From: Selaginella moellendorffii
Lineage: Eukaryota > Plantae > Lycopodiophyta
Assembly (NCBI RefSeq): GCF_000143415.4
Contig: NW_003314312.1
Coordinates: 501,261 to 565,260, forward strand
DNA length: 64,000 bases
Reading direction: 5' to 3'
The translations under genes were made by a program, and so were the position numbers. Of this stretch, positions 1 through 64,000 are shown one piece after another. The notes below the pieces were generated by a model that saw nothing but the letters and a program-made list of their open reading frames with translations, did no database searches and was not told where the DNA came from. Every line of letters begins with the position of its first letter. Positions within the stretch are counted from its first letter, which is position 1.

Positions 1-4
1 GTAG

Positions 5-936
5 ATTTTGCAAAGACCTTTCCTTTCAAATTCATGCACCTTGGTGGTGACGAAGTCGATACAAGTAAGCCACAGAAATACTTCAAGTTTCTCACGTTTG
101 ATGTTCAGCCTGCTGGAAGAAGACGCGACATATAGCCAGATGGTATGTAGTCAAGTTTCGGGATCAACTTTCGGCTTATTCTAACATGCAGGCTTGCTCA
201 TAACAATTTCACCGCCAAGCAAGGCTACGAATACTTTGTTCTACGAGCGCAAAAGATTGCCCTGAAGTACGGGCTTACTCCCGTGAATTGGTAAATTCTA
301 AAAGACTTTCTGAACTTTATAAAGCTGACAATAACAATGCCAATGCAGGGAAGAGACTTTCAATAACTTTGGTAGCAAACTCAATAACGAGACGATCATT
401 CACAACTGGTCTAAGCTTTATCCTTACGTTTTCTTAGGATACTCACATTCCTGGAACTTACTTTTCAGGATAGGACCTGGTCTGGCGCCACTCGTTGTAG
501 GAGCAGGTTTCAAGTGCATCGTGAGTGATCAAGACGTGTGGTATCTGGATCATCTCGACGTACCATGGCAAAGCTTTTACAAGAACGAGCCACTCACAAA
601 CATAACGGGAGAGCATGAGCAGAGTTTGATAATTGGAGGAGAAGTTTGCATGTGGGGCGAAACTGTGGATCCAAGCGACATACATCAAACAATCTGGCCT
701 CGAGCAGCAGCTGCAGCCGGTGAGTCCGGGTCTCGGCCGTGTTTCTCACTCACATTTGAGTTTTTCTAGAACGCTTGTGGTCTCCGAGGAGCTTCACGGA
801 CCAAGGAACTTCGCAAGTCCATTCGAGGCTCAAAACTTTCAGGTGTTTGCTACAACAGCGAGGGATCCCTGCAGCTCCAGTAGATGAGCTTGGCCGGGTG
901 TCTCCGCCGTATCCAGGTTCTTGTTACGACCAGTAA
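5..936 (+). CDS. Beta-hexosaminidase (GH20), 3' exons; gene begins upstream of the window
   Basis: Spliced reading gives FMHLGGDEV (GH20 catalytic motif), YFVLRAQKIA..PVNWEE, WYLDHLDVPW, IIGGEVCMWGETVD..IWPRAAAAAERLWS and ends SCYDQ-TAA (934-936). GT-AG introns of about 44-60 nt. Confidence 0.93.
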
Positions 937-1009
937 AGTATCACAGATTTTTTATGCAGCGTGTTAATTTACTTGCTTCTCAACAATCTCAGTGTGTACA
1001 TTGCAGCTT

Positions 1010-3247
1010 TCAATGGTTATTATAAGAAGTATGCGCAAGCAGGAGATACGCTCCAGAGTTTTCTGGCTCGAGCTTGACAGCCTCGTCCACAACTTGGTTG
1101 GCTCGATGCAAATCCCCGTGAGTCCGACAGGCGCCCAGAACACTTGTCCATCCCACTGCCCCCAGCAGCTTGGACGTTTTCATCACGAGCTCCTCGGCGT
1201 CCCGCAGCCGTCCAGCTCGTCCCAGCAGATCAATCACGCAGACGTAGTGCTCCTCCCGCGGCTCGACTCCAAAGTCCTCGCTCATCGACACAAAGTAGCT
1301 CCAGGCCTCGTCCACCATCCCTGCGTGAGCACACGAGGAGAGAATGCTGATATACGTCACCTCGTCAGGCTCCAGGCCCTGGAGTGCCATCATCCAGTAC
1401 AGCTCTCTGGCCTCGACTCGAGCTCCACTGCGAGTGTGAGCGGCGATGATGGCGGTCCAGGAAACCAGGTCCTTGATCGGCATCCTCGCGAAGACGTCCC
1501 GAGCTCGATCGAGGCTGCCCAACTTTGCAAACATGTTGATGATCCCAGTTCCAAGGACGAGGCCGAGCTCGTAGCCACTGGCGACTATTCGCTCGTAGAG
1601 CTTCCTCCCGGCAGCTCCCAGCGACGGCGACTCGGTACATGCCTCGAGCAGAGCCACGAATGTGCGATGGTTTGGCAGCGAGCAGCCTTCTACGTTCATC
1701 CGGTAAAAGATCTCGAGAGCTTCCTCGTAGAGCCTGTGCTGGATGCAAGCACCGATGATGGCGTTCCAGGCAGCGACGTCCTTGGCAACGATCCTGGCAA
1801 AGGCAGCCTTGGCATTCGCGAGATCTCCACAGTTGCTGTAGAAGTCGACAAGAGCAGTGCCGATCACAGCAGTAGCTTCCAGCCGAGGAGGGATGATCCG
1901 GTGGATAGCTCTTCCATCATCCGACCACTTCTTCGTGGAGCAGGCATTGAGAACGCTGGCAAAGATCACTTCGTCCGGCTGGAGAGTGGGATCCCTCTCC
2001 TCTAGCAGCGACCGAAACAGCGCCAGCGCTCTCTCGGGACGGCCTTGCTGGGCATTCGCCGCGATGATGAACATCCACGACTTCAAGTCCCTGGAAGCCA
2101 TAGCCGCGAAGAACTCTCCAGCTTCGTCCAAGCTCCGGCACTTGATATACATGGTGAGCACGGTGTTCATCAGGACCAGCGATCTGTCCAAGCCCAAGTT
2201 GACGATCTCGGAGTGGATCTCCCGGCCGCGCTCCAGCCACCGCATCGTGGAGCAAGCACTGAGCACGCTCAAGAAGGTAACTTCGTTTGGCTTGGATCCC
2301 TCTCTCATCATCCTCCTGTACAGATCAAATGCCTCCTCGGCATGCCCGTGCTGGGCATACGCTGCGATGAGAGCGCTCCAGGTGACCACCGTCTTGGCAG
2401 TCATGGATTCGAAGACTTTGGTGGCCATATCGAAGAGCCCGCGTTTGCCATACATGTTGACGAGCGCGGTGGCCAGACCCACGTCGGTTTCCAGCCCGGT
2501 TCCAGCGAGCCTCGCGTGGATCGCTGCTCCTTTCTCGATCCAGCCGAGCGCCGAGCAAGCCCCGATCGCGGTCGTGAAGCTCACGGCGTTAGGCGCTGGA
2601 TCGTTGGGCATCTGGTCGAAGAGATCGATGGCTTCGCACTGGAGTCCCGCGAGAACGTACGCCCGGAGCATCGAGTTGAAGGAAGCGACGCTCTTGAGCC
2701 TGGACGGGATGGCCAGGAACGCTCGCCGGGCCTCGGCGATGGAGCCGGATCTTCCATACATGTGAACGATCGCGTTGCCGAGATTGGCGAGCTGGTGATC
2801 GAAGCCGCAAGAGACGATCCTGTCGTGGAGGATCCTCCCCCTTTTGAGATCCCCTGATGATCCACAGGCGACGATGAGGTTCAAGAATGTGATCGCGTTG
2901 GGCCGCTCGCCAAGGCAATCCATTCTCCACAGCGCCTGGATCGCCTCCCTGGAATCCCCGGCCTGGGCAAATGCCGCGATGAGCAGCGTCCACGAGTAGA
3001 CGTTCTTGCACGCGATGGCGTCGAAGACGCGCCTGGCGTTGCTAATGGATCCACACTTGGAATACGTCTCCACGAGGAGATTGCCGAGATAGGTGCTGAT
3101 GCCCAGGCCGCGGTTCCTGGCGAGAATGCAAGCGTGTACCTTCCTGGCCCGCGGGAGCGACCGATCTCGCGAGCACTGCCGGAGGAGCGCCGCCAAGGCA
3201 TCGTCGCTGTGGGATCTCTGGAGCTGCCGCTCGAAGTCTAGATCCAA
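1010..3247 (-). CDS. PLS-class pentatricopeptide repeat protein with E domain, no DYW (organellar RNA-editing factor type)
   Basis: 745-codon intronless ORF of P-L-S triplets ending HYVCVIDLLGRAG...WTSVLGACRTHGD...PENSGAYLLL. The ORF opens on TTG; the first in-frame ATG is about codon 109, so the start is uncertain. Confidence 0.9.
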   Translation of the reverse strand: MDLDFERQLQRSHSDDALAALLRQCSRDRSLPRARKVHACILARNRGLGISTYLGNLLVETYSKCGSISNARRVFDAIACKNVYSWTLLIAAFAQAGDSREAIQALWRMDCLGERPNAITFLNLIVACGSSGDLKRGRILHDRIVSCGFDHQLANLGNAIVHMYGRSGSIAEARRAFLAIPSRLKSVASFNSMLRAYVLAGLQCEAIDLFDQMPNDPAPNAVSFTTAIGACSALGWIEKGAAIHARLAGTGLETDVGLATALVNMYGKRGLFDMATKVFESMTAKTVVTWSALIAAYAQHGHAEEAFDLYRRMMREGSKPNEVTFLSVLSACSTMRWLERGREIHSEIVNLGLDRSLVLMNTVLTMYIKCRSLDEAGEFFAAMASRDLKSWMFIIAANAQQGRPERALALFRSLLEERDPTLQPDEVIFASVLNACSTKKWSDDGRAIHRIIPPRLEATAVIGTALVDFYSNCGDLANAKAAFARIVAKDVAAWNAIIGACIQHRLYEEALEIFYRMNVEGCSLPNHRTFVALLEACTESPSLGAAGRKLYERIVASGYELGLVLGTGIINMFAKLGSLDRARDVFARMPIKDLVSWTAIIAAHTRSGARVEARELYWMMALQGLEPDEVTYISILSSCAHAGMVDEAWSYFVSMSEDFGVEPREEHYVCVIDLLGRAGRLRDAEELVMKTSKLLGAVGWTSVLGACRTHGDLHRANQVVDEAVKLEPENSGAYLLLAHTSYNNH

Positions 3248-4690
3248 ATCCCCTATTTCTTGGATCCTCTCTCACCAAAAACCCTAATCTTCTTCTCTGT
3301 TAAGGTAGTGTTGAAATTCAAAATTTTGGCGGCATTAAAGCACAGTTCCTGTTAGCTAAATTGCTGAAGCTAAATTGTTTTGTCTAGTCTTGGGTCCTAC
3401 TATAAATGAAGAAAGCAACTCTTTGACTTTTTCTCCACAAAGAACTTTTAAAGTTGCAATTTCTAAATTATTCACAAGCTAAAATAATAAGCCTAAAACT
3501 TTAAACTAATCAAATGGTATTATTACCCAGTAAAGTCAATGCATTTGATTGTCAACTAGCACACAATCATTACCACTTTGTTGTCTCAATTCTTCTGTAT
3601 AAAGATTGTTTAATTAATCTTTATTTACAGTCATGTTGAATGGACTTTTAAAGAGTTAATAAAAGTTATTGGTCACATTCTTTATTATGTTCCATAACAT
3701 TTTCTATAATCAAAAAGTGCACACACAGTATATATCTTAACTACATAGATTTATAATTTCTTTGATTGTTTAAAATGCTTTGGAAATTATTGTTTACTTA
3801 ATAAGTCAGCAATGGAGGCATTAGAGTAAATTTATACAATTTTTTAACAAAATCATACACAACCCACCAAAAATCAATTGAAACAAATGCATATCCTAAT
3901 TTGTTTCATTTGTATATTGAATTATAAGTAAAAGACATATTAAATATATATATAAAAACTAAGAAGAGCATTATTTTAAAGCTAAACTAACTAATTTAGA
4001 TTTGCTAAACAAAAGGAATCATATGAACCATATAATGATGAAAGCTGTGATAATTGCCCACAAAAGAAGGATCTGCCGAAGAGCTAGGATTGATTGCTAT
4101 AAAAACATTCCTTATCCATACTAGAAACAAGGCAATAGCAACAACAATCCACCATGGCACCCATCAATTTTGTGAAGAACGAGGAGAAGAGTAGCACTTC
4201 AGCTTTTGCCTCCTTAGTTCCTTGAGAAAACTGAGCTCTCTACTTATGGCAGGCTGTCTTCCAATGTTTAGCGGACAGTCCATCACTTTATGAGTTGATT
4301 CAAAACAAATGTGTGAGTTGGCGGGATCGTCACTCCCACTGCCCTTATCAATATGAGTTTATAAACTATAATTTATAAAAAAATTCTAAATGAATAAGAA
4401 GTATAGAAAATAAGGGTAAGATTCTTGCTGAAATTAATTTAAGATTGACAAGTCAATGCTATGGTCACTGGGTAACACCATTCTGTGAAGATTGTGCTCA
4501 CCAGTATGCATCCATCCGGCGAGAAATGAATCCCCCGACTGGATGTATTGGAACCATAATATACTCACTCAGGAAGAGGATGCACCTGACAAGGCTATGT
4601 ATGAGAAGTGGGACCTGTTTGCAAATTGCTCACAAAGTTCTTGGCAATTGTTGCCAAGAACAATGCCTTCATCTGCGGATGCTCGCTTAG

Positions 4691-6706
4691 ATGGTTACTC
4701 ACAGCTGTGCAACGATCCAACTCCACAACTACGATCTTGTAGGCCTAGATCAGCGGCCTCTCTCTTTGAGCACAAAACTTGCCGCCTACATCCGTGCCAG
4801 GGACGTTGTCAGGGCAAAAGGAACTTTCGATGCAATGCCAGAGAGGGATCTTGTTTCATGGAACTCGATGATTGCCGTATTTGCCAAAAACGGGCATCTA
4901 GTAGAGGCGGCAGAGCTCTTCCAGTCCATGCCTGGGTGGAACTCGATCTCTTGGAACTCGATGCTGAGTGGGTATTTGCGCAACAACGAGTTCCAGATGG
5001 CTAAAGAGGTTTTCAATGCGATGCCAGATCCTAATCTTTTCTCGTGGACTGCAATGCTTACAGCATTTGCCAGGAACGGGCTTCCAGAAGATGCTTTGGA
5101 GATCTTTGAGACCATGCCGGTTTGGAGCATCATCTCCTGGAATGCAGTGCTAGATGCGTTTTCTCGAGCTGGAAAGCTGGAGAAATCGAGGATAATCTTT
5201 GGCGCCATGCCAGAGCACGATGCCGTTTCCTCCACTGCTATGCTCGTTGTATATGCCCAGCAAGGGCATCTTGCCATCTCGAGAGAGATCTTTGCGAAGA
5301 GAATGCCGCACAAGGATCTCATTTGCTGGAACGCGATGCTCTCGGCTCTGGCAGATCACGGTCATGTGGAAGAGGCCAAGGCACTATTTGATGCCATGCC
5401 AGAGCGATCCATCTCGTCCTGGAACGCTCTAATCTCGTGCTACTCTCAGAATGGCCACTTCCAGGAATCCCAGCGCGCTTTCGATCGAATGCCGGAGAGG
5501 GATGCGATCTCCTGGAACGCGATGGTGATCGCTTTCGCACAGCACGGGCAGCTCCAAGAATCGCGACGCACCTTCGATTCCATGCCAGAGCGCGGCCTCG
5601 CGAGTTACAACGCGATGCTCGCCTCTTATGCCCAACACGGGGATCTGGAGCGGGCCAGAGAGATCTTTTCATCCATGAAGCTCTGCAACCTCTTGTCGTG
5701 GAACATCATGCTCGCAGCGCACGCACAGTCCGGAGGCTCGATTGAAGGAGCAAAGAAGATCTTCGATAGCATGCCACAGCGTGATCAGATTTCCTGGAAT
5801 TCGATGCTCTTGGTCAGTGTGGAAGCACTTAAGTGTTCTGCTGATTTGGAAGATCTTGAGAGACTCTTCTTCACTCTAATGCTGCTTCACGATCTCGTGT
5901 CATGTAATCTGATGATCACGGGATTCGCAAAGACCAAAAATATTGAGAGAGCAAAGCACGTAATTGATGAAACCCCGGAGAAGAATTTTCTAGCTTGGAA
6001 CACAATGCTTTCCGCATATGCCGAAGCTGGGCATTTTGATCAAGCCGAGTCAATGTTCTACATGATGCCATTCAGGAGCTTGGCTTCTTCTAGCATGATG
6101 TTATCCGTTCTAGCAAGTACAAAAAGGCTTAAATGTGCTGAGATTCTCTTTAGCGAGATTCCATATCGGGACACTTCCTCTTGGAACTCAATGATTTCCG
6201 CCTACGCCCAGAATGGACATCTCAAAAGAGCTCGCAAGGTTTTTAATGCTATGCCTCACTTAAGCTTGGTCTCATGGAGCTCCATGATGGCGGCATATAC
6301 CCGCTCTGGGCATCCTGAAGATGCTCTTGATCTCTTTCGATATTTGGAACTCCAAGGGTGTGTTCCTGACGAGGCATGTTTCTTGTGTGCTCTTATTGGA
6401 TCCAGTCATACTGGGGACTTATCTTCTGGGTGGAGGCTCTTTTGTGCGATCAGTAGTGACCACAGCATGAAACCCAACAAGGATCACTATGGCTGCATGA
6501 TTGACATGTTGGGAAGAGGAGCCCACTTGGTCGATGCCACAGAGCTTCTAAAGCAAATGCCTTTTGTCCCTGATTTACGAGAAGTGGTCTCATCTCTGTT
6601 GCTGGGGGTGGGCTGTGGGATCGTTTGTGTTTCTTGCCAACATTCACTTTCAGGCCATGTTTCTCTGTTAACTATATTTGTATGGTTATTACAAATATAT
6701 CAATGA
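4691..6706 (+). CDS. PPR protein built of tandem 31-aa SS motifs, then P2-L2-S2 and a degenerate E1
   Basis: About 15 repeats of MPERDxxSWNAMLxAYAQxGHLEEAxxxFDx, then PDEACF, PNKDHYGCMIDMLGR and MPFVPD, after which similarity to the E domain is lost. Confidence 0.88.
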   Translation: MVTHSCATIQLHNYDLVGLDQRPLSLSTKLAAYIRARDVVRAKGTFDAMPERDLVSWNSMIAVFAKNGHLVEAAELFQSMPGWNSISWNSMLSGYLRNNEFQMAKEVFNAMPDPNLFSWTAMLTAFARNGLPEDALEIFETMPVWSIISWNAVLDAFSRAGKLEKSRIIFGAMPEHDAVSSTAMLVVYAQQGHLAISREIFAKRMPHKDLICWNAMLSALADHGHVEEAKALFDAMPERSISSWNALISCYSQNGHFQESQRAFDRMPERDAISWNAMVIAFAQHGQLQESRRTFDSMPERGLASYNAMLASYAQHGDLERAREIFSSMKLCNLLSWNIMLAAHAQSGGSIEGAKKIFDSMPQRDQISWNSMLLVSVEALKCSADLEDLERLFFTLMLLHDLVSCNLMITGFAKTKNIERAKHVIDETPEKNFLAWNTMLSAYAEAGHFDQAESMFYMMPFRSLASSSMMLSVLASTKRLKCAEILFSEIPYRDTSSWNSMISAYAQNGHLKRARKVFNAMPHLSLVSWSSMMAAYTRSGHPEDALDLFRYLELQGCVPDEACFLCALIGSSHTGDLSSGWRLFCAISSDHSMKPNKDHYGCMIDMLGRGAHLVDATELLKQMPFVPDLREVVSSLLLGVGCGIVCVSCQHSLSGHVSLLTIFVWLLQIYQ

Positions 6707-6819
6707 TTGTTTTCTATATAGTTGATAAATAAGTATGTTTTAGAAGCTTAGTATAATGAAGGTTTTATTTGAGCATTTTAGTGAATTCAGCGACCTTGTC
6801 TCAGCTTTGAGTGGATTTC

Positions 6820-7412
6820 TTGATCGCTTCCACGCACAGGGTACCAGTTCTCATAGTCTAGTAGAAATTATTCCATTCGAAATGAATTCTGCGGAATTCA
6901 GCCAACCCATGGTATAGCGCCTGGCAAAAGATCAGTAAACTTGTTGCGACTTTTATAGATAGATAGAAAGATGTTTACACCTGGGGAGCATACGTAGAAT
7001 TCCCCAGTCTCTCAACCGTGAAGGCAAATGATGTAAATTGTGTTTGCTATGGCCATCACTAGACTGTGTCAAGGCTTTATGGAAGTCTACAAAGCATCAT
7101 ATCAATTGCTTTCCCATCACCATCATGTTTATAAATAATATGATGGTGTCTGAAGTGTCATGCTACGTCGATTTCCTTGAAATCTACAAGTTCTCTACCA
7201 AGCTCTGGGATCGTCTACATGGGAGAGAAAACTAATGGATGCCAGTCTGGAGGAGGTGAAAGTTTCTTATGAATTTCTTCGGGAACATGGAACAACTCCG
7301 GCACTAAGTCTGAAACAGGGAGTAGTTTGGATGAGCAGAGAGCAAATGGAGGAAGCATCTGGAGACCGATGAAACAAAGAGCCATAACAGGAATGACAAT
7401 GTTTCTTCTCAT
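6820..7412 (-). pseudogene. Probable pseudogene of an unidentified secreted protein
   Basis: Signal-peptide-like start MRRNIVIPVMALCFIGLQMLPPFALC; in-frame TAG at 7215-7217 with coding-like continuation; putative GT-AG intron 6980-6921; last exon ALYHGLAEFRRIHFEWNNFY*TMRTGTLCVEAIKKSTQS*. Confidence 0.35.
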
Positions 7413-7768
7413 GCAGATGGGGGAGAATAAAATGCTTGAAAAATAGTTTTAAATATGTCATCACTTACATTCTATCTTTCAATTGCTTTCCCACCATATT
7501 ATGGAGCGTTGACACCAATTACATTTTCTTCAGATTAATTAGAAATGTAGCACAGCAAATTAATTTTGTATATAAATATATTTAGATTAAAACTATTAGT
7601 ATATAGATGTTTTAATCATAAAAATTTAAATAAAAAACACAATTATCTAGAAAAATAATATAATATAACATTAAAAATTATTTTAAAATTAATTTCTAAT
7701 TTAATAAAATAAAAAATTTATATTATATATTTTTAATTACATTTATTTAGTAATAGTTAAATATTTTA

Positions 7769-8155
7769 TTACCACATATAATATCTCATAGGTATACTCC
7801 ATTCATTTGGATATAATGCCTGTCTATGAGTCATAAAAATTGCATATGAAAATATATACCATTCAATGTTAGGTTGTCCTCCATAATCAGAATTACCTGC
7901 CTTATATACTGTAAAAGTAGTATTTTTTATATTTTCTAATTTTGCAGTGCACCAAAATTCTGTTGTTCCAAACCATTTCTCATTAAATTCAAATGGAAAT
8001 CCTTGACGATCATTAAGATTTTTTATACCCATATCATCATCTGCTGATGCACAATGTAATTCTAATTTTGAACCCACTCTATTAAAAACATTTACAGCTA
8101 TTTTACCATTAGTAGTACAAAATAGTATTAATAATACTATTAATGTTAAATTCAT
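7769..8155 (-). CDS. S-protein homologue (SPH / plant self-incompatibility S1 family), small secreted protein
   Basis: Signal peptide, then V-x-V-x-N, LELHCASADDDMG, FPFEF, WFGTTEFWC, FTVY and EWYI, which is the SPH family pattern. Intronless, 128 aa. Confidence 0.85.
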   Translation of the reverse strand: MNLTLIVLLILFCTTNGKIAVNVFNRVGSKLELHCASADDDMGIKNLNDRQGFPFEFNEKWFGTTEFWCTAKLENIKNTTFTVYKAGNSDYGGQPNIEWYIFSYAIFMTHRQALYPNEWSIPMRYYMW

Positions 8156-8230
8156 TGTAAGTGATTATATTACTATGTAGTTATACTCTAAAATATGGTT
8201 ATATATGATTAAAAAACATAAACATAAAAA

Positions 8231-8298
8231 TATGAAAGGAATTAGTTATATTTTATGTTTCGAATATGAAAGGAATTAGTTACATTTTATGTTTCGAA
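8231..8298. repeat. 34-bp tandem duplication upstream of the SPH gene
   Basis: TATGAAAGGAATTAGTTA(T/C)ATTTTATGTTTCGAA twice, one mismatch. Confidence 0.9.
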
Positions 8299-8934
8299 TA
8301 TTTTTTATGTGATTCATAATAAGCAATGCTGCAATAGCAACGATCAAAATGGACAAATTTTATAAATAATAAAAATAAATGTTATTGATAATGTCAAAAA
8401 GTAGATCATTTTAAATTTATAATTTATAAATATGAGTTCCTTTTCGACATTATTTTTTGTTTTCTTAAGAAAACCTGTAGAGGACTAGGGTGGTAGTGGA
8501 CATACCTAGAATATCCCTGGATATTCTTATTCTACCATGTAACGGTTGCTATTCATTTAGATTAATATTGTATTTATAATTTATAAACTTTCCTAAGAAC
8601 TTCTTATTCCTACTATCTAATTATTGATATGCTAATCTTGATATAAAAATTATAAAAAATTTAGTAATTATTGATCAATTGGATTATTCAATAATACTAA
8701 ATAGAAATGACACTATTATTAAGTAAACCAGACATTGCTACATATAACATGCATGTAACAACAAATTATTTAAATTAAATTTGACCTTATAATCTTAGAT
8801 AAAAACCATTATATTAGTTAGTTAGTTTGAATATGTAACCTTGTTTAGATCTTAATTCTGTGATAGAGAGTCCTATCAATATTTTGATGTTAACCAATTC
8901 TGAAAAAGCAAACATGAATCTCTTGCCTTCCATC

Positions 8935-9104
8935 AACTCAATACCACATATAGAGAAGGAGAATAAGGCTTATGCACTTTTGAGAAAGAATTGGTTAAGT
9001 ACCATAAATTGTGAAAATTGTCATCAAGATGCCAAAGTCTTTAACCAATGCTTTTTCAAAAATGTAAAAGTCTTGATCTCTTTCTCCATATGTGGTATTG
9101 AGTT
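8935..9104. repeat. Inverted repeat 1 (64-bp arms, 42-nt loop)
   Basis: 8935-8998 is the reverse complement of 9041-9104 with about 10 mismatches and no gaps. Confidence 0.85.
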
Positions 9105-9468
9105 TATAGAAGGTATATATCATACCAAGAACTAGGGAAAAGGTATATAAACAAAAATGCACCCTTTTTTTATCAATTAAAGGTCTTGGGGATATTTAGG
9201 GTTAAATGTCCTTAGATTTGAGTATATTATAACATATTCTTGATTACACATATCTATTAGTGAGTGATTAATAATATTTAATAATGACTAATGTTTTTTA
9301 ATGCTTGTTGTAAGATCTAGACTTCTTGGAAGCTCACTCAAATCTAAGGACATTTAACCCTAAATATCCTAAGACCTTTAATTGATTAAAAAAAGAGGTA
9401 TATTTTTTTTTATATACCTTTTCTTTAGTTCTTGGTCTGGTATATACTTTCTATAAATCATACCACAT
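9090..9468. repeat. Inverted repeat 2 / foldback (about 133-bp arms, about 112-nt loop), MITE-like
   Basis: 9090-9223 is the reverse complement of 9336-9468 (ATGTGGTA...TTTGAGT versus ACTCAAA...TACCACAT). No clean TSD seen. Confidence 0.85.
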
Positions 9469-9761
9469 CCTTGTGGTACCATCCTTTTTCATAATAAAAA
9501 AGACCAATGCTCAACTTACTTGGTCACATATGATATTTGTTAAGAAGCTCCTAAATTGCTTCTTGAGTTTAGCCATCTCTTTAATGTTTAAATGATATAA
9601 AGCCTTCATGGATGGTTTAGAACCCAGAACAACCTCAATTTGATTATCAACCTCATGGATATGAAGTAGCCTTAGTGGTAAATCCTTTGAAAAGATATCT
9701 GAATTCTTTACCAGCAACTTCAATATTTCCTTTGGTATAGAATCAACTTATCACCAAATCT
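9469..9761 (-). mobile_element. Degenerate Ty3/Gypsy fragment, start of RT
   Basis: DIFSKDLP...QIEVVLGSKP...YHLNIKEMAKLKKQ...VFFIMKKDGTTRM. Confidence 0.75.
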
Positions 9762-9861
9762 NNNNNNNNNNNNNNNNNNNNNNNNNNNNNNNNNNNNNNN
9801 NNNNNNNNNNNNNNNNNNNNNNNNNNNNNNNNNNNNNNNNNNNNNNNNNNNNNNNNNNNNN
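9762..9861. other. Assembly gap (100 N)
   Basis: Run of N. Confidence 1.
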
Positions 9862-10300
9862 CGAAAGGAACTAGCACCTTCATTTTTGCACTAAATCTAC
9901 CAATCCTTCATTATATAGATTAGCTATTCCATGTAAAGCAATTAGTTATCCACCCATACCACAGTCCCACGGTGGATACTTTCTTCCATAGATACTCCAC
10001 ACAAGAAGAAGGACGTACGCATGGATGCCCAATACGTATAATTTCAAATTTAAGAGTAGAAATATACCTTGCTCAAAAGTATATTATATTTTTAAGTAGC
10101 CACTAATCAATGGGAATTGAACCCGTGCCATTTGCTTTAATACTACATGTAACACACCTTGTCTTTCTCCCTTTAAACCAACTAGAAAAAGGGCAATTGC
10201 TTAATGAGAGAGCTTTTAGTGGTTATTTTATCCTTATTTATCCCCTAAGGTTCCAAGGATCCACGGTGACAGTATATCCAAATCTCATCTTATGATCACA
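9862..10300. repeat. Dispersed repeat C (probable LTR-element fragment); inverted copy at about 24919-25355
   Basis: Colinear similarity in opposite orientation, also visible as paralogous ORFs MGIEPVPFAL (10110 +) and MGIKSVPFAL (25106 -). Ends in TGATCACA. Confidence 0.8.
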
Positions 10301-10668
10301 TGCGTTACACCAATGTTCTAATAGTGGGACATGGTGGTAAACAAAAAACTTTTACCTTATTGAAAAAGGTTTTTTTTTAGATTAGTATGAAAGATGATGT
10401 AGCGGATTATATCCATTTTTGCCCTATATGCTACAAGTGTAAGCATAGAACTAAGAAACAAGCTAGGAAGTTATAATGTATTCTAGTATTGGCATGGCCA
10501 TTTCAAAGTATGATACTTGACTTTGTCACTTGCTTGTTGAAGTCTAAAAGGTATAACATTTTAATGGTGGTTGTGGATTAGTTGTCAAAGATTACACAAT
10601 TTATTTCAACTATAGAAACAATGAATGTGAAGCAAGTGGCAAAACTCTTTTTCCATGAAGTAGTACAA
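10301..10668 (+). mobile_element. Degenerate Gypsy integrase fragment (zinc finger and start of core)
   Basis: GHGGKQKTF...MKDDVADYIHFCPICYKCK...WPFQSMILDFVT...LMVVVD*LSK...LFFHEVV. Confidence 0.8.
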
Positions 10669-11904
10669 GACTGAACCATCCATCCATGAGTGGTCATCCC
10701 AAATCCACTCCTTAGCATTCTTAAGATGCTCATAAACATGGGGAACAATTTTCCCCAATACCCCTTTTTTAGTCCCCACTAAGTCCCTTTTTATCCATGG
10801 CCGTATTTGCCGGGTCAAGGCCCATATACCCGACCACTATGCCCCACCAGCCTTTAGGACTTCCTTGCTATATGATTACATCCTTGGTCACCACACAAGA
10901 GGATTGTTCCTCTTCCTTTCCTTAGTCTGGGACTTTGGGACAACATTTCAAAACACTGTGGCCCTACATGAGCCTCATGGGTACTCTCCCCACCATCCGC
11001 CTTTAGGTGCTCTAGCCATAGGGTTAGAGTGAGGTTCTATTAAGCCTCACTAGGTATCCAAGTAAGTATGCCACCCATGCTTGGACTAAAACCATCGACC
11101 ATTCGATCTCCCAAAAGAGCTACAGCCGGCTTTTAAACACTTCACCAGTATTCACTATAGCTTTGGACTCCTTAATAGATATATAATCACCTAACATGTG
11201 GGCATAGCCTTCACTGGCCTTTTTTTGGCCAAACTAGCTTTACTAGGGTCCAACCCCCACACCCTCCCTACTATACTTTTGGAACCCTTGCAGCCCCCCT
11301 ACCCTGGGGGACGATCACTTTGGGCTTTCACCCAACAACCTGTATTAGTATTCAAACTTGGACTCGAACTCGAACTCAAACTCGGACTCGATCTCGGTCT
11401 CAGACTCAGACTTGGTCTTGGTCTTGGTCTCGGTCTCCATCTCGGTCTTGGTCTCAGTCTCAGTTTCATCTCAAACTCCATCTTGGGTCCATCTTAGACT
11501 CCATTTTGGGTCCATCTGGGGTCCATCTCAGACTCCATCTCGAACTCCATCTTGGGTCCATCTCGGACTCCATCTCAAGTCCATCTCAGACTCCATCTCA
11601 AACTTCATTTTGGGTCCATCTTGGACTCCATCTCGGGTCTATCTCAGACTCTATCTTAGGTCCATCTCAGACTCTTTCACATGTTATATGTTGATCCTCT
11701 TATGTCCCTTTTCTAGAGACTCACTTACTACTTGCTTTATGCTCGTTCCTTAAGCACTTTGTTGAGAGTTCCACTCCCATACTTGACTATCCAAGTTGAA
11801 GCTTTTAGTCCAAACATAATACTCTCGTTTGGCTTCCACTTTAGCCACTACCATGTGGCACCTTTTTAGCTCCACTTTTGGGGCTCTAAGATTTGTGTTT
11901 CACA
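10669..11904 (-). mobile_element. LTR family E, half 1 (related to the family D LTR), with a hexamer-period array at 11358-11680
   Basis: 11260-11365 matches the reverse complement of the D LTR core (about 47990-48090); CTCGGA/CTCAGA array; ends TTTCACA. Confidence 0.7.
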
Positions 11905-12159
11905 TCAATGCAAGACAGAGCAAAAGAAAATTAACAAACTAAGCTAAATATGTTTGGCTAAATAGACACTTAAGAATTCCATCCTTATGCTCATCCGGCC
12001 AAGTACAAATGCTAAATCTAGTTTACTAACACTTGGATAAAAGAGGTTAATAAAGGGAACCAACAATATTAACCTCCTGCCGTCATGGCAATAAGGAGAG
12101 AGTGTCCATAAGGACTAACCGACAAATATCTTTCGATACCCAAAGTCACATTTGTGACA
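11905..12159. mobile_element. LTR family B, terminal part
   Basis: Homologous to 16420-16674 and 22550-22804; ends CACATTTGTGACA. Confidence 0.85.
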
Positions 12160-13800
12160 GGTGACATATGATGTAAATGGTTCTGCATTTGGAGGAGCTC
12201 TCATGTAAAAGGGACAACCTATTGGATATGAAAGTTGAACTTTGAATTTTGTAGAGCAATGTTATTCCATATATGAACAAGAGTTACTTTCTATTGTTCA
12301 TGCTTTGTGAACGTGGCAGCACTATCTTTATGGTGCAGTGTTCATGGTGTTTATTGATTACAAACCTCTTGTGTGTATCTTTTCACATAGAAGGAGTTGA
12401 ACATTAAGCAAAATCATTGGATGGTCAAACTCCTAAATTTTGGGGAGTTTCCTATTGAGCATTGTCTGGGTAAATCAAATGTGGTGGCAGATGTTTTATC
12501 TTGTGTTTGTCATTTGACAACATTACAAACATGGTTTTGTCATCATTTGAGTAACGTGGTTAACAAGTTTAGGTAGTTGGTTAAGTGTGCTCAGGCTCAG
12601 GATGCTGAGGTAGTCTCTTTATGAGCCCAAATAAAAGCACTTTCCTCATTGGTGGATGAAATCATTTACTACAATACTCATATATATTTGCCATGAGTGG
12701 ATGCATTGATTCCTTAGGTTTTATTCCACTATCATAATCATCTAGATGCCAGTCATTTTGGGGGGAAGAAGACATATGAGTTGATTAAGTGCAATTTTTA
12801 TTAGAGGAATATAAAGGTTAATATCCTCGAGTATTGTAAATCATGCAATCTTTGTTAGCGAGTAAAGGTGCCATGGGAGAAGCTAGGGGGACTTTTGCAA
12901 CCTTTACCTATTTCTCAGAGCCATTAGTGTAGTATCTCTATTTACTTCATTATTTATTTGCCATGAATATAAAGGCAAAAGGAGCAAGTATGGGTTGTAG
13001 TGGATCATTTGATGAAGTATGTGTAGTTGTTGACTTTTCGGAAGACTATCACTACCTAAGACTTGATTGTAGTTTACTTGGAGAAGTTTTTTCCTAATTT
13101 TAGTTTGCCGGAAGACGTTATTAATGATCAAAATTCAAAGTTCACTAGTGGATTTTGGAAGAGCTTTACAAAGGCTATGCAAATGACTTTGAAACTCTCG
13201 AGTGAAAATCATTCTCAGACGGATGAGTAAACCAAGCATGTGAATTAGGTGGTGGAAGATATGCTAAGTTGTAGCATTAATCAAAGGCAGAGACAATGGA
13301 ATTTATATCTTTCGTTAGTGTAAATTTACCTACAATAATAACCAATATAGTGGAACCAAGTTAAATCTTTACTTTGCCATATTTGGAAGGCATCCTAGGA
13401 ACAATGATGGAGTTGGGATTGCATTTGAGTAAAGATGTTCAAGATAAGTTTGATTCCAAGGTGACTGGTTTGGCCATAGAACTTGATGAGATTCTGGTGG
13501 AGTGCAAATGAAATTTGCAAATAGCTCAAGATAAAGCAAAGAAGTTTGCAATGAGCATCACCAATTCCGAGAATATAAAGTGGGTGCTTTTATTTTTGTG
13601 TAAATGATTTTTTCGTCAAGTAAGCAATAGAACACATTGGTGCCTTTATGCAATAGGAAGAGTGACAAATTTTCCCATCAATATGTTGGTCCATATGAAG
13701 TGCTATAGCACATTAGTAAGATAGCTTATTAGGTGCAACTGCTAGTTAGGGTGAAAATTCATCCAGTATTTTATATCAACTAGTTAAAAGGTGTACTATT
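12160..13800 (+). mobile_element. Degenerate Gypsy element F: RNase H plus integrase
   Basis: VTYDVNGSAFGGALM..PIGYES..YEQELLSIVHAL; GKSNVVADVLS; HFGGKKTYE; CKSCNLC; HSQTDE*TKHVN; YVGPYEV; IHPVFY. Many stops. Confidence 0.85.
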
Positions 13801-14163
13801 TCAAATCAGTATACTATATTATATATACTATCTTGATGTATATGGTTCTTTAGAAAGGATGATTACCAGTACAACTAGTCCTTAGGACAAACTATCTCAA
13901 ATCACTATACTATACTATGTATACCAGTATAACAAAGGTGAATGGGCATGGTCTTAGCATAATGGGTTGATATGTCGGTAGTACCATTGGACATATGAAA
14001 CACTTGGACCAAGTGCAAAAGTTGAGTGGCGTGGATGTCATTATCGGGGCTAGCAAGCCCTAAGTCTGAAATAGGACTTATGAAGGTTGTGAGTGAGACT
14101 CCTTTAATCACTTAGAGATGTGGTTAAGTGATTAAAGTAGAATGGAAAATTTAGTTGCTTACA

Positions 14164-14776
14164 ACTAGTTTGGCAAGAACCCTTATGTATTGAGTCTAGT
14201 CCCTCAATATTGCTATATGATAGTTTACTATGTCTGCCAAACACCCTCGCTATCATGCTTTTTGTGTTAATCTAATTTTGGTCCCAAATGCTATTTATGG
14301 AAAGTGTCTAAATTCGCTCATTTGGCACATCTACAAAATGTAGAAATTGCCCTGAACACAATGGTGTTCATCCCGTGTCCAAATTTGCAATCTAGTGACA
14401 TTCCATATTTAGTAAGTATCAAGTTTGTCCCAAAGACTAACTCCTGGTACTAAGGGAGGCTTCGGGTGAAAGCCCAAAGCATGTGTTCCTCAAGGCAGTG
14501 GGGGGGGGGGGGGGATATAAAGGGTTTCAAATGTATAGTAGGGATAGTGGTTGGAATGTAACCACCTGAGATATTAGTTTGGCTTCCATTAAGCTGTATT
14601 CTTCCTTGTTTTGCATCTGACTTGGGTCTAAGCCCAAGCCCCACGCTGCTCTAATTGGTGGGGTACCCTCCTCCTTGCATTAAGTCACTGGTATGCCAAA
14701 ATTGTGCCAAACACCGTCCAATACCATTTTGCAAAGAGGAGGGTACCCCACCAACTAGAGTAGTGTGGGGCTTGGG
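14164..14776. mobile_element. LTR family B segment with foldback junction; continues at 22805-23406
   Basis: Reverse complement of the LTR at 55187-55915; 14633-14679 is inverted at 14730-14776. Confidence 0.8.
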
Positions 14777-16030
14777 TGTAGCGGATGTGGTTTTGACCCT
14801 TTATTCTATGGTGATTTACCATAGGATAACACCACGAAGCGGAACCTAAACCCTCTTTGTGCCACGTGACAGATGCCACGTGTCACATACCACATGTCCA
14901 TGCCACATGTCCATAGGAACCTGAGGTTCAAGGCCTTGGGCCACTGAACGAAGGAACGGTGCCAAACTCCCAAGCGTGACGCCAAGGAGTGATAGAACTA
15001 GACCATGGAGCAACTCTCGAGCATATAGCCCAAGGAGTGAAGGGACAGGAGCCCGGAGCGACTTGGAACAGTCCTAGAGCAACCAGCATCCCAATGCCAG
15101 GACCAGCATGCAAAACGGAGCCAAACGGAGTCTGGCGCTATTTTGGCATACCGGTGGCCTAACGTGAGGATATGGATACTCCACCAGCTAGCATGGAATG
15201 GAACTTGGGCTTAGACCCAAGCCGGACGCAGAACAAGGACAGGCACGCAAGCGGGAGATAGACTATGCCTCAGGTTGGTCGGCCATGCCCGACCTACCCA
15301 CTATCCCTACTATACATTTGGATATTAGTTTGGCTTCCATTAAGTTGTATCCTTCCTTGTTTTGCATCTGACTTGGGTCTAAGCCCAAGCCCCACGCTGC
15401 TCTAATTGGTGGGGTACCCTCCTCCTTGCATTAAGTCACTGGTATGCCAAAATTGTGCCAAACACCGTCCAATACCATTTTGCAAAGAGGAGGGTACCCC
15501 ACCAACTAGAGTAGTGTGGGGCTTGGGTGTAGCGGATGTGGTTTTGACCCTTTATTCTATGGTGATTTACCATAGGATAACACCACGAAGCGGAACCTAA
15601 ACCCTCTTTGTGCCACGTGACAGATGCCACGTGTCACATACCACATGTCCATGCCACGTGTCCATAGGGACCTGAGGTTCAAGGCCTTGGGCCACTGAAC
15701 GAAGGAACGGTGCCAAACTCCCAAGCGTGACGCCAAGGAGTGATAGAACCAGACCACGGAGCAACTCTCGAGCATATAGCCCAAGGAGTGAAGGGACAGG
15801 AGCCCGGAGCGACTTGGAACAGTCCTAGAGCAACCAGCATCCCAATGCCAGGACCAGCATGCATCGAAGCCAAACGGAGTCTGGCGCTATTTTGGCATAC
15901 CGGTGGCCTAACGTGAGGATATGGATACTCCACCAGCTAGCATGGAATGGAACTTGGGCTTAGACCCAAGCCGGACGCAGAACAAGGACAGGCACGCAAG
16001 CGGGAGATAGACTATGCCTCAGGTTGGTCG
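14570..16030. repeat. 751-bp tandem duplication (14570-15320 and 15321 into the gap) spanning the left junction of element A
   Basis: Identical ORFs offset by 751 (14655 and 15406); about 9 differences between the copies. Confidence 0.9.
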
Positions 16031-19000
16031 NNNNNNNNNNNNNNNNNNNNNNNNNNNNNNNNNNNNNNNNNNNNNNNNNNNNNNNNNNNNNNNNNNNNNN
16101 NNNNNNNNNNNNNNNNNNNNNNNNNNNNNNNNNNNNNNNNNNNNNNNNNNNNNNNNNNNNNNNNNNNNNNNNNNNNNNNNNNNNNNNNTGTCCTTAGATT
16201 GTGAATTTGGACACGAGACGAACACCATTGTGTTCAGGCCGATCTCTATATTCCGTAGATATGCCAAATGAGAAAATCTGGACACTTTCCATAAATAGCA
16301 TTTGGGACCGAAATGAGACTAACACAAAGGGCATGATAGCGAGGGTGTTTGGCAGACACGGTAAGCTATCATCCAGCGATATTGAGGGACCAATCTCAAT
16401 ACGCAAGGGTTCTTGTCAAGCCAGTGCAAGACAGAGCAAAAGAGAACTAAAAAGCCGGGCCAAGTATGCTTGGCCAAATAGACACTTAGGAATTCCGTCC
16501 TTATGCTCATCCGGCCAAGTACAGATGCTAAGTCCAGTTTACTAACACTTGAACAAGAGGGGCCAATAAAGGGTCCAGCAATACCGACCTCCTACCATCG
16601 TGGCAGTAAGGTAAGAGTGTCCGTAAGGACTGGTCGACAGGTAACTTTCGATACCCGAAGTCACATTCGTGACACTCTCCCCCCCTTGGGGAAGATCGAC
16701 ATCCTCGTCGATGCATACTCCAATCTAGAATACCGCCAAGGAAACAACTCTAGAAAAAGTTCACGGTACTCACACTATGTGAGAAATGCACCAACTTAAA
16801 TGAGTTAGGAGGCAACCTCTTTGTCTAACGCGGATGCGCTACCAGCTCAGACACCTTCCGGCCGTCGCCGACAAGGAAATGACCAACACAGTTTGCCACC
16901 CTTGCTGCTCTGGGAGTCACCCAGCTTACAAAAGTGTGATATGCCCCTGCCGAAAGGAACATAGAGAGAGAAGCCAGAGGCCCCAACCCTCCTGAGCAAA
17001 GAAACCAAACCCGTCAGTAAGGTTTAGATAGACTACTGTAAACAGGCAGTTAGAGTTGTTTACACGGTCACGCCCTTTCAACGGAATAAGAAACATCGAC
17101 AGAGAGGTGGGTTATGTGACCAGTTGACAGTAGCTACCCCATGACTAGAGATTTCACCATGCACACGAAGTGCCGAAGCCAGTCTGCCTATACTGGCCCA
17201 AACGCAAAGATCAATGGATGGACAATATCAAAGTCAGAGACAATGATATCTGAGAAGCTTAATTACTAGTGATTATATCTTAGAGTAGAACACAAAAGTA
17301 TTCTAAGCAAGTTATCATCCGATAAACCAGTAGTATTGTAGATAGGAACCACCAAGACCATCATAATTTGGCAAACACAGGAATGACCATCCAACAAAAT
17401 TCAATAGCTAGTATATCATCAAGGAAACTTAATGATGAAACTTAACTACCGAAGATAGTAGACAGTAAGCCAACAACTTACTAGAGAGAACTCAAAGAAC
17501 ACAAAGTATCATTGACTAATAAGCATAATGCTCGCGAATGTATCACCCAAAGGAAATAACATCCAAATTTATCAAAACTAACTCGAGCAATAATCAACAG
17601 AAGAGAATGAATGTGGTAAGACCAACAAACACTCATTTCTGCCAACTATCACAAAAGCCAATTTGAATAGATCCCAGCCAACAATACTAAGGAACTCAAG
17701 TTGCCTAAGCAAGTGTCAGCAACATCCTACTGACGTCTCAAACCCAAGAGACCAATCCAGAGCAAACCACAAAGAACATGTGGTATTGCGAAAAGCCAAA
17801 AGCCATCAAAGAGAACAACTAACTATCATGAAAGATTGTCAATCAGCCCATCAATGTAGTGATGTATAATCATCGTTGAAGAAAGAATCTACCATCCCGA
17901 AGAATAGCAAATAATTCCAAACCAACAATAATCAAGCAAAACTTGTGATAAGAACAATCAATTACCCTAGATGATAGTCAATCATCACCAATGATTGCTA
18001 GATGCAAATACTAACTTCAACATTGAAGCTAGGAGCCAAAATGCCTTCCCCAACAACTTCTAACAAATGGAACAATGAGCATAAAAACTCAAAGAACCAA
18101 AAGCTCAAAGAAGCCTATAACTAAGTCTTTGTCTATAATGATCACAAGTTTTGCATGAATTAACTTCAATGCTAAAGAAGAAATCATGGTGTAACCCATG
18201 ACATCTTTCTCAACACATCCATAAGCCAAACTGCATAATGCCAAAGCTAATGAAGAGCATTTCTGTATCAATCCAAAAGCTAAACACAATGGAGCTATGC
18301 TCAACAAGTGATCACCAAACGATCCTCTATGAATCCATCTACAGCAAGACGTAACTCACCTCATAACAAGCACAAGGGGAATCATCAATGATCAATATAT
18401 TCCAATTCAAACCCAATAATGATTCAAACTTTCCAATATTGATCACTAACTCTTTCGCTTGTAGAGTTAGCATAGTCCACGACTGAATCACTTTTCAAGG
18501 ACAAGCTTAAAGCTCAACCTTTACTAAACAAACTCATCGAGAACACAACTAACTCAACTTGCCACTCAGTTCATTTGAACATCAACACAGTTGCTAACTA
18601 GCAAATGCATGAATGCCAACAACACAAAGCTAAAGCCAAATCATCAACACTTTTCATCAAGACTAATGAAACTCAATATCAATCCTAAGGAAAGACATTT
18701 CATTTCACTCAAGTCTCAATATCAACAATATCAATGACAAGGCATCACTTCAATGCCATCAACACCAGGACAAAGCTAGAAGAAAGCAAGAGTGAATCAC
18801 CACTCGGAGCTTTCCAACAACCAAGCTAACCAAAGTCGAAGATACTATACTTAGTATCCGAGACCAATCCTTTAGCAAAACTCAGTGACAGATAACACAT
18901 CATCAAGGAGTGAATCACCACATCCAAGACTCAATGAAATCCAACACTATAGACCAAACGTAACCAAATGATATCGACAAAGGAATTGACATGCCAACAT

Positions 19001-22000
19001 GGAAAAACCATGTTAGCCTAATGACACGATCCTCTGCAACACCATCCGGTAAAACAAGCCCACCACTGCTAAATCATCATCGAGCAAAGCAAGTGTCAAC
19101 GGTCCTTGATGAAGTCTACAAGTAATCACTAGTCACAAAGCAACTAACAATCACTCCTTAACTTGCATTCACAAGACCCAAACACCAACTCTTGTCATCA
19201 AGTCACATACTTATCCAACATAAACATAATACCCCAGGTATGAGATAAAAGTTCATAGATAAGCACAAACTAAATGACCACTCAAATCCAACTCAACTGC
19301 GATAAGCTCACCAACACACCTAGTCAATAGCTTTGAGCATGCGTTGAAGAGGCTAGCTATGCATGATCAACACTCAGCCGAAACGAAAGTGAAGACCATG
19401 AGATGAACTCATATCGGTATACAACCTCCTCATAGACAAAGCTATAGTACGGGTACCAACATCTCAACCTCAAACAACTAAGTTGGACATCACCATCCTT
19501 AGCCAAGGCGCAGGGCCACCAAGACCAAGTTAAGATTAGTGAGAGCTCACTACTCTCATAGAGTCTTAACAAAATGCAAGGTGCAACCTGTCACCGAGCA
19601 TAATGCTACAAAAGAAAGGCACAAGGGTCACCTTTCTTAGAAAAGCGCAACAGCCACTTTTCTACACCAACTCTAGACTCCATCCAACTCAATTGCCTTA
19701 ACCCCAAAAGTCAGTATCCTTTTCAGGCCGCATCATACAAACTACCTACTAAGGTTTAGGCTAACCAAAGTCAACTCCAACCCCTTCACTAGTTTATATT
19801 GGCTTACGAAAATGGAATGGTTTTCGGCAAAGTGACCAACAGATCAGCCATTGGAGAAGTCTAAGAAAATTTGTGGAAAAATTTTCCAATCCTAAAGAAA
19901 GAATGACTCTCAGTCCAGGAATGCAAACTTTCAAGACTCAACCAACTTCCTCCTACTAACAAATTCACATAGGTTCACCTCAACACAAATTCTCATGATC
20001 CATCAATATGCTTAAGCATCGAACATCTTTGCCTATTTTTCCGACATCTAACTCTGACATCCGCAAAGTGCAAAATGAACATCCAAGGCTTGATCACGAA
20101 GACCACATCTTCGGATATCCATATTGCACTAACACCCTTCTTCAATCACCTTCAAGATCTAATGTGAAGTCAAAACACTAACAAGAAAAATGACATGGAA
20201 AATCAAGCTCTAAGGAAACTTCCTCATCACTTAAAATAAAAATGCCACCTCCACTAACACAAATACTAGTGATGTCAATGCCCCAATTACACATCTTCTC
20301 CATCCAACAATCTACTCCAAGTGCTAACGGATCAACCAACAAGCCATAGCAAATGAATGCTATAACCCTTTTCCAACACCTAATGGGTAAACTCAAAGAA
20401 ACAAGGTACCAACTTAAGCTTAGCATAATGGACCATCTCCGAGAATTCAGTCAAAGCTACTACAATGCTACTTCGTGCAAGTAGACTAGCTTCTCCATTA
20501 GCCACTTTGGGGTTGATCATCATTTAACCAAGCAACTTCGTAAACACATTGCTCATTATCACATGGATATGATATAGAAATCACAATGACTTGATCATCA
20601 ATCAAGCAACACTATGAGCAATGCCCATGTCACTATTGCAAAGGTTTATGTGAATATCAAGTGCTAACTCGATTCGACAAAATGCAACATAAATGCCACA
20701 CCCCATCGATAGAGATTTACAACACCAACACCACTAACTTTTGTTCACAACACGGACAAGCACATGCCACTCTCTATCCGACCAATCTCAAAGCTAATCC
20801 AACACCAAGCTACTCAAAGAGCAATAGCAAAGTTCCCTAGAAAAGAATCGAGCATTGCAACCCAAGTCTTCTAATAGCAAGCTTAGACAAAATGGTTTAG
20901 CGCTTCACCACTATCCATCCCACAACTCACCATTGTAAGACCACCATCTCCAACATGCATCAAGATAGGGACTCTTGATTGCATGATGTGAACACAAGCA
21001 ATGAGTTAACACCTCGTTGCAAATCATCTCTCCAAGAAGAGAAAATGATTTACGTATTTGATCCTCCTGTCCCCGATGACTCTCTTTTCGGTCTCATCTT
21101 TGACCAAACCTCAAGCTTGCTTTCACACTGCCTTCAGTTCAATCGAAGAAAAGTTTATGAGAGAGCATGGCAATGATTACTTGAACCAATAGACTATTCT
21201 CTACAGTCTTGATTGATCCAATTATAATCATGCCTAGGAAGGATTTACTAGTGTTGTGCTAAAAAGCTACGGACCAGCCTATTTGCCACTCATAGCAAAC
21301 TCAGGGAAAGTTTACTTTCACCCATGGTACATGGAACAACTCATGGAACCACCGATAGGCTAACATTAATCCTGCCAACTCAAAGTGTAACCTCGAGTTG
21401 CTAATGTGCCTCACTCACGAGCTCAAGCTTAAACTCGTGCTACTGGAACAACTCAAATCCATCTTATGAGCCCAAGAGCAAGCTCACATAATTACGGTAC
21501 AAGAAGGTAACCAAATCCATACCCAAGGAACAATTGCGAAGTCTTTGCACCAAAACGTGTACCCACTCGGATCATCGTTTTCATCTCTGCGTATGCAACG
21601 AGACTAGTTGCCCAATCTCATTGGATAGTTCTCGCCGAGACTCATCCTCTGATACCAAATGTAGCGCACGTGGTTTTGACCCTTTATCCTATGGTGATTT
21701 ACCATAGAATAACACCACGAAGTGGAACTTAAACCCTCTTTGTGCCACGTGACAGATGCCACGTGTCATATACCACATGTCCATGCCACGTGTCCATAGG
21801 AACCTGAGGTTCAGGGCCTTGGGCCACTGAACGAAGGAACGGTGCCAAACTCCCAAGCGTGACGCCAAGGAGTGATGGAACCGGACCACGGAGCAACTCC
21901 CGAGCATATAGCCCAAGGAGTGAAGGGACAGGAGCCCGGAGCTACTTGGAACAGTCCTAGAGCAACCAGCATCCCAATGCCAGGACCAGCATGCAAAACG

Positions 22001-22804
22001 GAGCCAAACGGAGTCTGGTGCTATTTCGGCATACCGGTGGCCTAACGTGAGGATATGGGTACTCCACCAGCTAGCATGGAATGGAACTTGGGCTTAGACC
22101 CAAGCTAGACGCAGAACAAGGACAGGCACGCAAGCGAGAGATAGACTATGTCTCAGGTTGGTCGGCCATGCCCGACCTACCCACTATCCCTACTATACAT
22201 TTGGAACCCCCCACAGCCCCCCCCCTTGAGGAACACATGCTTTGGGCTTTCACCGCAAGCCTCCCTTAGTATCAGGAGTTAGTCTCTGGGACAAGCTCAA
22301 AACTTACTAAATATGGAATGTCCTTAGATTGTGAATTTGGACACGAGACGAACACCATTGTGTTCAGGCCGATCTCTACATTCCGTAGATATGCCAAATA
22401 AGCAAATCTGGACACTTTCCATAAATAGCATTTAGGACCGAAATGAGACTAACACAAAGGGCATGATAGCGAGGGTGTTTGGTAGACACGGTAAGCTATC
22501 ATCCAGCGATATTGAGGGACCAATCTCAATACGCAAGGGTTTTTGTCAAGCCAGTGCAAGACAGAGCAAAAGAGAACTAAAAAGCCGGGCCAAGTATGCT
22601 TGGCCAAATAGACACTTAGGAATTCCGTCCTTATGCTCATCCGGCCAAGTACAGATGCTAAGTCCAGTTTACTAACACTTGAACAAGAGGGGCCAATAAA
22701 GGGTTCAGCAATACCGACCTCCTGCCATCGCGGCAGTAAGGTAAGAGTGTCCGTAAGGACTGGTCGACAGGTAACTTTCGATACCCGAAGTCACATTCGC
22801 GACA
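15528..22804 (-). mobile_element. Full-length non-autonomous Gypsy-derived LTR element A
   Basis: LTRs 15528-16674 and 21660-22804 (TG...CA, about 98% identical); TSD TTGGG at 15523-15527 and 22805-22809; tRNA-Met PBS TGGTATCAGAGG at 21646-21657 (-); PPT at 16675-16686. Interior has no long ORF, only traces such as LRMSELDVGK near 20060. Confidence 0.92.
16031..16188. other. Assembly gap (158 N) inside the 3' LTR of element A
   Basis: Run of N; the equivalent stretch of the other LTR is about 154 bp. Confidence 1.
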
Positions 22805-23406
22805 TTGGGCTTAAACCTAAGTCAGATGCAAAACAAGGAATGACACAGCTTGATGGAAGCCAAACTAATATTTCAAGTGGTTGGACATACATTCCAACCA
22901 CTATCCCTACTATACATTTGAAACCCTCTATTCATCCCGTGTCCAAATTTGTAATTTAGTGACATTCCATATTTAGTAAGTTTCAAGTTTGTCCCAAATA
23001 CTAACTCCTGGTACTAAGGGAGGCTTTGGGTGAAAGCCCAAAGTATGTGATCCTCAAGGGCAATGTGGGGGGGGGGGATATAAAGGGTTTCAAATGTATA
23101 GTAAGGATAATGGTTAGAATGTATGTCTAACCACTTGAGATATTAGTTTGGCTTCCATTAAGTTGTGTCATTCCTTGTTTTGCATCTGACTTGGGTCTAA
23201 GCCCAAGCCCCACGTTGCTCTAGTTGGTGGGGTACCTTCCTTCTTGCATTAGGTCACCGGTATGCCAAAATTGTGCCAAACACCATCCGATACCATTTTG
23301 AGTGCAAGTGTTAGATACAAGGAGCTAGTGCTCATAGGATTGTATCAGACCCTCGTTTCATAGTGCAACATGCTTAGAGTTCGGCTCCAAATTCAAGTGT
23401 GCTACA
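22805..23406. mobile_element. LTR family B remainder (inverted piece 22805-22930, then a direct repeat of 14367-14731 and the LTR end)
   Basis: Ends GTGTGCTACA, the reverse complement of TGTAGCACAC at 24410 and 55187. Confidence 0.85.
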
Positions 23407-24075
23407 TTACTTCGTAAGGTTTTAATGGATCAACAATGTGAACCATTGGAGCTTTGCTCAACAACTATTTCAATGCCACTTTACTTTCCTCATGTGGCTT
23501 CTTCCACTCGAATGGCATGTTTTTATGCAACAATTGTGTCAAAGGAATAACCACCTCCATAAAATTATCTTGGAAATGTCGGTAGTAATTAGCCATATCA
23601 AGGAAGCTACGTGTAAACTAGTTTTTCACCATATCCATCTTCCTTGGATCCATCTTAACACCTTTAGATGTCATAATATAGTTGAAATATTCCACCTCTA
23701 ACTTTGCAAACTCATAATTACTCTTCTTTGCATAAATTTTGTTGTCACATAGTAAGAAAAGTGCACCTTATGCTCTATATTCTTATTGAAAATAAAAATA
23801 TTGTCTAAGAAAATATCCACAAACTCACAAAGATAACTCCCAAATACCTCCATCATTAATTGAGTAATGTGGCTGGTGCATTCATCAAACCAAATAGCAT
23901 AATTGTAAACTCAAAATGCCTGAAGCTTGTGTTGAATGCCATCTTGGAAATACATGCATCATCCATTGCAATCTGATGATATCCATTCCTCAGATTAATC
24001 TTGGTAAGCATTTGTGCTTCACTAAGTTTATCTAAGATATCATCCACATATGGCATCGATATCTTATCTTTCACT
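23407..24075 (-). mobile_element. Degenerate Gypsy element F: reverse transcriptase
   Basis: MPYVDDILDKL..KINLRNGYHQI..HFEFTIMLFGLMNAPAT; a degenerate YxDD region (FLDNIFIF); ends LSKAPMVHIVDPLKPYEV. Confidence 0.85.
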
Positions 24076-24241
24076 ACTAGCTAGAGATTTTTTTTTTTCT
24101 TTTAGTTCTAAAAAACAAGAAACATGCTATATAATTTTTTATCACCCATTGTGCAAGAGGAAAATATTACCAATTTCCCTAATAGGTACTTAATTATAAC
24201 TTTTAATATGTTACAACTTAAGTAGGTTAGACCCAAGGCAA

Positions 24242-24408
24242 CTATCACCTGTCATCTTAGTAGCTCCCAATAGCTGTCACTTTGACATTTCAATGGCTCC
24301 TAATGGCTATCACCCCATACTAACAACTCCTAGTGGTTGTCACCTTGACATCCCAATAGCTCTTACCAATTGTCACTTTGACATCTCAGTGGCTCCTAAA
24401 AGCTGCTA
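24242..24408. repeat. About 33-bp degenerate minisatellite, about 5 copies
   Basis: Unit approximately CTGTCACTTTGACATCTCAATGGCTCCTAATAG. Confidence 0.75.
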
Positions 24409-24409
24409 T

Positions 24410-27345
24410 TGTAGCACACTTAAATTTAAAGTCAAACTCCAAGCTTGTTACACTATGAAACGAGGGTCTGGTATGCACTCAATATCTTCTACGAGCACCA
24501 ACTCCTTGTATTCAAATTTTGTATGCAAAAAGGTATCAAACAAAGTTTGGCACAATTTTAATATACTAGTGGTCTAACACAATTTAGCATACTAGTAGCC
24601 TAACGCAAAGAGGAGGGTACTCTACCGATTAGAGCAATATAGAGCTTGGGCTTAAACCCAAATATTAAATATAGAATAAAGAGTGATATAGCTTAATGGA
24701 TGCTAAATTAATGTTTCAAGTGGTCAACCATGCTTTCAACCACTATCCCTATTATACATTTGAAACACCATCCTCACCATCCCCTTTCAAGGAACACACA
24801 CTTTGGGCTTTCACCCTAGTCCCAAGAGTTAGTTTTTTGAAACAAACTTGAAAACTTATTAAATATAAAATGGTACTAGTTGCAAATTAAGGCACAAGAA
24901 CATTATTGTAATGTATTTGATCATGGGATGAGATTTGGATATACTGCCACTGTGGATCCTTGGAACCTTAGGGGATAAATAGGGATAAAATAACCACTAA
25001 AGGCTCTCTCATCAAGCAATCGCCCCTTTTCCAGTTGGTTTAAAGGGAGAGAGATAAAGTGTGCTACATGTGGTATTAGAGCAAATGGCACAGATTTAAT
25101 TCCCATTGATTAGTGTCTACTTAAAAATATAATATACCTTTGAGAAAAGTATATTCATACCCCTAAATTTGAAATCATATGTATTGGCATCCATGCATAC
25201 ATCCTTCCTCTTGTGTAGAGTACCTATAAATGAAGGTATCCACTATGGGACTGCGATATTGTAGGTGGATGACTAGTTGCCTCATATGGAATAACTAATT
25301 TACACAATAGAAGGATTGGTAGATTTAGTGCGGAAATGGAGGTGTTGGTTCCCCTTAGCTTAGTAAGGGTTATTAGTCAATAGTCAATGAGGACATTAAT
25401 ATCTTTAAAAGGGGGGTGAATACAACGCATTTAATCATGGGATGAAATTTGGATATACTATCACTATGGATCCTTAAGTTTTATAAATATAGTCCTTGAG
25501 CAGATCTAAACATTTACTATAAATTGCATATAGGATCGGAATGGAATGAATATATAGGGTATGATAGCAAGAGTGTTTAGTAGACATGGTAAATTATCAT
25601 AAGCTTCTCAAAGATCGTTTGCCAAAACTTGGACATGAACTTGGGATCCCGATCACTCACAATGTCATCTAGCAAACCATAGAGACTAGTGATATTGAGA
25701 GACTAAACTCAATATACAAGGTTTTTGCTAAGCCAGTGCAAAACAGAAAAAAAAAAAAAAAAAAAACTAAAAGCCAGGTCAAGAAACACATAATTTTCTA
25801 TTTTCTGTTCATCTAGCTAAGTATAGATGCTAAGTCTAATTTATTAACACTTGAACAAGAGGGGTTAATGAAAGGAATCAATAGTATTAATCTTGTACTG
25901 TTGTGGCAGTAAGGAGAAAATATTTGTAAAGATTGACTGACAAGTATCTTTTGATACCCAAAGTCACATTTGCAACACTCTCCCCTCTTTAGGGAAGATT
26001 GATGTCTTCATCAATAGTAAATCATTAAGGAAATAATTCTTAAATTTCATAGAAAATATACTTTGTGGGAAACACATCAACTTAAATGAGTGGAGAATGA
26101 ACTTTTCTCTACGGCTAAAGACGTTAAGACTTAAACACCCTCCGGCCATCACTGATAAGGAAATGACTAATAGAATTAGCCACATTTGCTATTCCAAGTA
26201 CCACTCAACTTATAAGAGAATGATACAACCATGTTCGTAAGGATATTGAGAGAAAACTAAAGGCCCAACTCTCCTAAGGACAAATCAACCCCATTAGAAA
26301 GATTTAAACAACTATTATAATTTGGCAAATGAAGTTGTTTATATGACCATGCCCTTTTCAAAAATGGGTCAACAAAAGAGAGGTTAGGACTTGTGATTAA
26401 TCTATAATACTTATCCCCATGGTTATGAATTAAATCTATGCACCGAAGTGCCAAAGTCAATCTTCCAAAACTGACCCAAAATTAACGAATGAGAGAAATG
26501 TATAATAGAAATGTATTACTTTTTTATTAATTTGCAAGATTTATTACAAAGATTTATAAAAACTACTTTTTATTATGATTCTCATACTCTATGACAAACT
26601 CATGGGCATTTGTAAGATTACAAAGAGTCTCCTAAATAGATTCATACGTTGGGTAGCCATGCCACTTGACTAGGTACTTATGACATTAAAAATGTTTGGT
26701 CCAATGACTATCCAAAATAGCTTCAACTTCATACTCAGTTCACCATCAACAACCGCTAGTAGGGGACAAATGTGCATAGAGTGTTTTACAACAGCATGAT
26801 ATGGTGTCAATAAATTGACATAAAACATATTATGGACGTGGGATAACTCATCCAAAAAATCCAATTTATAGAATACATTATTAACCGATTTCAATACCCA
26901 ATAGGGTCTAACATATCTTGCTAATAGCTTCTGGGACAAAAACCCCTTAACATTGAAAGATAGCCATATCTAATCTCCCACTTAATAGGATACATCTCAA
27001 TGATGTTGATTTTTATCACATTGATACCTATCTTGAGCTTTACCCATCACCTCAATAGCCCTAAACCAACCTTGGTGCAGCTACTCCACATAAGTCTCAA
27101 TGGTTGGGACCAACACCACAAACATTGGTTTTAGGATAAAAATTTATTAAGGAACCCCACAAGCATTTCTTTATAGCATCTCCTATGAAGAATAGTTAAT
27201 AGTGTTATAAAATGTGTTATTATAATAGATTTTTGCTATGTTCAAATGCTCAACCTAGCCACATTGGTCCACTGTGACATAGTACTAAAAATCTATTTAC
27301 CCATCTATTTAAGGATGATAAGTTTTATTAAATTTCAATTTAGTC
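24410..27345 (-). mobile_element. Old family B element: 3' LTR (24410-25977, interrupted by repeat C), PPT, 3' non-coding region, integrase/chromodomain remnants
   Basis: TGTAGCACAC...TTTGCAACA followed by CTCTCCCCTC; minus-strand YHP*IDG, SQKLLARYVRPY, VHNMFYVNLL and KWHGYP. Confidence 0.8.
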
Positions 27346-27409
27346 TAAAACTTCCCAAATCTCGAATCCCTAATATATATAGTTCTTAGAAAGGGTGATC
27401 ACCAATAAG

Positions 27410-27526
27410 TTGGGGGGAAGAATTGTTAGCATCAACTTTAACCACATACACAAGAGAAGGCATAACATACTCTAGAAAGATTAGATTTTTGTCTTTTCAC
27501 ACTGAATCATAACATTGGTATTAGAA
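27410..27526 (+). mobile_element. Possible miniature LTR (27424-27514) flanked by a PPT and a PBS (TRIM-like)
   Basis: GGGGGGAAGAA, then TGTTA...TAACA, then TGGTATTAGA (one mismatch to the Met PBS). Confidence 0.4.
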
Positions 27527-27859
27527 GTTTACCAAACCCTGGTTCTCCTTCTAGATCCACCATGTTAAATATTTCTTTAAAATATTCCTACCCCTAAGCC
27601 AACTAGGTAAAAAGGTAATCACTTGATTGTATATTATCCTGACTTAATGTCTAACAATCTCTTGTTGGAGTTTGACCAACACACAGTTTCTGGCTGGGCT
27701 TAGAAGGAGCTCGCTGTTCATAATTGTTCTTCACGTCAAGAGTTGCATCGCCATGCTAAACAAGTAGCAACTTGCTTGTCACATCATGTTGTGTAAGCAA
27801 ATCAAATTTGAAAAAGGAAAAAATATGACACTTTGCAGACCATATCAACCAGTACATGA

Positions 27860-28982
27860 TCATGCAAGCACTGGAAACAGCTTTGATACCACGTCCAAGG
27901 AAATGTTATCTCCAGCGTTTTTCCTCTGCGATGGATCGTTGTATTCATTAGATGGTAGCGTGACAACCTATAGGAGTGATGAGATCAACCAGTGAGTGCC
28001 ATTTTCTTCTGAGACTTACCTGGCTTCCGCCATGGCCCTTGTGAAGCTTCCAACCGCTGTTGGCTGCATGAAATTCAAGATACTTATCCAACGATAAGCC
28101 CTCCAAATTCAGAGCCTGCAAGGATAGAACGTCCGTCACAATACTTCGTATCATAGTTTTCTTTCTACCTCTGCAAGGACGGCCCTGGGGACCTTTTGGT
28201 ACGTCAGGGACAAGACGTGCACCCCGTACGACTGGATTGCGCTCTCAAATCCTGAAACAAACTCTTTAGAATTTTAAAACTAAACAGAATCTTCTCGTAC
28301 CTGGAATGACTTCTAAAATGTCACGATTACGAGCAGCCTCGTCCCAAAACTCGCGGAACCTAGCAGTCTGAGAGGAAAATGAACATAAGCGAAGGAAAGC
28401 GCGGCTAGGAGCGGAGTACCTCCAAGTAGTGAGACAGAGTTGCCAGAGTAAAGAACGGGTGTAGCATATGCTGATAAACCAAGTGAGAAAACAGAAACCC
28501 GGAAGCACAAGAACTTACAAGTCGTTCTGGCACAAGGCACATACAGAGGCCAAAATCCGGAGCTGGCATTGCCATCAAAGCCTGCAATTCATATGAGTGC
28601 AGCACTAGAAGCACAACAAGCCTACCTTCACAAGGATTTTAGTCACAATGTTGACATTAAGATTTCGTGGCTCAAACTGGTCGTGAGAAAAAGCAGTTGG
28701 CGCAAGAAAGAAACGACTAGGCAAGAAGAGCTTGCATACCTGGTAAAGCCGTAGAAGGCACAGATTGGAATCAAAGCTGTAAGTCTCAGTAGCAACCTAT
28801 AGAATAAACACGCTAAGAGAAAGCAAGAAAAAGAAACAAAACGAAGAACTAGTTTTCCGGACCTGTTCTTGCACATAGGCTTCCAGATCGGGAAGAATGT
28901 CTGGATTGTAAGGATTGAGCGCGACTAGCTGCTCCATCGTTAGCTGCGGCTGCTCCTGCTCTCTCTCCCATTCCGACACCAT
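27860..28982 (-). CDS. eIF3K: Eukaryotic translation initiation factor 3 subunit K (9 exons)
   Basis: EQLVALNPYNPDILPDLEAYV; YSFDSNLCLLRLYQFEP; ILVKALMAMPAPDF; LSHYLETARFREFW; PGFESAIQ; ends LFPVLA-TGA. GT-AG introns throughout. Confidence 0.95.
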
Positions 28983-29205
28983 ATTTCCCACCTAAAGCAC
29001 GACATGTCGCGATTCCAGGCCGCATTGCATCGATGGACAACATACCTCAGCGCCGGCTCGCGCAGCCTTGAGCTTCGAGGATTAGGGCAGAGCGAGGGTT
29101 TTGGCAGACGAATATGCCTGTAGGAATATTCTCTCATGTGCGTGCGGAGATCCTGGTGGCTTGCCCTAACCCTAGATTTACCTGAGAGAGATAGAGCAAG
29201 CAGGA
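28983..29205. promoter_or_regulatory. Putative bidirectional promoter with telo-box-like motifs
   Basis: 223 bp between two divergent ATGs; AGGGTTTT near 29095 and CCCTAACCCTAG near 29164. Confidence 0.6.
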
Positions 29206-30708
29206 ATGGCGCGTCCTTGGGGAAAGGTCGGCGCCTGGGCGGACGATTCGGAAGCGGAAGCGGCAGCGGCAGCGGCGCCCACAGCGCCACCGCCAGCAGC
29301 GCCGTTGCCAGTGGAAGCGTTTCCATCGCTGGGGGAGGCCGCCGCCGCGAAATCCAGCAAGAAGAAGAAAGGTCAGACGCTTACTTTCGCGGAGTTCCAA
29401 TCAGGGAAGTATGTTCCCGGTGTTAAGCAGCGGAGCTCGGCATCGTCGGGGATCTTCACCGACAGCGATCGCCTCACGTCGGACGAGATGATGATGCTGC
29501 CGACGGGGCCCAAGGATCGATCGGACGAGGAGCCCTATGAGCAGGGCGGGCGATTGGGTGGCGGCTTCCGGGACTATGGCGGTTTCCGGGGCGACAGGGA
29601 TCGCGGGGACAGGGATAGAGGCGATAGAGGCGATAGGGAGCGCGATCAGCGTGGCTTTGGATTCGATAGAGAGCGCGAGGCCTCTCGCGCCGACGATAGC
29701 AGCGACTGGAGCTCCAACAAGCCTTCCAGAGGAGCTGGAGGAGGAGGTGGTGGGCGATTTGACGACGAGAATCGGCGGTACAGTGGCGATCGCTTTGGTG
29801 GCGATAGAGATCTTCCCTCCAAGGCGGATGAGGTTGATAATTGGGCTTCTGGGAAGAAATCGCTGCCTCCTCCCGAGAGGAGATCCGATGACATTGGTAG
29901 GAGGTCCGATGACTTTGGTAAAGGTGGTTTTGGGAAAGCTGACGCTGATGACAACTGGGGAGCTAACAAGAAGCCCGTGGTCTCGGACAAGTGGTCGTTT
30001 CGGAGGTCTGATGACTATGGCGGCCCCGACTCTGGCGACAAATGGAGCAGGAGGAGCAACGATGACTCTCCCGGCGATGATAAGTGGGGCGCTAGGAAAG
30101 CTGGCGATGAGGCCCCTCGCAGGCCACGGTTGAATCTAAGGCCCCGGACCCTCCCGCTGGAGAACTCGCCGCCTCCAGTGTCTGCTGATCAACAACATGG
30201 CAGTCGGCCATCCAGCAGTCACTCTAGTCGACCGGGGAGTCCTCCAGAAGTGGAAGCACCTCCAGTTGAGCCAAAGCCACGCCAGAAAGTGGACCCTTTT
30301 GGGAACGCAAAGCCGAGGGAGGTGTTGCTGGAGCAACGAGGACAGGACTGGCGGAAGATGGATATGGAGCTCGAGAGCAAAAGGTAAGTAGTCTTGTAAA
30401 GTTTCGTGTTCGTTCTTCCCCTGATGTTGTGTTATAGGCCCGACACTGACGAGGAGAAGAAGCTCAAGGAAGAGATCGTGTCCCTGAAAGAGCTAGCGGA
30501 TAGCACCGCCGACCCTGCCGTGAAGGAGCAACTAGCCGAGAAGGAACAGGAGCTCGAGCAGCTGGTCAAAGAGCTTCATTCGAAGGCACGGGTATCGTCG
30601 GATCGTTGGAGGAAGGACGAGTCGAGAATCACTAGCCCTCCCGCTACAAGGCGCGATCCATGGAAGCGGGAGAATGGAAGGGATCGGCCAAAGGTTGATC
30701 GATGGTGA
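29206..30708 (+). CDS. eIF4B: Plant-type translation initiation factor 4B (exons 29206-30383 and 30438-30708)
   Basis: MARPWGKVGAWA, FPSLGEA, KKKKGQTLTFAEF, MMLPTGPKDR, SKADEVDNW, RPRLNLRPR, PFGNAKPREVLL, RPDTDEEKKLKEEI. Confidence 0.93.
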
Positions 30709-30950
30709 TGATTCCAACAGCTTTGCGATTTTGTGTTACGACCGTCGCCCACCATGATCTCGTGCTCTACAATAATCCGGGGTGGCGACGGAGGTGAGAG
30801 ATCTACTCTATTAATTTTTATTAATAATCCACAGTGTTCTTCGTTTCTTACATTGAAAGTATCTTCGACCGCTCATCCTTGCCGTGTCCTGTTGTGCTAT
30901 AGTATTTTATTACTTGGGAGATTCAAAGAGATTCAAGTAAAAGGGATGAA

Positions 30951-31995
30951 ATGAGCAGCTCTTTTGATCCTAGCTTGGATTTGGATCGTCCAAGCTTCGA
31001 CTTGGATCGTCCCAGCTTTGAATTGGGTCGCCAGAGCTTTTCTACGACAAGGAACTGGGAGATTTTCGACACTCCGAGTCCTCCGCGAAGATCTTGCGTG
31101 TGTTCTTCGTCCTCGGCTTCGCTGGCCGGCGCTCGATCGGCTCCTCGGCTCTCCATCACTACTCCTCTTTCGGAGCGGCAAGGAGGCAAGTTCTTTAGCT
31201 TCTCGGCGTGCTCCACGCCGGCTAGCAACTATGTGTTTCGGTGCTTGGGCTCCGGAGAAGTGGGAGCTCCGAGGAGGATTTTGATCGTGGTGGACGCGAG
31301 CAAAGATGTGACCACTGAGTCACTCGAGTGGACGCTCACACACATTGCTCAGCCGGGGGACTTCGTCACCATCCTGGGACTCTTGCCATGGCTTACACTT
31401 CCAAGTAAGTGAATCTAAGTTTCATCAAGCTTGAAAGAAAAGCTTCTTTGCAGTGGCCGTGAAGCGATGGGCCAAGCTCAAAAAGATCGATGAGAGTCCC
31501 GGTCGCTTTGAGTCTCCGGAGTTTATGAGGATACAAGAACTTTACGCAACCAAAGGGGTGAGTTTATATCATCTCTGTTCGCCAAATAATTTGCTTGTGT
31601 CCAAGGTGTTCTTGGGGATCCAAATTCTTTCGGGCTTTCCTAGAAGAGATATCGCTGTGGACATGGCAAAGCGGATCGATGCAAGATGGATAATCTTCTA
31701 CAGGTTAAGAACTTGGGCTCTCTCATATTTGATTAATTGTTTTGTTTTTCTTAGGTGGATGTGTGGTAGCTCCAATTATATTATAAAGAGACTGGGCAAG
31801 AAGAGGAACATAGTGTACTTGACCAGCAAAAGCGAGGGAATTGTGCTCTTTGCCTCTAAGCCCGCGATAATTAGTGTCCACGAAGCACCCGGATTCAGTA
31901 AAAGCCCTTCAAATCAAAATCCTGTGAAGGTTGAGCTCAACTTTGGAGCAAGGCGAATGAAGCTATCCCAATGGATAAACGCAATCAAATTATAA
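30951..31995 (+). CDS. USP-like (adenine nucleotide alpha-hydrolase-like) domain protein with no kinase domain
   Basis: RRILIVVDASKDVTTESLEWTLTHIAQPGDFVTILG and IAVDMAKRIDARWIIF; predicted introns 31405-31453, about 31558-31605 and about 31704-31754. Confidence 0.65.
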
Positions 31996-32245
31996 TTATC
32001 AGCTTATGATTCGTAAATCAAACATTGTAATGATCATTCTTTTTAGAGACGACAAATCTAGCTGGTGGAGTTTCTCTGTAAGCAATAACTAGGACGCTGT
32101 TGGGACCAGCAAGTACAGAGACAAAATCGTTTCAATTTCTTTTGGTTGAGTGGGCAATATCAATTGTGGTCCAGCCAGCATATCCGATCCTCATTTCCAC
32201 GCTATAAAAACCCTACGTTCCAAACTCCTCCATCGCCGCAGCACA

Positions 32246-35167
32246 ATGGAATCATCCCATTCACTCAATAGCTACAGCCTCCTTATCTCCTCCTTGCTCT
32301 TGGCACTCTTCTTTTCATGCATTGCAACTCAATGTTCAGATGATCCAAAGGTGTACATTGTGTACATGGGTGCTGCTGATGAGCATCACAGCCACTTGCT
32401 GTCTAGCCACCACGCACAAATGCTGGCATCTGTTTCCAACAGGTGAAATCAGTCACCGAATGCCCAGCATATAAAATATATATAGATTCTATAGCTGTTT
32501 GTGTTCTAATTATTATTTGCTTTTTTGTATTGTGCTGTGGCAGGAGTGTGGAATCAGCTATGGAAACTATTGTCCACAGCTACACCCGAGCCATCAATGG
32601 CTTTGCTGCAAAGATGCTCCCCAGCCAAGCATCTATGCTACAACGTAAATTCCACCTCTTTCTCTGCTGTTTCATAACACATACAGACACTGAAATTTCA
32701 CATTTCATATGGTTTTCTCCATGAACTATATAGAGATGCCGGGCGTGGTTTCCGTGTTTGAGGACTACACAGTGTCCCTCCAGACAACCCGTTCTATAAA
32801 CTTCATAGGGCTGGAGGACGCATCCGGAAACACCGCAGCAAACTCGCTATGGAAGAAAACAATGGGCGAAAACATGATAATTGGCGTACTGGACTCGGGT
32901 ATATGCCAATCCCCGATTCGAATCTTTCTTTAAATCTCCCGCATTTTCTTCTAGGTGTCTGGCCAGAGTCGGCGAGCTTCAGCGACGCCGGGCTGCCGGC
33001 TTCCCTTCCTGCGAAGTGGCACGGCAGCTGTGCGTCGAGCGCCTCCTTCACATGCAACAGGTAACGCGGATTAGATCTCTCGATCGATCGTTTCATCGAT
33101 TGCTTCTTTTGTATTGCTGCTGGAGATTTCGCTGATGGCGCTTGCAGGAAAGTAATTGGCGCGCGGTACTATGGCTCTTCCGGCGGCAGCCCCCTGAATC
33201 CTCGCGATGTAACTGGGCATGGATCTCATGTCTCCTCCATAGCAGCGGGAGCTCGTGTGGCCGGCGTTGACGACTTAGGGCTCGCCAGAGGCACCGCAAA
33301 GGGCGTCGCGCCCCAGGCTCGAATTGCCGTGTACAAGATCTGCTGGGCGGTGAAGTGCGCGGGAGCCGATGTTCTCAAGGGCTGGGACGATGCGATTGGC
33401 GATGGCGTGGACGTGATCAATTACTCGGTGGGAAGCTCAAACAGTCCCTACTGGTCAGACGTTGCCTCCATCGGTAGCTTCCATGCCGTGCAGACAGGGG
33501 TCGTGGTGGTCGCAGCTGCTGCAAATGGTGGCATCGGTTGTGTTGTACACAACACTGCGCCGTGGGTGACGACGGTCGCTGCGAGCACGATCGATCGACG
33601 CTTCCCGAGTAACGTCGTCCTGGGAGATGGTTCAGTATACCAAGTAAGTTCTCTCCGCGAATTTTTCTTTCTTTTGCTCACTTCTTGTTCAGGGATCAAG
33701 CATCAACAATTTTAGTCTCGGCAATAGTTTCTATCCTCTGGTGAATGGAAGGGACATCCCTGCGCCCACGACATCACCCGAAAGGCAAGCTTGTATTGTT
33801 ACTCTTTCTTGCTTGACTAGTTTTTCTCTTTCTCTCGTTGTGCAGTGCTATGGGCTGCTCGCCTGGAGCTCTTGATCCTGCCAAAGCCCAGGGAAAGATA
33901 GTTCTTTGCGGCCCTCCATCCGTGGATTTCAAAGATGTCGCTGATGGATTGAAGGCTATTGGTGCGGTTGGGTTTATTATGGGAAACGATGCAAATGGCA
34001 AGGAGAGATTGCTGTCACTCAGATTCACGATGCCTGCTACTCAAGTTGGAAACACAGCTGCAAATTCTATTTCTTCCTACATCAAGTCAAGCGGGTAAAT
34101 AAGTTTTGCTTTGAAAATTCGATTACTCGATCACGAGGTCTCTTGTAGGAATCCAACCGCAAAGATTATACCGCCAACAACAGTGATTAATCAGAAGCCA
34201 TCGCCCATGATGGGAATCTTCTCTTGTAAAGGTCCCAACCCTGTTGTCTCAGACATTCTCAAGGTCTGTGCCATGCAGATTGTATATGTTCAGTGATTAA
34301 CGGTGTTTGTGCGAGTGGAAAAACAGCCAGACGTAACAGCACCAGGCGTGGACATCCTTGCCGCATGGTCAGAAGCAGCTGATAAGCCACCTCTCAAGTA
34401 TAAGTTCGACAGTGGAACATCAATGGCCAGTCCCCATGTTGCAGGCTTAAGCACACTTCTCAAATCCTTGAACCCTGATTGGAGTCCAGCAGCGATCAAG
34501 TCTGCGATCATGACCACAGGTATCTTAAAAGCTGCCGAGAATTTTTAGCATTGTAAACTTACAGTTCTAATCCATCACCATAGCTTACACGCAAGACAAC
34601 ACCGGGACGACAATTCTCGACGGTGACTATGACGTTGCTGGTCCCTTCAACTATGGATCAGGACACATCAACCCGGTTGCAGCAGCGGATCCGGGGCTTG
34701 TTTACGATGTAGGAAAGCAGGACTACGTCGCTTTCTTGTGCAACATTGGCTTCTCGGCAAGACAGATCCAAGCTATGACTGGAGAACCTGGTAACTGTCC
34801 TGCCACCAGAGGCCGAGGCAGCGACTTAAACTACCCGTCAGTGACGCTCACCAATCTGGCAAGAGAGGCAGCAGTGACGAGAACTCTCACCAGTGTCAGC
34901 GATTCGCCAAGCACGTATAGCATTGGTATAACTCCACCGAGCGGGATCAGTGTTACTGCCAACCCAACGAGCTTGATGTTCAGCAAGAAGGGGGAGCAAA
35001 AGACGTTCACGCTCAACTTTGTTGTGAACTATGATTTCCTGCCTCAACAGTACGTGTATGGTGAGTATGTGTGGTATGACAACACGCACACTGTTCGCAG
35101 CCCGATTGTGGTCAATGCGGTGAGTCGCCTTGCAATCGGGGAAGAGAAATTGGTTTCTGAGATTTAA
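32246..35167 (+). CDS. Subtilisin-like serine protease (S8A) with signal peptide, I9 prodomain, PA domain and C-terminal Fn3-like domain
   Basis: [34 protein letters not shown] (D), TGHGSHV (H), [12 protein letters not shown] (S), LNYPS, VRSPIVV. An alternative short last exon after 35118 is possible. Confidence 0.95.
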
Positions 35168-35649
35168 CGGAAGGTATCATGGTACTACTATATTTTAATG
35201 TTACAGGGAACAAAGGAAGTAACAAACATTTCTTCAGGACAGATACGTATCAAACACTAAGCATAATGTTCTTTCAAACGGAAAACGACTTTGAAGAACG
35301 GCAGAGAGGCTTTAACAATTCTTTAAAATCACAAGAGAATCGGAGCTGAGTTTTGAGATGTCAAAACCATTCTGCCAAAACTTACCAGGCCTCAATCGAA
35401 AGAGTGGAAGGTTTTCTCTCTGGCAGCGATTTTGACATGTCACTCAAAGCGGGATGTAATTCAGGACGATGCATGAGCTTTACATTTTCAAATTCCACTT
35501 CCCCATTCTCTGGCCTCTTGGAAACACGTGGTTCTTGTTTGTTTGTCACCAACTTCTACATAGATCATTAAGTACTGTTGTAGACATTGCAGAGAAGCTT
35601 TCTAAAACTATACAAGCTGTTATGTTATCCAGGTTAGGGTTTGTGCGAT

Positions 35650-37175
35650 GGCGCTTTGGCGCCATCGATGGCGCGCTTGGTGCTGGTGATGATCTTGCCA
35701 ATCCATGGCTGGAATGCATTGCATCGCGCTCGTCCTCTCGTTGGTATTGGATTCTTTCTGCTGCTGTTGCTAATCGATTTTGGTACTAGGGAGCTCTCGG
35801 ATCGGATTATCTGGATGTGATGTCAATTGCTAGGTAAGTTCCTCATGCCCTCAATCTCTCTAGGATTGCATGGAGTCAGTCTTGTGCGATCAATGCGTGC
35901 TTTTCCCTTGCCTGTATTCTTCTTTTTCTTCGCATTCTTTGCCTCGCTTTGAGTTGAGGCTCGAGAAAGAAAGAGAGAGCTTTGAGAGAGTTCTTCTTGC
36001 CTTGATATATGATAGTGATTATCCAAATTCGCCAGTTGCTGAAGAGGTTTGTATCGCAAAGTTTCGGTCACTCAATTAGTGATTTACATTCTCGTTGCAA
36101 TGGTGCGAGGCAAGATGAGCAAACCTGGCAGCAATGATGGCATCCACACCCATGGATGCCGATAATCCACTTTTCTCCTTGACGATTTGCTACTTGATCA
36201 AGGCTTTGGAAGCTAGCTAAGCTTTGGTTTCTTTCTATGTGTACGCAATGTGTATTTGGACGAGCATGGCATTTAGCTACCTTGGAAGGAGTTTTGACAA
36301 CGCCCTGAGATTGCTATCCGAATCACTCTTGCTCTTAGCATGACTCGCTGGAAGTTCCTGGCTCTCACTGTAAGTTTTCTCTTGAGTTTTCCAGGCTCTT
36401 TACACTTGGTTTTTGTTTTTTAGTGCTAATGGAGATGTTGTACATGCGCAAAGCAGCTCAACGCCATCTCCTGTGACATTGTTCGCCATTGAGATAGCTA
36501 ACTTTACTCCCTTTCTTTCTGCAGTTCTTGGTTGATGATCCATGGCAGCTTGTTTCTTTGGTGCAGAATTTAGCGTCTCTCAAGGAATGCTGAGATGCTG
36601 AAGTAAAGAAGGCATACCCGAGCAAAGGAGACATTCCAGCCCGACTTTGATCCGGTAATGTTGCAGAACTATGACACATCCTCATGTTCTAGGAATGCAG
36701 CACAGTCGGATGCCTTTACTGTCGGAGATGATGGAAGAAGAAGAGCCCGAGAAGGCCGAGCTTGAGAACAAACTCATGAAGACTAGGAAAGTAAGTTCCT
36801 CTTGTGGAACTAGAGTTTGTTCTCTTTTCTCTCTTTGTCACAGCATGCATTGAGGAGAGATGTGGCCTCAACACCAAAGCCAAGGAAGCTCGGATAAACA
36901 CCAAGTCTAACAGCGCTCAAGCCGGATTGACAGAAAGCAGTGGAGCTGCCAGGTATCATCACGCTCAGTAGTGAAGCACTTCTCATGACCTCTTTTCACT
37001 CTTCCTCGAAAATCCTTTCATAGTTGTACTGATCCGTCACTTCCTTTTCTACAGGAACGCCTCTCTCAGTCTTTCCCAGAACAGATCAACCGAGCAGGCA
37101 CTTGCCCAGCACCGCCAGCACCGCACCCCACCAGCCGCCAGCGCAGCACCGCAGCTCCATGCCGCCCCGGATTAA
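35650..37175 (+). other. Multi-exon gene-like region of unknown identity, possibly a pseudogene
   Basis: Hydrophobic ORF MARLVLVMILPIHGW... and several GTAAG(T)...CAG intron-like segments (for example 36791-36843), but I could not assemble a continuous frame. Confidence 0.3.
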
Positions 37176-37832
37176 CAAGTCGACTTATAAGTTCAATTAT
37201 AAGTCTGACTTAGCACAACTTTTCATTTTGGGCCAAAAAAGCTCCGTGTGATTATCCTAAGATTGCATGAAACCATACACACACCATCTTATTCAGCACC
37301 CCTAATTACCTCTCATTCATACTAGATTTATTATAAATCTTCTAGCATGCTTGTTTTCAGTATAAGCTGTATATCTCATTGCAGCACCGACGTCTAAGTT
37401 GCCATCTTCGAAGTGCCACCCAGCTACAAACTTCCTTTGCAAGCAAGGCAACACTGTAACTACCTTAATCTCCACCACCATTAGTCTTGCACAAGATGGA
37501 CTCTTGCTACCTTTGCCTCTAATCATGATAGTGTGTGTGAATGCTACCAAATTTTGATCTTGATCAAGCAAGCAAGAGAGGTTAACAATTGTTCCCTACC
37601 TCCAACTAGGCACCCATGACCCCCCAAAAACATGTATAATATAGAACTTCAGATAACTTAGTTGCTTTAACTGATAGCACATTCTTTTGTGCCACAGGGA
37701 CCAAGAGTGATAAGAAAATCAATTTATGTTGTGGTCTCATGCCTCTAGTTCGCCATTGCAAGACCCCCAAAAAGATGTATTATTATTTCTTTAAGTGTTC
37801 AATATTGTGCTATGTTAGAATATGTTTTCTCC

Positions 37833-38146
37833 TTTAAATCTCAAAAACCAGGTTTCTTCCCTACTTACACAGCGACTGAACCACATTGTGAATGTTACTA
37901 ATGCAAGAATACTGATCCCTATCAGTGGAGATATACCAATCCTGTACATGCTTAGTGAATCACTAACACTAGTGAGAGTTTTCATCACTATTCCAGATTG
38001 GTGAGCGTCACTGATAGATAGTTTAGGTTGGTTCCTTAGTCTCTAATGGCAGGACATGTCTTGGGTTTCCCATGCCCTACCAAGCCAATGTTGCATAAGA
38101 AAGTGTTATATTCCTTCTCTTCTGTCAAGCCCGGGTTGATGTGTTT
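37833..38146 (-). pseudogene. Decayed copy of the subtilase 3' end
   Basis: Reverse complement matches 34660-35167 (CACATCAACCCGG, TGCAACATTGGCTT, AAACTA..TCAGTGACGCTCACCAATCTGG, GAGATTTAA) with deletions. Confidence 0.8.
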
Positions 38147-38469
38147 ACCAAGAGCTTATCAACTCAGTAGCCATCACTAATGCATCTCTGCAAATGCTGG
38201 CAAGATTTGAGCTCAATGGACTTGATGGAGCCATGAACCTTGTCCCGCTTTAGATAAAACGCTTGATCGATGAGCATCTGTTTCAGACATAGGGCTTCTT
38301 CCAGCAGTGACTCTTTGTCTCTATATAGTTCTTAAACAACATACTTCAGTAGAGATTTAAATTGGGAATTTTGTCTAGGCCCATCTACTTGCTCCAAGCA
38401 CTCAAGAAATCTCTATAAAGATACAAGCATGGTGGGCCCTAATATAACCTTTATATGAAAAATCCTCTC

Positions 38470-41400
38470 ACTCTAAGAATATTCCTGGAATCTTTCTCTC
38501 CAAGGGCAACCTGGCACAAAAAAACCCATGAAAAACTTGTGGGGAGAAAATTTAGTAGTCAAATTAGACCCAAGATTGAGAAAAGTGAGAAAAAGAGAAA
38601 AACAACTAAGTAAACTCAAAAGAAAGAAAAGAAAGAAAAGAAAAAAAAAAGCCAAGGTCTAGTGAAGAGACTCAGACCTAAATCACACCCTCTAAAGTTC
38701 TCAAACCTTTAAAAGTACCCAAAATCTGCCATGAAATGGAATTGCATTGCTCAATAGTGGTAAGTGCAAAAAGTGGGAGTATACAAAAAATAGATGGAAA
38801 GGAAAGTGCCTCAAGGTAGGGAAGTACTAATGCTTGATCAAAAAGAATGCTAGCCACATGGTGAGATAAAGAGCTCTTAAAAAATGCCAACTGGATTGTA
38901 TCAAAAGCTAGAAGTCTACAACAATATGCAGTGAAAGTTGGCAAATCTCTAATCTTCATCTATAGAACTGCTTTTAATTGGGGAAGCATGCCTAAAACAG
39001 ATCTAGATGCCTTCTGCACTCCAAACCAACCATTAAAAGACTTTGCTTCACTTCTATAAGTATCGAAATAGCTACACTGGATAGAATTGTTGCTAGAACG
39101 TGGAGAAGAAAGAGATTCTCCTACTGAAACTTTGCTGAACGGTGGAGGCTGTCTATGTAAAGACTCTGTGCCTATAAACCATTGTGTCAAGCTAAATTGT
39201 GGTACCAAATGAAAAGATGGAAAAGGCAACTACTGGATAGATGGGCAATGGTGTAAGATGTAAAGCCCAAGGGGAATCAAAACTTGGGAAAACTTGAGCT
39301 TCTGGACAAACAAGATTAATACCACCTCAAGAGCTACAACCCAAGCAAGAGGCTACTTCTAATGACCTTGTGACCTGGAGAAGAAAGAAAGAACAAAGAT
39401 TGGAGTTGGGAGTTCAAAGTTGTTGTAAGTGTCCTATAGGTGTCCTAGGAACTTGCACCACTATCCCAAAAGTTGAATTGAGTGCAGTTGGATGATGAAC
39501 CAAGGCACTGATGGGAAGCTGAAGATGTCCTAAATTAGCCATAGAAGTTTGGAGGGTGCATGAAGTGGTGTCTCCCCCAAAAGGTATATTACACACTAGC
39601 ACGTCAAGATCACAAAGCTGGGGGAAACGTGCTCCACCTATTGTGCTGAGTAGAAGACAAGTGCCTATGTGCTTTCTAAGAGCTGGGAGTCTCACTAAGC
39701 AAGCACTGAAGGTGTGAATCTTGTGTCCACCACCTTTGTCGCTATGCAATCATCAAAAGGATAAATTGCTTTAAACAAGGCCTGAAGGTAATATCTATTC
39801 TGCTCCAAGTTGGAATAGAAAAACTTGCTGGAACCTTGTGGCATCCCTAGCTTTGTGAGCCCAAAACTCACATGCAACACATCCAAAGTCTCTGCTAATG
39901 AATGAAGAGTGTCAAGAGGAGTCTCTTGAGAGTCACCATGAAGAGCTAGTGCAAAAATCATAGGCAAAAAACTCTCCCCTTGTGATGAAACAAAACTCAC
40001 CTCAAGCATCTATAGTGTACATAGAGGCCCACAAAGTGTCCACATGTTAGTAAACAAGAGAACATAGACGGGTGAACATATTGCCACAAAAGCTGGCCTT
40101 AAGTGAAAACTCCTTTGCAGTGCCAAATGCCTGGCAATAAAAGAAGATCATTGACTTCAAGAGAAAATAGTGTGCATCTGGCCTAGGGATCATCAATAAC
40201 CTCCTTCACTAAGTCTGGTATAAACACAACATTGGCATAACCTCCACAAGTACTCTAAAGCTCTTCTACTGGCTATAGAAGCAAAATCATGCCTAGGTCA
40301 GTTGTTGTCTCCAAATCCTTTGTAGTACGCTACCAAATCTTTGGTATATCTTGTGACTGGCTAGTCCTGAGTGCATTCTAAATAGATGAGTATAGATAGG
40401 AGAAATCCTAAGATGATATTGTTGAGCCAGTGTGGAAGACAGCAATTGTGTTACATTCCACCATCTTAATCTTTAGTAGTTGTGCAATAGAAGGAGTTTG
40501 CAACAAAGGCACATCCATCTGAGTATGTGATGGACCTGGAAGCTTTGGTATGGAGTCCTCCTTATCTCTCCAAGAACACTTCAACCTTGGGTCATCATAG
40601 AGTTCCAGCTTGGGCAAGCTCTGGGAAGCTTTGGGAAAACCACTGAAAGATCATCATATATTGGTGGCTCTGCCTCAACGGTGTTCACAACCTTAGGCTG
40701 CTCAAATTGAAGACGTCAGCCATGCCTCATTGAGAAGAATTGTAGAATGCTGCCTATTGGAAATTATCATAATGCCCAAACGCCATTTGTCTCATAATCC
40801 ATTGCTTCATGCCAAGCGCGACCAAGGATGACACGGTCTCCACTGTGGATGCTCTAGCAGACTCATAATCCAAGACTAGGAAATCCACCATGGCCTCCAC
40901 ACCATGAACGTAAGTGCGTATGCTGCGGCAAATGCTTGTTAGTGTTAGAAGCACTGTATGATCAGCAAATGTTTTCAGCATAATTCCTATGGTAGAATTC
41001 ACATTGCTTGACTCTGGCTCTAGGAGTAGGGTCGTCTCACTTAATACATTATCTTAGCTTGGATATCTCTTCAAAAACCTGTCCAGCTATTGTGATTGGA
41101 GCAATGGATCCAAGATTATCAGAGTCTGCACCAGTTGTACAAGCTCATTAGAAAGTGCTGGAGGAGCCCTAGAGTCAGCTTGAAGGTGAGAAAACTGATC
41201 CAACTGATCAGCCAAACTTGGAATACATTTGAGCAAGTGAAACTATAAAGTTAAGCACCTGGATTTACTCCAAAGATGAGTTGGAACTATCTCCATGATA
41301 ACATAGGAAGCAAAAACACTCTTCTGTAAATCATGAGGCAAAATCCTTGTTTGTTGAGAAGCTGTGGCAGGAACTATAGATGTCATTGCAGATGTATGTG

Positions 41401-42260
41401 GAAAGGGCATCTGCACTGCTGTAAGTGGAGATGGTGCAGCAATTGGTGCTGGTGCATGATCAAGCTCAATAGAAATTAAGATTTTCTTCTTCTTGCCTTG
41501 TGTCACAGTTGCAATGGTCTCTTCCATCATGAACTCCACTTGTGCAAAAGCCTTGCCATGATCTTTTACTTCAGTGGCTTTTTGTTGCAACCTGGCCTGG
41601 TAGGTACTCTCTCCTTGAAAACTGGAGCTATCAGCTATACCTCCTGTTTCCTCCTTAGCCACTGCTCTAGATGCAACTTCCAGCAGTGATTTCTATTATG
41701 AGTTTTGGATTTGTGGTGCAAGCAATAACAAGGTGGATGTTGAAAAGAAGCTTGAAGCTTGAATGACTTGAGCTCCTCCAAAAGTTGATCATGTTGCTGC
41801 TGCTAGGAAAGAACGATCTGTTGTTGCTACTATTGCAAGAGGCTCTTGTATTGTTGGAGCTGATCAAACACAGCTGGATCTACAACAGGAATAGGAGGAA
41901 CAAGATTGTGCCCTGGAAATGGCATAAACAACATCAGAAGGTGACAGACTAAAGCTCTCTAGCCCACTAGAAATATCAAGTTCTCAATCTCCATTGTATG
42001 TGCACATGTTTAAGTGATGCCACTTTGCCACCTTTGCTGAATCCCTAGCTTCAGCCCACTCACATAAGCAGAGATGGTGACATTCTCGTCCTTCATTGGC
42101 TCTTTTGAAGAAGCTATTGCATGTCTTTTCAATCTTGAATGCCTTACAAAAGGAAGCCAACAATCTAGACAAGACCTTGCACTCCACCTCTATCAAAGCT
42201 CTCACCCAGGCCTGTGCTTTGCCCATCAAAGATTGTACAAACTCCAAGCATCATATCACA
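38470..42260 (-). mobile_element. Old degenerate retroelement-like block: gag-like and protease-like remnants plus unidentified decayed ORFs
   Basis: FVQSLMGKAQAWVRAL (gag-like) near 42200; coiled-coil ORF 41243-41662; EAMVDFLVLD (protease-like) near 40880. No RT or IN motifs recognised. Confidence 0.45.
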
Positions 42261-42361
42261 TTGCTTAAGATGTGATTGGATGCATAATATTGCAAGACGT
42301 TGTCAATATGATTTTGTGGGAGAAGTCCCAAGGTTGGACTGAAGAGAGGCAAATCCATAGC

Positions 42362-42417
42362 ATTCGTGGTTATCCTAAATCACCATAGGATAAAGGGTAA
42401 AAACCATGTGCACTACA
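42362..42417. mobile_element. Short terminal fragment of a family A LTR
   Basis: Reverse complement of TGTAG..CA..TGGTTTT..CCCTTTATCCTATGGTGATTTA (21660 onward). Confidence 0.7.
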
Positions 42418-43710
42418 CAGCATGTTCACTCAGGTTTAAAGAGGCAAAAGATCAAATGTTTGACACTCAAGTTGGGAACCATCTCTAATGCCTTGGGCTG
42501 TGTTAGGAGGACTTTTTTGTATTTCCTCATAATGCTTTGTGATAAGAAAGCCACTCTTTAAATATGCCACCAAAATTATGTTGTCCTCTAAGTTGAGAAT
42601 CTCAAAAATCTTACCTCTCTATTAGCAAGCATATGAGTTTTCCAGCAAAACCAATGGCTTCTAATCTTGTGGAAGACTAAACCTAACAAGATAAGATGGA
42701 GTTGCAGCCATGGCCACCAGATGGGACCACTCCACCTGCACATGAACACACGTCACTCATATTTGTATTGCTAAGGGAGTTTATGACTGTGGAGCATGAT
42801 TTCTCTTTCCCCTTTGGAATTGATATCCACTAGACAATTTGTGATGTTGTACTAACTTTGCCTTTATAGGAAAATCTCTAGGTCATATGTACTTCACTAT
42901 GTGGCTTTGCAAGCATCCACAAATATATATTTTTATTTACTCATAAAAATTATTTTTAGCCATGATTATTTTTAGCCATGACTTTTTCTTCAAACATTCT
43001 ACAAGCCTCTACCATGGTACATAACACTTTGACACATCCACTAGACAAGGTGCACAACATTCACTACCAACAAAAGGTTGCCACAATAACAACTTTTCCA
43101 TGATTAGCTATATTGTCTTAGTAGCTTATTATCTTTTTCACAAACTCTTTAATATGGCCATTTGAATAACATATTGAATATTCAAATGTTTCATTTTTTA
43201 TACAATCACTTTATGGCCTAATGAGTTTTCTTCCTACCTTTATTTTGTAATCATAGAACTTTTCCTTCTTTATTCCTTGCCAAGTCCATTTTGTAGAATT
43301 TCATGCCAGCTCTTGGATCTTTTACTGCCTAAACTAATATAGCTTGGTGATATACCCTTCTGTCATTGCTCAATCCATTTTGAAAGTTTTCTTTTTTTTC
43401 ATTTTTACTACTTGTATTGGTTCAACTGTTGTCATAGTAAGCCTTAAGCTCTCAATTGGTATTTAAATGGTAGTAGTCAACATGTTAGACCTATATAAAA
43501 AATACTGCACTTGGATTGCTTTTGTGTAGTTGTATATATGACTTTCCTATTTACCATCCATCTTTGACATCGTCACAGTTTCTTAGTAGTATTGTTAAAC
43601 TTCAACAAAGACTAACTAGAACTCTTTTAAGCAATGAGTCAAAATTTCCAACCCAAATTACATTTCCAACCTAAATTACCTAAATTACATTAGCAATTCT
43701 TCTGATGGTG

Positions 43711-46587
43711 TGTAAAGAACCAACACTTTGAGGTGTTGTAAGTTAAAGGATCCCCGAAAGCACAATTGAAATAATAAAGAGTTTATCAGATGAGATCGAG
43801 TCTGAAATCGAGTCTGAAATCGAGTCTGAGACCGACTCTGAGACTAAGTTCAAGACCGAGTCTGAGATCGAGTTTGAAATCGACTCTGAGACCAAGTTCG
43901 TGACTGAGTCCAAGACCGAGTTCAAGACCAAGATTGGGTTCAGGAACTAGTTTTGAAGGAACTCTCCAATGGTGCTTCCAAATGGACATGAGGTTGAGAC
44001 TGGGGCTTAGGGGCCTTGGGTGGGAGTGAGTATGGACTTAGGTGGTGCCAGAGGGGCCACCCAAGGTAGTGCTTAAAAGCAACTCCCACTCTTGGAAGGG
44101 AAATTGACTGTAATGCTCTCAACTCATGTGGAGTGGTGCTTTATTTGAGTACCTTGCGACTCATTAACTCTCACCCTTCCTAAGGGCTTGGGCCTTCCCT
44201 TCGGGATGGAAGTGGGGGCATAAAGGTATTTATATTGGGCTGTTAGGTCATAGTGTTTCCTTCTAGTGTCTTGAAGCAAGGGTTGCACCCAAGGCTTGGG
44301 ATTTAAAGGGTCCCATGAATAAATCTTGTTGTACCAAGAGATGTTAGAAATATAGAGGCTTGGTGTGCTTGGCTGCTTGTGCCTGCGGGGAGTGTAGCTA
44401 AACCTTAAGTCCAGTCTAACTCGGGATGGGGGATTGAGAGAGAACTTCGGAATCTATGGATGGATGGCTAACACTCTGTTACTTGTGTAGTGAGTTGCTG
44501 AAACCATGTAGGAGCTGGTACAATAAGCGGGAACCTTGGCAAGGGAACTTGACTAATGCCAAGGACATGGTGGTCGGATAGACAAGGTAAGCTAGCAAAT
44601 TGGAAATAAAAAATTTGTGGCTTACAATTTGGTATCAAAGCTTTTTCTTTAGTTCTAGCAAAGGATAGAGGCAGATTGCTGGGAGATGGCTAAAGCAAGG
44701 CATAAGAGAACCAAAGCGGAGATGGAACCTCCTCCGGAGCCAGAACCTCCTCCAGAGCCAGAACCTTTAGTCGAACAAAAAGCTATGGATGAGGAATCCT
44801 TACATGAGAAAGACTTCAGTGATGAAACTTTTAAACAAAAGTCTAGTGGTGAAATTTGGTTAATTGGACATTCTAAAAGGACAATTGGCACAAACCAATG
44901 CCTTATTGGAGGCCCTCATATGCAAGCTAAAGTGTGATGAGAAGTAGAAGAAAAAGCAAAATACTACAGATGCTAGCAGCACAGAAGGCGTGGACTGAGG
45001 TGGAACCAAACAAGATCGAACAAACTGAAGTGGAATTAGTCCCTTAATCAGTTCCCAAGTACAAACTAAAACCCCACCAATCTTTAAGGGAGTGAATGAT
45101 TATAAGGTGGTGGAAGATTGGGTTTACGATATAGAAGATTATTTTTGAGTGTTGCGATTAACGAGCTTGAAGAAGGTCCCATGTGCTAAACTATATTTGG
45201 CAGATAATGCTAAGTCTTGGTGAAGAACAATAGAGGCCAACGAAGGACCAATGGCCACTTGGGAAATGATGAAAGCGAGGATCTGCACAATTTATGTTCC
45301 TCCAAATGCTACTTTACACCTAAGGGATGAGCTGAGTAGGCTGAAGCAGACAGGAACCATTCAAGAGTATGTGAATGTGTTCATGGCAAAGAGGATGCTT
45401 GTCACAGACATGAGTGATATGGATGCGTTCTATGCCTTCATATCAAACTTGCAAACTTAGGCTCGATGCATTGGAACCCAACCAATTATAAAGAAGCATT
45501 GGATGTAGTTATCAAGGTGCATTTTAATGATAACCTACAAAAAAGGAACATAACGAGGTTGGGGTCCACATTTAGCAAAGGAGACAAACTAGATATATGG
45601 CAAAGGGAAATTCAAAAAGATTTTCTCTAAGAATGAGTCCTCAAGGTTTCTAAAAGGCAAATCTAGTGGCCAGTGAGCAAATACGTGGGAGAGTCAAGCG
45701 AAAAATGACAAATCCACTAATAAAAAAGTCAAGTCTACTAATAGCGTGGGAAACAATATATGCTTCAATTGCGGTGAAACAAGACACTTTTCGAGGGAAT
45801 GTCCCTTCCTGAAGAAGGCCAGAGTCAATATGGCCATTAAGTCAGGTGAAATTCAAACTAAAGTACGTGATCCAGTCCCTAGCTCAAAGTTACTCATTAC
45901 ACGAGCAAATTTGGTAGAGAGTCATTTGCGACATCTACTAGCCCTTTGAGAAAAGCTCAAAAGTAGCTTTGTTAAGATCCTTATTGATACAGGTGCTTCG
46001 GATAATTTTGTGGCTACAGATATAGTCTGGCAAGCCGGACTAATAATGTAGTGGCTGAGTGAACCAAGGACTATAGAGTTTGTTCAAGATAGCCAAAGCA
46101 CCAATGAGGCGAAGTAAGGACGTAGAAAGTAGACATGGATTTTACCGTGTTCGACATGGTGGATTTGACATGATCTTTGGGTTGGATTGGTTTGGTAACC
46201 CTGCATAAATAAGGTAGGAACCTTATGGTAATGGCAAATGCCTGAGGAGAATGATCTAGAATGGAGGCCCAGGATCTAAAAGTAGGGCAAAGTAAGGCAA
46301 AAGACTTTTGCTTAAATTTGGTGTTCACGAGAGGACAACTCACTAAAGGAACCAACATAGCGTTTTTGTGTTTAATTTTAGTGGGGAGTGACAAAAAGAC
46401 AGGAACGAAAAAAGCACCTTTAGTGATCCAACGGGTGTTAGACCAATTTTGAGATACCATGCTAGAGGAGTTATCAACAGTGTTACCCCCTGCACGACTG
46501 ATAGACATAAAATCAAGCTAATTAAGGGTGCTAAAGCGGTGGTTCGTCCCCCCTATCGGTTGAACAAAAAGGAACTCGAGGAGTTGA
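43711..46587 (+). mobile_element. Older truncated family D copy: 5' LTR (43711-44626), PBS, gag, protease, start of RT
   Basis: Colinear with 47640-50830; PBS TGGTATCAAAGC at 44630; CFNCGETRHFSREC; LIDTGAS; many stops and frameshifts. Confidence 0.9.
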
Positions 46588-46589
46588 TA

Positions 46590-47634
46590 TAGTGCTAGTA
46601 AACTGACATGAAATACATCATGTACATGGGACAACTCATTTGGAAGGAGATGATTTATAGGATACATCACCAACTCATCTCAACACCCAATAAGATCCAA
46701 CATCTCTTGGTAACAGCTTCTGAGACAAAGATCCCTTAATATTCAAATTCTAGGAAGATAGCCACACTTGATCTCCCACTTGATAGAATATATTCCGACG
46801 ATGCTGATCCTTATCATGTCGATAGCTATCTTGAGCTTTGCCCATCGCCTCAGTAGCTCTAGACCAACCTTGGCGTAGTTGCTCTACTTAAGTCTCAACG
46901 GCTGGGACCAACACTTCGGACATTAGCTTTGGTACAACAATCTGTTGAGGATCCCTATGAGCATTCCCTTATAGCATCTCCTATGGAGAACAGCTAATAG
47001 TGCTATGAAATGTGTTGTTATAACATATTTCTGTTGTGTCTAAATGCTCAACTCAGTCACGTTGGTCTGCCGCGACATAGTACCACAAATAATCCTCCAC
47101 TTGAGCATTCACGTGTTCAGTCTACCCATTGGTTTAAGAATGATAAGCTGTACTAAACTTCAACTTGGTACCAAACAACTAAAGCAGTATGCCCATAAAC
47201 CTTTATCTAAGAGTTGCCTCAACTTCTTTCTTCCTTTTCTTGTTCTTCTTTTTCAATTTGCGAACTTCCCTTTGCAAATTCTTGATCTCAACTTCCTGAG
47301 CTGTATGTTGCAGTGCTATAGCATCTAGCTCTTCCTCTTCTAACTCGGCCTCAACCTCTTCCATAACATCTCTTGCATGAGTTTCCTCCTCTTGATTCGC
47401 TCGTCTAAAGGTTTCAGCATCATCAGCACAGTTCCTTTTCACCATCTCACTAGCTACATGCATGCCTCTATCAGTAACTAAACATGCATACAACATCTTA
47501 CCAAATGGTGCAATCCCACTAATCCTACACAGGTCACTCAGGATCTACTAGAAGAGTCTCTGCGTATGCAACTTGAGTCAGAAAATCTGACAAAAGTTGG
47601 ATAGGAATCGTTGAGACAATTCCTCTGATACCAA
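46590..47634 (-). mobile_element. Internally deleted family B element: PBS, gag N-terminus joined to the integrase C-terminal half; its 5' LTR is at 55187-55915
   Basis: PBS 47622-47633; coiled-coil ORF 47496-47203; then GTKLKFSTAYHS*TNG*TEHVNAQVEDYL and SQKLLPRDVGSY. Confidence 0.75.
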
Positions 47635-50600
47635 ATGTATGTAAAGAACCAACTCGCCGAGGCTAAAGGAACCCCAAAAGCATGACCAAAATGACAAAGA
47701 GTTCATCGGATGGGACCAAGTCGAAGATCGAGTCCAAGACTGACTCTAGGACCGAGTTCGAGATAGAGTCCGAAATCGAGTCCGAGACCGACTCGGGGAC
47801 CGAGTTCGAGTCTGAGTTCGAGACCGAGTTCGAGACGGAGTCCGAGATCCGAAATTGCATCCGAGACCGAGTCCGAGGTCGAGTCTGAGGTCGGGTCCTA
47901 GATTGGGTCCGAGATCGAGTCCGAGATCGAGTCCGAGACCGAATCCGAAGTCGGATCCGAAATCAGGTCCGAGATAGAGCCAGAGACTAAGTCCAAATAC
48001 TAATACGGGTCAAGGGGTGAAAGCCCAAAGCGTGCGTCTCCCAGGGGGGGGGGGGCTGCAGGGGGTTCCAAAAGTATAGTAGGGATAGTGAGGTCCAGGA
48101 ATTAGTCTTGAAGGAACTCTCCAGTGGTGCTTCCAAACTGACTTGAGGTTGAGACTGGGGCCGAGGGGCCTTAGGTGGGAGTGAGCATGGGCTTGAGTGG
48201 TGCCGGAGGGGCCACCCAGGGAAGTGCTCAAGAGCAGCTCCCACTCCCGAAAGGGAAACCGACTGCGGTGCTCCCGGCTCATGTGGAGTGGTGCCCCACT
48301 TGAGTACCTTGTGGCTCATTGGTCCTCGCCCTCCCTAGGGGCTTGGGCCTTCCCTTCGGGATGGAAGTGGGGGGGTAGAGGTACCCATACCGGGCTGTTA
48401 GGCCACGGTGTTTCGCCCCGACGTCCCGAAGCAAGTGCTGCACCCAAGACTTGGGATTTAGAGGGTCCCATGATCAAGTCTTGTGGTACCAAGGGGTGTT
48501 AGGAATCTGGAGGCTTGGTGTGCTTGGCTGCTTGTGCCTGCGGGGAGTGTAGCCGAACCTTAAGTCCAGTCTAACCCGGGGAGGGGGATTGGGAGAGATT
48601 TGGGAATCCGTAGATGGATGGCTAACACTCCGTTGCTCGTGCAGTGAGTAACTGAAACAAAGTAGGACCAAGTAGGAGATGGTACTATAGGTGAGAACTT
48701 TGGCGAGGGAACTTAACACAAGCCAAGGCAGAGTTGGTCGGATAGACGAGGTAAGCTGGCAAATTGGAAAGGAAAAATTTGTGGCTTACAATTTGGTATC
48801 GGAGCCTCTTCCTCAGTTTTAGCGAAGGATAGAGGCAGATTGCTGGGAGATGGCAAGGGCAGGACGTAAGCGAACCCAGGCAGAGACGGAACCTCCTCCA
48901 GAGCTGGAGCCTCCGGTCGAATAGGAGGCTATGGATGAGGAATCCTTGCATGAGGAGGACTCCAGTGAGGCAACTTCCAAACAGGAGTCTGGTGGTGAGG
49001 TTCGGTCGTCCAAGGCTCAATTGGACGTTCTAGAAGGACAATTGGCACAGACTAATGCCCTGCTAGAGACTCTCGTACGCAAGCTAAAGCGTGATGAGAA
49101 GCGGAAGAAAAAGCGAAAGACTGCGGATATTGGCAGCGCAGAAGGTGCGGACCCTTCGGCAGGGACTGAGGCAAAACCAAACAAGGTCGAACAGACCGAA
49201 GTGGAATCAGTCCCTCAGGCAGTTCCCAAGTACAAACCAAAGCCCCCACCGGTCTTCAAGGGAGTGAATGACTATAAGGTGGTGGAGGATTGGTTTTACG
49301 ATATGGAAGACTACTTCCGAGTGTTGTGATTACCGAGCTCAGAGAAGGTCCCATGTGCAAAACCATACTTGGCAGATAATGCCAAGTCTTGGTGGAGAAC
49401 GACAGAGGCCAACGAAGGACCGGTGGCCACTTGGGAAATGATGAAGGCGAGGATCCGCGCAACTTACGTTCCTCCGAATGCTACTCTGCATCTAAGAGAC
49501 GAGCTGAGTAGGCTGAAGCAGACCGGAACCATTCAGGAGTATGTGAATGGTTTCATGGTAAAGAGGATACTTGTCATGGACATGGGGGATATGGATGCGT
49601 TCCATGCCTTCATATCAGGTTTGCAAACCTGGGCTCGCGGCGAAGTAATGCGGTGGAACCCGACCAACTACAAGGAAGCGTTGGATGCGGCCATCAAGGT
49701 GCATTTCAATGATAACCTACGAAAGGGGAACACGACGGGGTCGGGATCCACATTTAGCAAAGGGGCCAAACCAAGGGGAACGTTTAGCAGAGGGAAATTC
49801 AAGAAGAGTTTCTCTAAGAATGAGTCCTCGGGGTTCCGAAAAGGCAGATTTAGTGGCCAGCGAGCGAGTACGTGGGGGAGTCAAGCGAAAAGAGACAAAC
49901 CCACGGATAAGAAGGTCAAGTCATATAGCAGCGTGGGAAATAACGTATGCTACAACTGCGGTGAAGCGGGACACTTCTCGAGGGAATGTCCCTACCCGAA
50001 GAAGGCTAGAGCCAATATGGCCATCAAGTCGGGTGAAGTCCAAACTGAGGTATGTGATCCAGTCCCTAACTCAAAGTTACTCATCACACGAGCAACTTTG
50101 GTAGAGAGTCATTCGCGACATCTACTAGCCCTCCGAGGGAAGCTCAGAGGTAGCTTTGTTAAAATCCTTATTGACACGGGTGCTTCGGATAATTTTGTGG
50201 CTGCAGACATAGTCCGGCAAGCCGGACTAACGGTGCAGCGGCTAGGCGAACCAAGGACTATAGAGTTTGTTCAAGGTAGCCAAAGCACCGATGAGGTACT
50301 TCGACAAGCGAGAGTCGAAGTGGGGACTTGGAAGGTGGACCTGGATTTCACCGTGTTGGACATGGCAGGATTTGACGTGATCTTCGGAATGGACTGGTTC
50401 AATCAATTTGTGGTAGCCCTGCATGGACAAGGTAGAAACCTTGTGGTACTGACGAATGCCCAAGGAAGAAGATCTAGGGTGGAGGCCCAAGATCTAAAGG
50501 TAGGGCAAAGCAAGGCCAAAGATTCCTGCTTAAACTTGGTGTCCACGAGAGGACAACTCATTAAAGGAACTAAGGCAGCATTTTTGTGCTTACTCTCGGT

Positions 50601-52723
50601 GAAGAGTGACAAAAAGACAGGAATGGAAGAAGTACCTTTAGTGATCCAGCGGGTGTTAAACCAATTCCAGGATACCATGCCGGAGGAGCTACCGGCGGGG
50701 CTACCCCCAGCACGACCGATAGAACATAAGATTGAGCTGGTCGAGGGTGCTGAGGCGGTGGTTCGTCCCCCTTATCGTTTGAACGAAAAAGAACTCAAGG
50801 AGCTCAAGTGCCAACTAGAGGAGTTGGTGGACAAAAGGTATGTTAGGTTGAGCAAGTCGCCATATGGGGCACCGGTGTTATTTGTGAAAAAGAAAGATGG
50901 GTCTATGCGCATGTGCATAGACTACCGGTTGCTCAACAAGTATACAAAGAAGAACAAGTACCCTTTGCCAAGGATTGAGGACCTATTCAATAGGTTGGGA
51001 AAGGAAAAATACTTCTCGAGGATTGACCTAAGGTCAGGATACTACCAGATTAGGGTAGCCGAGGAAGATGTCGAGAAGACAACCTGTCGAACAAGGTATG
51101 GGAGCTTTGAGTTTCTGGTGATGCCCTTTGGGCTGTGTAACGCACCGGCAACGTTTTCGGTGCTAATGAACCACATCTTTGTACCCTATTTAGATCACTT
51201 CGTGGTCGTCTATATCGACGACATCCTGATCTATAGCGAGATGCTAGAGGAGCATGCCGAACACTTGGCGAAGGTGTTTGAGAAACTAAGGGAACACAAA
51301 CTGTATGCTAAAGAGAGCAAATGTGACTTTGCTCAACATGAGGTAAAGTTTCTCGGGCATGTGGTGGGCCAGGACGGGCTCAAGGTGGACCCGAAGAAGG
51401 TTCAAGCGATCCAGGAATGGGAGCGACCATCGAATGTACACAAGTTGAGGGCATTCCTGGGGCTATGCAACTACTATCGAAAGTTTATCAGACACTATTC
51501 GAGAGTAGCCCTACCCTTAACGGACCAAACAGGAAAAGGGAAGATGGTGTGGACAGCGGAATGCGAGGCGGCATTCGTCCACCTTAAAGGGAAGTTGAGG
51601 AAGGCTCTCGTATTGGCATTACCAGACTTTGGTAAGGACTTTGAGGTAGAAACGGATGCTTCGGACTTTGCGTTGGGTGCAGGTTTGAAGCAAGACAACC
51701 ATCCGGTAGCATTCTTTTCGAAGAAGTTGGACAAGGCTCAACGGAAGTGGCCTGCCCACGAGAAGGAATTGTTTGCGGTGGTCAAGGCGCTCAAGGAGTG
51801 GTGACACTACCTTGGGAGACACTTCAAGGTTTACACGGACAATGTGGCAACGAAACACTTCTTGTCACAGCCCGACCTGAGAGGGAAACAAGGTCGGTGG
51901 GCCAATGCCTTGGCTGAGTTTGATTGCGAGATTCTGTACAAGCCTGGGAAGAGCAACATCGTGGCGGATGCGCTAAGTCGAAAAGCGAGCTTGAGGTTGG
52001 CAATATCCAGCGCAACAGCAACCTTCTGGGATGATGTGCGGACAGCATATGAGAACAATGGTCTAGCACAAGAAGTGTTGCTGAGGAATCTAGAGGCGCG
52101 GGAAGCTCACCAGAGAGGTGAGCTGCCAACGGAAGAGAAAACGGGCTATGCGGAACGCAACGGACTCATCTATTACAAGCAAACGAGGGTGTATGTTCCA
52201 GAAGGGGAACTAAGGAAGGTGGCCTTAGAAGAGTGTCATGGCGGACCTCTTGCGGGACATGGCGGAGTGCCCAAGACGATGGGCTTACTCAAGAGGAAGT
52301 ACCATTGGCCAGATATGGCTAAGGACGTCCAAGACTATGTAAAGACATGTCCAACATGTCAGCAGGTAAAAGCCGTGACTAAGGCTGGTGGGGGCTTGTT
52401 GCAAAGCATCCCAATTCCAGATCGTCCGTGGAAATGTCTTACGATGGACTTCATTACGGGACTCCCCCCAAGTGAGGGGTTTGATGCGATATTCGTGGTG
52501 GTGGACCGATTTTCGAAAATGGCACATTTCATACCCACCACAACAGAGGTGGATGCGGAAAGTGTGGCAAAGCTATTCTTCGAACAAGTGGTTCGAGTGC
52601 GGGGAAGACCGGAAGAGATCATCTCAGATCGAGATAAGATCTTCACCAGTAGGTTCTGGAGGACTCTCCTGGAACAGTATTGCACCAAGTTGAAATTCAG
52701 CACAGCCTATCACCCACAGACAG

Positions 52724-52769
52724 GTATGGGGTATTAAGTCAAGTTGTTGGCACTAACACTTCTTGACAG
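52724..52769 (+). other. Putative spliceosomal intron 1 in the integrase core (46 nt)
   Basis: AG|GTATGG...CACTAAC..TTCTTGACAG|AC. Removal restores HPQT-D-GQTERVN and the reading frame. Confidence 0.88.
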
Positions 52770-53187
52770 ACGGACAGACGGAAAGGGTGAATAGGCAGCT
52801 GGAGGATTATTTGTGATGCTATGTCTCGGGAGACCAGACCGATTGGGTAAGTCATTTGGGACTTGTGGAAATGTGTTATAACAACTCACCACATTCGAGT
52901 ATCGGGGTGAGTCCATGGGAAGTCATCAATGGGCGAGCTATTGAAGGTCCTGTGGAACTCGGCGTGGCTGAGTATCATGGAGAGTTGCCCGCAGTGGAGG
53001 CATTCACGGCGGAAAGACTCAGCATTTGGAATCTAGTGAGGGATTCCTTGGAACGGGCTCAACAAAGGCAAACCAAATACGCGAACCAGAAGCGTCGGGA
53101 TGTAGAGTTCCAAGCTGGGGAGAAGGTGTGGCTGAACACCAAGAACCTCAGACTACCAAGTGGGATCAGCCGAAAGTTGACCCAAAG

Positions 53188-53239
53188 GTAAAGATGCATG
53201 TATTCCTGTAAATGAATTGATCTTGAGTTCCTTAAGCAG
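53188..53239 (+). other. Putative spliceosomal intron 2 in integrase, just before the GPY/F motif (52 nt)
   Basis: AG|GTAAAG...TTCCTTAAGCAG|G. Removal restores KLTQ-R-FAGPY and the reading frame. Confidence 0.88.
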
Positions 53240-53709
53240 GTTCGCGGGGCCTTACGAGATTGAGGCACGAATCGGTAAAGTGGCTTACCGACTCTGACTT
53301 CCTCGAGAGATGGGGAAGATGCACCCAGTGTTCCACGTGAACTTACTCAAGCCGTACTTTGAGGATCCGCTTCGCAAGGACCAAGTGAGACCTTTACCTG
53401 AGGTTATCCAAGGGGAAGAGGAATACGAAGTCGAGGCCATCCTCAATGCGCGCAAGAGCAAGTGACAAGGACGCGAGGTGAGAGAGTTCCATGTGAAGTG
53501 GAAAGGATTTCCACACTGCGAAGCAACATGGGAACCGGAGGAGAACCTAGCGAACGCGCGAGATCTGGTGGAGGAATTTCTGCAAGGCAGAACTCTATGT
53601 ACTTATGCAAAGTTCAATTAAAAATATCAATTTGCAAAGTTGAGCAAGTGACATATGTTGGGACCCGAAGGCGCGCCGAAGGTAAGCTAATTAGCATGGG
53701 TTAGATAGG

Positions 53710-54005
53710 TCGACCAGGCGTAGAGCACTACGCCCGACTCCCCGCGGGGATGTCGAATCCGTAGACGTATTCTACGGAGGTTGGGTTCGAGTCTCAACCC
53801 CCTAGTAAAGCAAGGCTGGGTTCAAGTCCCGACCCCATACTAGGGCGTGGTGAGGTGAGGGGTATAGGGACACCTATATTCCGTTGTCATTGGCTCTTGG
53901 CCGGGGAGGCTAACTTAGGCACACCGCTAAGTGGGGGGATGCCCCCGGAGCCATGGTCAACAAGTCGTAGGATAAAACAAGACGTTCGATGTGGGCATCG
54001 AACTT
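53710..54005 (+). other. Highly structured 3' non-coding region of element D
   Basis: Back-to-back stems, including two 7-nt T-loops (TTCGAGT, TTCAAGT) and the palindrome TCCCCGCGGGGA. Confidence 0.65.
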
Positions 54006-55186
54006 CTTCTATGGGTGGTGGAGTTGTAAGGAACCAACTCGCCGAGGTGTCATAGGCTAAAGGAACCCCAAAAGCATGACCAAAATGACAAAGAGTTCAT
54101 TGGATGGGACCAAGTCGAAGATTGAGTCCAAGACCGACTCTAGGACCGAGTTCGAGATAGAGTCCGAAATCAAGTCCGAGACCGACTCGGGGACCGAGTT
54201 CGAGTCCGAGTTCGAGACCGAGTTCGAGACGGAGTCCGAGATCCGAAATTGCATCCGAGACCAAGTCCGAGGTCGAGTCCGAGGTCGGGTCCGAGATTGG
54301 GTCCGAGATCGAGTCCGAGATCGAGTCCGAGACTGAATCCGAAGTCGGATCCGAAATCAGGTCCGAGATAGAGCCAGAGACTAAGTCCAAATACTAATAC
54401 AGGTCAAGGGGTGAAAGCCCAAAGCGTGCGTCTCCCAGGGGGGGGGGGGGCTGCAGGGGGTTCCAAAAGTATAGTAGGGATAGTGAGGTCCAGGAACCAG
54501 TCTTGAAGGAACTCTCCAGTGGTGCTTCCAAACTAACTTGAGGTTGAGACTGGGGCCGAGGGGCCTTAGGTGGGAGTGAGCATGGGCTTGAGTGGTGCTG
54601 GAGGGGCCACCCAGGGAAGTGCTCAAGAGCAACTCCCACTCCCGAAAGGGAAACCGACTGCGGTGCTCCCGGCTCATGTGGAGTGGTGCCCCACTTGAGT
54701 ACCTTGTGGCTCATTGGTCCTCGCCCTCCCTAGGGGCTTGGGCCTTCCCTTCGGGATGGAAGTGGGGGGGTAGAGGTACCCATACCGGGCCGTTAGGCCA
54801 CGGTGTTTCGCCCCGACGTCCCGAAGCAAGTGTTGCACCCAAGACTTGGGATTTAGAGGGTCCCATGATCAAGTCTTATGGTACCAAGGGGTGTTAGGAA
54901 TCTGGAGGCTTGGTGTGCTTGGCTGCTTGTGCCTGCGGGGAGTGTAGCCGAACCTTAAGTCCAGTCTAACCCGGGGAGGGGGATTGGGAGAGATTTGGGA
55001 ATCCGTAGATGGATGGCTAACACTCCATTGCTCGTGCAGTGAGTAACTGAAACCAAGTAGGACCAAGTAGGAGCTGGTACCATAGGTGAGAACCTTGGCG
55101 AGGGAACTTAGCACAAGCCAAGGCAGAGTTGGTCGGATAGACAAGGTAAGCTGGCAAATTGGAAAGGAAAAATTTGTGGCTTACAA

Positions 55187-55915
55187 TGTAGCACACGTGA
55201 ATTTGGAGCTGAACTTCAAGCCCGTTACACTATGAACCTAAGGTCTGATACAATCCCACAAGCACCAACTCCCCGTATCTAACACTTGCACGCAAAATGG
55301 TGTCAAACGGTGTTTGGCATGATTTTAGCCTAACGTGAGGAGGAGGGTACTCCACCAACTAGAGCAGCGTGGAGCTTGACCTTAGACCCAAGCCAAATGC
55401 AAAACAAGGAGCAACACAGTCTAGCAGAAGCCAAACTAATATCTCAAGTGGTCGGACATGCATTCTAACCACTATCCCTACTATACATTTGAAATCCCCC
55501 ACAGGACCCCCCCCCCCCCCCCCCCTCCTTCCCCAGTTCCCCCGCTCCCCCGCTCCCCTGCCCTTCTTTCAGGAACACATGCTTTGGGCTTTCACCCCAA
55601 GCCTCCCTTAGTACCAAGAGTTAATCTTTGGGACAAGCTCAAAACTTACTAGATATGGAATGTTCTTAAATTGCGAATTTGGACATGGGGCAAACACTAT
55701 TGAATTCAGGACAATCTTTATATTCCATAGATATGTCAAATGAGAAAATCTAGACACTTTCCATAAATAACATTTGGGACCGAAACGAGACTAACAATGA
55801 TAGTGAGGGTGTTTGGCAAACATGATAAGCTATCATTTGATGATATTGAGAGACTAATCTCAATATGTAAAGGTTCTTACCAAGTGAGTGTAAGACAGAG
55901 AAAAAACGAATTAAA
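55187..55915 (-). mobile_element. Family B 5' LTR (truncated), host of the element D insertion
   Basis: TGTAGCACACGTG...; homologous to 24410 onward; contiguous with the PBS at 47622-47633 once D is removed. Confidence 0.85.
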
Positions 55916-55919
55916 AGGC

Positions 55920-56530
55920 AAGCAATGCAACTTTAAAGTAAGATGCTATATTGAGAAGTTAGCCTAGAGTGAGTGTAATTTCAGCATTTAAAATGCCTTT
56001 CACTACCTTCTTTTTATCCTTGTCATTTAGCTTTAGTATAGGATTTTCCTTTCACATTAGTGGTAAATTCATGTCAACCTGTAAAGTTGTGAGACTCTCT
56101 ATGTTAAAATCACTATTTTCCAAATTGACTTGTGGTTGCAAATCTTGGAGTTATTGAGTGATTTCTATGCTAATCTTTTTCTTTTGGTGCTATTAATAGT
56201 TGGGGATGATTTCTGCTTCATCATCACTCCCTTCATCTTGGCTTTCAAATTTAACCTTTCTTCGTTAGGCTCTAATTATGACATAGACGCTAAGTAGCTT
56301 TTCTATATTTGATCATTCTACCTCAATGTATCTAGTTATAAATTGCGTATCCTTGGGAGGCTTATCATTCTTACTTGATAATTCAACTTGATTGTATGGC
56401 CTAGGATAGTGAATAGGAGTCTTATCTTGATCATACTATTTTGACTTTTCATAATTTTTAAGTCTATTATAACTTCTAGACTGATCATATTCTCTAGGCC
56501 GATTATAGTATCTAAGCCTATTTTCCTCAT
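55920..56530 (-). mobile_element. Possible decayed gag-like fragment
   Basis: Charged low-complexity reading EENRLRYYNRPREYDQSRSY...KVKFESQDEGSDDE. Confidence 0.3.
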
Positions 56531-56609
56531 GGCTAAGTGGATAATCTAAAAAATTACCCTTAAGTGGAAAAGTGTAAAGTTTCCTCAACTTCACCGTAAG
56601 CTGCAAGTG

Positions 56610-56835
56610 CCATCCCCATGAAGTGAGTAGTGGGGATAATCCCAAGTCATAGGTAGAAAATGGTGCCATGCTTCTTGGCCAGTGCTTGGAGGGATTGGTG
56701 AGGCAGTCTTCCCAGGAAATGGAGGTGGCCAATTAGTGGTAGTCTGAAAGATGGGGATGGTGGTAACCACAACTGCTTAAAGAGGCCTCGAAGTACTGGG
56801 AGCAAGATCATGAGAAGCACGGTGACAAGCTCCAT
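56610..56835 (-). pseudogene. Cytochrome P450 (CYP71-clan-like) N-terminal fragment
   Basis: Membrane anchor, then LPPSPSFRLPLIGHLHFLGRLPHQSLQALAKKHGTIFYL*LG. Confidence 0.8.
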
Positions 56836-57189
56836 CAAATGGGAGCAAAGAAGGGAATTTGGAGGGAGGTTCCATGGTGGCAACTATAGTTGGGACTTCA
56901 AAAGGATCTGATCGCATTTTGGAAAGGCATTCTGGCAAACATGCAAGACAAACATTGACTTCCATATCACAGTTAGAGCATGGCATTTGCACAGCTTCCA
57001 AGGTAGGTGTCACGAAATATTATAGCAAAGATATACAAGATTCATGCATTTCATCATGCTAAAAGCTCGCTACTGACGATGCTACTTTGATATCAGTAAT
57101 AAGTCAGCAGCAGAAAAGTGGTGAGCCAAGAGATTGCCCGGAGGTATGGCCAGGACTTCCATTTGATTCGGGACGAAGAGCATTGGATG

Positions 57190-57465
57190 GTCGTGTGTAG
57201 AGTGGAGCAAGGGGTGGAGTTGAAATACTTGGAGACAGGACTCGTCCACCATATGGGAGCGTCCAAACAACGGTGTCCAGCTCCTCATGAACTTTGGTCG
57301 AGACGTGTGGATTATAATCTCTCTGAAGGTCCACTCGAAAAGAGTATCAGTCCCATGATCTGTAACACAAAACACTGGCGTCAATGCAAAAGCTCCAGCA
57401 TAAGGTCGGATCGAGCTTTAGCTCTGCACTTTCTGGAGACTGCTCAAGCAGACAGCTTTTAATAG
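57190..57465 (-). pseudogene. Cytochrome P450 I/J/K-helix fragment
   Basis: KAVCL, GTDT..FEW, NPHVSTKVHEELDTVV, GRSHMVDES and VFQLHP, with frameshifts. Confidence 0.65.
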
Positions 57466-57559
57466 CTGGTGGAATTGACCATCATGAGAAATTTTTGGAC
57501 CTTTCAAAGAGAGTTAAATTAAAGGTATCAGAAGGTATTTTCATTGTGGTCTGATTTTT

Positions 57560-57960
57560 TCTCTTGCCTATAAACGCAGCACCATTCATGCAGTAGCTAC
57601 AGCTCCAGTACTTCCCTGCTCATTGCACTCTTCTTTTTATGCATTACAACTCAAATGTTTTGATGATCAAGAAGTCCATATGGTGGCGTTGATCAGTAGT
57701 GTGACTTTTCTTAGAAATTTTTGTCTTTGGTTTATAATAGAAATAACCATATCACAAACCAAATAACAAAACTAGTGATAAAAAATTAAGCTATAGACTA
57801 TAAACGAAATTGTGAAATATCATTCATGCCTATCATACATTTTTTGTTGACTAAGCAGAGATGCCATGGTCGTTAGATGTCCTTGACACGAAGAGAACCC
57901 GTTCTATAAATTTTGAGTGTTGAATTTGGGTATATACGCTGATTCGAATCTTTTGGTCTT
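57560..57960 (+). pseudogene. Decayed copy of the subtilase 5' end
   Basis: Matches 32200-32360 (CTATAAA, TAGCTACAGC, GCACTCTTCTTTT.ATGCATT.CAACTCAA..GATGATC) and 32690-32930 (AGAGATGCC, AACCCGTTCTATAAA, GATTCGAATCTTT). Confidence 0.65.
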
Positions 57961-58744
57961 TTTCCCACCCATAATTTTAAATCCAGGTCAGACTTATGCG
58001 TCAATTGACCCTTGCTTATATACCTACATCAGTCATCGTTCTCCTAGCTATGACATCCTGGAAGATAGTTCCACTTATGAGGTAGGTACAGGAGTGGGGT
58101 AGAGATAACTCAAATGCTGGCTCTACACTGCTTTCTATCATCTCGCAAGTTCTTATGGAGATCAAGGAGGTGGAATTTTGAGCAGCGGCAGGGGGTCTGC
58201 CTAGATAAAAAATCTCAGTATTACTTCCAGCAGGCAACAGTTCCATTTGCAATGTATTTAATAAGTATAAGTATTAGTGCTGCTACTTGCTTTCCTGGAT
58301 GTCTGGGTGCGACCCTCCAATTAAATCTAAAACCTACAATGAGAAGATATCAGCTGAGATCCTGGCGTTTGCTACTCAAGTTGGAAATTCTATTCGCTCC
58401 TACGAATTTTCTCTTCAACTTCATGATCACAAGCCCAACAATTGACAACACTTGGACAGAAACAGAAGTCATCACCTTTGATGGCAAGTTGCAGACATTC
58501 TCAAGGTTGATTCCATTTTCCCATATTGTAAACTAACTCCAGAGCGTCACGCCTTTTTAGAGCACAAACCATGTCAGTTTTATTGTTAATAACAAAGCTT
58601 ACCAGACCGTCAATGTATATTGACTATTGGGACACCAACTTTCCACATGGCAGTGTCAATGGAGCTTAGCAAAGCATAAGGACCTGGCTATGCTTATAAG
58701 CCCAAAAATGGTTAACAAAGAGAGAAAAAAAGAAACAGAGAAAG

Positions 58745-59272
58745 ATGAAGCTATTCATGTGGGTGATGATAGTAGCCATAGCATTTCTCCTAGTTCATAG
58801 TTCTAGTCCCCCGAAGAGGCCACCTTCAATGCTTTTCTACTTCCACAGCACTGTCCTCAACGAAACCCATCCAGATGCCAACACCGCCCAGGTAGTCGCG
58901 GCCCCGCGTTCCAATCTCACTGTCCTGGGCTATGGAACCATGGTTGTTTTCGACGATCCGCTCACTATGGATTACTCCCCTGACTCCACACCTGTTGGAA
59001 GAGCACAAGGATTTTATGTCTACGACCAACTGACAAAAGAGTCGGTCAGTGCAATTTTTGTTTTCACGGCGCTCTTCAACCAGGAGGATGGCTTCAACGG
59101 GACTCTAAACTTCGTGGGCGCTGATCCTGTGTTGTCGCCGTACAGGGACATATCTGTTGTGGGTGGTACGGGTGACTTTGAGCTGGCAAGAGGAATCGCG
59201 AGGCTTTCGACTCAATCCATTTCTGGCGTTACCTTTGTTCTCAAAGTCGTGGTCACCTTGTTCTACTTTTGA
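58745..59272 (+). CDS. Dirigent protein
   Basis: Signal peptide, LFYFH, GTMVVFDDPLT, VGRAQGFY and ISVVGGTGDFELARG; intronless. Confidence 0.95.
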   Translation: MKLFMWVMIVAIAFLLVHSSSPPKRPPSMLFYFHSTVLNETHPDANTAQVVAAPRSNLTVLGYGTMVVFDDPLTMDYSPDSTPVGRAQGFYVYDQLTKESVSAIFVFTALFNQEDGFNGTLNFVGADPVLSPYRDISVVGGTGDFELARGIARLSTQSISGVTFVLKVVVTLFYF

Positions 59273-59520
59273 CATATAATAATATTATTGTCACTCGATC
59301 AGCCATCACTCACTACTAAAGTTGATATCATTATATTACCATTATTAAATAATTATTCTCAACGTTTACATATCTCAAATAATTTGTGAATTTGAAACTA
59401 TCTTTTCCCAATGAAATAAAGCTTGATTATTCAAAGTAAAAGATTCGAGATTCTCTTTTTGACCGTTTGACCCGAATATCTTGGGTATCTGGAGTTAGGG
59501 TTTTTCTGTGTTTTGGATCC

Positions 59521-60687
59521 ATGGCGGAGGAGCTGGTGCTCGACTCGGCGATCCGCGACTGGGTGCTGGTGCCGCTGTCGCTGGTGATGGTTCTCATCGG
59601 CGTGCTGCGCCACTTCGTCTCCAAGTGTATGTCCTCGCAGCCGGAGCCCGACGCCAAGGCTCTCAAAGAATCGTGAGTTTTTTTTTCTTTGTTTTGGCGA
59701 GCTTCTTCTTCTCATCTCGCTCTTGTAACTTTCTTCAAGGCAAATTGTTCTTCGCGCCAGGTACCTGAGAGCGGCTGCGAATTACATTCCTGCCAAGTCT
59801 TTCCGGATGAGAAAATCCTATTTCAACAACGAGGTAGGCGAGAAAAAGGAAAAATGCTACTTTTCTTTGCGGTCAAGAAGAAAGAACGCTGATGCTGTAT
59901 TTTCTCTTGTGCCAGGAAAATGGGCTGTTACATGTTCCAAAGGGCCAGGGCCAGAACGTCCAGGCTCAAATGCTTTCGGACCCAAACATGGCAATGGACA
60001 TGATGAAGAAGAACTTGTCCATGATCATTCCTCAGGTTTGGCGTTCCAAAATCTTGTCTCGGTCTCGACGTTTCTTTTCCAGACTTTAACCTTTGCGTGG
60101 GTGAACTTCTTCTTCTCCGGATTTGTCACCGGTAATACTTTATACCAGCCTTTCTTCTTTAAGTGCATCGTTTGCCTGCAGCCAAAATTCCTTTCCCGCT
60201 CACGCAAAGATTCCGAGGGATGTTGCAAAATGGAATCGACTTGAGCTCGGTGGATGTGAGCTATGTCAGCAGCCGTTCATGGTAAGCTGCTAGCAAGGTT
60301 AAGTTTCATGCTCGGTGTGTATCGACAGGTATTTCTTAAATCTTTTCGGGTTGAGAGGCCTCTTCAGCTTGATCCTCGGAGAAGACAATGGTGAGATTAC
60401 GTCTTCCGTGCTCGCATTCTAAGTCTTTTGGTCGTTTGGCTCGACTTGCAGCCACCGATGATACCCAGAAGCTGATGCAAACGCAAATGGCGATGCAAAT
60501 GGGCGGGTTTGGAGCCGATCCTGCAAAGGTGAGAAGCTTTCTAAGATTTCACAGGGAACGCTCAAACTTTTTCATGGAACAGGCCCTTGGAGCTGAGAAA
60601 GAAGGTCTCGACTTAGTCCAGCACGAGTGGCTTCTCCCCCAGATCGAGCAGCGAGCAGCAGCAGTGTTGAGCCAGATTCTCGCGTAG
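59521..60687 (+). CDS. EMC3: ER membrane protein complex subunit 3 (multi-exon)
   Basis: [85 protein letters not shown]. Confidence 0.95.
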
Positions 60688-60935
60688 CTCGCTCGATCAC
60701 AAAAAAAAAGAAAAAACAGAGAAGAGAAGAGACCATTTTCGAAGTAGGCTGCTCACGCAATACTTGCTCTCGACAACAACCAAAAACTTACAAGAAAAAA
60801 GAGAGAGAGAAACAAAGGATAAAAGGAATTTATTTTTAGCAAAGTTCTATCGCTCCATCTTCCAAGGTGTTATAAAAGGCGTGCCCAATGATTTGGAGCT
60901 GGAACCCAGATTTTTAGGGCAGAGGGGAGCGAGTG

Positions 60936-61834
60936 ATGGGGATGCTCAAGCTCATCCTCGCGGATGCCGCCATCTCCTTCTTGTGGGTGTTTTGCACGTC
61001 GTGCATCGGCGCCGCGACCGAGATTATCGCGTCGTGCGCGGGCGTGGAGGGCGATCGCAAGTTTTACATCGTCTTTGGCCTCATCGCGCTGCTCATCGTC
61101 GTCTTCTCGGCTCTGGCCCAGGCGATTGGAGGCGCGAGCTGGAATCCAACCGCGGTGCTCGCCTTCTCGGGCGTGGGAGTGGGCGATTCAATCTTCAATC
61201 TGGCGCTCCGGATCCCCGCGCAGGTACTGAGACCAGTTTTTTCCCTCTTTTTTTTTTCTTAGCGTTTGATAAGTTAGTGTTCTTCCCAAAGTTTTCTTTT
61301 TTTTTTCTTCTGGATGTAATGGATCGATCTCCTTTGTTGTTTGCTTCTAGGCTGTGGGATCTGCCGCTGGAGCTCTGGCGATTTTCGAGCTGATGCCGTC
61401 GAGTTTCAAAAGAACTCTAGGGGGCCCAAGCCTCAAGGTGGATTTGCGAACGGGGGCGATCGCCGAGGGGCTGCTCTCGTTCATAATGTCGTTCGTGGTT
61501 TTGTGGGCGGTGTTGCGAGGCCCCAGGAACGCTGCTCTCAAGTCAGGGATCATCATCTCCACCACCATCGCGCTCATCGTGCTGGGCTCGGGATACACTG
61601 GCCCAGCCATGAATCCTGCCAATGTAAGTCGAGAAGAATCCTCCTTTTTCTCCTCCTCGGTTTGATTTCTTTGATTTCTTCCAGGCGTTTGCGTGGGCGT
61701 ACGTGAACAAGAGCCACAACACCAACGAGCACTTGTATGTTTACTGGCTAACTCCATTGCTGGGCTCGCTGGCCGCGTCCATGGTTTTCAAGCGGATGTT
61801 CGCTCTCGGGCAAAACAAAGAGAAGACGGCCTAG
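60936..61834 (+). CDS. Aquaporin of the SIP subfamily (exons 60936-61223, 61351-61623, 61685-61834)
   Basis: GGASWNPT (NPT first box), GYTGPAMNPANAFAWAY, VYWLTP, and C-terminal KEKTA (KxKxx ER-retrieval type). Confidence 0.93.
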
Positions 61835-62062
61835 ATAAACAAACTGGCCATCTTTCTTTCTTTCTCACACATCCATTTATTATTATACTCTCTTTTTACT
61901 TCCTCACCAAATCACGATTCTTTATGTAAATTAAAAGCGCCTGAAAAAAAAACGAGAGAAGATTACAAAGAAGACCTACGCAATTTACATTGTACGCTTT
62001 GATCAGATGCCATGACAAGCGAAGAAGGAAACGATCTTATTTTCACCTTCGCTTATTGAGAA

Positions 62063-62082
62063 AGAGAGAGAGAGAGAGAGAG
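62063..62082. repeat. (AG)n microsatellite
   Basis: About 10 AG units between the SIP and HECT 3' ends. Confidence 0.85.
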
Positions 62083-62108
62083 GAAAAAAAAAAACGAGAC
62101 CCTGATCA

Positions 62109-64000
62109 TCAAGCAAATCCAAAGCCTTCCGCAATGTGATCGGCCGTGATCGCGTAGAGGCTTCTGTGCATCACGTCAAAGCTCGAGTAAGGCGGCAGTA
62201 TCAACTGGTAGAAGCAAGTGTGAGCCGTCGGCAACCAAGTCACGTTGGTGAGCGACTTGTGGATGTGGAACTTCGACGTCAAGCCTGCGAATCCCTCCGG
62301 CGGTAAATGCGTCACCGACGTTGCGAAGAACAGCAGCTTTCTCCGTCTCTCGGGGGACATCTCTTCTACCACCTGAGAGAAAGCGGTAAGAGTTTGCAAA
62401 GAACAAAGAAGACCAAAAGAAAGCATACCTCCCAAAACCATCGAGCTTGCTCGTCCGAGGCGGTGTAATCGTGGTACTCGGTGTGCTGCTTCCAGTCTTC
62501 CACAGAGATCTCGCGATCTTTGCCGTAGAGCATCAGGTCCAGATCCTCGAGATCCAGCGGGCGAAGAAACTGGTGGATGGAGGTGTTGGACAGCAAGTCG
62601 GAGAAGCCTTGAGAGAACCACTTGACTTGGTCTGCGACTGCGGCCACGAGACGCCTCTGGACCATGAGATCCACAAAGTGACGCCGGTTCGTGCTGGTGA
62701 CTGCCATATCCTTCCCGCCGGGACAAAGCTCCAGCACCTTTCGTGATCCCAGGAGTTCCATCTCGGTTACGAACGTGAGGCCCAGCGTGTCCGAGTCGAT
62801 GCTGTCCGGGTCCATTTCTAGGATGTTTTTGCAGCTCGCGTACAGTGCCGGGTCCGCGTCTCTCGAGTCTTCCCAGGTTATGGGAAGGCCAGCCAGCTGC
62901 TTGAAGAAGAAGAGAGCAAAGGTGACGTCTACCTGGACTCTGTGCATCATAGCCAGCGCTATAACTCGTCCACAGAATTTGAAGTACGTGAGATGTCCAG
63001 GATTGACTCCGGAAGCTGCAAGAGAAGAGAGGAGTTTAAAAGAGAGTTCACAAAAGCAAAGAAAAAACAAAGAAGAGTATACGTACCTGGATTTGGATAG
63101 AATCTTCTTCTGTCGTTGGGACACGGCAGAAACAACGCAAACTGAGGATTGAAGATCTCCTTGCAAACCATGAAGAACCACTCTCTCAAAACACCCGGCC
63201 CTGTCGCTTCCTCTGACGAAAACTCCACCGAAAGGCCACCCTGTATGTTCTCCGCTTCCACGTAAACCAGTTGCTCGAGTGACTCCGTCAGGAGCTGCGA
63301 ACGCTGGATAACAATCTCCTGGCGTTCCTCGTGGTCGTCCTGCGGCTCCGGTAGCATAGCCATGACGAGCCGCTTCTTCGAGTCAAACTCTAAAAAGCGC
63401 TTGTACTCAAGCAGCCAAAAGTCGTGATCTTGCCAGCGTGACTGACTAACCAGCACATTCAAGGCCAAGCGTTGGCTTCGCAGCAGCGACAAGAGCTTCA
63501 TCGACGAGATATCGGAGAGTTTCGCCACGGCATGGAGCCCCTTGAGCACGAACAAGAATGGAGCACGAGCAAACGGCCTCTCCTCAACCCCTTGTGTGCT
63601 TCTCGGCCCTCCCTCTTGAAACTTTTCGTGCTGCCAGAGTACCGTGACCAAGCACTTGTCCAGCTCCACCAGCAGCCTATGGAAAATACTATCCAGCCAC
63701 CCCGCTGTTCCCACTTGCTGTGCCTGTGCCTGTGCCTGAGTTGTCTCATCACTGCATCCCAGTCTCAACTCCAAGTAATCCATGGAACTATTTCCCGGAT
63801 CTTCCGAGTCGACCACCTTGCACACTGCCATCGACTTGCAGATGTGCGTGATGAAAGCGGTGAAGTCCTTGGCCTCTTTGATATACGACGAGAACTCTTG
63901 GCCTGGAAAGCTACGATAGTCCTGTAGACGAGTTAACAAGCTCTCGGCCAGTTCGTTAGCAAACGGGGAAAAGTCACTCACAATGGTCTCGGCCTTCACC
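62109..64000 (-). CDS. HECT E3 ubiquitin ligase, UPL5-like; 5' part lies outside the window
   Basis: EFSSEEATGPGVLREWF, RRRFYPNP, FCGRVIALA, ELCPGG, WFWEVV and LPTAHTCFYQL (catalytic Cys); introns at about 63086-63017 and 62428-62373. Confidence 0.95.

Follow-up and report, generated by a model that had tools for sequence, protein, structure and literature searches.

Two short introns inside the integrase of a Selaginella chromovirus family, and a likely division of its RNA between message and genome

Intron loss is the classic signature of retrotransposition. The locus described here, an LTR retrotransposon (element D) in a 64-kb stretch of Selaginella moellendorffii DNA (the window, that is, the whole stretch analyzed), raises the question of whether such an element can carry spliceosomal introns within its integrase and, if so, how its family could keep them. 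An earlier note on this DNA had read two insertions in the integrase as introns and had proposed that they form a splicing switch for integration. We compared the D region with 8 of 24 candidate sequencing runs. Among these, X1 and X4 were of DNA type, and three contig sets from three different studies (X15, X16 and X18) were guessed to be RNA.

Element D and the two insertions in its integrase

Element D is full length (7546 bp), with LTRs that are 97.7% identical and a target-site duplication (TSD) ATGTA. Its features, all on the forward strand, are:

47635..47639, forward strand: 5' target-site duplication ATGTA
47640..48790, forward strand: 5' LTR, 1151 bp, TG...CA, with a G12 tract at 48044-48055 and 12-bp-period repeats
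48794..48806, forward strand: primer-binding site (PBS), 13 nt, in agreement with the PBS description in the available text of PMC3350952
48850..52723, forward strand: exon 1, a single frame with Gag (CCHC), protease, RT, RNase H, and the integrase zinc finger and core with catalytic Asp at 52447 and 52627; stops at 48922, 49327 and 51802
52724..52769, forward strand: intron 1, 46 nt, phase 1, GT-AG, CTAAC with its A at -14, in-frame TAA at 52735; skipped in X16 record 9 and X18 record 10, retained in X15 record 2
52770..53187, forward strand: exon 2, the remaining integrase core with catalytic Glu (52781) and the start of the C-terminal barrel; stop at 52814
53188..53239, forward strand: intron 2, 52 nt, phase 2, GT-AG, TTGAT with its A at -20, in-frame TAA at 53189; skipped in X15 record 2, X16 record 9 and X18 record 11
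53240..53621, forward strand: exon 3, GPY/SH3 module and chromodomain up to the stop; stops at 53295 and 53463
53598..53640, forward strand: AT-rich block at the stop codon, containing TGTA and AATTAA (GC 23% over 53600-53639), a candidate early 3'-end signal
54013..54023, forward strand: polypurine-tract-like stretch (PPT) upstream of the 3' LTR
54025..55185, forward strand: 3' LTR, 1161 bp, with a G13 tract at 54438-54450
55186..55190, forward strand: 3' target-site duplication ATGTA

All features of a chromovirus (Ty3/gypsy) were present, including the order Gag-PR-RT-RH-INT, a C-terminal chromodomain, LTRs, a PBS that we take to match initiator tRNA-Met, a PPT and a 5-bp TSD. D had been described as intact and TSD-flanked. 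Its full-length structure and duplication bear out the second part of this description, but the reading of D as an intact element is ruled out by six premature stops in its frame (48922, 49327, 51802, 52814, 53295 and 53463), so this copy itself is unable to encode the polyprotein. The three stops that lie within the read-covered stretch are minority forms, as 92–98% of X1 depth carries another letter at these places. D is a dead copy, and the argument on splicing therefore applies to the family and not to locus D. When D's own stops are disregarded, no frameshift or stop separates gag and pol in the element family.

The two insertions, at 52724-52769 (46 nt, GTATGG...CTAAC...TTGACAG) and 53188-53239 (52 nt, GTAAAG...AAGCAG), were found with the coordinates, lengths and ends given for them in the earlier note. 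They also behave toward the reading frame as it had claimed: both are 3n+1 long, each has an in-frame TAA within four codons (52735 and 53189), unspliced read-through ends with HPQTGMGY and a stop inside intron 1, and removal of both insertions leaves exons of 3874, 418 and 382 nt, a multiple of 3, that place 48850-53621 in one frame with no other frameshift. Hallmarks of U2-type introns were present in both, namely GT-AG ends, a branch-point-like motif, AU-richness and a host-like size. GC content was 41% in insertion 1 and 35% in insertion 2, compared to about 50% in the exons, and the nine introns of a neighboring subtilase gene were 45–101 nt long with 33–47% GC (judged by eye), in line with the host-intron size that had been noted. 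Short direct repeats, a 5-nt GACAG at intron 1 and a 4-nt AGGT at intron 2, are present at the junctions, although chance could give repeats of this length. An introner-type origin, in which a target-site duplication supplies a splice site, would leave repeats of this kind. No sequence similar to either insertion was found elsewhere in the 64-kb window.

Comparison with other integrases places both insertions inside otherwise continuous coding sequence. Three other Gypsy integrases in the window, all decayed, are contiguous at both positions (translations read by eye), as previously stated for the first of them, and each site is occupied by exactly one codon in three unrelated, unbroken chromoviruses from viral contigs. 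Aligned to Ty3 Gag-Pol, exon 1 ends at residue 1267 and exon 2 continues in exact register, with a weak match for exon 2 (E 0.022). The assignment of the DDE catalytic triad of integrase is established knowledge, and in D the D-35-E spacing is satisfied only when the sequence is joined across insertion 1. Intron 1 thus separates the catalytic Glu from the rest of the triad, and intron 2 separates the SH3 end and the chromodomain; exon 3 carries part of a Tf2-type SH3 module together with the chromodomain.

The family and its introns in DNA and in probable-RNA contigs

An eIF4B ORF in the window (29209-30384) matches a Selaginella moellendorffii protein at 100% identity, and element D is most likely a member of a high-copy chromovirus family of this host, SM1-Galahad. 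According to the available text of Novikov et al. (2012, PMC3350952), SM1-Galahad has hundreds of copies with an average identity of 95% and no intact copy, and its consensus is 7.5 kb long, with LTRs of over 1 kb (TG...CA), an 11–25-nt poly-G and a 13-nt PBS. Its ORFs were given there as 3,885 bp (1,295 aa, without chromodomain), 316 bp, and 309 bp with the chromodomain. With its own stops disregarded, D has ORFs of 3,885 nt (from the ATG to the stop in intron 1), 318 nt and 309 nt, with the chromodomain in the 309-nt ORF, which indicates that the breaks in the published consensus coincide with those in D. Host, length, LTR and poly-G structure, 13-nt PBS and ORF layout are thus shared, the match being one of description and not of sequence identity. 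That study counted three separate ORFs, and neither 'intron' nor 'splic' is used anywhere in its main text, nor 'intron' in its supplement text. Placement of SM1-Galahad in the Galadriel/Galahad clade is taken from the same source (PMC3350952), and some Selaginella chromoviruses are called unclassified in the accessible part of PMC6317226.

The closest sister family, SM2-Galahad of the same host, is described as having one unbroken ORF of 1,577 aa and 919-bp LTRs, and each of the two families as having hundreds of copies (PMC3350952, available text). It has the same domain order as D and a similar coding length (1,577 aa versus 1,557 codons over the three exons of D), but is unbroken. As all other relatives examined were also unbroken, intron gain in SM1 is favored over loss in SM2. 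Within the window, a truncated neighbor of D whose LTR measures 916 bp and which shares 80% nucleotide identity with D fits SM2-Galahad.

Both introns persist in genomic copies, even in those only about 82% identical, to the extent that contigs reveal this. Bridging of an intron was scored by a 31-letter rule, and counts of DNA pieces refer to the 16 pieces listed, beside which there were 6629 further pieces. Intron 1 was present in all three bridging pieces among these 16, two of them at 82–83% identity (X1 records 1 and 2); X4 record 14 covered 52576-53266 ungapped. Intron 2 was bridged by X4 record 15 (82% identity) and contained whole in four more of the 16 pieces. Summed X1 depth across the introns fell inside the range of the flanks, and no exact intron skip occurred among the 15 of 23 X1 joints listed (depth 50 and up). 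These 15 odd joints were also considered as possible traces of intron loss and rejected: none lies at the intron ends, and several, with loose ends, lie at GATC, like ligation junctions. Among the best-supported 40 of 105 variant rows, no variant affected a GT or AG end, and the only two indels were both within introns. A copy-specific insertion, which would have spoken against the intron reading of the earlier note, is ruled out by the retention of the insertions in the other DNA records listed, and the ORF of the published family consensus ends at the same in-intron stop; the splice signals, too, appear conserved in these 40 rows. Rare intron-less DNA copies are possible, since contigs drop rare variants.

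Both introns were removed, singly or together, from several copies in the contigs guessed to be RNA. One contig of 1083 nt (X16 record 9) skips both, first 46 and then 52 nt; in X18, the 46-nt skip is in record 10 and the 52-nt skip in record 11; and X15 record 2 has an exact 52-nt GT..AG skip and keeps intron 1. Among bridging probable-RNA records, exact skips were thus seen in 2/3 for intron 1 and 3/3 for intron 2, in contigs that give no strand, splice ratio, start or end. The skip-bearing contigs are 96–99% identical to D (mismatches at 42 of about 1030, 6 of 194, 23 of 734 and 10 of 748 letters) and differ from one another, for example at 52843, 52894, 52897, 53074, 53089 and 53104, which implies that different copies were spliced and that none of them belongs to the 80%-identical sister family. 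Only 1 record in X16 and 3 in X18 matched the D region, compared to 6543 in X1 and 57 in X4; this fits an RNA origin, short of proof. The X15 contig is chimeric, as its sequence upstream of 52690 has no match in the window, and its transcript may therefore be a host-fused fragment outside the element life cycle. In three confirmed RNA-seq runs, which yielded 11, 1 and 0 reads (12 in all), no splice junction was found. The earlier note had called for spliced junctions where the family is transcribed, and the exact skips in probable-RNA contigs of three studies answer to this. The insertions are beyond chance, given that the skips in these contigs coincide exactly with them and that each site holds a single codon in three unrelated chromoviruses; both are real and behave as introns.

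The introns were sought elsewhere as well. A metagenome scan with the integrase motif and splice donor found the intron in none of 8 loci, of which four were decayed Gypsy copies one codon short and four were chance matches. Three relatives in viral contigs (45–47% identity, none a close relative) had no introns. Among 384 protein relatives, 80 lacked the HPQT-type motif and none of the remaining 304, none of them close, ended like unspliced D; the best segment identity in protein searches was 56%, and no close family member was found there. Full-text literature, a scope that excludes subscription journals, Repbase and two large REXdb supplements, described introns neither within the integrase of an LTR element nor in Galahad elements in the text available, and integrase introns were absent from the accessible parts of PMC12477816, PMC2864245 and bioRxiv 10.1101/2024.04.02.587720.

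The spliced product was used during the spread of the family, as exon 2 is statistically constrained in its own frame. In exon 2, 12 of 16 variant places were at the third codon position (p 8e-4 against 1/3, and 4e-4 against a methylation-context null), in a test that used the best-supported 40 of 105 rows and in which places are not independent. For exon 2 places that vary among copies the proportion was 7/8, and for exon 1 it was 13/15; exon 3 had 4 rows, 2 of which are D's stops. Methylation-prone sites show no preference among the codon positions (31% at the third), and sequence context is thus not the source of the bias, which argues that exon 2 has been kept as protein.

Proposed use of the two RNAs and other readings

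We propose that in this family, whose integrase is split by two short introns, integrase is probably made from spliced RNA only and new copies probably arise from unspliced RNA only. One frame runs from Gag through PR, RT and RH into the integrase core, and in unspliced RNA it comes to a stop four codons into intron 1 and fails to reach the catalytic Glu. Spliced RNA would then be the source of integrase and would be excluded from, or strongly disfavored in, packaging or reverse transcription. This exclusion follows from the consideration that the introns would be lost whenever spliced RNA was reverse transcribed, and that intron-less autonomous copies would accumulate. The requirement for splicing may also lower the amount of integrase relative to Gag and RT. 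It is in this sense that we infer, with the earlier note, a switch in which unspliced RNA serves as the packaged genome.

How the two RNAs might be sorted is a separate matter. The contigs of X16 and X18 end at 53578 and 53573, only 5 nt apart, at a point where the DNA continues, and hint weakly at an early 3' end of spliced RNA, within the AT-rich block at the stop and upstream of the polypurine tract and the 3' LTR; the X15 contig ends elsewhere, at 53489. Such an early end is our preferred but tentative explanation. It would leave spliced RNA without the PPT and 3' LTR. The main alternative route of sorting would be separate RNA pools, by analogy with barley BARE. Removal of intron 1 alone would yield an integrase core without the SH3 end and chromodomain. 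A bolder reading, which we consider rather doubtful, joins the two ideas: splicing would act as an integrase rheostat, with a dead core, an active core without its targeting tail, and a full chromodomain-guided integrase as its settings, and would be coupled to premature 3'-end formation at the stop of integrase, which would keep integrase mRNA from ever being reverse transcribed.

Unlikely, though the most viable of the competing explanations, is that the introns are real but weakly spliced passengers, with no bar on packaging, splicing rare where the element moves, and few intron-less copies. Retention of intron 1 in X15 does indicate incomplete splicing, rare intron-less copies could escape both contig filtering and the DNA pieces listed, and the unbroken SM2-Galahad (PMC3350952, available text) could itself derive from such intron loss. 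However, where probable-RNA records cross a junction, 5 of 6 crossings are spliced, which is hardly rare; the depth-50 X1 joints listed held no exact skip (0 of 15); the many-copy consensus is split (PMC3350952, in the text available); and a copy without introns, being fully autonomous, would be expected to spread.

It is considerably less probable that the family is integrase-defective and moved in trans by the unbroken sister integrase, with splicing an incidental host reaction to AU-rich insertions. A sister-like copy, the truncated neighbor with the 916-bp LTR, adjoins D; both families are described at hundreds of copies in PMC3350952 (available text), and BARE2 is described as a trans-dependent element. 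Such a defective integrase is difficult to reconcile with the third-position bias of exon 2 in its own frame, the confinement of the listed indels to introns, the minority status of D's stops within the read-covered stretch, and the fact that both insertions can be removed with the frame undisturbed.

The RNA status of the runs is a guess and the X15 contig is chimeric, so one may ask whether the skips reflect a small number of intron-less retrocopies in the DNA, or host genes into which part of the element had been taken up. We give this a very small chance, for the skips occur in three sequence variants, one of which misses a single intron, X16 and X18 are nearly without other family contigs, unlike DNA, and intron-less retrocopies presuppose earlier splicing. 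Finally, that the insertions are ribosomal frameshift or bypass signals read through unspliced, as their frame-shifting 3n+1 lengths might suggest, is scarcely credible and largely refuted by their exact GT-AG removal in contigs, given also the in-frame stop within four codons in each and the single-base indels tolerated inside them.

Comparison with known elements and significance

The division of labor that we propose between spliced and unspliced RNA has several partial parallels. In Ogre elements (Ty3/gypsy) of pea and Medicago, an intron is removed from part of the transcripts, is needed for the downstream enzymes and persists in genomic copies (described in the available parts of PMC6317226, PMC3735527 and PMC12786077). 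The D family is alike in logic, but Ogre splicing acts between domains, whereas the D family has two introns of 46–52 nt inside integrase, which gate only integrase and chromodomain and split the catalytic triad. D is also set apart from Ogre by its single frame from Gag to integrase core. BARE1 and EVD (copia) have a short optional intron in a single-ORF element, and their spliced RNA is not a replication template (PMC3735527, PMC5580714); separate RNA pools are described for BARE (PMC3735527) and coupling of splicing to early termination for EVD (PMC5580714), in the text available for each. In these elements splicing destroys Pol and gives a Gag-only mRNA, while in the D family the opposite holds and splicing completes the enzyme. 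D differs from EVD/BARE-type Gag splicing in that its splicing removes stops and in its gypsy domain order.

Two more distant systems may be compared. Foamy virus makes its enzymes from spliced pol RNA and uses unspliced RNA as genome (PMC7828637, available text); there, a single splice removes gag and leaves pol coding uninterrupted, whereas in the D family the integrase coding sequence is itself interrupted. Penelope-like elements keep introns through retrotransposition (PMC8557442, available text), but unlike the D family they are not LTR elements, have no DDE integrase and carry their introns chiefly in the 5' UTR or the N-terminal portion. In the accessible portion of a 2025 review, the only intron-bearing plant LTR elements named as notable are Ogre and EVADE (PMC12786077). 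What was known is thus the Ogre-like logic and, since 2012, the split ORFs of SM1-Galahad; what appears to be new is the reading of the breaks as introns and the position of these inside integrase. If true, this would be the first LTR element with its catalytic DDE triad split across exons, and the rheostat with an early 3' end would, if true, be the mirror image of the copia shGAG strategy.

A successful family with two host-sized integrase introns must sort its RNA into message and genome, and the unbroken sister family, which shares its small genome, provides a natural control. The choice of RNA by LTR elements, and the balance between Gag and enzymes in single-ORF chromoviruses, can now be tested in this system, which also offers an intron gain that is both recent and datable, in a gene with an RNA passage in each generation. 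ORF-based annotation scores such a family as one without an intact copy, as happened in the 2012 paper (PMC3350952, available text), and other 'broken' families may share this design.

Boundaries of intron 1 and a contig without intron 2

Intron 1 (52724-52769) of the integrase of D, the full-length chromovirus at 47640-55185, is bounded by a short direct repeat:
52719-52723 and 52765-52769, 5-nt direct repeat flanking intron 1
This repeat has the same length (5 nt) as the D family's own TSD, and intron 1 may have arisen as a scar left by repair or by integration. One contig assembled from a probable RNA run (X15 record 2, 59x deep) contained the final part of the integrase with intron 2 (53188-53239) removed and intron 1 kept. 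A variant was present within its intron 1, and the affected codon remains a stop. The sequence fused upstream of the join at 52690 was not found in the window; the contig is possibly a host transcript which absorbed a D-family fragment.

Other integrases and the surroundings of D

The window around D contains the following features:
43711-46583, + strand, truncated sister copy of D with a 916-bp LTR, ending within RT
46584-47634 and from 55191, - strand, older Gypsy element, orientation opposite to D
32247-35167, + strand, subtilase gene of the host; nine introns, all short (45-101 nt, by eye)
9762-9861 and 16031-16188, stretches of N marking gaps in the assembly
Compared to D, the sister copy showed 80% DNA identity and 64-69% protein identity, and it fits the published SM2-Galahad (919-bp LTR). 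D and its TSD lie either inside the older Gypsy element's LTR or at the end of it. The decayed integrase of that older element (about 46584-47260) shows no interruption at either of the D intron positions. Among metagenome loci with an integrase motif followed by a splice donor, L001, L002, L006 and L008 were rejected as intron-bearing: they are decayed, fungal-like Gypsy integrases in which the codon after HPQT is exactly missing, and they have no introns. In the host subtilase gene, one intron (33785-33845) has GC-AG ends by eye.

LTR repeats and the integrase stop of D

The LTRs of D contain a poly-G tract as well as a repeat array, and a distinct block lies at the integrase stop:
47648-47971 and 54042-54365, degenerate repeat array with a 12-bp period, in the LTRs
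53598-53640, sharply delimited AT-rich block containing TGTA and AATTAA
The ends of two probable-RNA contigs lie 20-25 nt upstream of this AT-rich block. The block could act as an early 3'-end signal or, in an alternative reading by eye, could be a third intron with GT-AG ends, roughly 50 nt long.
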